DNA of 63,965 nucleotides, counting the filler, from Licmophora abbreviata (lineage: Eukaryota): NCBI GenBank assembly GCA_900291995.1. It is 9 parts of 9 records of this genome, joined end to end, with 100 filler letters (N's around TTAATTAATTAA, not from the genome) between each part and the next. Parts side by side here need not be neighbours in the genome. Positions count along the whole stretch, not along the records: positions 43,595 to 59,166 come from OLMU01001386.1; 8 more parts are not named here. The stretch is one strand, 5' to 3'. The translations under genes and the position numbers were made by a program. Shown one piece after another: positions 1 through 63,965 of this stretch. Position 1 is the first letter of the stretch, and each line of letters begins with the position of its first letter. The notes below the pieces were generated by a model. That model did not search any database. It was not told the DNA's origin and saw only the letters and a list, made by a program, of their open reading frames with translations.

Positions 1-522
1 AGCGCACACGACAGCCGTGATGGGCGAGGGCCGCCCACGGCAACAGCCATGACTGTAGACTGCTGTCGTCGCAGTGTCGCTCAATACGTGCTTTCGCAGT
101 CACCGTCGTCGGTCTCTTGCATTTCGAGTAAACAGAAGACAATTGTACTATGTCTGAGGAGCGCGAAGTCGAAAGTTCATCCTCTGAAATCGATTGATCG
201 AGAGGATGAGCGGGAGAAGCCGCAGAGACGGCGTGCTGTTGCTCTTGGTCCGCCATGGTGTTCGCCAAAATGATGCACACTCGCACACTCTTTCTGTGCG
301 CAAGCATTACGTCCGGGTTCTCACCGATGACCCTTCCGACCGACCGCCGTCCGCATGACATGATCGTGGCTCGCGCGCTGTGTTCGCCCCCAAAACAACA
401 CGCCGGCGGCGGCATTCATCATCTCTTGGCACAGCATCGTGGGAAATGCGCTTGCTGTTGTATTCTTTCTGATCGCATCGTTTGTGTCTCTTCGTATAAT
501 CCATCGTTAAAAGCCCTTTACC

Positions 523-2215
523 ATGATTTCGATGATTATGGTCCTGAACCAGAAGGGAGACGTAATGATCTCCCGTCAATACCGGTGCGTGAATTTCAAT
601 CATGAGTCACCCACAATGCAGCCCCTATTTTGGACGAGACTCACACAGCATCCTATGTTTCCACGCTCATTTTTGATTTTTCAGTGACGATGTGAGCCGA
701 GCAGCGGCAGATTCATTTCGTTTGCAGGTGAGTGCGACGAAAGCGATGCTATTTCAGCCACCATGGTCGGGTCACGGCAAAGAGTACGATGTCTTTATAT
801 ATAGCCTCGGGACTGCAGATCGCGATATATGACTAACGCCGGAATAACGTTTCGATTCCAAACACGTCTCGTCGTCGCTAGTATTCGACACCGCCTACTG
901 CTAACATCATATACTCTACTTCTCCTTGTACTTTTTCCAACACCACTAGGTCATCGCCGCCAAAGAGACTGGAACACAAGCTCCCGTCAAGCGCATTGAG
1001 GATTGCTCCTTCCTATACACCCGTCATCTCAACATGTACTTTGTCGCTCTCACGCGCGCCAATGTCAATCCCGCGCTCGTCTTTGAGTACCTCTTTCAAT
1101 TGATTCGCATCCTAAAGGCCTACCTGGGCGAAGATTTTGAAGAAAACTCCATGCGCAACAACATGACGCTCATTTACGAACTCTTGGATGAAACCATGGA
1201 CTTTGGGTATCCGCAGAACTGTGCCGTCGATGTTTTGCGTCTTTATATCAATCTTGGGAACATGCGTCCGCAGGACGAACCAGAGCCGTCGCAGCTGACG
1301 TCGCAAATCACAGGAGCGATTGACTGGAGACGCGAGGGAATCAAACATAAGCGGAACGAGGTATACATTGATGTCTTGGAGAGCGTTAATTTGTTGATTA
1401 GTAGCAATGGCAGTGTCCTCCGCAACGAAGTGACAGGCCAGGTCCAGATGAACACCAAGCTCACGGGCATGCCGGAATGCAAGTTCGGACTGAATGACAA
1501 ATTGGTGATTGACAAGGAAAGTACTGGCGCGCGCAAGCCAGGAGTGGAAATTGCCGATTGTACCTTTCATCGGTGTGTGCGATTGGGAAAGTTTGATGCC
1601 GATCGGACCATTACCTTTATTCCCCCCGATGGCGAATTTGAACTCATGAGGTATCGTGTGACAGACAATATCAATCTGCCCTTTCGCATCATTCCGACGG
1701 TACAAGAGAAACACGGAATGACGAGGTGAGCGAAGTGTATTTGAAGAACGTAGTGTGCGGTTCGATTGCTTTACTCAGTGGTATGTGCTTCTGGGTCACC
1801 GCCTGTTTACCGCAGAGTGTCGATCAACTTGAAGGTTAGCGCCAACTTCTCCGATCAACTTTTTGCAACGCATGTGGTTATTAAGATTCCCGTCCCCAAG
1901 AATACCGCCAAGGCCAAGATCAAGGCGGCCTTTGGTCGTGCCAAGTACGAACCTGAGCAGCAAGCCATTGTGTGGCGTGTGAAGCGCTTCCCTGGTAAGG
2001 CCGAGTGTCACATTAGCGCCGAGGTGGAACTCATGCCTACTGTCAGGGCCAAGGCGTGGAGTCGACCTCCCATCAATTGCGAGTTTCAGGTTCCGATGTT
2101 TACCTCCAGCGGAGTGCATGTCCGCTTCTTGCGCGTTTACGACAAGTCGGGATACCACACGCAACGATGGGTTCGTTACATTGCCAAGGCGGGGAATTAT
2201 CAAGTTCGAATGTAG
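523..2215 (+). CDS. AP2M1: AP-2 adaptor complex mu subunit; join(523..584,685..727,950..1725,1816..2215)
   Basis: Spliced translation begins MISMIMVLNQKGDVMISRQYRDDVSRAAADSFRLQ. It contains YELLDETMDFGYPQ, NEVYIDVLE, GMPECKFGLND, FIPPDGEFELMRY and ends WVRYIAKAGNYQVRM. Three GT-AG introns keep the frame. Confidence 0.95.
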
Positions 2216-2359
2216 AATGTAGTTCTGTTTGGAACTACTGCTCGGCTGTTTGCGACGCTGCTTTTATGTTGCCAAGAGTAACGCGTTAACCTACTATATA
2301 TTATAAGTCATCCATGTGTCAAGTAAAGGTCACATACTAGCTCTAGTGGCATGCATTGT

Positions 2360-3844
2360 TCAACTCGGGGAACGTGAATATGACCGACTTGACCTCGAGC
2401 TAGACCTGGATCGACTGCGGGAAGAAGAAGGCGACCGGTTCCGCCTCCCAGTGCTACCCTTGGATCGCCGCGGCGATAGCGAGCGGCTTGATTCTGAGTA
2501 CGATCGAGAGCGGCTCCGTGACGACGATCGGCTGCGGCCACCGCGCTTGGGGGACTTGGATCGGGATGGCGATCCAGAACCGTTGCTGCTGCGCGAAGAC
2601 GCGGAGCGGGAACGCGAAGATGCCTTCGCGACCGGCGCCCGTCCAAATTCGTCCACTGCGCGTTTTGTGGCCTCGGAAGGACGCTCGTCGTTCTTTTCGA
2701 CGCGAATTTTCTTGGGGACAGGAGAAGAAGAGCGAGAACGGGCCCGACGCCTCCTCTTGCGATCCGAGCTGCGAGAGCTTTCACTCGAATACGATCGACT
2801 CTGGCTACTGCCACTGCTCGAATATGATCGGCCCCCGCGCTTCCGACGTCGACCGCGACTGTCGTCGCTCGAATACGACGAGCGACTCGAGTCGCCATAA
2901 GACGAACGACTCGAGTACGAGCTGTACGAGGAGCGACTAGTCCCACTGTCGTCGCTCGAGTACGATCGACTCCGTGCGCGTCGCTTCTTCGGCTGCAACT
3001 TGGCCTGTTCCTTTCGCTTCAACTTCTTTTCCTTCTTCCTTAACTTCTTGGCGGCCTTCTTTTCTTTCTTGAGACGCTTCTTTTCGCCCTTCTCTTGCTT
3101 GCGCTGTTCTTTCTCCAACTTGCGCTGCTCTGCTTCTTTCTCCGCTCTCTTTTCGGCTTTGCGTTGCTCTTGTAGTTCCCGATCAAACGCCTGTCCCTCC
3201 ACGTGCTGTTCTCGACGAATCCCAAAAGCTCGTCCCAGTCGCTCTGTTTCTTGCTCCTTCAGGGCAGCCTCCATGTGCTTGTTAGTGGTAGTGCCACTCG
3301 AGCGCCCGGAATCCCAGGGACGGCGATGTTGCTGTTGATGTTGATGTAAGCGGGGTTGACGAGGCTGTCCAAGCGGCGGCGGCCCCGGTGGCAAATCGGC
3401 AGTTTTGTTTGCGGCGCTAGCGTCTGCAACATCCTGCTGTGAAATTTCAGCATCTCGCGCTTCATCGCGTTGCATCTGTCTCGCTCGTCGCTCCTCAGCT
3501 TCCTCTTCTTGTCGCTTCCAAATTTGCGCTTGGCGGTCGCGTTCTTGCTGAATCCGGTCATCTACGTCCTGTTCCGAAAGATCACCCCGTTCCTCCAAAT
3601 CCTCCCGAAACTCCAACAGATAGTTCTCAAATCGCCTCTTTTCCTCATGCTGTTGTAAGTCGCGATTTCCCTTCATCCGCGCCTCGGCAGACACGGGATT
3701 GTATCCTGACCCGCCTCTCGAATTGCCCAAGTTGCGATCCTTTTGGCGGCGCAAGCGGGAGGCGCGGACGTGACCCCTGTTGGCTTGCACATGGCCTGAC
3801 GTCGCGGTCCCGCGGACAGATGTTAATCCAATACCATTATACAT
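2360..3844 (-). CDS. CWC21: Cwf21/SRRM2-like splicing factor with RS-rich tail
   Basis: N-terminus MYNGIGLTSVRGTATSGHVQAN is the Cwc21/SRm300 signature, followed by HEEKR, AFGI...EGQAFD and a long Arg/Ser region. Confidence 0.92.
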   Translation of the reverse strand: MYNGIGLTSVRGTATSGHVQANRGHVRASRLRRQKDRNLGNSRGGSGYNPVSAEARMKGNRDLQQHEEKRRFENYLLEFREDLEERGDLSEQDVDDRIQQERDRQAQIWKRQEEEAEERRARQMQRDEARDAEISQQDVADASAANKTADLPPGPPPLGQPRQPRLHQHQQQHRRPWDSGRSSGTTTNKHMEAALKEQETERLGRAFGIRREQHVEGQAFDRELQEQRKAEKRAEKEAEQRKLEKEQRKQEKGEKKRLKKEKKAAKKLRKKEKKLKRKEQAKLQPKKRRARSRSYSSDDSGTSRSSYSSYSSRSSYGDSSRSSYSSDDSRGRRRKRGGRSYSSSGSSQSRSYSSESSRSSDRKRRRRARSRSSSPVPKKIRVEKNDERPSEATKRAVDEFGRAPVAKASSRSRSASSRSSNGSGSPSRSKSPKRGGRSRSSSRSRSRSYSESSRSLSPRRSKGSTGRRNRSPSSSRSRSRSSSRSSRSYSRSPS

Positions 3845-4505
3845 GATTTAGGAATCAGGCAGAGCAGTAGACTGAGCGGGAGCAAACGACAACACTTGTG
3901 GCGAGTGATGATGATGTTGGATGCAGATGGCAGATTCAAGATGTGGCCTCATCATGAGACATGCAATGCGCTGCGATGAATGGATGAGAGTCAATCTTGG
4001 GTAAGCTGTGGCCTCCAGGTCGACTGACGGACAGAGGTGTCGGCATTTGCAGTTTGGACTGATGATGACGATGAAGCTCTCTGCAGCATATCTACTACCG
4101 GTACCATGGTCAATGAATGGTGTGGAAGACTCAGACGAACCTGTGTTATGCCATACTTGATTGACCACGTGTCCCTCTCCTTCCGACTTGCAGCGGCTGG
4201 AACATGCTTCCTGAAATCGCCCGCGGCGTAGTCTATCATAGATAGCAGGATGCACTAACGCACTGAGACTACCTAGGAGTAACCTAGATCAAATCATAGC
4301 TAGCGACGATTGTCCATCGACCTTACTATCTGTTACCTTGCACACTCGAAGCACAAAAAAACAGTAGGATATTAATCAGCTAGAGTGGTTAACCTCTGAC
4401 CAGCCTAACTCTGTCCATTCTTCGTATCATATTGTTCATTCATCTCACAGTGCAGTTCATTGTACTAAATTCACACGAGCACCACCTCCTTCCCTTTCTC
4501 ATCCA

Positions 4506-5281
4506 TTAACAACATCCTCGAGAATCCTGTTGCGGTGCCATGATGGGAAAGGCTTCTCGCTCCGGCTGTGGCGGGTTCTTGGGCAACTTGTTGGCGATTT
4601 CGACAAAGAGCGCCTTGACATTGTTGGCATTCTTGGCCGACGTTTCCAAGTGCAAGATCCCATTCTCCTCGGCATATGCATTGGCATCTTCAAATTGCAC
4701 TTTGCGGCGACTTTCCAAATCGGCCTTGTTGCCCGCGAGGGCAATCACGACATTGGGGTCACCGCGTCGCTGCAGTTCCTTGACCCAGCTCTTGGCACCG
4801 GCGAAGGAATCGGGATTGGTAATGTCGTAGACTACAATGGCCGCGGCGGCACCGCGATAGTACATGGGTGCGAGTGAGCGATAACGTTCCTGACCGGCTG
4901 TATCCCAGATTTCAAATTTGATCGTGGCGTCGTCCAAGGCGACGGTCTGTGTCAAGAAGGCGGCTTTGAAGAATAAAAAGAAAGAGCAGAGATAGAATCG
5001 TTAGAGTCATGAAAGAACAAAGGAAAAAAACTTTCTCCCCCAGAAACGAAATTCCCAACTCGAAAAGAGACAGATTCAGTCCCCGAGTCATTCACCGGCC
5101 TTCAGAACTTTCCAGCAACGCAATTTTGCCTACCTCCAATGGTGGGTTCCTGAAATTCAAAGAACTCATCCCGCACAAATCGAACGACCAAACAAGATTT
5201 TCCGACTGCCGTATCACCCAACAATACAAGCTTGAAGTGACACACGCGGCTCGAAGCGGCGTTGGAAGGGGGAGCGCTCAT
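4506..5281 (-). CDS. RAB5: Rab5-family GTPase; join(5281..5134,4963..4506)
   Basis: [54 protein letters not shown] and C-terminal CC prenylation site; one intron. Confidence 0.95.
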
Positions 5282-5509
5282 GGTGAACGAACCGGCGTGT
5301 TTATGTGCTGAGAATGGGGGCGTCGTGCTGTCAAGGTGAGTCTTGTACGGAGATGGCCGTACGATTTCTACGTACGCGTTGAGAAGAAGCCTGCAGAAGA
5401 CACAATTCTTGGAATCGTGTTTCGACTACTTCGACTCAGTTTTCAAGCGGGAGGGCATATGTGAGCGTCTGGCCTTCCCTCAGTGCTTGGAACATCTCTC
5501 TTGAAGTCA

Positions 5510-7104
5510 AAATATCTCGCAACGCTATTATCCATACCGCACACACCTTCATTTCCCAATCTTTGGCTCCTTCTCAAGACTTGTCTTCTCCTCCCCCGAC
5601 CTCTACGCTACTAGCACTTGACATCACCAACATGTTCAACGCTTGTTCGCGCGATTCATGCCGCGATCTGCTGCTCGCCCACTTTCCTTTCCTCATCCCT
5701 TTCTTTGACCTCATCTACTCAGAGGACAATATCTGTTGGTACAGGGGACTCACCAACGACTGGTCTTCCTTCTCACAGCCGGAAGGATTTGCACAAGGCG
5801 ACCCACTCGCTCCCTTCTATGCGTCTCTTGTTCTTTTTGCGGTTCTTCGCCCGCTTCATTCTGAGCTGCGCGCTCGCGCACGTCAGCGGTCGCCGACAAC
5901 TCTCGCTACCCGCACTGCCTTATCCTCAGGTCCTAGTATTAGCTCTTCGATGCAATACTTGGATGACACCATGGCCATGCTTCCCACCATTGACCTCCCT
6001 TTCTTTCTCCAACGCTTCGATGCGTTAGGTGCGCCTCATGGCATTCGCCTTAATCGCAGCAAGACAAAATTTTTGTCTAACATCAACGACACCTCCCCGC
6101 TTTCACACATGCTATGCCCACCATCCACCGCTGACGCACTACACCAAGCTATTGCCTTTCTTTCACCGTCGGCGGAAGTCACCACCGGTATGCGTCTTCT
6201 CGGTCACCCCATTGGCAGCTCAACCTTCGCTAATCACTTTCTCCAACAAAAAGCTGATGACCTACTTCACTACGTCAACAATCTTCTTCGCACACTCCCA
6301 GACCTACAAACTCAAACTACCATCTATCGCCTTTGTCTACAAACCAAGATCACCCATTTATTAGCTACTGATGTATACCACAATGCGTCGCTCCCTCTTC
6401 TGGCATCATCTCCTTCCGCACGTCATCCCCCTCCCCCGATTACGTCCTCCACCCTTTTCTCTTGGCAGTCCCCCTTTGTCGATCGGGCTGACGCCATTCT
6501 CCGCTCCTTCCTGGGGCGCATCACGGATTCCACGGATCCAATCCCGCCCCATGCCCATCACCTTGCCACTCTTCCGGCCAACCTTGGGGGTCTTGGTTTC
6601 CGCACACCATCTATCTCCGCTATTCCGGCTTTTGTCATTTCAACAACTCGCTCCATCCGCATTGCCACCAACGGGATTGTCCTCAGTGGCACTCCCACCG
6701 CTCACTTGCCGAACTCAATTCGTGCCCTTCTCACGAACTGGCACACTCCTACCACTCGTCTCCTTCACCTCTACCAACACTTTGGGACCCCTCTCGCTCG
6801 GTTTCACATACGCCCACCCCGTCGTGGTCCTGACCCCTCTCTTGACGAACCTCACTACCATCTTACATGCCTCGCCACTCGCCTCAACCTTCCGGGTTTA
6901 CAGCGCGATGTTTGTCGCAAATTCTTCAAACGCACGCGGCGCCTACCGTTACACGCCACCCCGGCCTTATCTGCCAATGCACACGCCACTACCACCCCCT
7001 GGCTCAGCATCGCGCTCACACAGACTTCACGTCGAGTGCTGGCCAATCGCCTTGACAATGACACCTTTCGCCTTGCCATTCAGCGCAAGCTTCGCCTCCC
7101 GTGT
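5510..7104 (+). mobile_element. 5'-truncated non-LTR retrotransposon (CRE-like) reverse transcriptase, running into a gap
   Basis: RT motifs LDITNMFN, QGDPLAP, YLDD, GIRLNRSKT, LLGHPIG, then LPANLGGLG and NRL...FRLAIQRKLRLP. Abrupt C/T-rich composition shift. 5' boundary is approximate and the clade is inferred. Confidence 0.85.
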
Positions 7105-7204
7105 NNNNNNNNNNNNNNNNNNNNNNNNNNNNNNNNNNNNNNNNNNNNTTAATTAATTAANNNNNNNNNNNNNNNNNNNNNNNNNNNNNNNNNNNNNNNN
7201 NNNN
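7105..7204. other. Artificial scaffold spacer N44-TTAATTAATTAA-N44; same spacer at 9775-9874, 14022-14121, 18197-18296, 32709-32808, 43495-43594, 59167-59266 and 62610-62709
   Basis: Identical 100-bp spacer with stop codons in all six frames occurs eight times. Confidence 0.98.
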
Positions 7205-7300
7205 CGCAGTAAGCGGTATCTGGTAAGGCCCTCGTGGCCGCACATCGTCTGCCATAGCCTTCACTTTTCTGTTGTTGAATGTGTTGAGCGAGCATCCACC

Positions 7301-8254
7301 ATGTCCGAAACATTGACTCTCCGCGGCACCCTGAAGGGCCACACTGATTGGGTGACGAGTATCGCTACCACTCCCGAAGATCCCAACTTGGTCCTCTCTT
7401 CTAGCCGTGACAAAAGCGTTCTTGTGTGGCAGCTCACTCACTCAGGAGAGGACGAGTCGTATGGCTTCGCCCGTCGTGCCCTCCGTGGACACAGTCACTT
7501 TGTCGCCGACGTCGTCATCAGCAGTGATGGTCAGTTCGCTTTGAGTGGATCCTGGGATGGCACTCTTCGTCTCTGGGAGATCAACTCGGGCAAGACCACT
7601 CGTCGATTCGTTGGACACGAGAAGGATGTCCTGTCTGTAGCTTTCTCGGTGGACAACCGTCAGATCGTCTCGGGCTCTCGCGATAAGACGATCAAGCTCT
7701 GGAACACTCTCGGAGAATGCAAGTATACCATTGCTTCTGGCGACTCTGAGGGACACACGGAATGGGTCTCGTGCGTTCGCTTCTCTCCCTCTCAGTCGGT
7801 ACCCCTTATTGTGTCGTGCGGATGGGATCGTCTTGTCAAGGTCTGGGCGCTCACCAACTGCAAGCTCCGCAACGACCTCATTGGACACACTGGCTACCTC
7901 AACACTGTCTGCGTGTCCCCGGATGGCTCTCTTTGCGCCTCAGGCGGCAAGGACGGTACCGCCATGCTCTGGGACTTGAACGAGGGCAAGCGTCTCTACA
8001 GCCTCGATGCTGGCGAGATTATCCACTCGCTCGTCTTTTCTCCTAATCGCTACTGGCTCTGCGCCGCCACGGACGATTCCATTAAGATTTGGGATCTCGA
8101 GAGCAAGCATGTCGTTGAGACGCTCCGCCCCGAAGAGAGCGAGACGGGCAAGACTCCCACATGCACCTGCTTGGCCTGGAGCGCCGACGGAGCGACCCTC
8201 TTTGCCGGTTACTCGGACAGCTTGATCCGTGTCTACAACGTCACTAGTATCTAA
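7301..8254 (+). CDS. RACK1: Receptor for activated C kinase 1 (WD40, 40S ribosome)
   Basis: [17 protein letters not shown], seven WD repeats, [25 protein letters not shown]; 317 aa. Confidence 0.97.
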
Positions 8255-8743
8255 TGAAGCTCTTGCAGTGTCTCTTGGGTTACATAATCTAGGGTTACGT
8301 GACCTTTCCATTTACCCGCAAGGGTCGCCTATGTCTTCGTTGTCCTAGTCAATCAGGCTTTGTGTGAAAGTACGCTGTTTTGCTGGCATTTCCCTTTCGA
8401 ATAACTGTCAGAAACGTAGAGCGGTGCTGTTGGATGAGAGTGCTTTCAGTGGAACTGTATTCCTGATCGATCGGAGGCTCGAGTGAAAGAGTCTAAACCT
8501 TTGTACATGTAAAAATTGCAACGTACGTGTGCGAGCTCGATCTCGCGAGCTCTGCGAAAGTTGAAAGTTGCGCGGCCCCGCAAGATCTCGCTTTCAAGAG
8601 CAAAATGAAATGGACGGTCACCGCCGCGCTGCCTATTTGCAATTTGTGGAATCGCACCCCCCTTTTGGTTCTGTTCCAACTTGAAACTCGTCCCCCAACA
8701 ATCATTTTTTCCCATCTAGAACACTCAGTAATAGTTATCAACA

Positions 8744-11035
8744 ATGGTCTCTCCTGTTCCGAAATCTCTAGAGGAAGCAGCCATGCCAAAAACTAGCAGC
8801 CCCGGATCGGCTGCCACAGACGCGGTCATGGCGGAGGACGACGTCGCCATCACCGGAGATTACTTAGAACGCCTCCCTAATCAAGACATGAACCCTAAGA
8901 ATATTTTGACTGGAATTTACGGATCGCGAGGAGAGCGAGTGCGTCACACGGTTCAAGAGGGGGCCATGCGCATGCCAGCAGCGTCCATTGAGATTCTCAA
9001 TGCTTTGACCGAAGAGACCAAAGCCTGGACGACGAAAGGCTCCATTGAAAAAACGAAATTTCAGCTTCCTGGACTGGATGATGTCCATCGACCCACCATG
9101 GATACTAATCTCGGATCGATTCGTGTCGTGGAGCTCGGTCTGGCGCCGGTTCCTCAGCCCGCAATGCCGATGCAGTACCCAGGCGCGCCTCCGCCGCCTG
9201 TACAGGAGTCGCCGAAATGGCGAACTGTGGCGACCACTCGTACTCTCACACTAGAAGAGAGCACTCCTACGGTACGTATTCGTGGAGGAGGAGACGAGGC
9301 TGCTGGGGATGGAGAGGATGCTGCTCTCACACCGGCGGTGGCCGCAATCGAACCCGAGGCGTCCGCTGCTCCATCAGCAGCCGATCCAGCTGCGAGTACG
9401 GAGGCAATGGATATTGATGATGTTGGAGGCGCTGCGACTACCGTACATATAGCATCTCAGCCACTGCCATCTTCCGAGTCCAAGACTCAGGATGTAGCGC
9501 CAACCATTGCTCCTCCACAAGCTGCCGAAACAGTCGAACCTACTTCCGATGACCCACCTGTGCCATCAACTGAATCCACGGATATTGCAATGGCTGACGC
9601 CACTTCATCTAGCGTTAATGACATCTCCGTCGCGACGGATGCGCTAGCTCCCACTTCTTCGGGCGGGGGCTCTCAGCCTGCACAAGCGCAATCCGCTACT
9701 GGCAACGTGACCACAGACGGTCCACCCGTGATAATGACAGATTCCAAGGCCGTGGCGCCCACTGCTGCTTCTGCNNNNNNNNNNNNNNNNNNNNNNNNNN
9801 NNNNNNNNNNNNNNNNNNTTAATTAATTAANNNNNNNNNNNNNNNNNNNNNNNNNNNNNNNNNNNNNNNNNNNNAGCGGAGAAGTTGCTTCCGTTGCCTC
9901 AACGGTACCTGCTCCAACCTCGAGCGACGCCACGCCAGCGTCCGTCCCAAGCAGCGTTGCTGCCCAACCGGCATCCGCCTCTGCGCCTCGTGGTACTGGA
10001 TTCACCCCTCTCGTAGACCGTCCGGCGTCCCAGTGGGAACAACACGTTCCAGGGGCGAACGATGAAATGCCCAAGGAACCGAAGACGCCAAGTCCGCCGT
10101 GGTACTCTAAAGACAAAGTTTCGGACTTGGAGCGGACCACGTTGCCCGAGTGGTTTGACGAAAGCGCATCTCACAGGACACCCGACTCGTATCGAGAGGC
10201 ACGAGAACGGGTCATTCATATTTCTGACAAGTTGGGGAATCGCAACGTCACAAGCACACATGTGAGACGTACCATTCCGGGTGATGCTGGTAGCCTAACG
10301 CGACTGCACAACTTTCTCGTAACATGGGGATTTATTAACGAAGATGCGATCAATGATTCATCTCCCACTGCTGTTGGGCTTCGCGAAGACGCAGGGGCGA
10401 GTAAGAACACAGTCCTTTGGAACGAAAGGGCCAAAGAGGAACTTGCCGAAGCCGTGGTAGAGGAGGCCGTGAAACGACGCAAGTTGGACCAAGACGGAGC
10501 GTCAGTCGAAAGCTCCATTGACTGGGAGGGAGTCGCAGCGCGCATGCAGAACGGGGCAGGTCCCGCCGAATGCGAACGAGCATTCTTGTTCACTCCCTTA
10601 CCAAGCGAGAAGACATCGATGCAGGTGGAGCGTAGCATCACTCCCGAAGTTCTTGTTCGCGACGCCACCGCTCAGCTCAGCGTCGAGTCAAAGGAAGCAA
10701 TGCTTAAAGAGCTCATTGACCAGTCACGCCCGGAAGTAATCAAGGCGGCCACTGACGCGGCCTTGCGTGCAACGAACAATTTGATCGAAGCGCAAAAGGC
10801 AGCTGTGTTTGCTCTTGTATCGAGTCAAGCGACCGAACGCGCGTTGAAAGAAGAGGACGCTGTGAGTCGTTTGATGACCGAGCTTCACGAACAACGAATG
10901 CAGAAACTTGAAAATCGCTTGGCCCTTATGGATGACGTTGAAGGGATGTTGGAGGCCGAGCGCGTTGCGCTTGAGCTAGAACGGCGTGACTTGTATACTG
11001 CCCGTTGCCGCCATTGGTTCGGTGGCGGAAGCTAG
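8744..11035 (+). CDS. SWI3: SWI3/SMARCC-like SWI/SNF subunit (SWIRM, degenerate SANT, C-terminal coiled coil); interrupted by gap 9775-9874
   Basis: SWIRM motif PEWFD...RTPDSY...GDAGSLTRLHNFLVTWGFIN; C-terminal EQRMQKLENRL...LEAER. Ala/Pro/Ser-rich open frame on both sides of the gap; the join is inferred. Confidence 0.8.
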
Positions 11036-11491
11036 CTCGAGCACCTCCGCTAGAATAGAACGTTCGTACCTACCGTGGTACCTGGTAGCCATAGAAGGTA
11101 AGATCAGGTTAGCATATACTGGTACTTCGAATGTTGGCGTTCGACTTTTGTCCATTCTAGTACCATCCATTAGACTACTGTGAGTTGGAGCTCTATTTCC
11201 CGAGTTATTTTAATGAATCAATCCTGCGCAGCTGATGATCACACATGTGCCCCCCTCGGCGCGATGTGCTCGCGGACACAAAACGCGCATCACAACTCAC
11301 CGGCGCCGGCGCGACAACATCACAGCGAAAACACTCGTCAAGCGGTCCATTTCGCCACTCGCCACTCCATTACTTACGCCAATTGCACGGTGCGGTCTTT
11401 TGCTCGGCCCATTCTGTAGATGTTGAACGAGTAGCTCTGCCCGAATTGCAGAACATAAAATTGATAGCTGAGAGCGTCGCCAGTCATCACC

Positions 11492-12598
11492 ATGCAAAGT
11501 GTTGCCAAAGGATTCCTTCTCCCGCCACGGTCCACGACGGACATTCTCCATTCAGCCTTCAAGGCAGGCGTTTCGCTATTGTTTAACCAGGGACCACGAG
11601 ATGCCTTCAAAACGTGGATGGACAAAGGTGTGATCAATGAGAAGGTGTTGCTGCGAGCAGACTTGGGGCTTGCGCGGGTGCTGAGCTTGTACGGCGACTT
11701 GGAGACGCCTACCTTGAAGATGTACGGATTTAAGCCAGAGGAGTTCATAGAAGGTGCCAAACCTGCACTGCAACAGTTTCATGAAGTACGTTGCGATCTC
11801 GCTGCTTCATTAAATAGCATTCCATCCGACTGCACAAAAGAAAAGGATCCATCCAACTCGAGCACGGAAAAGCCACCCAGCGCCGAGGAATCGCCAGATC
11901 CGATTGCAGCCGAACAGCAACTTGCAGCTTTGACGGCCTTGACAGGGATCTCTCGAGACAATACAAAAATGAAACACCTCCTTCAGTTTGATTGGAAGCA
12001 CGAGGCCGAGAAAGATCCGAGTTCGCTTGCGGGACAGCTCTATGCAATGGTGACGCCGGAGTTTTTCGATCTGATCCAGGTAGGCTCAAAAACTTCTCAT
12101 TTGCTTGAACATGGCATAATGCGGCAAGAGGATATGGGAGAGATTCAAACTGTAAGTTTGTCGTCGGATAAGTGCCGTCCTGTAGTAGTCGATCTTGTTC
12201 CCACGCCCCTTGTGCTCACAACTAGAATTCCCTCTTTTCGCTGCGGGCTGCAGCTATGTTTGTTGAGCGCCCGTTCCATGGTGATGGACGATTCGAACCA
12301 AGAGAGTAAGGAATTCACCGTGTCGGAGGACGAACTGAAAGTATCGGGCGAGGAGGAGGGCGACGACGAGCCGACGAAAGCCGAGGACGAGCTGCCCGTG
12401 GCTGCGCAAGTCGAGGTACTCTACACGATTGAATCAAGCTTCCGCAAGAACGATATGGAAGATCCCAACACCCAACGAACCACTTTGGCTGCTGTGGGTG
12501 TGTTTGAGGGATGGCTGAATGGCGATCCAAGTGGCAACAAGGAGCTGCGATGGCGACTATCAATGAATCGTCCTGCGTGGGAATTTCAACTAGAGTAA
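11492..12598 (+). CDS. Hypothetical protein, weakly Tim44/MAIP1-like; probable in-frame intron 12152..12253
   Basis: 368-aa ORF; FKPEEFIEGAKPA resembles the Tim44-like F..GAK.A helix; 102-nt GTAAGT...CAG intron. Confidence 0.5.
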   Translation: MQSVAKGFLLPPRSTTDILHSAFKAGVSLLFNQGPRDAFKTWMDKGVINEKVLLRADLGLARVLSLYGDLETPTLKMYGFKPEEFIEGAKPALQQFHEVRCDLAASLNSIPSDCTKEKDPSNSSTEKPPSAEESPDPIAAEQQLAALTALTGISRDNTKMKHLLQFDWKHEAEKDPSSLAGQLYAMVTPEFFDLIQVGSKTSHLLEHGIMRQEDMGEIQTVSLSSDKCRPVVVDLVPTPLVLTTRIPSFRCGLQLCLLSARSMVMDDSNQESKEFTVSEDELKVSGEEEGDDEPTKAEDELPVAAQVEVLYTIESSFRKNDMEDPNTQRTTLAAVGVFEGWLNGDPSGNKELRWRLSMNRPAWEFQLE

Positions 12599-12599
12599 C

Positions 12600-13268
12600 T
12601 CAAAGATCTGGAAGTCCATTACAATGGCGAATGAGGTCGCGTACTAGCAGTCCCTCAAAAGAATGACCGTCGTCTTGCGAAACCCATTCATTAGTTCGCG
12701 CGCTCAGCATGTACACCATCTTGCCGCTAATAGGTGTCTGAAAGTATATCACCATAGCTGCATCGTCAACTTCTAGGCTGTAAACACCTTCATCTGGGGA
12801 CAAGGTGAGGGTCAAGCGTCCCGAGGAGTAAGCGTTTCGCGGTGAATGGTCGATGATAAACACATCGTTATGGAGAGCCATTGGTTTGAGCGCTGCTGCA
12901 ATCTTGGCAAGACAGCGGTCCGCTTCTCGTCGGAAGACATTGATATCGCTCACCCGGGGGTGATGTACAGCCCTACCGTCCTCTTCTTCATCCGAGATGA
13001 CAGGGCGGGGAGAAGCTGATCCCTTGCGTCGCCGCCGAGTTCTGTTCGCTGGTTCATTGGAAGCCTCTCGGCGCTGCTGCTTGGATAACAGCAGTAGAGA
13101 ATCAGCAATACAGTCAGATGGTGACATCTCGGACACGTTTCTCAATGAGAAACCCGCCAAATTCATCGTTCTAATTTGTGAACGCACGAAGGGCATGGAA
13201 TATCGTATCAAGCATCGCCGAGCGGCGGATACCATAAACAGCGGAGTAGCGCTCGTCACTACCATCAT
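12600..13268 (-). CDS. Divergent frataxin/CyaY-like protein with mitochondrial-type presequence; start uncertain
   Basis: GRLTLTL...GVY...IYFQTPISG...Y...EW...DG..FEGLLVRDL follows the frataxin pattern; Arg/Ser-rich N-terminus. Confidence 0.7.
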   Translation of the reverse strand: MMVVTSATPLFMVSAARRCLIRYSMPFVRSQIRTMNLAGFSLRNVSEMSPSDCIADSLLLLSKQQRREASNEPANRTRRRRKGSASPRPVISDEEEDGRAVHHPRVSDINVFRREADRCLAKIAAALKPMALHNDVFIIDHSPRNAYSSGRLTLTLSPDEGVYSLEVDDAAMVIYFQTPISGKMVYMLSARTNEWVSQDDGHSFEGLLVRDLIRHCNGLPDL

Positions 13269-13634
13269 GGTTTCAGTCTGTGTTCCCACCTCCTCGTCCG
13301 CGAATGGCGCAATGTGATGTTTCGAACGAACGCGAAGGCGCCGCCGGTCAGATGGTGCGCGCGAGACCGCCAGTTTCGTGAGTAGACCCGGCGATGTCCT
13401 GATAGTTTTCACTAGGGCTAAATGCGTCAACTCACGGATTGTACTTAATCAACAGGGTTCAAACCATAAGGTGCACCAATTTTGAACAAGAAATAGTGCC
13501 GTTTTGTGGTTTGAAATGGGCTTTCATCTGGTCACATCAATTGATTGTGTCACTCCTCCATGCACCATCGGCGCTTTCATTAGCATCTCGTCTGAAAGGT
13601 ATGGCTTTAAGCTCGACTTGAGGACTGCTTTACA

Positions 13635-15476
13635 ATGGATCCGCAGGGCATGTCACCGATGAGGGATCCTACGCTGCCGCCTCGGTGCGAACGACGCAGC
13701 AAAACTCCGTTTGCCGACGAAAATCGAGAGAACTTTCCGAGTCTCGACGAAATCTTGGCTGCAGGGCCTGCACCGGATGGTGCCACTCCCAAGATATCTA
13801 AGGCTTGTGTCAGGAAACGGGCATCGCCCTCTCCAGAAGGGCTTTTGGATCGCTCCACATGTTCCCAGTCTTCGTCGTTGAACATGTCAATTGGAGCTCG
13901 CGCTGCATTGACGGAGCACCTCAGGCACGTTGCTCGGTACGGGCTAGACGGCACTCCTACCAAAAATGTCCCCGTGACACCATCAGGACTCCAGGGCGGA
14001 GATTGGGAGCGCTACAACGACNNNNNNNNNNNNNNNNNNNNNNNNNNNNNNNNNNNNNNNNNNNNTTAATTAATTAANNNNNNNNNNNNNNNNNNNNNNN
14101 NNNNNNNNNNNNNNNNNNNNNGAAACCAGTCCAATATGTCCTTCACCACCGTACTGAATGACTCGACAGCCGAAGCGGGTGGACCGATTCCTTTGTTCTC
14201 CTACAACGACGATGGCGAGGAGGCAGTCGAGGTGCTGGCATTCGAGGACCGCAGCGACTACTTTGACACCAGTCGTGTTCTGCAGCTCATGACTCCTGAA
14301 AAGAACAGAGGCCAGGCGATTCGGGCCATTACGACCCGCTGCGGAGCGCCGCTTTCATCTCCGGACAATGACGGCAGGGCGACGTCGTCGCAACGACTAC
14401 CGCCCGTCCATTTTGCGGAATCAGAAACTGGATCAACGCCATCCCAAGACGAAGGTCTCATGCACTTGTTTCAGGCTGCCATTGATTTGCATGCCGTGCA
14501 GCCTCCACGATGTGAGGTGCCAGACTCGAGCTTTCTATCTTTGTCGGCAATCGACGTTTCACGCCTCAGCGGGGGGTCCGAGAGTGACGCCATCAAAAGA
14601 TCTCCCGATGAGTCGTTCCAAGCACCAAGCTTGGTGAGAGGAGGAGAAGAGCAAGACAGTCGAGACTTGCTTCCGCCAGTTCACATGACGCCGCTGCGGA
14701 CACCACCAGGCATGTTGCTTTCGTCCCCACTGTCCTCAGTCGGCGTTCGAAGAAGTCCTGGTAGTGCTGGCATCTTGCGTGAGAGTTCCCCTGCTCAAGC
14801 ACAAGTGACGGAGAAGGTTAACGTCGCGGCGCCGAACTTTTCGAATTTTGGCTTGTCTCCAATTGCAGCGAAAGCCGGATCGACGGCTATGAAAATGAAT
14901 ACGGGATCTCTCAAGAACAGACCTGCGTTTCCCTTTCCAGAATTCGATGAAACTCAGCTCTCGGCTTGCCTACAAAACAATGTGGTTGAAACAATGGACA
15001 GTCTCCGCAACGAAGCACCAAGTCCCATATCCCAAGTCAATTTATCGGGGTTTGATCTGCACGACCTATCCGGCATCGATTCCTCGCACGATCTTGATGT
15101 CTTGCACAACAGCAAGACAAACTCTAGTGGCTCAACAGGACCATTCTCGTGCCCAGATATCAGCCGTACTGAAGCCATCAAGCATATTGAGACGCTACCC
15201 CCTTCTCGGTCGCTACCACTGGACCTCCTAGACCGACGGCGGTACCGCAGTGTAGTTCCCAGGCGAGTGCTGATGGCGACAGAGCCACTTGAGTTTTCGG
15301 TGAAAGACGATGGATTCTCTCCTCCGCCCTCTTTCGCTGGCACTGCCTTGCCTGATTTTGAAGATCCGGTTCCCGAGCAAGTTTCAAAGTCCCTTCTTCG
15401 CTCATTTGAGGATGCCGTAGTCGAGGAGGACCCCATTAAGTTTGGAGATTCTGCTGCTGCGAGGCGACTGCTCTGA
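13635..15476 (+). CDS. Hypothetical Ser/Pro-rich disordered protein spanning gap 14022-14121
   Basis: ORFs 13635-14021 and 14136-15476 are on the same strand with similar composition and many SP/TP sites; no domain recognised. Confidence 0.55.
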
Positions 15477-16039
15477 TTGCATTCATTCTTCCCGTGTTAG
15501 TGGGACTGTGTTAACATTATGTTTTTGTACTGTTCTAAAGTAGTGCGCGTTTATTATTACTTTATATCGTGAAAATAGCAACTTAGCTGCCTTCGTCGGA
15601 CGCTGCTGCTTGACCGGACCATGCACTTCCAGAAACGGAGTCAAGACGAGCTCTCTTGCATATCTGAGACAAGCGTATTCGAGATGTCTCGTGCGGTTCT
15701 CTGTCCTCAGTCAGATGATCACCATATGATACCATCTTCGATTCCTTTGTTTGAGTTCGATGTACGTAGGTTCAGCGAAGAACGCCACACCCCGTCATTC
15801 ATTTGGCGGGACTCATCAACCATGTCACTCCGTCACAGGGCAGCGTCCATCCAAGCGCAAAACGGCGATACAGCGTTCGTTCTCGGCACAGCGATCCGAC
15901 GACATCAATCTCCCCGATACATCCGCCGACACATGAAATTCGCTACAGTAAAGCTTGTGGTATCTGGATCAGAAGTAGGCCACTCGGAAGAAGGTTTCAC
16001 ATTCGCGTGACGATTGTCAATTTCTGCGCAATCGCCTCG

Positions 16040-17002
16040 CTACGGACAGGTCGATCTCATTATGTCATCCGCGAAATCTCCATCATTGAGTGGAGCAGTC
16101 ACTTTCTCCCCGGGTTGCACAGATCTTCGGAAATCCATCAGAATGGTCTTATGATCCGCGTAAAAGTCATATTGTTCAATATCCTCCATGCGTATCTTTT
16201 CGACGCTCTTGACATCGTCTGCCGCATTGGGCTGAATGTCGTCCGGCACCTCCACCACGTACACGGCCGATGCGGAGTGCCTACGATTGTCCCGCCGTGG
16301 ATCCGAGTACACCCCGAAGAGGCGCAGCTTGTGTGGTACTTGGGACAGCATGATGCCCGTCTCTTCGGTAAGCTCACGTCGTACCGCTTGCTCCAGCGAC
16401 TCGCCCACATTGGCAAATCCACCCATGGTGGCGAGTAAGTTCGTGTCCTTTCGTCTCACGACCCACATGTGGGAATTGGTAGCATCCGTAATGACCAAAT
16501 CAATGCCGACGGACGGAGTACACAAGCAATAGTGATCGCTGTCACCGCAGTAGCACGTCCCTGTCTGTTCCGACACTGGGTGACCGCCATGAAAGATGAG
16601 GTGCTGGCTCGAGAGCAACGGCTCCTGTGCTGCAGCTTGAGCCAGCGCAGCGTCTCGTTGCTTTTCAATTTCGATTTCCTCGACAGCTCCCCATCGAGGG
16701 GATGCGACTAGAAACAAGGCAATGGCCAGCAACGCGTTCAGCAGTAGCGACAGCCGCAGGAGGACATCTTGGGACGCCAACAGTTCGTGACGTCTGCTGT
16801 TGTTGGGAGTAGGGTATCCCTGGAAATTGGCGTGTCTCAAAGGCATACTGGTGGGGGCGATGGATTGAAGAGCGTGGTGCAAGGGAACATAATCGCAAGA
16901 GGATGGGCGCAACAAGGGCGGAGCTGCAACTCGTGATTGATGCTGCTGCTGTTGCGGAATGTTTTTTGTGTGGGCCGCGGCGCGTTGCCGAAAAAAGCTC
17001 AT
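16040..17002 (-). CDS. Nudix hydrolase with N-terminal membrane anchor; true start may be downstream
   Basis: Nudix box GGFANVGESLEQAVRRELTEETGI, GVYSDPRRDNR, AADD, ADHKTIL; hydrophobic LSLLLNALLAIALFLV. Confidence 0.88.
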   Translation of the reverse strand: MSFFRQRAAAHTKNIPQQQQHQSRVAAPPLLRPSSCDYVPLHHALQSIAPTSMPLRHANFQGYPTPNNSRRHELLASQDVLLRLSLLLNALLAIALFLVASPRWGAVEEIEIEKQRDAALAQAAAQEPLLSSQHLIFHGGHPVSEQTGTCYCGDSDHYCLCTPSVGIDLVITDATNSHMWVVRRKDTNLLATMGGFANVGESLEQAVRRELTEETGIMLSQVPHKLRLFGVYSDPRRDNRRHSASAVYVVEVPDDIQPNAADDVKSVEKIRMEDIEQYDFYADHKTILMDFRRSVQPGEKVTAPLNDGDFADDIMRSTCP

Positions 17003-17611
17003 CGGATGACTCGAGACATTTTGCTCTACTGGAAGGTTCGGATTGATAGAAACAGTGTTAAGTAGAATGTCATGACGATGTCTGATGGGAGTGTCAACAT
17101 CTTTTTCGTCCGTGCGAAGATTCTCATTTGCTGGGTGCGTGCGATGATGATGATGCGATCACATGTCGCCGACGACATCAATTCTTGCGTCGAGCTCATT
17201 CGTTCGTTCCGGTAGACGAGTGGGAGCAAATTCGACGTGTAAGTTATTGAATGTACTCATCCAGTCCGTTTTGCGAAAGCTATGCGAAATGAATCCGCGG
17301 TCGATGCGCACGTTTTGATGTTTGCTTTCTTTTTCGGAACTGCATGATGCTGTGTGGTTATTTCAAGAGCGACGTAACCTTGGACCAGTCGTCTTTCTTT
17401 TGCGAAATTTATCCTCGGGTTTACGATCTATACAAACCCGAGTTATTCATGAAGCGTGGAAAGGCTGTCATTGACAGATTCTGTGCTGTCTTCCTTTTTG
17501 TTTTCGACCGCAAAATTAACAGACCCTTGCCTTGCCATTTCTTACGAACAATTCATCAGTGACTGTGAGATTGTCGTCAAATAAAATTCACCTTTACAAT
17601 AAAACCCGACC

Positions 17612-20600
17612 ATGGATCGGGTAGCTGCTATGCTTATACTGCTGGGTGTCTTAGTGGTAAGTGCGAAACTGTGTATAGTTCGCTGTCAAGCTGCGTTCCA
17701 TTCGTGGCCTCGTCACAACTCACCCTCTTTCCAATCGTATGAAACATCAAACACGTCAAAGAGCGTTGTACTAATGCTCTTGGCGCTCTTCACAGTTGCA
17801 CCCATCTTTTGTTCCTGTCTTGTATCATTGATCTACACATTATACTTATTCTTCACAAACGAAGAGAGCGGCGTCCATCACGCACAAGAATTCGAGAATC
17901 GATTCTGGACCATCTTTGCTTTGCTCTTCAGTACAGCACTGTTCTTTGCCAATGACTCCCCCATTGCGTTTGGGAGGTGGAGTCCGAGTCTCGGATTGAT
18001 GGGGGTTATTGTCACTGGCTATGCCATGCATACGTGGGATCGGTATTTGCATCGGGTCGCCATTAGTCGGCAAGTCGGATTGCGACGCTCCAGCACTGCG
18101 AACTCCTCCTTGGTGCGACTCAAGGATCTTGGCATTCCGGTGGAGGCGCAGCTTGCGAAAATTACGGACAGCCTCGCCGATATTGATCAGCTCCTGNNNN
18201 NNNNNNNNNNNNNNNNNNNNNNNNNNNNNNNNNNNNNNNNTTAATTAATTAANNNNNNNNNNNNNNNNNNNNNNNNNNNNNNNNNNNNNNNNNNNNATCA
18301 ACAATTTCATCAATCAGCGATTCGTCTTACGGAAAGAGCGGGAAATCATTTCCGTCTTTGAGGAATGCGACGCGCGTGCCTTGAACTACCTGATCAGTCA
18401 CGTCAAGCTGGGATTGCTCTTTTACAAAATCAAAGATCACCGGAACTTTTCCGGGCAGCACCGAACCGAACTGATTCAACTGTTTGCAGTCGATCGACTC
18501 CCCGTCCTGACGGTCATGTCGCGTGTCATTGTCTTGCACGCGTTGCAGTTGATGAGACTGCGAGCCAATGCACGGGCCGAGTATTGGGTGCGCAACGTGA
18601 TACTAAGTACGAGCCAAGATGACCTGTCTGAATTGAAAACCTTGACGGATGCCAAGGGTGACTACTTCAGTATGAACAAACTCATCTATGACGACATCAA
18701 GTCCGAGACTATACGGCAAGATATTCTTGCTCATATTCGAAAGGAAGCGGCAGTTCAGCAGGCACACATGCAAATGGGTACGAGACGAGCGAAGCGGCGA
18801 CTTCATATTCAGGCATGGCGCAAAGTCTTGTCTGACGTCGACGATACATTGTGTAGCAGTGGGGGCTCGTATCCGGCGGGGATCGACAAGCGATACACCA
18901 AGAAGGTTGTTTATCCGGGCGTTCTTTCATTCTATCGCGAGCTTGATCTGGGAACGCAGGGGCCGGAAGAGTGGCCGGACAATCGAGTCGGGAATCTCGT
19001 TTTCCTGTCTGCGCGACCGCATGTGTACAAAGATATGAGCGAGAAGGTCAACTTTGCCAAATTTGAAAAGCTCCGATTGCTGACCTCGGGCGATCGAAAA
19101 GGCATGCATACGACGCCTTCGCTCCTTGCAGGTGACCTTGCGTCGGGACGCGACTACATTGTCTCGAATGATATGGAACCTCTAGCGCTCAAGAAATTTG
19201 ATAACTTCAAGCGCTACGTCTCAATATATCCGGAATACAAGCACGCCTTCATTTGCGACAACGGGCAAGGGGATGTACGAGCCGGTGAGATGATGTACGA
19301 GAACTTTCCATATGAGTTCGAGGCCTTGTACGTGCATGTGGTCCAGGATGTACATAAGACGTACGGATTTGCTCCGGATCGCTGGCGATCAAAAGGATTG
19401 ACACCTTGCTTTTTTCGAACGTACCCTGAGGCGGCTCTTGATGCTGCAACCAGAAAGCCACCGATCATACGAGTGAAGGGATTGCGACGCGTCTGTCACG
19501 ACGCTGTGAAGGATTTCCTGCACATTCCCGCAAAACAGTGGGCTTCGACGAGCCAGAAAAGCGACAGACGTGCAGAGCTGAACCAGGCCTTGTGGCGAGT
19601 GAATCAGTTTTTGATAAGAATTGGGGAAATTGCTGTGCCTTTGATAGAGGCCGAGCAAGTGTGGGAGAACGGCGAGCGAGTGCGGACGCCCTATGGCATT
19701 GCAAAACTTGTTTCTTTCGACCCCACTAGAGACAGCTATGAGGTTGAGCTCGACTGGCGACCATTGAGTCTTCAAGTTTCCGAGTACGGGGCTGCTGTAA
19801 AGGAGCAGCCGCCATCGCCTTCTAGGCCTCGGGAAGCTCCTGTCGCTGCCGAAGCCCCGTCGTTGGCACTCGAGACGGTCGTGGAGGAAAGCGAAGATGA
19901 GCGTAGCGAGCCTATTGAGCCCAGGCGCAGACTTCAAAGACCTGGCAACGGTGGTGTGCCAAATGTGGTGGGCGCTGGTCCAGACGCTGAGGACTTAGCG
20001 CAGCCGGAAATGTCATCGGGAGAGGCTACCGGCGAACAGTCTGGTGAATTTGGAAGGAGAGCGTCAGATTCTTCCACTGAAGAGGAAGAGGTTTCATCGA
20101 ACGTACAAACGGAGCCGATCCCACCTGACCAATTACAGCTTCGCGTCACGGCGAGAATCCGTGGTCGCGATATCTCCAAATACACTCCACCGGCGCTGCC
20201 TAACCTTGAAAAGCGTTCGTCGATATTCTCATTCTGGGTGGCAGAGGAGAAGAAGAGACCTGCTTTCCAACCAGGTGATCGGTGCATTACTCCATTCGGA
20301 TCTGCCATTGTGGACCGCCATCGAGTCGAAGACGGAATTGTGGCCCTAGAAATGGAAGGGTGGAAAGCTCGAGCGTATATTCGGGAGAGCGACGTAAAGC
20401 CCGTATCAAGAGGTCTACTGCACTCCTTGCGTCGCTCGCTTACCTCAGTCGAATCAGGACCAAAAGCTCCACCGCTTGAATTCCCGTACGCTGAAGGCAC
20501 CATGATCAGGACACCATACGGCGAAGGGGCGGTAGCTCGACCCCTGCCACTTATCCAGCCTCCCTCCACCGAGACCGCGTCTGATACCTCTAAACCACAG

Positions 20601-21555
20601 AAAACAATCGGAATCAACTTGACTTCATGGAGACTGGCTGATAGTACAAATCCCATGCTCTACTGCACAGTCGAGACAGCACGGGCATGGAAAGACAACA
20701 AGAATTCTTCACAAAGAGGCGACAGCCTCTTTTCTACGCTTGGAAGTGTTGTGTCCAAAGCCCTTGGCCGTGGGTCGGTCACTCAGGTGGAGAAGAAGCC
20801 GGATGCTCCCAAGTTTGAGAAATACTATCGCGATGGTGCAGCAGTTACAACCTTGTTTGGGAATGGATATGTCAACTGTTTTCGCGAAGCCGACGGATTC
20901 TACGAAATATCCCTTGTCGACTGGCCCCTTTCCGGTGGGAAACGTCCATTGGCGATATTGCGGAAAGACGAGATCAGCTACCGCATCGCAAAAGGCTGTC
21001 ACGAGGGTTACCCCGTGTTGACAAGTCTGGGAGTTTCAGGAACTCTTGCGTCGGTGCAGCCGACTACTGGTAAGTATGATAGCCCACGAATGAAGTAGGC
21101 AATTTACATGTGACTGATCGCTTGCTTACTGTTGCCGTTTACTTCAACATTTCCCTTTCGGTGTAGGTGTCCACATTGTCTCGGTGCACTCGTGTGGTAT
21201 GGTTTGCTACTTGCAGCCCAGGGACGTTATTCGTCCACTGAAAGCCGCCGTTGGTCAGGATGTCTTGACGGCCTATGGAGATGGCAAGGTCATTCAGTAT
21301 CGTGTTCGCGATGACACGTACATGATCCGCCTCAATGGTTGGGGAGCCGCTTTGTACTCCAAGGCCGAGACGTTCAACCGGGACGAAGAAGGGATGCAAG
21401 ATCGCGACGGGCCCTTTGGCATGAAATGGTTGATTGGTTATCTATTTTCGTCGACGGCGTCGCTGTCGGACGGCAGGACCGGAAGCCAGAGAAGTCGGAG
21501 CAACAGTATTGCAAGCTTATCAAGGAGGAGTCAAACCAGTGGATCGCTCATCTAG
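17612..21555 (+). CDS. Multi-pass membrane protein with App1-like HAD phosphatase domain and C-terminal T-x-[YF]-G repeats; introns about 17657..17761 and 21070..21166; gap 18197-18296
   Basis: N-terminal TM helices; SDVDDT, YPGVLSFY, FLSARP, FICDNGQGD; the frame is open from 18297; last exon GVHIVSVHSCG is in frame. Confidence 0.7.
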
Positions 21556-21609
21556 TTTAGAAGAAATCTTCATTGCATTGTACAGTTGTCTTCATTTTAC
21601 AAAATGTAT

Positions 21610-23006
21610 TTAGATCGTCTTGTCTTTGACGGCGTTTGGAATAAAAGGAGGCGGAGGTTTTCTCTGGATCGGTAGCAGCACGTACCAGAGATTAGGACCC
21701 AGCAACCGGCGAATGTTGGCCTTCCAACCCTCGTCGAATGGGCTGGATGGACGCTGCAGACACTGAGGGTCGTTACGATTCACCCTGTCTCCACCCCGCA
21801 TGGCCTCCCGTAGCAGTTTCTCTTTCAATACTGTCAACATGATGGAGTGTTCCAGCGTCGTTCGTGCAGTACTAATGTACAAGAAATGCATACACCCAAA
21901 AGCCGTCATGATGAGAGCTACACCAAAAAGCAAAGGAAAGGTCATTTTCACAACAATCTTCTCATCAATTCCCGTTGTCCACGCTTGTGTCCATAGTACC
22001 CACGGGGGCGGAAGGTCCAAGAGACCGGTTCTGTAATGATACAAGAAACGAACTCCATGTTGTCGAATCTGCTCTTGGATCGCTTCGTAGAACGGCACTA
22101 CTAGTATTGCAACAGCATACCAACATCCCACCCCCAGCCATAGCACGACAAGACAAAAGGGTCGGTAATTGTTGTATCCAATGCAATTGTTGACCCACGG
22201 ACAGTGATGATCGAATTGCAGCACGCATCGTCGGCACGTCTTGCAATGATGGCAACGAGGGGGTCGTGGTATGCGACACTTGTCGCAGAATGAAGACTCC
22301 GTCAAAGTGGAAAAGAAGCTTTCATAAGTAGAGTCGCCATGTTGGGTGATGCGTTTTCGGTCGGATGACAATGCATCGTTGCAAGGTTGCTCTCCACTGC
22401 GATAGAGTCGCAGACGATCTAGTTCCGCTCTCACGTTCAATTTCGGTTCGATGAATCCAAAACAGCATCCTCCTTGTCCATCGATACTCTTCCATCGCAG
22501 CGTCCGCTGGTATCCTTCAATGATCGTTTCATCGTTCGTGTACGGCATGCAGATACCGGGAGACGAACAAGTCGTCACGAGAAAGTGAAAGGTGATCATG
22601 ATTGCAAAAGTAAAGCGTGAGGAACACGTGCCTGACTTCTTCGAATGTCACTCCTGTACACGCTTTCCGTTTCATCGTCATGGCAGTATCTTCTTCTCCG
22701 AATGAGTCTTCGAAAGGATGTCAGGGATGCCAAGACGACCAACCAGATCAAAAGAAGCGACCAAAAGGGTAGCAGAGGTCGCCACCAGTCCTTGACTCTG
22801 TACTTGTCCAATCCAGTCGCACAGTAAACATACTGCAGACCCGCGTGGGTCAGTTCCCTCAACCAAAACCATTGATCAAAGCGATCCGGGGACTGCAGAG
22901 CTCGTCGAAAGTCTTGCCAAGTGACTCTCCACTGTTGCACGTACGGCGGTGATGCTATTTTGACGGCATCAGCAACATGCTTGTTGCGTGGCGCCTGCGG
23001 CCTCAT
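21610..23006 (-). CDS. DHHC palmitoyltransferase (apparent frame errors near 22600-22670)
   Basis: [46 protein letters not shown]...N; upstream ORF supplies the first TM helix. Confidence 0.9.
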
Positions 23007-23400
23007 TGCGTTCTCTCTCTCTATAGTGCCACGTTCTAAAGTACTCCTGCAGAAGTAGCACTACTATGCTCGCGACGTCCCAAGAAACTATGATGTATTA
23101 GCGGCGGTGCGGTGGATCTATCATACTCGTACTTTTTCTCATGGTTTGTATGTCGGATTTGATTCATTCTGTTCATCGCGGTGCGATGCCCTTCTGAAAG
23201 AAATGAGCTAAGTTTGAAATTCCAAATTCCACAAGTCCTCTACGCGCGCTTTTTTCGCTGTGATGTTTCGTCTCCAAACACAAAAAGATGATGCCGCGCC
23301 GCCATCACACACACCCTCATCCTGGAATGGTACTTTTTTAAAAGTGTGTCTGAAGGAGAACAACAACAACGACGACGATCTTGCTGTGTATCGATCGACC

Positions 23401-25355
23401 ATGACTAAAAGTGAAAAGAAAAAGAGGAAAAAGAAGCGTGCAAGAAGCGTCTTCCGACGAGATGACTATGACATAGAAGGCACTAGCACACGTTCATCAG
23501 TCACTCACACGGACGATACTGCAGCGCCTTCCTTTTCTTCTTCATTGTCATTAGCATCTCGTCTGAAACGACAAAGGGGCACTGCAGACTCTACACCCCT
23601 ACCACCGCCATGGATCCACCAGCAAGCGGCGTCGGGACATGATTCACCGCAGGGCCGTCGACAACCCTCCATCTTCTTGACGCCGGATGATGCCGACGGT
23701 GGCGAGGCATTCAAGAGCTGCCAGAAACAGTGTTATCGAGGCAAGTTACAGTCAAGGAGAAATTTTGCGTTTGAACTTTCAATTTTCCCCATGGTCTAGT
23801 ACTTGACTTTCTAATCACCCACGTCTCGTGGTTTTGCTTAAATACACACACGCATACAGGCTTTCACTGGGAACCTCCCGAATCCGTGCCAACGTCCTTT
23901 CATGACCTCTTTGACTCCTGCCTCGATGGTCTAGATCAATCTGGCTTGTTTCTGTATGATACAGTACAGCCAGGACGAAAGCGGTTGTCTCGCACCATGG
24001 TGACTCGTACCTTGATTGGGGATCCTGGAACGACCTATCGGTATTTGGGATTGCGACTGTTTGCTCATCCGTGGACTCGAGAAGACGAAACAGAAACTTA
24101 TGCCGCCGCCGACTCGACGACGACCACCTCGTGGCTAGTTCAGCTTGGCTATTCTCCTACCTGTGCCGAGGCGCTCTTCCAGATGGGATGCTTGAATCGT
24201 TCTTTGAAAGAACGTACCGAAGATATTTTGCAACACGAAATGGCGTCCCATGTACCGCACGGTCTCGTTGGGTCCGCACACTACACACTGACTCTCGTCA
24301 ACAAGATGGAACCTACGTGCGTGAAGAAAGACTTGAAACAAGAACAACTCTATGACATGGGCAAGACAAGCGTGAGCTGGCACAAGGACTCGGGTCTCAT
24401 GGACTTTAGCTCGATTGCCGTCTATCATAGTTTGCGAGATATCATCATCAACGATTCGTCGCAAGCGGCTGCTACCCCGTGGAGAGTTGCCATGCGGGTT
24501 GCCTCCAAGGACGTTGCGACTCCTCCGTTATCAGTCCCGCTTCCATCAGGCTCACTCTACTATTTGCTCGACGACTTTAATCACCAGCACGAACATGCTG
24601 TACTCGCTGGTTCCAACCAGCTCCGGTACAGCTCGACGCATCGTGTGGCACGACAAGGCCGAGGCACATGGCAGTATATTCGCGATAGGTGTCGCGAAGT
24701 GGTGGAGGAGAAACATACGAGTCACGACAATAATGTCGGCATTGCCCCAAAGAAAGTATCACTGACCGAGAAACGAAGTCGATTGGTGAAACAGACTCGA
24801 GCTCAGCAGCAGCTACTGACAGAACTGGAGTTTGAATGGTTGCGCCAGTGGTACATTCAGGGTAAGGAACATGCTCGATTGCATCCTTATTGGCACAAGC
24901 CAATAGAGCTGATGGGACAGTGGTATGACGAGTTGCGTCGACGCATGAAGGGAACTCTCCAGTTGTTACAGAAAGCATCGAAAGGTGGCGATGCGACGGA
25001 CAGCAGTACACATGTTGTTTCCGAGGCAATGTTTGATGTAATGATTGAATCTTTGGAAGAACGTTCGGCGCTTATCGCAGATTGGAAGGAGAGACAAAGA
25101 GATCCTGTCTTTAAGTCCATGCTGGAGGAAATGAGACCCTTCTCGTGTTTGATATTGGACAAGTGGTCCCGAAAAGACGAGTCGCATGCTGCAACTGTTT
25201 CCGACATTCGCAAGTGGCGTAAGGCGTTTGTCAAGCGACGAAGAGGTGTAGCTGGGATCAATGATCACTCCGATTTAACTAAGAAGGAGAAACGAAAGGT
25301 AGCGTCAAACTGGGAACAGATGAAGGCTGGATATTATGCCAAGAAAAGGAAGTGA
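23401..25355 (+). CDS. FTO: FTO-like Fe(II)/2OG RNA demethylase; join(23401..23740,23860..25355) with a GC-AG intron
   Basis: FLTPDD, TRTLIGDPGTTYRYLGLRLF, VSWHKD, HEHAVLAG...RYSSTHRVA, LEFEWLRQWYIQG all match FTO motifs. Confidence 0.92.
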
Positions 25356-25678
25356 GGAACGAAACCGAAGTCAAAAATAATAAGATGATGGACATTTTCA
25401 TCGCTCTTGTATGCAGCTTTTTCAATGATACGTCAGCGTTCTTAATTATTTTTCAGATGTGCGACAGCTGAAGTATTCTCGAGCTGGCTGTTCCAGATGT
25501 CATGACATTCTCTAGATAAGCTGTGTGACATTTCAATCTGGTACAAGTTCTACGTAGATTCAAGTACGTACTCCTGCTAACATCGGAGGGGTCACAAAAG
25601 GTGGCCATTTCTTGTCGCACGTCGTCGTCGTCGACCATAAACGCGAAGAGTTGTAGCCGCAGTAGACTAGGCGGAAGC

Positions 25679-27007
25679 ATGAGCGTCCCTCACTCTGCTA
25701 TTCACGCCTCTCAGATCGTTAATCCTGAAAATGAAGAGGCAGAAGAGCAAGCTGACGAAACTGGAGTTAGAGGAATGGTAAGAACGAAAGAAACAAACTT
25801 CATCGCGCTTTGCTTTGTTGCGGGAAGTTTTGGATGCCAATCCTGTAGAATCTACGTCGCTGGACTACTGAAAGAAACCCGGAGGATCAGGAGGAAAATG
25901 CCCGCAAGTGCCTCTAGGGCTTTCGATGTTGCTGTGCGGGAGCTGGCTTGCTCCATCCTCCTCACCTTTCTAACATGGCTCCAATTGTCCCCATTTCTCC
26001 CCTAGGCTTCTGGTATTGGAGCCCAGTTTCAGAGGATGCGCCGTCGCCTCACCGTGACTGGCGCCAGCGACACCATTGACGGCGTCTCCAAACTGACCGT
26101 GTCAGAGCCAGAAGAACACGACAATATCCATGCCTCGGCTCGTTGTGCCGTTTCGGACTACTCGGGTGCCACCAAGAAGGGTCACGCGCCGTACAATCCT
26201 CGCAAGAAGAATCAGGACGCACTAATTATGGTCGAGTGCGCCGAGACGAACTCATTAATCTTGTGCGTGTTGGACGGACACGGAGAACACGGAGACCACG
26301 TCTCGGCGGCGTTTCGTGATAAGTTGCCGTCGGAAATGTTCCATCATCCGGCGTGGAAGACGGATGTCAAGAAAGCTGCTGCAGACTCGATTGCCAAAAT
26401 TGAGCATGAGGTGATACGGAACTATCGAATCGATACTGAATTCAGCGGTACGACTCTTTCCATGGCGATTGTCCGACAGAATATGCTGACGGGTGTCAAT
26501 ATTGGTGACTCCCGTGTCATTTTGGGCTTGGAGAAGGATAATATTCTTGTTCACGAGGAAATCACATTTGATCACAAGCCCGACACGCCAAAGGAGAAAG
26601 AGCGAATCCTTGCCTGTGGCGGACGTGTTTTTGCCGTGGAGTATGACGACGGTATCGACGGGCCTCCTCGTGTGTGGCTTGGACATATGGACGTTCCAGG
26701 ACTTGCCATGTCAAGGTCGCTCGGAGACGCTGTTGCGCACACAGCGGGCGTCATTTCGGACCCCGAGTTCACGGAACGGGAGCTCAACCCGGAAACGGAC
26801 AAGTTCCTCGTGATTGCCACGGATGGTCTCTGGGAGTTTGTTGATAACAAGGAGACTATCGACATGGCGGCAGCAGAGAATTCGCTTCCCAACGCCGTCG
26901 ACGCTCTTGTAAAAGAAGCAGGTCTTCGGTGGATGCGCGAAGAACAAGTCATTGACGACACAACAGTGATTGTTGCGAACTTGTACAACTACAGGGCGGT
27001 GGCATAA
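25679..27007 (+). CDS. Protein phosphatase 2C; join(25679..25777,26006..27007)
   Basis: NQD, VLDGHG, SGTT, NIGDSR, DHKP, LAMSRSLGD, ATDGLWE, DDTTVIV. Confidence 0.93.
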
Positions 27008-27231
27008 GGTTGATGTGGCAGGGTGAATTTGTGCTAATCTCATGTGAATGCGACGAGAAAAATGCAATTGTCTAAGAAAATGCCAAGAAATAGCTAGCTT
27101 GGTATGATGAAGGATAGTCTGAGCGACGAGTCGATCGCCAAGCCGTCGTTAGAATGGTTTTGAGAAGACTCTCGATTGTATTAAGACTAAAAGAGTACGT
27201 TGCAGCATGTATCTGTCTTTCGTTCTTTTCT

Positions 27232-27519
27232 CTATGATTCCTTTTTTGGCCGATTGGCACGGGGCGCATCCTTCAGGTAGGACTGGTCGTCCTTGTCATA
27301 CCAATCGCGGTGGTCTACCTTGTAGTACGTCGAATAGGCCTCGTTGGCTTTCTCTTTGAGTGTCTCAATGTATCCCTCCTGCGGATGTTCTTTCTGTCCC
27401 TGATCGAGACCACGATATGCATTCGTGCTGACTTGGTACAGCTGGAAGGCAAACAAGGAACCCAGTCCGGCGATTGCGCCCTTGTGCGCCACATCAGCAG
27501 CACGCTGTGCGAATCCCAT
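27232..27519 (-). CDS. Small single-TM protein, possibly COX14-like
   Basis: 95 aa; RAADVAHK followed by a hydrophobic helix resembles the Cox14 pattern; ATG in good context between two genes. Confidence 0.5.
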   Translation of the reverse strand: MGFAQRAADVAHKGAIAGLGSLFAFQLYQVSTNAYRGLDQGQKEHPQEGYIETLKEKANEAYSTYYKVDHRDWYDKDDQSYLKDAPRANRPKKES

Positions 27520-27883
27520 TCTTGTAGTGTGTGAGTGATTTCAACGACCTACTAGACTTTCCAACGATGCTCGATACGACTGACTCTAGACGCTGGCGTC
27601 CTTGCTTGAATACTTTTGAGATTTTGATACGATACAATAAGGATTCTCTTGTTCTGCTGCTCGAACGAAGTCACTCCATCATGGTCTCAACGCGATGACG
27701 CGGCGACAATGTGGTCGCTTTTGTAGGACCGTACATAACCCGGAAAAGGCTATTCGGGGAAATTCCATGTGGCGGGCGAAATAGGGTTCAAAAATCGTGG
27801 CAATAATCTTCTTCTAGTGGACACTTTCAACGTGTACAACATGATTGTGAGTTGGGTGCCTAAACCAACTATCCCTCGCATCC

Positions 27884-29468
27884 CTACCAATGTCCGCTGG
27901 CCATTTTGGAGAATGGAAACGACAACGTACTCCCGCAAAGCAAGCCGAATGATAGGCAAAAGTTTTCAATCTCGGACGCCTTCGTCTGCATCTCTTGCGT
28001 TGAAGGGATCAGTGTTGGCGCGTGCGAGAAGCTGGCGGATATAACAATGCCATTGAGAATCGCAAACGAGGCCTGCACTACAAACGAGAACAAGTCGCTC
28101 CGGATAGAAGCGCTACCAAAGACCGAATCTCGGGATAGGCACAGTAGAAAGAGCGGAAAGAAGGCACAGCGGCACAAGGACAAAAGCACCAGAGTTCTTG
28201 ACAATGTACGTGATGGATGATCCCGAATCAGTCTTGCAGCCAGAAGTCGACCCGTAAAGTCACCGGCATTGAAAGTGACAAAAGTAAGGGGCGTGTAGAG
28301 ATCATTGTGTATCCTGCGATGTGACTGGCATTCGTGAATGCTCTGGAGTCCCGATGTCCACCCAGGAAAGAGAGCAAGTGTCACTGCGAAGGTAAAGAAG
28401 ATTGCAAATGCTGGTCCCTTGATCGCATCCCACACAAAGACGGTGGCACTCTCCACGCTCGCTGGCTCTGTAGGAGCATTCGCCGCCGTATCGACTGGGT
28501 CGCCGACATGAAATTCCTGGTCCTCGTTTTGAAACATTTCAATGCTTCCCTGGGATGTAATACGTCGTTTTTGCTTCGCCCAAACCTGAATGCGATGGTT
28601 CGTCTTCAAACGGCTCATCCTCTAGCGTTTCATACTGAGCGCGAAGCATTGCTCTCTTGTACGAGTCGACGTGACTGTACCCCACGATACACATGCTGAG
28701 AACAATCGTTCCAATCAGAAAGTAGGAAAACGACGACCAATCCACAGCACGGTAGGGCGTGCATGATGAGGTCTGCCCAAGGTCTTCCACTCGTCGTCTA
28801 TCACCAGTGTCACAGTGTTCATTCAGAAAGGATTGAGGGTCACGCAACCACGCCGCCGCCAAATTGCCAAAGGCAACGGCAAGTCCACCCAAGGCTTGAC
28901 CTGAAAAGTAGGGCTGTGTCCCAATTTCGGACGGGAAGAGTCCTGCCGTCGCGACAATACCGGCTGAAGCAAAGGCAGTGCAAATGCCACAAATCGACAA
29001 GCTTAGCAGTGTAAATGCGAGAAAGAAAGATGCCGACATGTCCGTCACAACGACAACACCAGTGGTGAGTAGAAATACCAGCAAGTAAATGTAGAGCGGC
29101 AGCATGACCATGAACGGGCTTTGGCTATTGTCACCAGGACGAGACTCTTCACTCTGCAGCCGAACAGAGGATTCTATCGATTGGCGTTTGTCGAGCCTCC
29201 ATTGCCACCATATCAGTCCGCCGAGCGAAAGGGAAGACGAGAAATTGTATATGAGGCCAAACCACAATTCAACGTTGCCTTGACTGCTGCCGCCCTCCAA
29301 GCATAGTCTTGAATCAAAATAGGGTTTGGCACTGATGAAAGCGTTCCACGGAAGGAGAATTCCCACACCGAGCAACCAGAATATTGCCTTGATCAATGTC
29401 TCCGACGAAGTTGGAGGAGCGTTGGACGTGATCAGTTCGCCACAGCTGCCGATGGGTGGCGGCGACAT
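27884..29468 (-). CDS. Equilibrative nucleoside transporter (ENT/SLC29); one frame break at an A5 run near 28570
   Basis: LGVGILLPWNAFISA, GQALGG, TFAVTLALFPG, FNAGDFTGR; about 11 TM segments across two overlapping ORFs. Confidence 0.9.
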
Positions 29469-30223
29469 TTTTCGCTGCTCGACTAGCTTCTGATAGATCC
29501 TTTCTCACAGCATGGCAACGACTGGCGTAAGCAACAATGTCTTTCACGGATAGGGGCGTGAGGTTTCTGTATGCTCTAGGCGGATATGATCTCTGTCATT
29601 GTCCTGGTCTCGCTCTGTCTGCTGTCTGTCTCGTCTCTCTTATTGTCAAATCTCGCGAGTCGGTCGCGATTCTCGCCAGCATCGCATAGTTTGAAGTTGA
29701 CAGTTCAGGTTCTTCCAAATTTACAATTTACCTGATGAAGGACGGACGTTGATAAACTCTGAGATGATGGCGCGCTGGCAGGCGGCGCGAAAGGTGTGTC
29801 GCATTCCCTCTCGGGAACCAGGCGTCTTTATGTGCATATGATTATATACAACTATTTTGTATTATATAAGACGGATGTCACCCGTGAATGCCAGTTGGAC
29901 ACATTTATCGCCTTTAGATACCAATCTCTCACATAAAGGCTTCACCTATTGTTGTTTATTGTCTTTTCACGCTCCGACATCCTTCGGACAACGTTTAGAC
30001 ACATCCCAACGGATCCATAAATAATTTGGTCAAACTATTTTCATATGTGTATCGCGTTACCCGCGCAGCCGAGCTCTTCTGGTTCACGAGCTTCCTTCCG
30101 AGACCATCGCATCGGTGTTGCTAGGGTCGAATCCAATCACGCATACTCACCGTCGCGTGATAATCCATAAACTCATAACGCTCGACAGACTTCACCTCAA
30201 CCGTACGTTGGCCTTAGTAAAAG

Positions 30224-32440
30224 ATGTCAGAATACCTCTACTCGCACTCCGTTTCACTCAAGCGTGACCGACAGGTCGAGATAAGGATGTCTTCTACTCA
30301 TTCTTCCTTGGAGCGAAGCCAAGCACAGCAGGGGTGCTTCATGACAGCTAAAACGATGCACGTGCCCCCTGGAAGTCCGTTTTTGGCTTCGGTATTGAAC
30401 AACAAGGGTGTCGTTTACATTCAGAATCGTCAGTTCGAAGCTGCGAAGGAATCACTCGGCAAGGCCCTTGGTATGGTGTGCAACAAGAACGATCCCTGGG
30501 GTGACACCACCGGATACGAATCCTCGATGCACTCCTCGTCGTCTCTAGAGAGTTTCGACGGGAAGGACTTGGAGTCTGGCCCCATTTCCTCAGCTTTGTC
30601 TATCCCTGCTCGACTCTGCTCTTTTGAAGTTGTGGACACCCCAATGTCACGCAAGTCTTTCAAGCATCGCTCAGAATACGATGAAGGCATGAACTTCTTT
30701 GAGTCGCCTCTCTACATGAACGATGATTCTCCGTGTGTTGATGCCATTATTCTTTTTAATCTCGGGCGTCTTTATCACCAAGAAGATAGATCAGGTGAAG
30801 CCATCGTCTTGTATCGACGTGCGTTGTCATCGCTTGAGAACGCTCATGTCAGCGACAAGCGAACGACCCTTGCGGTACTCCTCAATATCGCTAACATTCA
30901 GTACAGTAGCGGTGACCTGACTGATGCGCTCAAGACTTACACAGTGGGTCTTTCGCTTGCTCAGACCTCCTTCGGATCCGACTCTGTCGAAGTGGCAGCG
31001 TGCCTTAATTGTATCGGTGTTATCCACTACGTTATGCCCAACGGGGACTCCGACCGTGCTTTGGATGCACTACGTATTTCTCTTCGCTTGCGTCGGCGAG
31101 CACAAGCCAACAAGGATATCGGCACTACGTTGAATAACATTGGCCGTGTCTACTTCCAGCGTGGGGATTACCGAAAGGGCATGTCAGCCTACCAAGAATC
31201 GCTTGCCATTCGACAAAAAGTCTCCTCCAACAGCGTCGACGTTGCCGCCACTATCTTCAACATCGGGCAGTCTCATCATCAGCTCAGTGAGCACGAGGAA
31301 GCCTTCGGGCGCTACAACGCCTTCCTCGAGATGGCACGCTCTCACTTTGGTCACTATCATCGCGATATTGCCATCGTCTTTACGTGCATCGGCCAGATCT
31401 ATCACGAGCAAAAGGACTACGAGCACGCCATGGAATCTTTCGAAGAAGCTCTCCGAATTGGCCGATCGGCGTTGGGACCCATGCACCCCGAGATTGCCAT
31501 CACTCTCAACAAGATGGGCAACCTCCATCACGAGATGGGAGACCTTGATGCCGCCCTGAACGTTTACAAGCAGGGACTTGTCGTTGAACAAGGTGTCTTG
31601 GAAGAAGGTAACCCCAACGTTCTTGTCACCATGACCAACATTGCTGAGATTCACAAGCAGCGATCCAAGTTCGAAAAGGCACTCAAGTACTACAAGAAGG
31701 TGCTCTCTCTTCAAAGGAAACACGTGTCTGACAGTGAGCTCGAGGTGGCGAACACGCTGAGTAGCATCGGCTACGTCCGTCACCAGATGGGAGACTATGC
31801 CGGTGCACTAGAGGTTAATCAAGAATGCCTTCGAATCCGAAGAGAAGAGAAGGGCGACCACGACGAAGATGTCGCTTCCTCCCTCACTCACATTGCGCTA
31901 GTATTGTTGAAGCTTCACTTTCACGATGTTGCACTGGAGGCACTGACGGAGTCTTATCGTATCCGGCGAGCCATCCCGGAGACCAACCGAAAGGATCTCG
32001 CCTTCACCATGTACAACATTGCCATGATCTACCATCACCGCGGAAGCTACGACGAGGCTCTAGCCTTTTACCGCGAGACAGCGCGAGTCGAAAGTACTGC
32101 TCTCGGTAATAATCACCGCGATCTTGGCATCACCTTCTACAATATTGGTCAGATCTACTACCAATGCGGTGAAATGGAATTGGCGCTGGACAATTTTCAC
32201 AAGGCACTCGAGATTGAGCGCAAGTGTTTTGGAAGCGATCACCCTACGTGCGCTCGTACGTTAAATGAAATTGGAAACATTGAGCTCCAACGAGGCAATG
32301 TGGAGACGCTAATGAAGTGCTACACAGAAGCGCTTCGAATCTATCGCAAGGCCGGCATGAGTGCCGACCACTTGGTCATTTACGGGCGACGCCTCTTTCG
32401 TTTCGAAGTGGCGCAAGCTGAGGCTGCTGCTTCGGCATAA
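30224..32440 (+). CDS. Tetratricopeptide repeat protein (kinesin-light-chain/NPHP3-type repeats)
   Basis: Many ~42-aa TPRs such as GPMHPEIAITLNKMG and GSDHPTCARTLNEIG; start may be 30287. Confidence 0.88.
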   Translation: MSEYLYSHSVSLKRDRQVEIRMSSTHSSLERSQAQQGCFMTAKTMHVPPGSPFLASVLNNKGVVYIQNRQFEAAKESLGKALGMVCNKNDPWGDTTGYESSMHSSSSLESFDGKDLESGPISSALSIPARLCSFEVVDTPMSRKSFKHRSEYDEGMNFFESPLYMNDDSPCVDAIILFNLGRLYHQEDRSGEAIVLYRRALSSLENAHVSDKRTTLAVLLNIANIQYSSGDLTDALKTYTVGLSLAQTSFGSDSVEVAACLNCIGVIHYVMPNGDSDRALDALRISLRLRRRAQANKDIGTTLNNIGRVYFQRGDYRKGMSAYQESLAIRQKVSSNSVDVAATIFNIGQSHHQLSEHEEAFGRYNAFLEMARSHFGHYHRDIAIVFTCIGQIYHEQKDYEHAMESFEEALRIGRSALGPMHPEIAITLNKMGNLHHEMGDLDAALNVYKQGLVVEQGVLEEGNPNVLVTMTNIAEIHKQRSKFEKALKYYKKVLSLQRKHVSDSELEVANTLSSIGYVRHQMGDYAGALEVNQECLRIRREEKGDHDEDVASSLTHIALVLLKLHFHDVALEALTESYRIRRAIPETNRKDLAFTMYNIAMIYHHRGSYDEALAFYRETARVESTALGNNHRDLGITFYNIGQIYYQCGEMELALDNFHKALEIERKCFGSDHPTCARTLNEIGNIELQRGNVETLMKCYTEALRIYRKAGMSADHLVIYGRRLFRFEVAQAEAAASA

Positions 32441-32517
32441 CGTGGACCAAGCATGGGGACGACCGTTAGAATTCGCTAAAGGTTGTGTAATTTTTAATGG
32501 TAGTTGTCTAATTGACA

Positions 32518-33796
32518 TCACAAACCGCCATCTACTGTCGTCCGTTCAAGTAGGCCACTGGTGTCATTGTGTCTGTCTCTGGTATTGACGTATGACAGTA
32601 GGTCCGCCATCACGGGACCGATGCCCGTAATCTTGAGTAGCTCCGTCTCTGATTCCGGTACGATACCATCGTAATTGGAAATTATCTCCTTGGATGCAGC
32701 TACAACATNNNNNNNNNNNNNNNNNNNNNNNNNNNNNNNNNNNNNNNNNNNNTTAATTAATTAANNNNNNNNNNNNNNNNNNNNNNNNNNNNNNNNNNNN
32801 NNNNNNNNGAAATTATCTCCTTGGATGCAGCTACAACATGCTGCGCCTTGGTGTTGTAGTACTGCAACGAGCTCAAAGTCGGCGCCAAAAGTTCTGGGTC
32901 AAGGCGGCTCATCGTTTCGACGGTGAAGCCTTCGGCGACGAAAGTTTGTCGAAGCGAAGCCATGGTTTGTCGCACCACTGTGTCCTGACATCTAGCATGA
33001 AGTCGAGCGGCCACGAGAAGCTGAAAGCGCCGTACTTCGAGTGGAGCTCTGGGATCGGCGAGAGTGTGCCACTTGGTGACTATTCTAACGCACTCGTCCT
33101 GGGAGCAGTCCTTCATACGGACAAAGTCTTTCTTTGTCTTTTTGCTCTTTGTCTGGCCGTGCTTAATTCTCGTCTTGTCGGATAGACCTTTGACACCGCT
33201 AACTCCTGTGATCGTGTTGGGCCGTGCAACCCAGTTAACCGAGCTACCCGTAACAGAACTCTTTGCTCGCTCACCGACGTCCGTGGAAAAGGCAAATTGG
33301 GCGAAAGGGTTGTTTTTTACCGTCGATTCTTCGCAGAAGGAGTCTCTGGACTCTGAGAGAGCTCGCTTTCCACACTCGGGAATGTACAACGCTTCGTTTC
33401 CATGCTTGCAGTCGCCAGCGTACTATGAGCACCATCGGCAGTCCCGGTCTCAGCTTTCACCGACCCTGTCGACTCGGCCACGGTCAGAGAAGCAGAATCC
33501 AGCCCCCCTTTCATCTCTTGTGCCTCAGTTACTCCATCGACTTTGGTCACGTCATATTCAGCCGGTATCGACACTACGTTTCGATCTCTCTGTCTCGCCG
33601 CGTCATCAGGGTTGTCACCTGTGTCGATGGCGCATTCGCAGCCCGCAGGCGTCGTTGGATCGTCGTTTTTGAGCTCTTCATTCTCTTTTTCCGCTGGTTG
33701 CTCTGCAACAGCCTTTTCTATTCGTGCCCGCTTTTGAGGTTGAAAGAAGCGACTGAACGCTTGCTTTTCTGGGGACAGTGACGGAGGCATCGTCAT
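32518..33796 (-). CDS. Endonuclease III/HhH-GPD-like protein, C-terminally short; crosses false gap 32709-32808; frame break near 33320-33420
   Basis: RFQLLVAARLHARCQD, YYNTKAQHV; after merging the 31-bp overlap: YDGIVPESETELLKITGIGPVMADLL, then stop at 32518. Confidence 0.75.
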
Positions 33797-34081
33797 GGTG
33801 TTTTCATGTGTCGCCGCATATCTTTTTCATGTTTGAATTCTGACGAATGTGGCCAGTGTCATGAGAAAAATCAAGGCGTTTGCCAAAACTTGCGAAGGTT
33901 TGGACAAAAAGGCTCATCTGGTCAAAATTGAAAAAAAACATTCCACAGATTTTTGTCGAAGTTATGATAGTCTTCCTCCAGTGGTGTGTGCCGTGCCGCC
34001 GACCATGATGGTTGCAATGACGCCGCCGCCACCTTCAGAGCCACATCGTCCACCACCCCCGCGGTCCAGCCCCCTCGATCC

Positions 34082-37000
34082 ATGGTGGAATCGTTGCCGG
34101 ACGTGAAGAAGGGTCATGCGGACTGGAGAGAGTACCGTCCCTTTCGATTACCGAACGGCGTCACATGCATGGTGGTACACGACAAGGAGTCCAAGACGAC
34201 GTCTATGGCTGCTTGCGTTCACACGGGCGCGGCCGCTGACCCTCGTAGTATGAGTGGTCTGGCACATTTTTGTGAGCACATGGTGTTTCTAGGGAGCGAA
34301 AAGTGGCCAGGAGAGAATGATTACAAAAAGTACCTCGCCAGCCACGGCGGCCGCAGCAATGCAAGTACCTCCTTGCACTTGACCACGTACAAGTTTGAGG
34401 TGATTGCGGAACATGCCGAGACCGCGGTTGATATGTTTGCGAACTTCTTTACCTGTCCCCTCTTTACGACATCGGGTACGTCCCGCGAAGTCAACGCTGT
34501 CGATTCGGAAAATTCCAAGAATCTCGTTGCCGATGCTCGTCGCCGCTTGCAGATCCTAAAGGCGCTCGCCGATCCGAATCACTATTTCTCCAAGTTCACA
34601 ACTGGCAATGCCCAAACTCTCCCGACACACGATGAAAGTAAACTCAATGAGGTCCGAGAGGCTCTCTTGGCTTTTCATCGTCACCACTATCGTCCCGACA
34701 ATTTGACGGTTGTTATCGTGGGACCACAATCGCTCGATACTCTCCAGGAGTGGGTCGTTCCTCGCTTTGCAGATATGAAGCAGCGTGAGTCGCCTTCTTC
34801 CGACACCAAGATAGTTGATGACATGATTTCGGAAGCTGCCCGGGACATGCCAAATTTTGCGTTTGGACTGCCGCGGCCACTGTACAAGCCGGCCTTTTCG
34901 CCGTCGCTACAGCCTGGCGGCTCTTGGCCAGTTCTACTCACGGTTCAGCCTCTACGGCCCATGCGGAAGCTTACTTTGAACTTTCAAATTCCTCCGGTCA
35001 AGGACAACCTTGATCAAAGTCCCATGGAAATACTAGGTCACTTGTTGGGCCACGAGGGAAGAGGCAGCTCGTTCGCCTTGTTGCAGGATCGCGGATGGCT
35101 CACGTCCTTGACTGCCGGACCACGCGTATCAGCCCCCGACCACGCTCTCTTCCAAATCGATGTTGGCTTGACGGAACAGGGTGAAGCAAATTGGAAAGAT
35201 GTTGCTGACGTTCTGTTGGCGCATGCGCGATTGATTCATTCTACATGTGTGGAGGCACAACAGGGCGATGCGGCGGCGCTCGAACAATTGCATGAATTGT
35301 GGTCCGAAGTTGCCACTTTGAAGGCGCTTCAGTTCAATCAAACTTCGCCATCGGGAGTTTATGATTTGGCGCCGGCACTGTGTCAGAGTACTGTCAGTCA
35401 TGGCACGGAGGAGGCGATGAGTGTGGGGAGCATGTTGAAGGAGTCAGCCGAGACATTCCCGTTGGATAACATGGCTGAGTTCGCGTCCTTGGTGGTTCCG
35501 AGCAATTGTATCGTCGAACGATGCAGTAAAGCGGCATGGGAAGAGGTATCAACGCATAACAAGGAGCTCGCTGAAGGCTTTGGTACACTGAAAGAGCAGT
35601 GGTACGGGATCGACTACCACCTTTCCCCGGTCGAGGACGAGACTCTTCAAGAATGGAAGGGAGCTTCGAATCACCACGATGTCGACATCGATAAGTTGCA
35701 TCTCCCACGCCCGAACAACTACATCCCCAAGTGTATGGCGCTTTGTGACGATCTTCCTGAGGAAGCCAAGCTTGGCCCTCGCATCAACAAAGAGATTGAT
35801 CCTCCGAATCTTCTCGTGAACGAAGAGGGATTTGGTCGCCTTTGGCACCGGCTTGACGACCGGTACGCTCTTCCAAAGTCATCGCTTACGCTCTTGTTGC
35901 GCAACGCTGCTGTCGAAAATACCCAAGTTGATGGCGTGTGGTGCCATGATGTCGATGCTTCCATTCGCTCCTCGATATTGTCAGGAATCTTTTCTCAGGC
36001 GCTGGCCCAGGATACATACGACGCTGATTTAGCGGGTCTCGGTTGGGTCTTGACCATGTCGCCCGCGGGAATCCGCCTCTCCTTCGGAGGTTATTCAGAC
36101 CGTCTACCTGACTTGGCGACGAAAGTGCTTAAGGCTTTTTTGTTGCTGGAAGAGCCTGAAGCGGAAAACGAAGAATCCGATGGGTCGTTCTTTCGAGAGT
36201 CTTATTTCGAGTCGACCAAGGATAGACTCGTTCGGAACTTTCGGTCGTACATGCAATCGCGTCGCGCCGACTCACATGCCGCCTACTACCGTGACCTAAT
36301 CATGTCATCGCAGAGCGAGGGTATCGATGCAAGCCTGAAGGCGGCGGAAGCTGCGTCCTTGAACGATATCCGAAAGCACCATGAAGACCTGCTGCAAAAC
36401 ACTGAGATGGAGATGGAATGTTTGTTTTCTGGGAATGTACCGGAGCGCCAGGCGAAGGACTTCTACAGCGTCGCAAGCGACCTTCTGCGCCAGGCTACGG
36501 GACAGACGACTGTCAATGGAGAAGTGAACGGCAGCGTCAATGGTGCCGAGCGGGAGATCTTGGACAGACGACGATGGGTCCCAGGTAAGCTGACGGACGT
36601 GACTCTCTCGCTTTTTTGTTTCCGGTTTCCTTACCTGTAGATCTCGAATCTCTACCTGCTCTTCAGGTGCCCTCGAGCGACGACTTGTACCCGGAGACGA
36701 CATCGAGCTACATTTTGCGAGCAAGAACCCCGAAGAAGAAAACGGAGCTGTACTGGTCACGTACCAGTCGCAGATCCCAGGCTTCAAGGGTGATGATCTG
36801 TCAGAACGTCCATCTCTCAAGAGTTCAGCCAGCATCCGTCTTCTTTGCCACATGCTCCGCGAACCATTGTTTAACAACCTTCGCACCAAGCAGCAACTTG
36901 GTTATATTGTTAGCAGTTCGTACGATTTGGCGTTCTCGTCGAATACACCTGATACGCTATACGACGGCCCTTGGACAGCTCCCGTCGAGTTCATCATGAT

Positions 37001-37652
37001 CAACGTTCTCAGTCGCAAGATGCCTCCGCCGGAAGTCAAGGAACGCATTGACGAGTTTCTGGTCGACTACCGCGAAAGCTTACTCAATATGCCCGAGTCG
37101 GAGATTCGCAGCCACGCCGACGCTCTGAGCAAGAAACTTCTCAAGCCTATCCAAAAGCTTGGAACGGAGGCATCAAACCATTTTGGCAAGATTCGTCGGT
37201 ACAGCCCGGAAGTCTTCAGCAAAGGTGGATCTGCTAAGGACCTGCCATGGAATAGCGTGAAGAGCTTGGCTCATGAAATCCAGTCCCTCGAGCGACAAGA
37301 CCTCATCGACGCGTATGATCGTGTCTTGTCTCCCAAAGACTGTGCCCGTGTCGTTTCCTGCGTGTACGGCAACACATTTCCTCTTGAATCGAGTTTGGGC
37401 AAGCTCCCTCCCAAAGCGATTGTTGACAGCTTGGACGATGTGCTGACACTTCGCAATGGACTGAGGCCATTCGATCCTTCGCTTCGCTCCTCGGAATCCT
37501 GGGGCCGTGTCGGTCGTGGTGGTGGGCGCTTGTTATCCGGTGGCAGCGCCCTTGGATCCCGTACCACCCTGGGCTTGGCAGCTGCGGCGGCGCTTGGAGC
37601 TGGCTATCTGGGAATGACGCTTCTGCGGCGGCAGCCGTCTGCAAGAAAGTAA
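34082..37652 (+). CDS. M16A insulinase/pitrilysin-like zinc peptidase; join(34082..36584,36667..37652)
   Basis: GLAHFCEHMVFLGSEKWP (HxxEH), HGGRSNAST, EVNAVDSE, HLLGHEG, FNNLRTKQQLGYIV; start uncertain. Confidence 0.92.
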
Positions 37653-37779
37653 ACTCTACTAAAATCATGGTCGCTTGAATGTACTCAATTTATGATACTA
37701 CTGGTATGTAAGTCTCTACTTCTTCGTCGGTACTCTACAACGAACGCATCATGCCTAGATGTCGTTCATGCCACCACCT

Positions 37780-39020
37780 TCAAGCCTGTCGCTGTCTCTT
37801 GGAGGCATCTTGCAAAGGCGGATCGCGAATTCCACATTCCAGAATTTGAAACAATGCCGTGCCCGCAGCCTTGTGCGGCGACTTGATCAAGCTGCACTGT
37901 CGCAGCGATGAGTCTGTTTCGGCGTCGGTGCCGCTACCGGTGCTGCTGCTTGCGGAATGTGCGACCCTCGAAAGCAAAAGTCGGGTGGTCGTCGCGTGGG
38001 CCCACGACTCTCCCAATGCTGGAACATGGTTGGATTCGCCTATGCCCTTTCCCAGTTTGGTTGTCATTTGGTTGATGACGACGACTGCGACATTGTGGGT
38101 GCTAGCCAAGTCTGCCAAGAAGGCTGCCAAGGAGATGAGTGATCGTGTGCGTGCGATATAGTCCGAGTTTTGGGCAGCGCAACGAAAATGAAAGGCAATC
38201 GAATCAATAATGACAAGTCGTACGGGTGAGCCCTGGTTGGCTCGCTCTTGCAAAAAGACTGGGAGAGTGCGAATCGTGGCTGCCTGGGAAGCTTCATCGT
38301 GAACTCGATAGACATGAATTCCATCGAGAATCGAGTCCGCAGTGAAGGAGTCCGGGACTGTCGATGAAGAAGCCGAGGTTTTGCGGCGTAGGGCAGTACG
38401 ATGAGCATGATCGACGAGGGCCTGTAGTGATAAAAGAGCGAGCAAGAATGTTGCGAGTGAGCTTTGCACACATGATTGTGCATGAGTTGATGGCGATAGC
38501 AAAAGAAGAGACTGACCGTCGCCATTGTGTAACATCGTTCGGGACTGAAGGATCCCTCCGTATCAATATAAACAGATTCTCCCGCCACGCCCCCGAGCTG
38601 TGTCGGAAGTCGCGCATCCACACAGAGCTGAATACACAGCTGTGTCTTTCCCACACCCGGCATTCCCGAAATCTCCGTGACTTCCGACTTGGCAATGCCG
38701 CCTCCCAGCAGGTGATCTATGTTTCTCGAAAACGTGACAATGGTCCGTTGCGAGACGGGCTGTTTCGATACTAGCTGCAGTGCCGTCTGACTAGCAGTAC
38801 TCTGGCTGTTCTCCTGTCCCACCAAGCTGTCGAGTTCTCTCCATATACTCGCCGCTTCGCTCATGCTGCACCCGAGCTCGGCGGCAAGGTTGCTCATGCC
38901 GCCATTTTGCTTGCTTTCGAGGAGTTCTCCTGAATAAACAAAGCCACGGCGGTCCAAGGTGGACAACGTTGATGGACGAAGAGGCAAAAGGGATAGTTTG
39001 AAGGAAGCAGAGGATACCAT
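37780..39020 (-). CDS. RAD51C: RAD51 paralogue C; join(39020..38517,38421..37780)
   Basis: GMPGVGKTQLC (Walker A), YIDTEGSF, LVIIDSIAFHFR (Walker B), NQMTTK, PALGESWAH. Confidence 0.9.
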
Positions 39021-39384
39021 GGTGTGGTCGCGACCGAGGTGTGTTGCGGGTTTCAAGTTGCGATGCAATGACGAGATTGTTAGCGACATCGCAACATCCG
39101 GGTCTCCCCGGTTCTGAAAGAGATGCTTTCTCATCACGAGAAAAACTCGAGGTCCACAAAAAATCTGAAAGCTGTAAGCAGCAATCCAATCAGATGTTGC
39201 GCTGCGGTCTCCCTGGATGATCATCATGGTCACTCTTCCGAGGCAAGAGGATCTCCATGCTGTCGGTTTGATCATGAAGAAGTCTTGGGGCATCTTGTTG
39301 GGTGCGCTGCTACGGGGGTCGATTCAGCAGCAGGCAGCCCGCCCAGAATGAACAACAGCGTCGACTGCTTATGAGATCGACGAT

Positions 39385-39882
39385 ATGGGCGGAGCCCATG
39401 TAAGCAAACTTTTGGAGATGGAAATCGATCTAGCTTCGGGGAGCCTCAGCCTTGAGGAAGATGGAAACAGCCGCGATCATGAGGGAGCCTCCTTTAGTGT
39501 CTACAACGTTCGTCCCAGAAAAATCCATGGTATTACAGGGATGCGTGGATATGATGTTGTCCTGACGGTGTACGACGCGGACGAGTGGCAAGAAACTGAA
39601 GACTTTTTGTTTTTTAGCTGTTCGTCAGAGCAGCCGATGCCGCTCCGAACTGTATCCGATGCAAGAAATCGGTCGACTGGATTGTCGAAGACGGATGTAT
39701 CCAAGGACACTGAGAGTTCAATATCTAGATCTAAACATGGAAAACCAGAGCGGCAACTTGATGGAGGAGACTCCGAAATGTCGAAGATGGACGCATCAGG
39801 AGCTTCCCGTCTTCCAGAGGGTCAGCCAGACGGTGCCGCCCGAGGACGCCGAAACACAAGGCGCACCATCGTCTGCAGATGA
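39385..39882 (+). CDS. Hypothetical protein
   Basis: 165-aa ATG ORF divergent from RAD51C; no motif recognised. Confidence 0.35.
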   Translation: MGGAHVSKLLEMEIDLASGSLSLEEDGNSRDHEGASFSVYNVRPRKIHGITGMRGYDVVLTVYDADEWQETEDFLFFSCSSEQPMPLRTVSDARNRSTGLSKTDVSKDTESSISRSKHGKPERQLDGGDSEMSKMDASGASRLPEGQPDGAARGRRNTRRTIVCR

Positions 39883-40069
39883 TTTTTAAGGTGTCACTGA
39901 AGCTTTAGCTTAGTATCGATAGCTGTAGTGTAAGAAGTAGCTGCATTGAAAATGTGTCCTAACCCAGTATCATAGTATTGCTAAGATGAGGATCAAACGG
40001 AAAGAAGGGGGCGAAATTTGTGTATTCTATTGAATTCTAATACTCTAGTATGCACATTCCCACTAGGTA

Positions 40070-40142
40070 GGGGGATTAGCTCAGTTGGTAGAGCGCGTGC
40101 TTAGCATGCACGAGGTCGTGGATTCGATTTCCACATTCTCCA
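40070..40142 (+). tRNA. tRNA-Ala (anticodon AGC)
   Basis: Cloverleaf: acceptor GGGGGAT/ATTCTCC with G3:U70, D arm GCTC/GAGC, anticodon arm CGTGC-TTAGCAT-GCACG, T arm GTGGA-TTCGATT-TCCAC; T-runs downstream. Confidence 0.96.
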
Positions 40143-40394
40143 ATCCTTTTGCTTTTTGCGAAAGTCTGCTCTTGCGTGGAACCTATAAACTGCCCCCCCC
40201 CCCCCATTCACTCGCGCTGTGACCTAGGTTCATGCCAGTAGCTAGTAGTACTGCACAAGCTAGCTGTTCATTCCATCATCTACTATGGGACCCATAATCG
40301 GGGATGATTACTTGTTGGCTTGCGTGTGCATTCGTTCGGCCAAGATCGTAGCTATAGAGTACTTGCACGAACAGAGTCTAACACACTCTGTCAT

Positions 40395-41561
40395 TTACGG
40401 CGCTTGAAAGTTGATGATTCGTGCGAACTTGGAGCTATCGAGTGAAGCTCCTCCCACAAGTGCACCATCAATATCAGACTGCGCCATGAGTTCGTCTACC
40501 GACTCGGGCGTGACACTGCCTCCGTACAAGATACGAGTAGCATCGGCCGTTTCTTGGTCGTACATTTCAGCGATAATGGATCGGCACGTGGCATGCACGC
40601 TCTGCGCCGTTTCTGGAGTCGCGACTGAGAGTGTAGGGAAAGAATGACAGGGTGAGACAGTGTGACGGAGCAGGAGCAAAGGGTCGAACCGACTGGCTCG
40701 TTTGTTCCGCGTGACGCCACCTCATCCCTTGCGAAAAACACACACACAGACACCACTCCACTCACCCTTTCCCGTTCCTATTGCCCAAACTGGCTCGTAT
40801 GCAATCACCACACGCTCCATTTCTTCCTTGGTCACTCCGGCAAGGCCTTTTTTCAACTGCACGGCGCAGACGGCACCGGCCAAGTTCTGATCGTACTCTG
40901 CCTCGCTCTCACCAATGCAAAGCATGACACTCATCCCAAGCTCCATCAACTTTTTGACTTGTCCGTTGATGTATTCATCGGTCTCGCCAAAGATGACACG
41001 ACGCTCCGAATGTCCCGCCAGTGCCCACTGGACGCCAATGGACTTGAGCATGGAAGCAGAGACGGCTCCTGTAAAGGCACCGTCGATTTGCGGACAAACG
41101 CCCTAGTGGTGATCGTAACGTAGTAGAAGGTAACAACGTACTGTGAGAATGGATCGCGCGGGTCACTGCAGCGGTACATAGGCATCGATCGAGCCGAGCA
41201 CTAGAAACAAAAAGCAGTAAATCCGTGAATGCACTACATACTATCATCTACTGCGCCGACTTACCTCTGCTCCGACCAGAACGTTCTTGTCAGCAGCTTC
41301 CATGGCAGCATCGATGAAGACATAGGGGACAAAGAGAGCACGATCGGCGTCGGGAGAGTCGGCAGTTACAGCAGCTGCAATCTCCGTCGCCAAGGCAACG
41401 GCTTCATCCTTGGTTTGCGGGTTGAGTTTCCAGTTTCCTGAAATGAACGGCTTGCGAGTTTTCGCAGATAGCTCCGTGCTGGTTGACGTCTGCACGACTC
41501 CGAAGGGAGCAAAGGCTGCAGCGGCGCTGCAGAGAGAAAGCAGGGCGATAGCAAACTTCAT
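40395..41561 (-). CDS. TPI: Plastid triosephosphate isomerase; join(41561..41265,41102..40766,40624..40395)
   Basis: Bipartite presequence [60 protein letters not shown]. Confidence 0.96.
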
Positions 41562-41902
41562 GGTAGATGTATGGATGATGATGCAGTGTGTACCGATGAC
41601 TCGACTCTTTCGTTTGTGGCGCGCCGACGACGAGTGGATCTGATGGCGCCAATTGATGGAAACTGGATTTCGGAGATTCCCATTTCTACGTGAAAGAGAC
41701 GTTGAGGAGTACCGAAAACGCAAGATACGAAGAATCTTTGAAATCATGACTCAGAACCAAATTTAGAGCCGCGAAACATCATGCCACGGGATCTTTTTCA
41801 AGATCTGTCGCCATCACATCATCAAGTGTGCTTCGGGAAGTTTGACATATTTTCGTCACTCGCATCCCCTTGTTTCCCTGGATTCCTCCTTCCAACTGCA
41901 CC

Positions 41903-42931
41903 ATGGCTCGCCCGAGAAGAGCAACAGGACTGGTACTAGTCGGCTGTCTAACAGTTGCAAACGCCTTTACCGTCACATCACCCCCATCACAGTTTCAAAG
42001 TACAAGTCGGGCTGCTACACAACGGCACGGCAGCAGCACGCTTTGGATGACTAGCGGTGATCCCTCAGAAGTAAGAGTCATGGTCAACGGCATGCCAGGT
42101 CCAATGGCTACTGCGGCAGCCGAGGCCTGTCTTCGCAAGGGTCTCAAACTCTCTCCGGTCGCCATGACGGGACCCGACGTGGAAGCCTGCACTATTTCGG
42201 TACATGACTTGACGACGGGCAAGGCGGCAGATGTCAGGTTGATTCCATCCAGTCAAACGGAGGAACTGGCGGCGGCCATTGAGGGAGTCAAGACAGCAGT
42301 GGGTGACAATAATGTGATTGCCATTGACTATACGCACCCATCGGCTGTCAATGGAAATGCCGTCTTCTATGTCAAGAACAACATTCCGTTCGTCATGGGC
42401 ACGACGGGTGGGGATCGGGAAAAACTTTTGTCTGACATGGAATCGTCCAAGCATTTTGCTGTGATTGCGCCCAACATGGGCAAACAGATAGTAGCCATGC
42501 AGGCGGCCTTGGAGAATTTGGCATCCAGTTACCCGTCGGCCTTTGAGGGATACAAGTTGCAAGTTACAGAAAGTCATCAAAAGACCAAAGCTGATACCTC
42601 TGGCACGGCCAAGGCCGTGATTGATTCACTAAAGACGCTCAGCGATTCCTCGTTCCAAGAAGAAGACATTAATATGATTCGCGACGACAAAGAATCCATC
42701 GCGTTCGGTGTTCCGGAGGACTCGTTGAGGGGACATGCATTTCACACGTACACGCTGACGAGTCCCGACGGAAGCGTTCAGTTTCAGCTACAACACAATG
42801 TGGCGGGGCGGACTGTCTATGCAGAGGGCACTGCAGACGCGGTCAAGTTCTTGGTTAAAAAGATGGCGACCGAAACAGAAGGAAAAGTCTTCACTATGAT
42901 CAACGTCCTAGAAGAGGGAGCTCTAGAGTGA
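41903..42931 (+). CDS. dapB: 4-hydroxy-tetrahydrodipicolinate reductase, plant/plastid type
   Basis: VNGMPGPM, IDYTHP, FVMGTTG, APNMGKQ, ESHQKTKADTSGTAK, GHAFHTY, YAEG; signal peptide ending ANA-F. Confidence 0.93.
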   Translation: MARPRRATGLVLVGCLTVANAFTVTSPPSQFQSTSRAATQRHGSSTLWMTSGDPSEVRVMVNGMPGPMATAAAEACLRKGLKLSPVAMTGPDVEACTISVHDLTTGKAADVRLIPSSQTEELAAAIEGVKTAVGDNNVIAIDYTHPSAVNGNAVFYVKNNIPFVMGTTGGDREKLLSDMESSKHFAVIAPNMGKQIVAMQAALENLASSYPSAFEGYKLQVTESHQKTKADTSGTAKAVIDSLKTLSDSSFQEEDINMIRDDKESIAFGVPEDSLRGHAFHTYTLTSPDGSVQFQLQHNVAGRTVYAEGTADAVKFLVKKMATETEGKVFTMINVLEEGALE

Positions 42932-42976
42932 TGAAATATGCTACAAAATACGATAATCTAAGGATCAAGCTTTGAA

Positions 42977-43494
42977 CTACTCATTTGTTGACACAGCGAG
43001 GACAGTCACAAACAAATAAATACTTTGCCCTGAGTTCACGCATCCTTCGCGATCGGTCTGTAGCACTTCGTCCCGCAGAGGGCCCGACTTGGATGTAGCT
43101 GATTGTGATTTCCTCGCCCGGTTGGATCTCGCGCCGAGCGACCACATCGATACAGCAGTCAACGAATTCCTGGCTTCGAACTTCGGCGTTGGGGTCGCAA
43201 GAATGGTTGATTCGAGATGTAAGACGAAAGATTGCTGCAACATGTGCGGCGCACTGTGATGCGAAGAGATGCCAGCACGCGACATGAGTTGCACTGTGTT
43301 GTGCTACAATGAAATGTTCCGATGAGGGGATCGGTACTACTCACTCGTTCCATCACCTGCCGATCCATTTCACGATGAAGTAGCCCGTCATCAGAACCAA
43401 GAGCCAATGCAACGTTCTCTATTACTTCGGTATGCTTCTCCGTGCCCCTACCCCCCGACGCTCTCAATAAAGCTCCATGATACGCTCGAAAGGG
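42977..43494 (-). CDS. Possible 3' fragment of a gene whose start lies in the gap
   Basis: Open frame from the gap edge (PFRAYHGALLRASGG...) with a GTGAGT donor and a downstream ORF; no family recognised. Confidence 0.3.
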
Positions 43495-44003
43495 NNNNNN
43501 NNNNNNNNNNNNNNNNNNNNNNNNNNNNNNNNNNNNNNTTAATTAATTAANNNNNNNNNNNNNNNNNNNNNNNNNNNNNNNNNNNNNNNNNNNNTCGTAC
43601 CTTTTCGGACTTTTCGGTGATTTTTCATTTTCCTCGTGTCTCTTTACACGCGTATCTTTGGCTCGCCCCGCTTCTGGGTCGTGCATGAATTTTTGCTGCG
43701 TGCGGGTCCGGCGTCAGAAAAGCTAAAAGTAATGAAAACCTTCTATCAATACTGCTACTGGTAGGAGTGTATTATAGGGGACACTCCGTCTCCCTCTCTA
43801 TTCACACCGTGGTTTGGGAGATCCTACCTGAATAGCTTGACAGGGCCATGTGCTTCTGTGCTTCTGTGCTTCTTTACGTCTCAGTCGACAACCTTCTAAC
43901 ACAACACCTGGCGTCTAGAGAGTGAAGTAAGCAAATTCATGTGCACCGTACCTGTAGAGTCAGTCTATCCGAACCGAAGCTTGTCTAGCTAATTTACGAA
44001 GAG

Positions 44004-46043
44004 CTAGTCCCCTAACGAAGGTGACCCTAACAGAAACGTAGCGACCCAGCTGCGAAGCGCGTCGTCTGAAAGGTGTGACACATTTACGTCACTCTTAAAT
44101 ACCAGCGTGTCGTCTTCTTCGTCGAATCCTTCTCCAAGCCCCGATATCGGCGTACCATTCTCACTACTCGATGTCATTTTCTTATCCGTGTCTCGTTTCC
44201 TGGCGCCCTTGTTCCACGCGTCCTCGGCAATGGCAAGATTCGAAACCAAATTGAGTTTCGTGAGAATTTCTTGATTCATGAGCGCATCCCAGACACCCTG
44301 GACATGAGAGTCTGGTATCAACTCGAAGTTCCCGCTCTTGACTTCGCCGTCCATCCCTCGCGCGACGCCTTTCTCGCCCTTGGTCCAAACAGACACTCCA
44401 GTAACTACTAGAAAATCTTCCGGGGTAGCCAAACCTGTCCCGATAGCTGTTGTGATCTGCTCTGATGTACATTTGTAGATTGTGTCTTTTCCGGGGCCAA
44501 TCTCGCTCCCGATGCCTGCAGTGCGTAGCTTTGGATTGCAGTGGAGCCAAAGAAGTGGCTCTTGCCCCTTGACCGCGTACTGGCCTCCGAAACGAAGCGG
44601 AATCGATACTTTCCGCGACTGGCTGGTAGACTTGTCCGTTATTTGCATGTCAAGGCCCTTCGCCGCTGGCCGATTCAAGACGACGCCAACGCTGGTATTC
44701 TCGTCGTCCAGAATTACGAGAACAATCGACTTGTGCAGCTCTTGCTTCTCCAACAAGAATGGCGATCGGTCCGCGGACGATGCCCTTACTAGGCTTCCCT
44801 CTGTCACGCCATCCCCGCGCACAGCCGCCGAGACACGACTCAGTAAGCGATCTACCGGGTTGGCAGAGAGTATTTCCTGTGTCGATGGCACGCCCTCGGG
44901 AGAACGACGCCTCTCTCCTGCTCCGCCCCCAGCGGCGGTCGACAATAAATTCTGGCGGGCCCATTCTTTCAGTATCAGATCGTCAAAGTCGCCACTGTAG
45001 TCATCTGCCGTTTCGCCTCGTCCGATCATACGCATCAGCAAGTCCCATGTATCCAGTCCTGCGTCCCTAGGGTCGGCCGCTGTACCCAGCCTCGCGAGCT
45101 CCTTCAGCAGGGTTTGCGAGTCCGTGGCCACCATGTACCAGCTCTTTCGATCCAGCTCACCCATGAGTTGACTTGGACCCCAGCCAGCGTAGCCACAAAA
45201 GACCCAGAAGTCTGTCGGCTTGGCAGCTCCGGTCTTCACCAGTTTCTTGGCATTCTCAAACGTCGTCCATTGGATATCCTTCATTACAGGAATACTGGCC
45301 TTCCCGACCCGCTCGCCCTTGAGAGAGTGCAAACAGATAATGTCGGGGTTGGACGAATCAAGATTCTGAACGTCACCTCCAAACCAGACCCGCCATTTGA
45401 CGCCTTCATTGATATCGTCGTCGAGCGTCAAGTCCGTCGGTCGATTCAGAATAATACCCTTGGTAAAGGTATTCTCGTCATGATCCAGCACGAGAATCGC
45501 AGCTTTATGAAAGTATTGCTGTCGCAGGCCAAATCCAAACTCCTGCTCCACTCCTCCCAAAATCACTGCACCCTGTTCGATGACGTTACCCGAATCGTAC
45601 GCCCATTGCGACGGATCGAGGGGTGTCATGAATTTCTCAATAAGAGCACCAGCGCCATCATTCGAGACGTCTTGCTGTTGTTTTGTAGCTGTAGATCGAA
45701 AAACAGAACCTATGCCATCCAAGTCGCCTTCCTCGTCAAGAAGCCCATCTGCGCTACCATCGGCCTTGTCCTCCTTGGTCATGACAAGTTTTGCGCGAAA
45801 GGCTCTCCAGTCTTGATCTGAGAGATCAATTTCGTCGTCCTCCTCCTCTTCTTCCTCCTCGTCCGAGTCTCGGCTGGCATGAAGATATGTGTTGTGAAGG
45901 CGTTGAGTAGCCCTCGCGGAGAATGATCCGAGAGCACGCGGAGGGGTGATATGCAATCCAATCGCCCAGTGCTGATGGGAACCCATCAACATCCATACAA
46001 AGATACAGGAAAGCGTCAGTTTGGATGGAAGTTGTGACGCCAT
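44004..46043 (-). CDS. Tandem DUF179 (YqgE/AlgH, UPF0301) protein, probably plastid-targeted
   Basis: DWRAFRAKL; GIILNRP...FGGDV...GYAGW..QL..EL....W; second copy GVVLNRP...FGG; N-terminal signal-like segment. Confidence 0.82.
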   Translation of the reverse strand: MASQLPSKLTLSCIFVWMLMGSHQHWAIGLHITPPRALGSFSARATQRLHNTYLHASRDSDEEEEEEEDDEIDLSDQDWRAFRAKLVMTKEDKADGSADGLLDEEGDLDGIGSVFRSTATKQQQDVSNDGAGALIEKFMTPLDPSQWAYDSGNVIEQGAVILGGVEQEFGFGLRQQYFHKAAILVLDHDENTFTKGIILNRPTDLTLDDDINEGVKWRVWFGGDVQNLDSSNPDIICLHSLKGERVGKASIPVMKDIQWTTFENAKKLVKTGAAKPTDFWVFCGYAGWGPSQLMGELDRKSWYMVATDSQTLLKELARLGTAADPRDAGLDTWDLLMRMIGRGETADDYSGDFDDLILKEWARQNLLSTAAGGGAGERRRSPEGVPSTQEILSANPVDRLLSRVSAAVRGDGVTEGSLVRASSADRSPFLLEKQELHKSIVLVILDDENTSVGVVLNRPAAKGLDMQITDKSTSQSRKVSIPLRFGGQYAVKGQEPLLWLHCNPKLRTAGIGSEIGPGKDTIYKCTSEQITTAIGTGLATPEDFLVVTGVSVWTKGEKGVARGMDGEVKSGNFELIPDSHVQGVWDALMNQEILTKLNLVSNLAIAEDAWNKGARKRDTDKKMTSSSENGTPISGLGEGFDEEDDTLVFKSDVNVSHLSDDALRSWVATFLLGSPSLGD

Positions 46044-46479
46044 TTTGACCGCTAGAGGCACTTCTAAATCTCTCACCGGAAACGTTGCTCAAACAGTACA
46101 GAATGGAGCTTCTCTGTTCAGTATCTGTAGTCGCAGTCTGGTCATGCGGTCAATCTGAAAATTCCCATTGTCGTCTTTGTCGCCTGTGATGATCCGAGTT
46201 CTACTTTCAACTTTCCAGATTTTCGAGTGCACATCAGAAGCTGACGTCATCGTCGTAGAGGACGTACTGCAGTCTACACAGCGTGGGTGCGTCGTTACGA
46301 GAGCGGAGAGCGCGCATCATCCCCACACAAAAAGTGAGGACCATGGTAAAGCGAATGTCCGAACGCGATTGACCTAGAAACAACAGGATACGCACTGTAG
46401 CAAACAGGGGTTGGATTGAAGTATAATCACGATCAATTTGAAAAGAAGATTGTTATTTGGCCCAGAGGAACTTACAAAC

Positions 46480-48967
46480 ATGGAAGAGGAGCAAAATGAA
46501 AAGGATGTTTCCAAATTGACTGCCGCCGCCGAGACACAAACACAGCAGGATACTACTTCTGGAGGCAAAGCCGAGTCATCGTCCGACGAGGAAATGGAGT
46601 TTGGTGACGTGAAACGACCGGACGAGCTGACAGGACTTGCCAAGAAAAGGACGACAAGTCCTCCGACGGGAGGAGTGGTTTCGGATGGTGTGTCGTCGAC
46701 GGCAGCAGCAGCCACTCAGTCCAAAGACGGCGACAATAAAAGCGCCAAGGACAAAGAGACGAAACCGAAACCGAAATCTGCGAAGCGTGGTGGCAAAAGG
46801 CAAGGTGGACGAAATCAGAAACGGTCAAAGGCTTCCAAGCCTGGTTCCGAAGAGGTGGTTGGCCAGGAGGGAATTGACCAGGCGACAAAAGAGTTCGAAG
46901 AGACAAAAGCGAAAGTCATGGACGCTTTGCCAGAAAGTTACAAGGCTCGATTTGGTGAGGTCGTTTTCGCAAGGTACTCAAAAGAGTGGTACCCCAGTCT
47001 CATTTTGAGCCCATACGACGTGTCGCCGACAGGGGCAGTACGAAAGAAATGGATGGAAATGTTTGAAGACGTAAGCTGGTCTTAGCTTTCGGGGTGCACG
47101 TAATCGCAACTTTTGTCGTCTCACTCTCTCCTTTCCCATACCTTGTGACTTTCACGCTTGCAGACAAAGAGTAATAGCAGAAAATTGACTTATCTCGTCT
47201 ACTACTATGGGACTACCATACCGACCGAGTTTTATGGATTCCATCCATCTGCGCAAATCGTGACCTATGAAGCTGGTACGGCGAAGGGATATCATCAGAT
47301 CTCAAAAGTAGGACAGAAGAAAGAAAAGGAGGGAAAGACATTGAACAAGGATGACAGAGCCAAAAAGCAGGCAATGGCCGAGGTATACGAGGATCTCGAC
47401 AAGAAACCTGAAGACCGAAAGCGAGGCGAAAGTTTTAAAGAGCTTCATGAATCACAAGCCTTCCTGGATATCATGATGCTTCCCAAAAGTAAAGATATGG
47501 AAATATCTAGAATCGAATCTGGACTTGACTCATCTGAGGACGACGAGGTTGTATTCAAGCCAAAGAAGAAAAAGGTTCCCACGAAAAGGAAACCCTCAGC
47601 GACGAAAAAGGAGTCAAAGTCGGCTGCTCCGGCGGCTGCCCAACCAGTTGACATGTCGGTGATTGGGGACGATGAGCGCTCGTCGAGTGGTGAAGACAAA
47701 GATGACGAAAGCATTCAAGAGCCGTCGTCTTCCTCCGATGATGACGATGACTATATGGAAAGCAGCACGACCAAAGCGAAGGCCAAGCGAACAAATGAAC
47801 AAGGAAAGAAGGCAGAGAAGAAGAAGCCTATGCTCGATCGAAAGAGGACCAAAAGGCCGAGCAAAGAGCAAGAAGAAGATTCTGGAGGAGGAGCGTGACC
47901 GATACCTGGAAAGCCTCGAGAAATTTCGTCTTCCGCTTCAAAGATTGAATGCGGCGGTTAAGAGCAAGGATGCTGTTGAAGCCGAAGCCGCGATGAAAGA
48001 TGTTTTACGCATTCAGGTGAAAGAGATGGCTTGCTCGTTTATTCAAGAGTCGGGTGTGGTCCCACTAGTGAAAAACGCGAAGCAACTTCTGAAGACTGAG
48101 GAGGCTGGTTTGACGACATACAAGGAGCTATACAACCTGCTAAAATCCACCCACGAAGCGAAGAAAGATCAATTGCCGGATGTACATGATTTGAAGGGTC
48201 TCACGGCGAAATGGAGAGCGAAAACTCGAAAGAGCAAGCCGTCAAGAGTCGAAACACCTACGAAGAAGGCGAAATCTACATCAGGATCAACTGATCCGCC
48301 TAAATCGGAGAGAGTTGGCACTCCAGTCGGAAAATTAGGACTAACATCGGAGAATGTTGGCACTCCAGTCGGGGACGTATCAGCGCCGGGCGATGTCCTG
48401 CTCAAGTCCGCGCCCCCGAAATCTACCTCCGAACTCCCGCGATCTATCTCATCAGAAGTATCAACTGTCGGTGCTCCGAGACGAGAGAAGAAGTCTTTCA
48501 CGCTAGGAACCTATGTCCGGCCGTCGAAGTCGTCGAGTTCGTTGGATAGGAGTGAACAAGCCTCAAAACCGAAGGACCCACGTCTTTCGATAGAGAAAAC
48601 GAAGGTGCTGCCACTCTGGCTGACGAGTCCTCCGGAACCAGATGACGACTTCGAGAAAAACAAAGACAGAACCTTTGCCATGGAATTTATTCAGAGTGCC
48701 GCTACTCGACTGTCAGCTTCGAAAGTCAATGAGGGTTATTTTTCTAAATCTCTTGAAGCTGCCATCTTCAAATGGGCAAAGGAGAAGGTCACGCTATCAT
48801 GGGTCGACGACTACTGGCTGAAGGTTCATTCATTGGTGGGGGCTATCTGTGGGAAGGAAAAGGCGGGAACCATTGTCGATCAGATAGCGAATGGGGAGTT
48901 CGACACTGCACAAGCGATAGTGAAGCTTGACGACGACGCTCTTTTTCGCTCATTCGAAGGGATCTGA
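46480..48967 (+). CDS. PWWP/Tudor-like chromatin protein; intron 47071..47163; frame break near 47863
   Basis: FGEVVFARYSKEWYPSLIL...YLVYYYG...FYG; K/E-rich linkers; helical C-terminal domains. Confidence 0.7.
48304..48372 (+). repeat. 27-bp imperfect direct repeat inside the CDS (SERVGTPVG / SENVGTPVG), 42-bp period
   Basis: atcggagagagttggcactccagtcgg versus atcggagaatgttggcactccagtcgg. Confidence 0.85.
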
Positions 48968-49086
48968 GATAATGAATCGAGCAATCTGTACTAAGCGGGA
49001 TTGTTTCCACGAAGAGCAAGGATTTGGACGAGCATGGTTAACTATTTGCCTATAGTTTCCAGATCAGTCGACTCTCTGTATCTTTT

Positions 49087-50989
49087 TTAGCCGATGTTCC
49101 AGCTATCTTCCATGTCAGTTGCCGTCAACATTGCGTCGAGCTGTCCGACAATTCTCAAGAGTGACTTCTGCGTTCGGCACTCGTTGTGTACTTGGCTCTT
49201 CAGCTTTCCAAATAGCTCGTCAATCGTCTCTGACTGTCCCGCGACGCCTCCGTAGATGTCGCACAGTTTGTGGGCAACCCCGATTAAGAGCGATGAAAAC
49301 TGGGGTCTAGTAATGTAGCGCACAGTAAATGATAGAATCGGCTCCAATGTCTCTTCGTCGCGATTCGATAGCGCAACCGTAAGGCCACGGCGCTTGCCCA
49401 GGTCTTCTAGAACTGCAACCACCTGTTTGTCATTTTGCGTTAGCATCATCCGTTCATTGATATTGATCTCGTCAAAGCTGCAACAGCAAACTTACCGCTT
49501 GTGGCTGTCGCGTATCAAGCGCTTCATCCAACGCATCTCCGTACCGAAACTGCTTGAGCGCCATATCAAAGGATGCTAATTTGCGTTTGCGATCCGACGA
49601 CTCCAAAACAAAGTCACCACCCCTCGCTGACGCATTCATGCCTCTTGTAAAGTACGCATAGGTCCCCGCCCGTGGCTCTCGCGGGCGCTTTCGCTGCGAA
49701 ATGCTAGGCCCCCTTTGACGCACCAGCACTCTTCCGGTAGAAAAGCCAATTGCCAGTCGATCCATACTTTCATTAATGGAAAGGGACGTAATGGGATCCA
49801 CAAGCGGGATGCCGTGAATATGTTGTAATTGCCCAGTCGATGAGTTGAACGTATGTATGCGCACTAAGCCGTCTAGTCCTGCTGTCAAGACACGATAGGA
49901 CGCTTCATCTTCTTTGTTGGTTCCAATACTTATCCTTGTCATGCACAACAAACTCGTGATGGTCTTGCTGTGTTGTGTCTGCAACGTACAAGCACATGCT
50001 CCCGTCAGAGGATTCCACACCTTGATGATAGTCCCACCTACCGACAGCAACCAGTGGGGCTGCGTAGGATCTGCATGCGGCAACATCCTCAGTGCCTCAA
50101 CAGGGGCCCCATGTGTGAGCACGCCCAAACAGCGATCCTTCACATCAACACCATCAGTTGGTTCTAAATTCCAAACGCGAATTGTATGATCATAGCTTCC
50201 CGTCATACACAGGTCCTTCCAGTCACTCACTACATTGCTCGTCCGTGGCTGATACAAGACCACGCATCGAATGGAATCACCATGACCAGCAAAGGAAGTT
50301 TGTTGGTTGCCGCTGCTCGCTGCTGCCGCACCCTGCGACAAACTCCAGAGTCTCAAGACGGCATCGTCACCTGCACTCACAAGCTGCTTGCCATTACGCA
50401 ACCAAGCCACTGTCCGTACCGCCAAATTAGATGACGTATGAGAAGTAGCGTTTGCTCGGAACGTACACAGTATTGCTCTACTCGTAGCATCGCAGACACG
50501 GACGTCCCCATGATCGTTGCCGACCGCAATCAATCGACCATCGGAGCGAAACATGGCACACAGAGCGGGGTGTCCACCTGAATTGAGGTTGCGATCTGGC
50601 TGGAGTGATGACGGAGTAGTTGGCGTACTCGCACTGCCCTTTTGGGACTGGGAGAGTACTCGCGTCAGCCCGGCAGTATACAAGCAAACTCGGGGTCCAC
50701 TGACCACTGCCAAGGGCGCCGTTCGTCCAAAGGCGGGTGGGCCAAACGTGAGTTGTGAAACTATGGCATGCGAGGGTGGCTGAAGTAGAGCCGATCTAGC
50801 ATGGCTGTATTTGGACAGTGCACTTGAATAATTCCCGCTGCCCAAGCCAAAGGCTTGGTTCCAGTAGCGTGCTTCCGAGGGATCCGACGTGCTGGTGATG
50901 CCATCAGCACCGGTGAGGTTTAGTGTGATTGACGAGGCACTGGGCTTCTTGGTCGACAGATACGACGATGTTTTGAAGTCCCCAGACAT
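49087..50989 (-). CDS. UTP15: U3 snoRNP/SSU processome protein UTP15; join(50989..49496,49422..49087)
   Basis: WD40 repeats (FRSDGRL, GSYDHT, HGAPVE) plus C-terminal LKQFRYGDALD...VVAVLEDL...ALSNRDEETL. Confidence 0.88.
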
Positions 50990-51407
50990 GATATGAAGCC
51001 TGTTAACTCAATCAATGGATCAAGACTGTCAATAGAACGCCGTTTCGTGCTGCCATGGGCATTGCGAAAGAACAAAGGTTTCGAAATTGAGAAAGATGGG
51101 TGGGGTGGGCGGGAAAAAATTGAAGGGCGCAGGTGAGCTTGCGTCTGCCCGTCGTCTTATTTCAGGTTATGGGCGCAGTCATGCGTCTCACTCTTTGATG
51201 ATTTTGGATTCCCTATTCCGTACGTACGTCCGTCGCTCACAGGATACGAAGCGCAACGAAGCAAATCGACAGCACAAAAAGAGAGCCGCGACGACCACAT
51301 CGTCGGTGCTTGTTGTGTCTGCTCTGGAACGGCCATTCAGTCGTCTTCTCGCTCTGTCTGGATCTAGGTGCACTTGTTTGTTTCTATAGAATACGTCTGA
51401 ATCAAAA

Positions 51408-52564
51408 ATGACGGCCGCAGCCATGGAAACGGACGAGAAAACGTCTTCTACTTCCGCGCTTACGGGTGCGACCCCCAAAGACGTCGTGGATGTCACAGTG
51501 CACCCGCTCGTGCTGCTTAGTGCTGCCGATCATTACCATCGCGTGGCCCGAGGAACTCGCAAGCGTGTTGTGGGAGTCTTACTGGGTAGCGTGTCACGTG
51601 GAAGCGTCGATGCGACCAACTCGTTTGCCGTTCCCTTTGAAGAAGATTCCAAGAATCCGGTGCGTATTTCTGCTCATTTTGCGTAGCGTCAGTCGGTGAT
51701 ACTTCGTGGTCGACTTTAGGGCACTCTGGGGGATCCTTCTGTCATACCGTCTTCTCATGCTGCATTCTCACTCACTCACCGCACCAGGCTGTTTTCTATT
51801 TGGATCACAACTACTTGGAAAACATGATGGTCATGTTTCGCAAAGTCAATGCCAAGGAACGCGTGGTGGGCTTCTACAGCACCGGTCCGCAGATTCGACC
51901 CAACGATACAAGGATTTACGATATTGTCAGACGCTTTGTCCCTGCTCATGCCACTCCCCCAGTCTTTTGTATCATCGATATTCGTCCGGATCGTCCTTCC
52001 ATTCCAACGACTGCGTATCGCGTCGTGGAACAAGTGAACCCGACCAACAATACCATCTCGCTTACCTTTGCGCACGTCCCTTCCTTGATTGGAGCGCAAG
52101 AAGCAGAAGAAGTCGGAGTTGAACACTTACTCCGTGACATCAACGATCCCACCGTCTCGACTGTCGCATCCTTGATCAAGGCCAAACTCTCCGGCTTGGA
52201 TACTCTTGTGGAAAAGCTGGTCGAATGCAAGGACTACCTCGAGGCATGTGCAGCTGGTACCAAACCGCCGAATCCGGAAATTATCGCCAATCTCCAAACT
52301 ATCCTCAACCTCCTCCCAAACCTGAATACCGAATCACTCGTACGATCCATGCTTATCAAGACCAACGACATGCACATGGCTATCTATTTGAGTGCTCTCA
52401 TTCGCAGTGTCATTGCACTGCATGATCTTGTCAACAACAAGATTCGCTATGGTGAAGATGGGGAAATGAAAGAAGAAGAAAAGAAAGAAGACGAGAGTGG
52501 TAGTACTACGAAGAAAGATGAAACCAAGTCGGAGGGAGATAACAAGTCAGAAACGAAAAAATAG
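51408..52564 (+). CDS. RPN8: 26S proteasome lid subunit RPN8/PSMD7; join(51408..51659,51788..52564)
   Basis: [66 protein letters not shown]. Confidence 0.96.
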
Positions 52565-52703
52565 TAGCCAGCTAGAGGTATGCAGTCTGCTTTTGTCGAT
52601 CGTCGCTACTAGTTTACCTGGTACTGTTAGCTTTCTTAGTACGATTGATCAAGCAGGAATAATACATAGTAATTTTACTTTTCTGCATCTCTTGCGTAAT
52701 TAC

Positions 52704-54842
52704 CTACTCGAAAAAATCTGTCAAACGTGGCTTCTTATTGTTGGCATACTGCCGTTCGCTGGCTGCCCTGGATTCTTCTCGTACCGCTTCGCGCACCGCA
52801 GATGCGTTGAGGCAGCTATCAAGGTGACAATTTACTACAGAATTGTAGTCCAGCGAACAGGATTCGAAAGGGATCGGTTGCTGGCACATGGGACAGTTCT
52901 GTAGTTCCGGGGAAAAGTCGGTTTTGCCTGGGGCGTCGGCGGAGTGAGCTGCGGTGACAGTTCTATCATCCACCGGTATCAGACAACGCTTGTGAACCAC
53001 GACGGGGCTCAGTTTGCCGTCGATAGTGGCTGGAGAGCGGGCGGGTGGCGATCGCGTTGGCGTGGGAGATCTAGGTCGCGTCGAAGGTGCCTTGCCGTCA
53101 ATCTGTTTTTGGAGAAAGCGTTCGATATTCATCTTGCCCAGGTCGCTTTCGTCGTCGCCTTGAAAATTCGAACATCTGATGCCCAACAATCGCACTGAAA
53201 ACAGGCTACTTTTGGTGTTGACCGCATGCTGCTTTCGAAGCTCCACCAAGAGTTCTGTAGCGAGCGGAACAATATCTTCCGAAGATTGTAAGAAGACGCC
53301 TCGCTTTAGTGTTCGCGACTTGCTCAGGACATCAAAGGTGTGAAGCTTAACCTTGACCGTTAAGGTGTGCGCTCGAATGCCCTTGCGTACCATATCCGAT
53401 GATAAGAGTCGGCCAACGTCTTCGAGCCTAGACATGACGTCAGACCAGGGTCGGCCCGAGGCAAACGTCCGTTCGCGGCTAATGCCCTTTTGACCGCCAG
53501 ATGCAGAGGCTGCGAAATCGGATATGTTCGAAGACGAAGAGACCCCCAAAGAAGCTCGTAGGAGGAAGCGCGATGCCGCAGGTTGAAAGAGGAATCGAAC
53601 CAACGCGCGGTGTTCGTACAGCTCGCGAACTGTCTGGACTCCAAAGGCATGCAACTGTTTCTCCGTGACACGACCAACACCGGGGATCTTGCGTATCAAC
53701 AGCGGTTGTGCAAATTCCATTACACTCTCATGAGCCGGTCCAATAACCTTTTGTCCGTCTGGTTTGTTGAAGTCCGAAGCAATCTTAGCCAGCATAAAGT
53801 TCGGAGCCAGTCCAGCCGAACAAGTTAGTCCCCCTGTAGCATGTTGGACTTGAGCTCGCATCTGCGTCACAATCTTGCTAGCCGTATCGATTACAACATG
53901 TTGCGGAAACGAAGCCAGAACCACATCGAAATCTTGTTGCTGTGACACGGTCGCTTTTGCAAGAATGTCTTCGCCGTGCTCCTCATCGTGTCGACTGTCG
54001 GATATCACTTCTTCGCCGCAGGCTCCTTCAGTGTCACTTTGGTCGACCAGGCACAACAGAGAAGCCCGGATCTCTTCATGGGAATATCCTGGGTTTTGTA
54101 ATCTCCTTATCAGATATGGTCCGATATTGAGGTAGGCTTCGTCGAGACTGTAAGCTCGCAGTTGAGGATCGTACTCTGCCATGACACTTCGCACGACTTG
54201 CGACTTTTCCGTATAGAGCTGAAAGTTCGCTGGAATATGCACCAATTTCTGCTTCCCCCCACTCAGCTCTTCCACTAGCTTGTCGCCAATCCACCCGGCC
54301 ATGGCCGATCGTACACCGTATTGTCGTGCACAGTAGTTGCTGGTCAGAATCATGGAAGTGCCCACGACGGTCGGGACGTCACGTAGGTGCGGTCTAGATA
54401 GTAGCTCACAGTTGACGTAAAACATGTCGAGATCCACCACAACACAGGTGGAAAACAATGAGCGATTCGATAGCAACGTTGCGATTTCATCCTCGAGTTC
54501 TTGCTCCATCCTGGCTTTCCAGTGGACATCCTTCTGTTGCTGCTCCTCCAACCTGCGCCGTAGTTGCTTGATCTTACCGTCGACAGTTTGATCTCGTTTG
54601 CGCTGTTGCTGCATGTACGCCGAGTCACCGCTTTCTCGAAGTATAATGGAATCAATCTTTCTGCGATCTATGCCCTGCATGCCTGCCTTGTCACTGGCGG
54701 CAATGATGAGTGCGGTTGCGCTTGATGATGGAGTATGCTGGGGTGTATGATGGACTGTATCCATCCTGTCGCCATTCTCGCCCTCTGAGCTTTCTTCTTT
54801 CGTCTCCTGCCCTTCGGAAGGGTCTTTTGAACTACTGTTCAT
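52704..54842 (-). CDS. POLK: DNA polymerase kappa (DinB, Y family) with C-terminal UBZ finger
   Basis: KAGM N-clasp, VDLDMFY, NYCARQYGVRSAM, SLDEAYL, AKIASDFNKPDGQ, IPGVGRV, SRERTF, CPMC...HLDSC. Confidence 0.93.
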   Translation of the reverse strand: MNSSSKDPSEGQETKEESSEGENGDRMDTVHHTPQHTPSSSATALIIAASDKAGMQGIDRRKIDSIILRESGDSAYMQQQRKRDQTVDGKIKQLRRRLEEQQQKDVHWKARMEQELEDEIATLLSNRSLFSTCVVVDLDMFYVNCELLSRPHLRDVPTVVGTSMILTSNYCARQYGVRSAMAGWIGDKLVEELSGGKQKLVHIPANFQLYTEKSQVVRSVMAEYDPQLRAYSLDEAYLNIGPYLIRRLQNPGYSHEEIRASLLCLVDQSDTEGACGEEVISDSRHDEEHGEDILAKATVSQQQDFDVVLASFPQHVVIDTASKIVTQMRAQVQHATGGLTCSAGLAPNFMLAKIASDFNKPDGQKVIGPAHESVMEFAQPLLIRKIPGVGRVTEKQLHAFGVQTVRELYEHRALVRFLFQPAASRFLLRASLGVSSSSNISDFAASASGGQKGISRERTFASGRPWSDVMSRLEDVGRLLSSDMVRKGIRAHTLTVKVKLHTFDVLSKSRTLKRGVFLQSSEDIVPLATELLVELRKQHAVNTKSSLFSVRLLGIRCSNFQGDDESDLGKMNIERFLQKQIDGKAPSTRPRSPTPTRSPPARSPATIDGKLSPVVVHKRCLIPVDDRTVTAAHSADAPGKTDFSPELQNCPMCQQPIPFESCSLDYNSVVNCHLDSCLNASAVREAVREESRAASERQYANNKKPRLTDFFE

Positions 54843-55218
54843 GGTTTGAGGTCAACTATGAGCACTGAAACGTCGATGCGGCGAGGCGTCTCGCTCATGG
54901 TGAAGGTTGGTCGCAAGTTTGATGGGAGGCGCCGATTTATGGCGCGTGATTTTTTGCCAAGAGCCATCACAGCAGGGACGAGACAGACGCTGATGTTGAA
55001 TGTATGTTTGCCATCATGGCTTGCGACGAGAGATGAATGATGATCTCAAACCTCTATAGATCTGTGATGATGAATATCTTGGCGCTGACAGGGTGTCGGG
55101 GAACAAAAGCAGAGTGTAGAGTAGAAGTGTTAATATTCTTTTCATCATACATGTGCGGCTGAGCTATCCTATCTACAAAAAGGTTCGTCCGTGGCAGCAA
55201 CGCACACACCATCGCACT

Positions 55219-57348
55219 CTAGACCGTGACTTGATCCCCGGGTTGGCTTCGAAAGCTAGATCGTCGTGAGTCTGAGCTATGGATGGGACATCCATCGCAT
55301 AGACAGCCCGGACCGCAGTTGCACTCGCCTCCAGTCATCATAGCGCAGCTCTGAGCAATTCCATCGGTTGCCACCCTGGCAGCGGCGTTCGGGCTGGTTT
55401 GATTCTGGTTGTAGCTGTTGTTGATGTGAGCGCTGTGATCGACGTTAACATCAAAGTCTTCCATGTTCTCCCAGTCAATAGACAAGGCTGAAAGACCTGA
55501 CATAGCACGACCGAACGTCAAACCGTCCGACAGAAGCGACATCTGCCGCATGGCTCCCATTGAAATGATGGACGGATTTCTCATGGCACGATACATGGAC
55601 TCTCGCTGTCCCATGGGCGCATGGCCCTCTGGCGCGCCATTTTGGAACGCCTGGTTCGGGTCATCGAAGGGTATCGAGAGAGGCTGTAGGTGTTCGGCGC
55701 CAGCAGCGATGTGCGCTTCTGCAGGACCCTGGCTCTTGCAGTGATCTTCGCAGTTCTTGCAGCGGCAGTCGGGACCGCATGTGCAGCCCATGCCGTACTT
55801 CTTTCCGCAGCCAGCCATATATTCCGTGACTTGCTTCTCGCGAGATTCAAAAGCGTCAAAGATCCGCGTGTTCATTTGCGAGTGCCTGTGCAACGACAGC
55901 CAAATCAAAGAGTGAGCGACGCACCCGTGAACGACAGTGATTTCCGTTCTCGATACATCCACGTACCTAGAGCAGTCGTCACGAACGATCCCGTTGTCCG
56001 GACAAGTGCACGGAACTTCCCAATTAAAGACATCCTGAGCGTCCGTGGTGGCGACAACTTCGAAGGCCGTACTCAACGCGCCAAGATCCATGGTCGCCTT
56101 CTTGTCACCACCCGCATTAACAATACTCATCTCTTTCGTTCTTGCCGTGTATCCCACCATAGATAGGTTCCTGGCTGCCTCAAATGCAATACGTTTTGCG
56201 CTACTGCTCTGATCAATCTTAATCAAAATGCGATTCAACGCGCGATCCGCGGCCGCATCCAGCAGGCCGTGGATGGGCGACTTGTTTCCGTTGCATCCCT
56301 TCAACACTGTCTCAACAATCTTGACACAGTGGGCACAAGTAATGCCGTCGACTGACATGGCAATCTGGATATCACCGTTTTCACTGACAAACACGACAGG
56401 CGTCGTACTTGGATCACCGTACTCGCCTCCCGCAATTGCTGCTGCGGTCACGCCGACCCCGGACCGTCCCATGCCTCCACCGCGATACGCCAGCTGAGTG
56501 GCCCTGGAACTGACAGCGTTGACAACGTTTGGGAGATCAATCTTTCCAGGGATACACTTGCCCTTCATGTCGAAAATCGGCATTGCGTTCCCTGGGCCGG
56601 TGGCCTCCAGAAGTCCGGCATTCAGTCCACCATCGTCAGCCAACTGCTGTTGCTGGGCGGCATGTAAACGCTCCAAAGGAGACAATGCATCGCCTGTCCG
56701 TTCGGGATTCATGGAGGCAAAAGAAGATGACTGGTTGACGTTTGGAACCGCGCGAGCGGCAACAGGCGGCATGTAGTTACCGTCACGCCCGCGTTTCTTG
56801 CTGCGCTTGTTGCGGAACTTCTCGAGATCCCTCATCTTTGAGTGCAGCGAACGAGGCGGTTGCTCCTTGTCGTTCACAACGAGACAATGGGCAAGGTTGA
56901 AGAAGTGACGAGTGTAACCATCGACAACACCTCGCATTTTGTCGCCACCGAGGGCCACGACAGCCGATCCACTCTCGCCCTTGCGACGATGCTGCCACCA
57001 AGTTCGGAGCGTCGTGAGACCGAGCTGGATGGCATCGCTGTCGGCATCTGGACCCAACCAGGGACTGAGGATCGCTTGTACGTAGGGATGGGTAAGACCT
57101 GTACGAGGCAGAGGCTCGTATGGGTAGAGTTTCCGGTCCGGATTTCCGTCTTTCTTTGCATAGCGATCATCCTTCTTGGCCGCCTCCATGCGAAGGTCGT
57201 TCAAGATGGGATAATCGAGAGGATCCAGGTCACTCGGTTGCTTGTTTTCCATTTCTTCGGGGTCTAGTCCACCCAAATGCGACCAGGCGCGAAAGGCACC
57301 CTCAAAGATGGATGTACGGTGTTCGAATTCTCCTCGACGGCGTGACAT
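55219..57348 (-). CDS. HMA-domain protein with two CxCx3CxCx2Cx2H motifs (candidate copper sensor); join(57348..55967,55885..55219)
   Basis: MSVDGITCAHCVKIVE (HMA); CTCGPDCRCKNCEDH; CNCGPGCLCDGCPIH; basic KFRNKRSKKRGR; 81-nt in-frame GT-AG intron. Confidence 0.85.
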   Translation of the reverse strand: MSRRRGEFEHRTSIFEGAFRAWSHLGGLDPEEMENKQPSDLDPLDYPILNDLRMEAAKKDDRYAKKDGNPDRKLYPYEPLPRTGLTHPYVQAILSPWLGPDADSDAIQLGLTTLRTWWQHRRKGESGSAVVALGGDKMRGVVDGYTRHFFNLAHCLVVNDKEQPPRSLHSKMRDLEKFRNKRSKKRGRDGNYMPPVAARAVPNVNQSSSFASMNPERTGDALSPLERLHAAQQQQLADDGGLNAGLLEATGPGNAMPIFDMKGKCIPGKIDLPNVVNAVSSRATQLAYRGGGMGRSGVGVTAAAIAGGEYGDPSTTPVVFVSENGDIQIAMSVDGITCAHCVKIVETVLKGCNGNKSPIHGLLDAAADRALNRILIKIDQSSSAKRIAFEAARNLSMVGYTARTKEMSIVNAGGDKKATMDLGALSTAFEVVATTDAQDVFNWEVPCTCPDNGIVRDDCSRYVDVSRTEITVVHGCVAHSLIWLSLHRHSQMNTRIFDAFESREKQVTEYMAGCGKKYGMGCTCGPDCRCKNCEDHCKSQGPAEAHIAAGAEHLQPLSIPFDDPNQAFQNGAPEGHAPMGQRESMYRAMRNPSIISMGAMRQMSLLSDGLTFGRAMSGLSALSIDWENMEDFDVNVDHSAHINNSYNQNQTSPNAAARVATDGIAQSCAMMTGGECNCGPGCLCDGCPIHSSDSRRSSFRSQPGDQVTV

Positions 57349-57891
57349 GGTGGAATCGTGCGTAAGCTAGGTTGCTGCGTAGGAACAAACGTGAAGATTG
57401 TACGAGACACGGTGAGGCGAGGACTTCACTTGTTTCTTGAAGTTTCGACTTTGTTTCTCTTTCTAAAACACTCAATTGAGCTCAAGTGCGAAAAAGAGAA
57501 GAAATGTGGGCGTAATTTTATGACTAGGTCCGATACAAAAGAAGAGCAGGGTGCATGCAAGATCCACGTTGCCTGTGCAGGGTTTGCTGCAACTCGCAAC
57601 TCTCGCGGCTCCAAGGGACAAGCCAAATTTTTGACCAGGGGAAGCCAGTGATGCTGTGTGACGTCGTTTATATTAATAGAAATCCATCCTATCAGATCTT
57701 TGTTAAGCAGTTGAATGTGTCGTCTGTCCTACTTTCTATTAAATGGACATATTTGTTTAATGGAATGCTCATCCAAAGAGGGTCTGGTCTGGCTTGGCGA
57801 ACGATCTTCGCCGACATCGCCGAGTTTTGATGTCGTCGAAAAGGCGATGTGAAGGTCGGTGATAGACTAACCATATTCTGTCGCCGCGGTC

Positions 57892-59058
57892 ATGTTGAGG
57901 TCGAGTTTGAGAATAATCGCAACGCCACTCTCATCCTACAAACTTCTTACGACTCTACCTCTACGTATGTCTTCTTCTTCTTCGTCACTCGCAGCTCCTG
58001 CTTTGGTACATGGCGCAGCAGGCGTCACGACGGACGACCAAACGAACGCTGAGGACCGCCGTCGCCGGGGCGAGTTTGTGCGTGGAGTATCCACGGCCCG
58101 TCACTGGATATCATCGGAACCCAGCGCCCTGTATCCTCCGGAAGCCAATCGATACCATTTGTACGTAGCGTACAATTGTCCTTGGTGTCATCGAGTGTTG
58201 TTAGGATTGGCCGTGCTCGGCCTGCAGGACGTCATTTCCGTCGATGTGTGTTTTCCGAATCGAAGTAGCGATGATGAACCGCTGGGTCCGAATTTATGGA
58301 AGTTTGCACCGGATGGACAAGTTGGAGCAAATGGGAAGCACGTTCAACTCGATAGTTGTACGCCCGATACTGTAAACGGCAAAACATATGTGAAAGAGAT
58401 TTATGAGCTTGCAGGTGTGACGGATCAGAAGAGTGTACCTCTGCTATTTGACAAGCAAACCAAGACGGTCGTCAACAACGAAAGTGCCGAGATTCTTCGT
58501 ATGCTGGGTACCGAAATGAGACAGTTTGGTAGTCATTCCGATATCGAGTTGTATCCATCCAGTGTGGCAAGTGAAATTGATGAACTGAATGATTGGATCT
58601 ATAAGGACATCGCGAATGGCTCGTACAAGGCAGGATTCTCCTCTTCCCAACAAGTCTACGAAAAGGCATATCATACCTTCTTTGCGGCACTTGATCGTCT
58701 CAACGCACTTTTAGAAACTCGAACGTATCTTACTGGAGACAAGGTGACGGAAGCAGACTTACGACTGTTCCCTCCCATGTTTCGATTTGATCCAGTCTAT
58801 CATTCGAGATTCAAATTGAACCAGAGTTACCTTTGGAGCTATCGACACATTTGGCGATGGATGCAAGCCATGATGGCGTTGCCTGGGATGGAATCCGTGT
58901 CGAATGATGAGTATTTGCAGCACTGCAAACAAGGGTACTTTGGTCGAACTGGTAATGGAACAGTGCCGATTGGTCCAGCTGGATATCCTGACGTGTACAA
59001 GACGCAACACTGGTCACATGCAGCCGTATCCACTGACAAGTTGGACTATCCTGAGTAG
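57892..59058 (+). CDS. Glutathionyl-hydroquinone reductase (GST Xi/omega, ECM4/YqjG family)
   Basis: RGEFVR, RYHLYVAYNCPWCHR, SVPLLFD, VNNESAEI, YKAGF, TEADLRLF, RFDPVY; first ATG in frame at 57967. Confidence 0.92.
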   Translation: MLRSSLRIIATPLSSYKLLTTLPLRMSSSSSSLAAPALVHGAAGVTTDDQTNAEDRRRRGEFVRGVSTARHWISSEPSALYPPEANRYHLYVAYNCPWCHRVLLGLAVLGLQDVISVDVCFPNRSSDDEPLGPNLWKFAPDGQVGANGKHVQLDSCTPDTVNGKTYVKEIYELAGVTDQKSVPLLFDKQTKTVVNNESAEILRMLGTEMRQFGSHSDIELYPSSVASEIDELNDWIYKDIANGSYKAGFSSSQQVYEKAYHTFFAALDRLNALLETRTYLTGDKVTEADLRLFPPMFRFDPVYHSRFKLNQSYLWSYRHIWRWMQAMMALPGMESVSNDEYLQHCKQGYFGRTGNGTVPIGPAGYPDVYKTQHWSHAAVSTDKLDYPE

Positions 59059-59510
59059 TAGGGTAGCAAACTGATAGTTTCGTGTGTTCTTTTAGAAGAC
59101 GAGTGAGTGACTAGACTACTAAATGCACGTCGATGGTCGAAGCAACGATCTCATCACTATTTGCCANNNNNNNNNNNNNNNNNNNNNNNNNNNNNNNNNN
59201 NNNNNNNNNNTTAATTAATTAANNNNNNNNNNNNNNNNNNNNNNNNNNNNNNNNNNNNNNNNNNNNGCCCTAACGATAGCCAATGCCGTGGTGGGCGAAG
59301 AGGAAATGCCGACGTTGTTCGCCATGGTCAGATGAAGCAAAAAATGCTGCGATGCACAGAATCCTGCCACGACCTGGCATAAATATTCTATTTTGGTTGA
59401 TTCCAAGTGATATTTTCCGAAACTATCTGAATTGGCCAAATTAGCACCAAAGTCGCAGAAAAATGCTGTGGTCATTCTGTGGCGAGTGGCAACGCGTCGC
59501 AGCAGTGACC

Positions 59511-62500
59511 ATGGCGACCTTGAGCAAGAGCAACAGTGGCGGCCCGAGCGGTCGTCTCCAGACGAGCGATGCCTCCAACACTCACTCGATCTCCAACATG
59601 AGCAACGCTGCCGCGGCGACGGCATCGCTACAGCTGCTGCTGCGCGAAGATCGCCTGTTGACCCAGCATGAGTTGCACACGACCACGGCCACCAGCACGA
59701 GCGACTCAGCCTTTTCGTACGCTGCTGCGCTGCTTCAACAGAGTGAGACGGGCACTACGCCGTCCTCCTCGTCACTTCAATTGCAGGCACAGACGGCACT
59801 GAGTGAAGTGGAACGAAAACTGACGCTGGTCCAATCGTTGGCGGAGCGTGTCTCGCGCACCTCGCCAGAAGCAGTGGCCGGGCCGCTCCTTCGTCTGCAC
59901 GGATACCAAGACGTTCTGATGACGGACATGGTCGACAAGGAAGAAAAGAGTGATTCTCCAAGTACTCCATCTACACTTCCGACGTCTACAAGTACACTCT
60001 TGTCCATCCGCGAACGCTGCCACCGACTCATGCGTCAAGGTGACGTCCTGGAGACCACCTCCAAGCGTGTCGAGGGGTCTTTGGGACGAGGCTACCAGCG
60101 CATGGAGACTGCTACGACTCGACTGTCGCGTGTACTTCAACTCTCGCAAACCCTGAAATTGGTATTGAAACTGCAGCTTGAAGCTATTCAGCTCACACAT
60201 TTTGACTTGGAGGATGTGCGAGAATTGACACGGGCCGCCGCTTCTGTACGTGTCGTCGAAGACTTGCTCCACCAGCCAGAATTGAGCAAGTCGACAATTC
60301 AAGTGGTCCAAATGATGCGACCGGCATGTGACGATGTGGCACGACAAGTGCGATCGGCCGCACAGGAACTTCTCCGACGCTTCCATTCGCCAGAGTCCTC
60401 TACGACGTCGACCGGCATGATGCAGCTGGGAAATACGCTGCAAGTATACTTTCACCTACAAGAACTGCCTGATGCGACATGGAGTGTCGTAACGCATGTC
60501 CTGTCGACATTGGAAAAGGAACAGGAACAGTCACTCTGGAGTGCAAACAAACTTCAGGCGATTCTTGATACGGCGCAGAATGAAGCTCGTTTGAGCATGG
60601 CGAGTACCTCGTCGTCGTCTTCCTCGAAACCCACTGAAGCGGCGTGGCAGCGCGCATTGTTGAAGAAACTGCGCAGCGCCCGTAGACAGGCAAGTAATGA
60701 CTGGGGACGAAGCGTGCTGTCTTCATCCCAGCACGTCTTTCGGTTGCACCGTGTCCTTTCGCGCAAGACAGACCCGGCATCGCGACAAGTATTTAACAGC
60801 GTCGTCGCCAATGCCGAAATTCCGAAAGAATTTGCCGAATATGATGAGAGCGATCCCACAATCGAGTTTAGCGTCTTCTCGTTGTTTTGGAACAGGTGGT
60901 GTCACGATCTGAAAGAACTGCTACAGTCCATGTTGGAGTCCGACCAGCACAAGGACATCGCAGCACTGTATCCAGCCGTGCGGGCTGCATCGCTGGATAT
61001 GCTTGGAAGGTTGCAAGATGCCATACAAGCCGGAAGTCATTCTAGTAGCATGGAGGATGCGTCTTTGTTGTCGAGCACTACGAACGCGTCGTTATCAGGA
61101 GTTTTGGGAGGCTCGGCAGCGCTGGACGAGGCCGCATGGTCGTCGTCGAACAGCAACGGAGCTATCGGAGCGCTGGCCGATGTGAGTTCCCCTGCGTTGA
61201 AGTCAGCCCTTGGCGCCGACACATGGACACGTGCTCTACGCCTAACGGATGCCGAAGATGGGGCAACTCTCGGTGCGACTTCCTCCTCTACTGCCACAGC
61301 GACGTCGCTGTCTGCAATCTACCAGTCATCTGAGTACAAAATACTCCAGAACGTTGGGCTGCTTCCCTTGCGGCAGGCATTCTTGGAGGCTTGTCGGGAC
61401 CGGCTCTGTGCTCCTCTGCGATTCATGTTTCCTGAAGGCGTGGCGGTCGATGAAGACGGTGTCGCTGTACCTGTCTTGCCGGCGTTGCCATCGCGTTACG
61501 ATCTGCAGAAACTTGATGCCAGCATACGGCAGGAGCTGTCCTTGGCCGATCCACGCGAAGGTGGCGGCGAGCTAAGTATGACGAGTATGATCGCCGAAGT
61601 GGTTGTAGAGATGGTGGAGCAATTCTGTCTACGAGCGAAGGGCGCTGTGACCGATTCAGGTGAAGAGGGCTGTCTGCGCGCGGATGGAAGTGCGACAGAA
61701 GCACTTCAGCACGATATCAAAGTTGCAGGAGTCATGAGCGCATTGTCCACGTCCTTGCGGAATGCCCCCGAGAACACTTTCGTAGTGCCGTACCGCCCCG
61801 CGACTTCAGCGCAGCACGAAGAAGCTGCGAGTCTGTGCCAGATTGCGTTGATGCCAGCCCTGCATGAAATCGAGAGTGTGGTTAGTAACCTCATCCTGAC
61901 ACCAATGTGCCGTGCCCTGAATCGCCGCGTTGCAACAGCTATCTCGAGACTACACCACGGAACTTACTTGGATGAAAGCCTGGCCGGTGCCGAGGGACAA
62001 GGTACCTCATTTGTGCAGAAGCATCTAGCGAACCTATATGACGACATTTCTACCCATCACCTTACTGCGTTGCCAACGGAGTATGCAAGCATCGTCGCCT
62101 CAACGGTAGCCACGTACTCAATTTACACTTTTGTGTCCAACGTATCGTTGGTGCGGCCGCTTGGCGAAAGGGCGCGTCTGCACCTCACGCAGGATCTCGC
62201 CGACTTTGAACTCGCTCTCGAGCAGCTAGTCTTTAAGGCTGGCAGCTCCATGTCGTTATCCCAGGTCGCCAACGGCAAGCCGTACGCGGAGCTACGTGCT
62301 GTGCGCCAGATGCTCTTCTGGACAGGGCTCGAGAACAAGAGCCTTTCAGCTTCGTCGTTGGCCAAGGCTATGCTGCGCGAAGAGTGGGTCAAGGACGTCC
62401 GCCCCTCGACGGTCTTTCATTTTCTATTCTCGTTCGGTCCAACGCTCTTGTCGTCTCCGCACCATTCCAAGAGAATGAGACCCGAGGAGTATGTTCGTAC

Positions 62501-62609
62501 GTTAGTCGTAGTGGATGGATCGATTGACGACGGCGAAGCTAGTGCGTGGATGACGACCATGGCGTGCTGTGACTCCTATCAGCAGCGCGATAGCGTCGAC
62601 ACAGGAGGA
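59511..62609 (+). CDS. COG5: Conserved oligomeric Golgi complex subunit 5 (3' end in gap)
   Basis: Long helical ORF; LQVYFHL, RVLSRKTDP, SLVRPLGERARLHLTQDLADFELAL, YAELRAVRQMLF, LSSPH. Confidence 0.8.
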
Positions 62610-62709
62610 NNNNNNNNNNNNNNNNNNNNNNNNNNNNNNNNNNNNNNNNNNNNTTAATTAATTAANNNNNNNNNNNNNNNNNNNNNNNNNNNNNNNNNNN
62701 NNNNNNNNN

Positions 62710-63100
62710 TTGCACAAACGTCACTTGCTTACGTGGAAGTGACCTGGAATAATCCTGGATCTTACCTGCTCGAGGACGCTGCTTTCGCGATCTCGGCGAG
62801 GAACAAAGCGGAGTGGTGCAACTCGGATTCACGGAGGAGACGTGGGACTGCTGGGTGAATCACTACGTCGGCTACGGCTGGGCCAGTCTCGCGGCCGAAG
62901 AAGTGCAGCAGTACTGGGTGACTCTTGGCTGGTCAGCAGGTAGTTGGATCGGGGTGCTCGACCCTCCACCCTCGGACGCTCTTTCGTGGATACAGTTGAA
63001 TGAGACGGAGCAGGATGCAGCGACGAAGCTTTGCTTTTTTGAGGAGCTGTGGGATCTTATCCCGTTGAGCGATTGGGGAGCTGTGCTGAACAATCCATAG
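62710..63100 (+). CDS. Trp-rich repeat protein, copy 1 (5' partial; 1-bp deletion near 62786 relative to copy 2)
   Basis: QTSLAYVEVTWNNPG, LGFTEETWDCWVNHY, LGWSAGSW, WIQLNETEQDAATKLCF. Confidence 0.65.
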
Positions 63101-63766
63101 GCAAGAGTGAAACACCGAGTGCGGCTGCAGAGGTCCAGGCTACGCCCGCTCCTCCGCGCTGTAGTTTGTGTAGAGCTTATATCAGAGGCGTCGGACCAGC
63201 CGTGTTTGTATGGGACAACATCCCCGTGGCAGAATGAATGCCAGAGGTAACAAGGAATATTCTGTCGGAGATTTCAAGCATGAGGTTGCTTGACGATGCC
63301 CAGCCAAATCTAGCCAGAAGGGCAAAGAGATAGAATTAGAAAGACTATTCAATTTTGTTTAGTTGTAGCGTGGCAGATATGCTGACAAGTGCAGTTTCTG
63401 TCACTTTGGCCACATAAAAGACGTTTGTACCTGCAATCAGAGCTATAGTTCGGCCCCTGCTGGCGATGAGAACTTCAAAATCCCTGCCAGATAGGTTGCT
63501 CTAACGGTGGCAGCGGTCGCAAAAGTGCGGATTCTTGTGTCATTGCCTACGGTACTTGTACTATTTGTCGTCGGGCACACGGGCCTAGATTGGGTTCGAT
63601 GCAAGACTTTGCATTCCATCAGTCGAGTTTAGGTCGACTAGGGAGTCAGTCAGTCGTACGGTCCCTCATCGCGTGGTCTCCATCGCGTCATTGCGTCGTC
63701 ACGCAACAACTCCGCTTCAATCGTTCGAAACACACAGTTTCATCCTCAATATACTTGTATGCAAGC

Positions 63767-63965
63767 ATGGCGCTTGAGTTCCCTTATCCCGTGAACGCTC
63801 TTCGGTACACGCCATGGGGCGATCTTGATGCAGGCATTCAAACCATTTTGCAGACGTCGCTTGCGTACGTGGAAGTGACATGGAACAATCCTGGAACCTA
63901 TCTGCTTGAGGAAGCTGCTTTCGTCGATCTCGGGGAGGAACAAAGCGGAGTGATGCAAATAGGTT
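63767..63965 (+). CDS. Trp-rich repeat protein, copy 2 (3' partial)
   Basis: MALEFPYPVNALRYTPWGDL...QTSLAYVEVTWNNPGTYLLEEAAFVDLGEEQSGVMQIG; absent from the ORF track; clearly homologous to copy 1. Confidence 0.7.
   Translation, partial: MALEFPYPVNALRYTPWGDLDAGIQTILQTSLAYVEVTWNNPGTYLLEEAAFVDLGEEQSGVMQIG

What the first reader, a model, noticed from the sequence alone, without database searches (positions are those of the whole stretch)
55219..57348. Candidate diatom copper sensor: HMA domain plus two Cuf1/Mac1-type Cys-rich motifs, NLS and unknown N-domain
Seen: HMA loop GITCAHC (56326-56337); two C-x-C-x3-C-x-C-x2-C-x2-H motifs (55741-55785 and 55279-55323); a third CxC...Cx2H cluster (CTCPDNGIVRDDCSRH) formed only after splicing; a basic NLS-like patch; a ~170-aa folded-looking N-terminal region I cannot assign; no TM helices or P-type ATPase motifs. 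Known: this spacing is the Cu(I)-sensing C-rich motif of S. pombe Cuf1, and S. cerevisiae Mac1 carries two related motifs. Those fungal factors use a copper-fist DNA-binding domain, which I do not see here. Inference: a soluble nuclear copper-responsive regulator with a different DNA-binding module and a built-in chaperone-like domain. I know of no characterised diatom equivalent.
Basis: partly seen in the sequence, partly recalled or inferred. Interest (0 to 1): 0.8.

Follow-up and report, generated by a model that had tools for sequence, protein, structure and literature searches.

The report
Diatom metal-binding protein with unassigned domain
Diatoms share an uncharacterised soluble protein that joins a copper-chaperone-like domain to a highly conserved domain of unassigned fold, making it a good but unproven candidate for the regulator that tunes their genes to copper.

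Summary
The gene has two exons and gives 682 aa. The in-frame 81-nt intron is confirmed by relatives (49 spliced, 20 with GT at the same point, of 79 loci). It has no membrane helix, a true HMA fold, and two C-x-C-x3-C-x-C-x2-C-x2-H motifs spaced as Aspergillus Mac1 REP-I/II. Those motifs are the variable part: 39 of 86 full-length relatives lack both, including a whole Nitzschia/Cylindrotheca clade, and a metallothionein beta-domain has the same cysteine spacing. What stays is an almost invariant ~168-aa helical N-domain (AlphaFold pLDDT 93, no fold assigned), the HMA CxxC (84 of 86), and the splice-formed CxC..CxxH site (81 of 86). The N-domain also occurs without HMA, on low-complexity tails or fused to HA or DUF6824 domains, as a regulator's module would. 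Best reading: a diatom-wide metal-responsive, probably Cu(I)-responsive, nuclear regulator that senses through the HMA core, with the repeats as accessory buffers (about 0.4). DNA binding, copper binding and location are untested. It is not a Mac1/Cuf1 member. Phaeodactylum has an orthologue (EEC50919.1). An earlier scan note found similar motifs on a protist copper pump (other DNA, unchecked).

The parts
55219..57348 (-). Whole gene, ATG to stop; two exons, 682 aa after splicing
   Evidence: one N-domain match in the own genome
55886..55966 (-). 81-nt in-frame phase-2 GT..AG intron splitting the Arg codon before the His of the third Cys cluster
   Evidence: same position in 20 genomic loci, spliced form in 49 loci of 79
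56845..57348 (-). N-terminal all-helical domain (aa 1-168) of unassigned fold; near-invariant 1-28 and 75-165 with conserved Arg, Trp, His, Glu; candidate nucleic-acid-binding module
   Evidence: conservation; pLDDT 92.9, pTM 0.86; no fold assigned
56785..56844 (-). Basic helix with NLS-like patch (aa 169-188)
   Evidence: 11 K/R against 3 D/E in aa 166-190; net >= +4 in 52 of 113 relatives, median +3; helix in both models
56632..56682 (-). Conserved linker helix 1 (SPLERLHAAQ..), also seen in some HMA-less paralogues
56473..56562 (-). Conserved linker segment 2 with one conserved Cys (C265, 97%)
56137..56376 (-). HMA (ferredoxin-like) domain; metal loop GITCAHC at 56346-56326; extra conserved Cys352
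   Evidence: VIA Z 7.8, rmsd 1.3 over 66 residues to 4a48_A (model of relative P0002); profile hits to CopA/ATP7B/CopZ, best E 4e-5; CxxC in 84 of 86
55882..56010 (-). Third cluster C-x-C-x9-C-x2-H (Cys at 56010-55969, His at 55884-55882 after the intron) on a folded extension of the HMA domain; likely one-metal site
   Evidence: CxC-x9-11-CxR in 81 of 86; block pLDDT 77-96 in the matching part of the P0002 model
55738..55809 (-). Cys repeat A: C-x7-C-x-C-x3-C-x-C-x2-C-x2-H-C (strict motif 55785-55741)
   Evidence: present in 44 of 86 relaxed, 33 of 86 strict
55423..55512 (-). Strongly conserved acidic-aromatic motif in a disordered region (GRAMSGLSALSIDWENMEDFDVNVDHSAHI); candidate activation or docking motif
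   Evidence: W626 and H638 at 97% in 67 aligned relatives; low pLDDT; DWE/DWD remnant in 3 of 19 HMA-less representatives
55279..55347 (-). Cys repeat B: C-x7-C-x-C-x3-C-x-C-x2-C-x2-H (strict motif 55323-55279)
   Evidence: present in 17 of 86 relaxed, 15 of 86 strict; weak match to metallothionein
55222..55266 (-). C-terminal tail with RRSS patch; relatives mostly end in V-[STQA]-F, this protein ends QVTV
   Evidence: 63 of 84 relatives

Best explanation
A diatom-wide, soluble, metal-responsive regulator of gene expression, most likely responding to Cu(I). Shown: architecture, splicing, HMA fold, pattern of conservation. Inferred step 1: the N-domain with its basic helix binds DNA or chromatin and brings the protein into the nucleus. 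Inferred step 2: the conserved sensing core is the HMA GITCAHC loop (Thr before CxxC, the Cu(I)-type rather than the Asp Zn-type signature; recalled) next to a C-x-C-x9-C-x2-H site that probably holds a structural Zn or a second metal. Inferred step 3: the acidic-aromatic DW motif in the disordered tail is the activation or docking element; metal loading of the core switches its exposure or the protein's location, as in Mac1 and Cuf1. Inferred step 4: the two six-Cys/His repeats that flank the DW motif are ancestral accessory Cu(I)-cluster sites that buffer the metal or set the threshold, and were lost several times.
For: The N-domain is nearly invariant from Met1 (no room for a signal peptide), with R3, R11, R20, R82, R115, R121, R122 at 93-100% and W22, W97, W117, W118 at 96-100% of rows with a residue, among 114 relatives. 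It is modular: 19 of 93 representatives with a long tail lack the HMA core, and their tails are 26-49% S/T/Q/N/P. Of 29 proteins scanned, one carries four HA repeats and two carry DUF6824; reading these as nucleic-acid-binding families is recalled. The HMA fold's top structural and profile matches are mostly Cu-ATPase and Cu-chaperone domains. CxxC is kept in 84 of 86 and the third cluster in 81 of 86 full-length relatives. Repeat spacing equals A. nidulans Mac1 REP-I (C339, C341, C345, C347, C350, H353) and REP-II, and the layout of N-terminal module plus two C-terminal REP-type motifs mirrors Mac1. Both repeats occur in Attheya, Dactyliosolen, Ditylum, Gedaniella and the window protein (tree). 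Diatom Cu uptake is inducible (PMC9502191 passages), and a diatom Cu-responsive factor is only hypothesised in PMC5570362 (passage).
Against: Nothing here shows DNA binding: no Pfam family for the N-domain at E up to 10, no fold assigned, and residues 75-165 are charge-neutral (9 K/R, 9 D/E). The basic patch is net >= +4 in only 52 of 113 relatives. Both repeats are missing in 39 of 86. CxxC is broken in 19 of 74 HMA-bearing representatives, mostly divergent paralogues. Zn-transporter domains (ZntA, ZiaA, HMA4) score within about 1.5 Z of the Cu ones, so the fold does not pick the metal. Neighbouring genes of orthologues show no metal transporter or cuproenzyme (76 frames scanned). The fusions rest on single assembled sequences, and one similar fusion (TPT, P0236) looks chimeric. 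No expression data under copper stress could be tied to the gene.
Confidence: 0.42

Rival explanations
1. A metallochaperone or scaffold, not a transcription factor: the HMA core carries Cu(I), and the N-domain and short tail motifs bind a client protein, a phosphatase or RNA, as in CCS or plant HIPP proteins.
For: The only assignable domain is chaperone-like; JGI labels relatives 'copper chaperone CopZ' (automatic); the N-domain core is charge-neutral; a V-[STQA]-F end in 63 of 84 resembles a PP1 or PDZ docking motif (resemblance recalled).
Against: N-domain-only paralogues with low-complexity tails, and HA or DUF6824 fusions, are hard to explain for a chaperone; basic NLS-like helix; long disordered tail with an acidic-aromatic motif.
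Confidence: 0.25
2. A nuclear regulator whose input is not copper: Zn, Cd or Co, or thiol redox, with the HMA serving partly as a protein-interaction domain.
For: Zn-type HMA domains match about as well; a C3H site is typical of Zn (recalled); metallothionein-type repeats bind several metals (recalled); CxxC is lost in 19 of 74 HMA-bearing representatives; a GST gene lies head to head in the window and in 2 of 79 loci.
Against: Thr-CxHC loop like CopZ (alignments); the His-ended repeat is the Mac1 REP form; profile hits are mostly Cu proteins.
Confidence: 0.2
3. A metallothionein-like metal buffer or store with no regulatory output.
For: Repeat B aligns without gaps to mouse MT-1 beta-domain (E 4.5) and hits Pfam Metallothio at E 0.0017, below cut-off.
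Against: The repeats are the least conserved part and are absent in 39 of 86, while 300 or more folded residues are nearly invariant; a 682-aa carrier for about 13 Cys is a poor store.
Confidence: 0.05
4. The N-domain is an enzyme or a small-molecule/metal-binding helical bundle, and the HMA core feeds or regulates it.
For: Conserved His and Glu residues (H10 81%, E16 98%, E78 99%, H87 98%, H120 98%) could line a site; the fold is unassigned.
Against: Conserved Arg and Trp outnumber them; repeated pairing with low-complexity tails; geometry of these residues could not be inspected in the model.
Confidence: 0.08

Closest known systems
Fungal Mac1 / Cuf1 low-copper transcription factors (S. cerevisiae Mac1, A. 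nidulans Mac1, S. pombe Cuf1, C. neoformans Cuf1)
   Same: Two five-Cys/one-His motifs in the C-terminal half, with exactly the A. nidulans REP-I/II spacing; N-terminal folded module; proposed metal-switched activation.
   Different: No copper-fist or (R/K)GRP; an unrelated 168-aa helical N-domain; an internal HMA domain and an extra C3H site; the motifs carry a sixth upstream Cys and are missing in 39 of 86 relatives.
HMA domains of P1B-ATPases and CopZ/Atx1 chaperones (PF00403)
   Same: Ferredoxin-like fold (Z 7.8, rmsd 1.3), G-x-T-C-x-x-C loop, Gly-Tyr at the end of helix 2.
   Different: Ile in place of Met in the loop, an insert with a conserved Cys, a C-terminal extension with a C3H site, embedded in a 682-aa soluble protein with no ATPase or membrane part.
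Metallothionein beta-domain (PF00131; mouse MT-1, PDB 1dft)
   Same: C-x7-C-x-C-x3-C-x-C-x2-C spacing, gap-free but weak.
   Different: Ends in x2-His; two isolated 23-aa units rather than a small all-Cys protein; below Pfam cut-off.
Chlamydomonas CRR1 / plant SPL7
   Same: Proposed role as algal nutritional Cu sensor; CRR1 is an SBP-domain protein with two metal-responsive domains (reference titles seen), one of them a Cys-rich C-terminal region (recalled).
   Different: No SBP hit in Pfam; HMA domain present; no sign of homology.
TALE homeodomains (PF05920)
   Same: By eye, three short motifs in the same order (..RAW, ..HPY, L..WW..RR) resemble helix 1, loop and recognition helix.
   Different: Not significant: hhalign P 0.07-0.39; column shuffles reached the local score in 4, 14 and 7 of 40; about 55 extra residues after the first motif.

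Membership tests
Mac1/Cuf1 copper-fist transcription factors | N-terminal copper-fist domain (Cys-X2-Cys-X8-Cys-X-His plus (R/K)GRP) | tested here: not met
   First Cys is residue 155; no PF00649 hit at E up to 1 or 10; definition from PMC6354809 passage
Mac1/Cuf1 copper-fist transcription factors | C-terminal five-Cys/one-His REP motifs | tested here: met
   Two copies with A. nidulans REP-I/II spacing; both present in only 8 of 86 relatives by the strict pattern
Mac1/Cuf1 copper-fist transcription factors | Cu(I) binding to the motifs switches activity; binds Cu-response promoter elements | not testable with these tools
   Needs biochemistry and genetics
HMA domain proteins (PF00403) | Beta-alpha-beta-beta-alpha-beta fold with CxxC in loop 1 | tested here: met
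   Model of relative P0002; Pfam 23.2 bits against cut-off 24.8; PDB profile E 4e-5
P1B-type heavy-metal ATPases | Membrane helices, actuator and phosphorylation domains | tested here: not met
   Maximum hydropathy 1.32; no ATPase Pfam domain
Metallothioneins | Small protein made mostly of Cys clusters | tested here: not met
   682 aa, 21 Cys after splicing (22 less one in the intron); PF00131 18.8 bits against cut-off 23
Homeodomain (TALE) proteins | Three-helix fold with recognition-helix motif | tested here: inconclusive
   Best local profile match is the recognition helix but is not above shuffles; no homeodomain among the 50 listed fold matches, which does not exclude it
CRR1/SPL7 SBP-domain copper sensors | SBP zinc-finger DNA-binding domain | tested here: not met
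   No SBP hit; the N-domain holds a single Cys

The most novel reading that the evidence does not exclude
This family is the diatom copper-sensing transcription factor: an independently assembled eukaryotic metalloregulator that binds DNA through a new helical fold, reads Cu(I) through a built-in chaperone-like HMA domain, and converged on Mac1-type cysteine switches. Its N-domain would also found an unrecognised diatom transcription-factor family.
Probability: 0.33. Interest if true: 0.88.

Novelty: new variant of a known kind. Interest (0 to 1): 0.66.

Why it matters
Diatom Cu uptake is inducible and Cu limitation reshapes photosynthesis, but the passages read name no regulator: a 2022 review has 0 uses of 'transcription factor', and PMC5570362 only hypothesises one. 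This family gives one knock-out target in Phaeodactylum (EEC50919.1 / B7FT71), with natural variants carrying 0, 1 or 2 Cys repeats as a ready comparison. Whatever the metal, the N-domain is a confidently folded, very conserved module with no Pfam family, which domain-based transcription-factor censuses would miss.

Tried and rejected
Fold of the N-domain: Foldseek PDB 0 of 46 matches at E <= 0.001; VIA wide best Z 4.2, 0 of 48,161 chains at Z >= 5, the Rap1 DNA-binding domain at rank 21 with Z 3.1, rmsd 4.5, 84 aligned; VIA second look 1 of 46 at Z >= 2; viral library 0 of 104 at E <= 0.001. This leaves the fold unassigned, not proven new. ESM Atlas: no usable feature hit for residues 1-195 or for P0009; structure rows only HMA-bearing proteins at TM <= 0.21 by query. 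Homeodomain origin: not above shuffles. Homodimer of residues 1-290 of P0002: no verdict, score 0.00, alignment not used. RNA runs: none was listed. Longer fused forms: none among 7,999 candidates of 1765-5000 aa, weak evidence. Copper-fist search of the own genome: 0 matches, but the control also rang nowhere. Shared upstream element with locus L033: chance level, 143 of 300 shuffles reached the score; GTAC counts 0-7 per 600 bp in 16 upstream regions show no pattern. Gene neighbourhood: no metal gene among 76 of 80 extracted frames from 22 loci (four duplicates left out). Papers naming B7FT71, XP_002178105 or EEC50919: 0; DUF6824: 0; Cuf1 'C-rich motif' with Mac1: 0. Supplements of PMC5156380 searched for HMA terms gave two P-type ATPases and one ABC transporter; I could not map the orthologue to a Phatr3 id. 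The careful tree did not finish; the quick tree is used. A Pfam scan of all members of alignment A1 was not obtained.

Full report
Observation. The window holds a minus-strand frame from ATG 57348 to stop 55219 that reads 709 aa without interruption. An 81-nt GT..AG intron at 55966-55886 lies in frame; removing it gives 682 aa and joins CTCPDNGIVRDDCS to RH. The intron is real: of 79 related loci, 73 matched a pattern for this site, 49 in spliced form, 20 with GT at the same phase-2 position and 4 otherwise. GITCAHC is at 56346-56326, the two five-Cys/His motifs at 55785-55741 and 55323-55279, and the basic patch at 56820-56785. The motifs are the only 2 matches in the window, against a mean of 0.00 in 100 shuffles. 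A shorter form of the pattern gave 5 matches genome-wide (1 for the reversed control), 2 of them these; the other 3 lack the final His or stop in frame, and I did not follow them up. Peak hydropathy is 1.32, and Pfam finds only a sub-threshold HMA.

The family. A full-length search gave 398 proteins at E <= 0.001 among 8,000 candidates, of which 120 were listed; the organism names shown are diatoms, apart from cut-off or missing labels. The first 200 residues found 141 representatives among 1.84 billion, with no sign of an unrelated distant family. Named members include Seminavis, Attheya, Nitzschia, Cylindrotheca, Fragilaria, Gedaniella, Skeletonema, Conticribra, Ditylum, Leptocylindrus, Corethron and Phaeodactylum tricornutum (EEC50919.1, XP_002178105.1, B7FT71). 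The own genome gave one N-domain match. In a quick tree of the core (81 of 86 rows; 5 dropped for lacking the cut-point motif; repeats excluded) the window protein sits in a 14-row group with Gedaniella and Fragilaria (SH-aLRT 94), which suggests an araphid pennate diatom (inference).

What is conserved. In 67 aligned relatives residues 1-28 and about 75-165 are almost invariant around a variable insert; C338, H340, C341 and C352 are at 100%. That set was chosen on the third cluster, so its 100% there is circular. The independent count uses 86 full-length proteins: 84 picked on the N-domain and DW motifs, less one HMA-less paralogue, plus the query and two divergent members; several are near-identical pairs. 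Here the HMA CxxC is in 84 and CxC-x9-11-CxR in 81. The Cuf1-type repeats behave differently. By a relaxed pattern 39 have neither, 30 only A, 3 only B and 14 both; by the strict pattern 46, 25, 7 and 8. A 24-row group with Cylindrotheca and two Nitzschia (support 88; inner 21 rows 99) has neither. A 10-row group with Skeletonema and Conticribra (99) fails the pattern, though 8 of its rows keep four Cys at site A. Both repeats occur in Attheya, Dactyliosolen, Ditylum, Gedaniella and the window protein, and Phaeodactylum has A only. The simplest reading is that both are old and were lost repeatedly (inference; midpoint-rooted quick tree).

What the repeats resemble. The mutant list in PMC6354809 (passages) gives A. 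nidulans Mac1 REP-I as C339, C341, C345, C347, C350, H353 and REP-II with the same spacing, exactly the window's. The same paper finds these motifs dispensable for low-Cu growth, and PMC13343922 (passages) finds the same for Cryptococcus Cuf1, with only a slight effect on repression in excess Cu. Each window motif has a sixth Cys upstream, and repeat B aligns without gaps to mouse metallothionein-1 beta-domain (E 4.5; Pfam PF00131 E 0.0017, below cut-off). So the Cys spacing is a general thiolate-cluster pattern and only the final His is Mac1-like. An earlier unchecked note of this scan reports Mac1-type motifs on tails of protist and diatom Cu pumps, which would make the unit a portable copper module rather than a mark of transcription factors.

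HMA core. The model of relative P0002 (71% identical) folds residues about 300-475 with good confidence and leaves the tail disordered. Its best matches are HMA domains: Z 7.8, rmsd 1.3 over 66 residues to 4a48_A, Z 7.8 to ATP7B, Z 7.5 to ZntA. The family profile hits CopA, ATP7B and CopZ (best E 4e-5). The fold cannot tell Cu from Zn; the Thr-Cys-x-His-Cys loop leans to Cu(I) by likeness to CopZ (alignments; the Thr/Asp rule is recalled).

N-domain. AlphaFold gives an all-helical domain at pLDDT 92.9, pTM 0.86. No family or fold could be assigned (see Tried and rejected). Seven Arg and four Trp are 93-100% conserved, as are E16, E78, H87 and H120; the core is charge-neutral and the following helix is basic. 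The domain is modular: of 93 representatives with at least 150 further residues, 74 have the HMA core and 19 do not. Among 29 scanned, one has four HA repeats, two have DUF6824, and one has a transporter domain that looks chimeric. I noticed a likeness to TALE homeodomain motifs and tested it against diatom homeodomains; it is not above shuffled controls, so it stays a lead.

Mechanism and odds. A conserved folded N-domain, a basic helix, a metal-binding core, a disordered tail with an acidic-aromatic motif between two Cys clusters, and N-domain-only paralogues fit a metal-switched transcription regulator best. I put this at about 0.42, with the HMA core and not the repeats as the conserved sensor. 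The rivals are a chaperone or scaffold (0.25), a regulator for another metal or redox (0.20), an enzyme-like N-domain (0.08) and a pure buffer (0.05). Every functional step is inferred. Neighbouring genes give no help: no metal gene among 76 frames, and a head-to-head GST gene recurs in 2 of 79 loci.

Comparison and novelty. It may work like Mac1/Cuf1 but is not a member: the copper fist is absent. It is an HMA-domain protein by fold, not a P1B-ATPase and not a metallothionein. Databases label it only 'HMA domain-containing' or 'CopZ'. Search listings on diatom copper regulation showed no paper on such a family by title or abstract start, and accession searches found none; subscription papers are largely outside this library. 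I read passages only of PMC6354809, PMC13343922, PMC9502191, PMC5570362, PMC1929147, PMC8779346 and PMC9873189, and supplement hits only of PMC5156380. Verdict: real, conserved, apparently undescribed; a new variant of a known kind, interest 0.66.

Noticed in passing
window 57871-59058 (+); L033/L035 139-1158: A GST gene (GST_N_2/GST_C_2; omega or glutathionyl-hydroquinone reductase type by recall) lies head to head with the gene. The same arrangement (69% identity) is in two loci whose motif reads like the Phaeodactylum protein; 2 of 79 loci, 22 of them 5 kb or longer.
   Followed up: partly
L022, L030, L037, L041, L059, L060, L061 (downstream flanks): Triosephosphate isomerase and/or dihydrodipicolinate reductase recur downstream of orthologues in seven loci; conserved microsynteny not seen beside the window gene.
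   Followed up: no
window 55222-55266: 63 of 84 relatives end in V-[STQA]-F, like a PP1 RVxF or PDZ docking motif (recalled); the window protein ends QVTV without the Phe.
   Followed up: partly
proteins P0167, P0220/P0492, P0189, P0132, P0163, P0203, P0209: The N-domain occurs without HMA, fused to DUF6824, to four HA repeats, to a coiled-coil-like segment or to low-complexity tails: a possible unrecognised diatom regulator family.
   Followed up: partly
window 52704-54851 (-): Y-family DNA polymerase (IMS domains; Pol kappa-like by recall) directly downstream; ordinary.
   Followed up: no
window 43495-43594, 59167-59266, 62610-62709 and five more: Paired 44-N runs mark joins between contigs; only 43595-59166 is one contig (C1386), so the COG5-like frame at 59445-62657 is not a true neighbour.
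   Followed up: yes
L002 (G000:C2703); proteins P0262-P0270: Some diatoms encode tandem TALE homeodomain proteins with two homeodomains in one chain.
   Followed up: no
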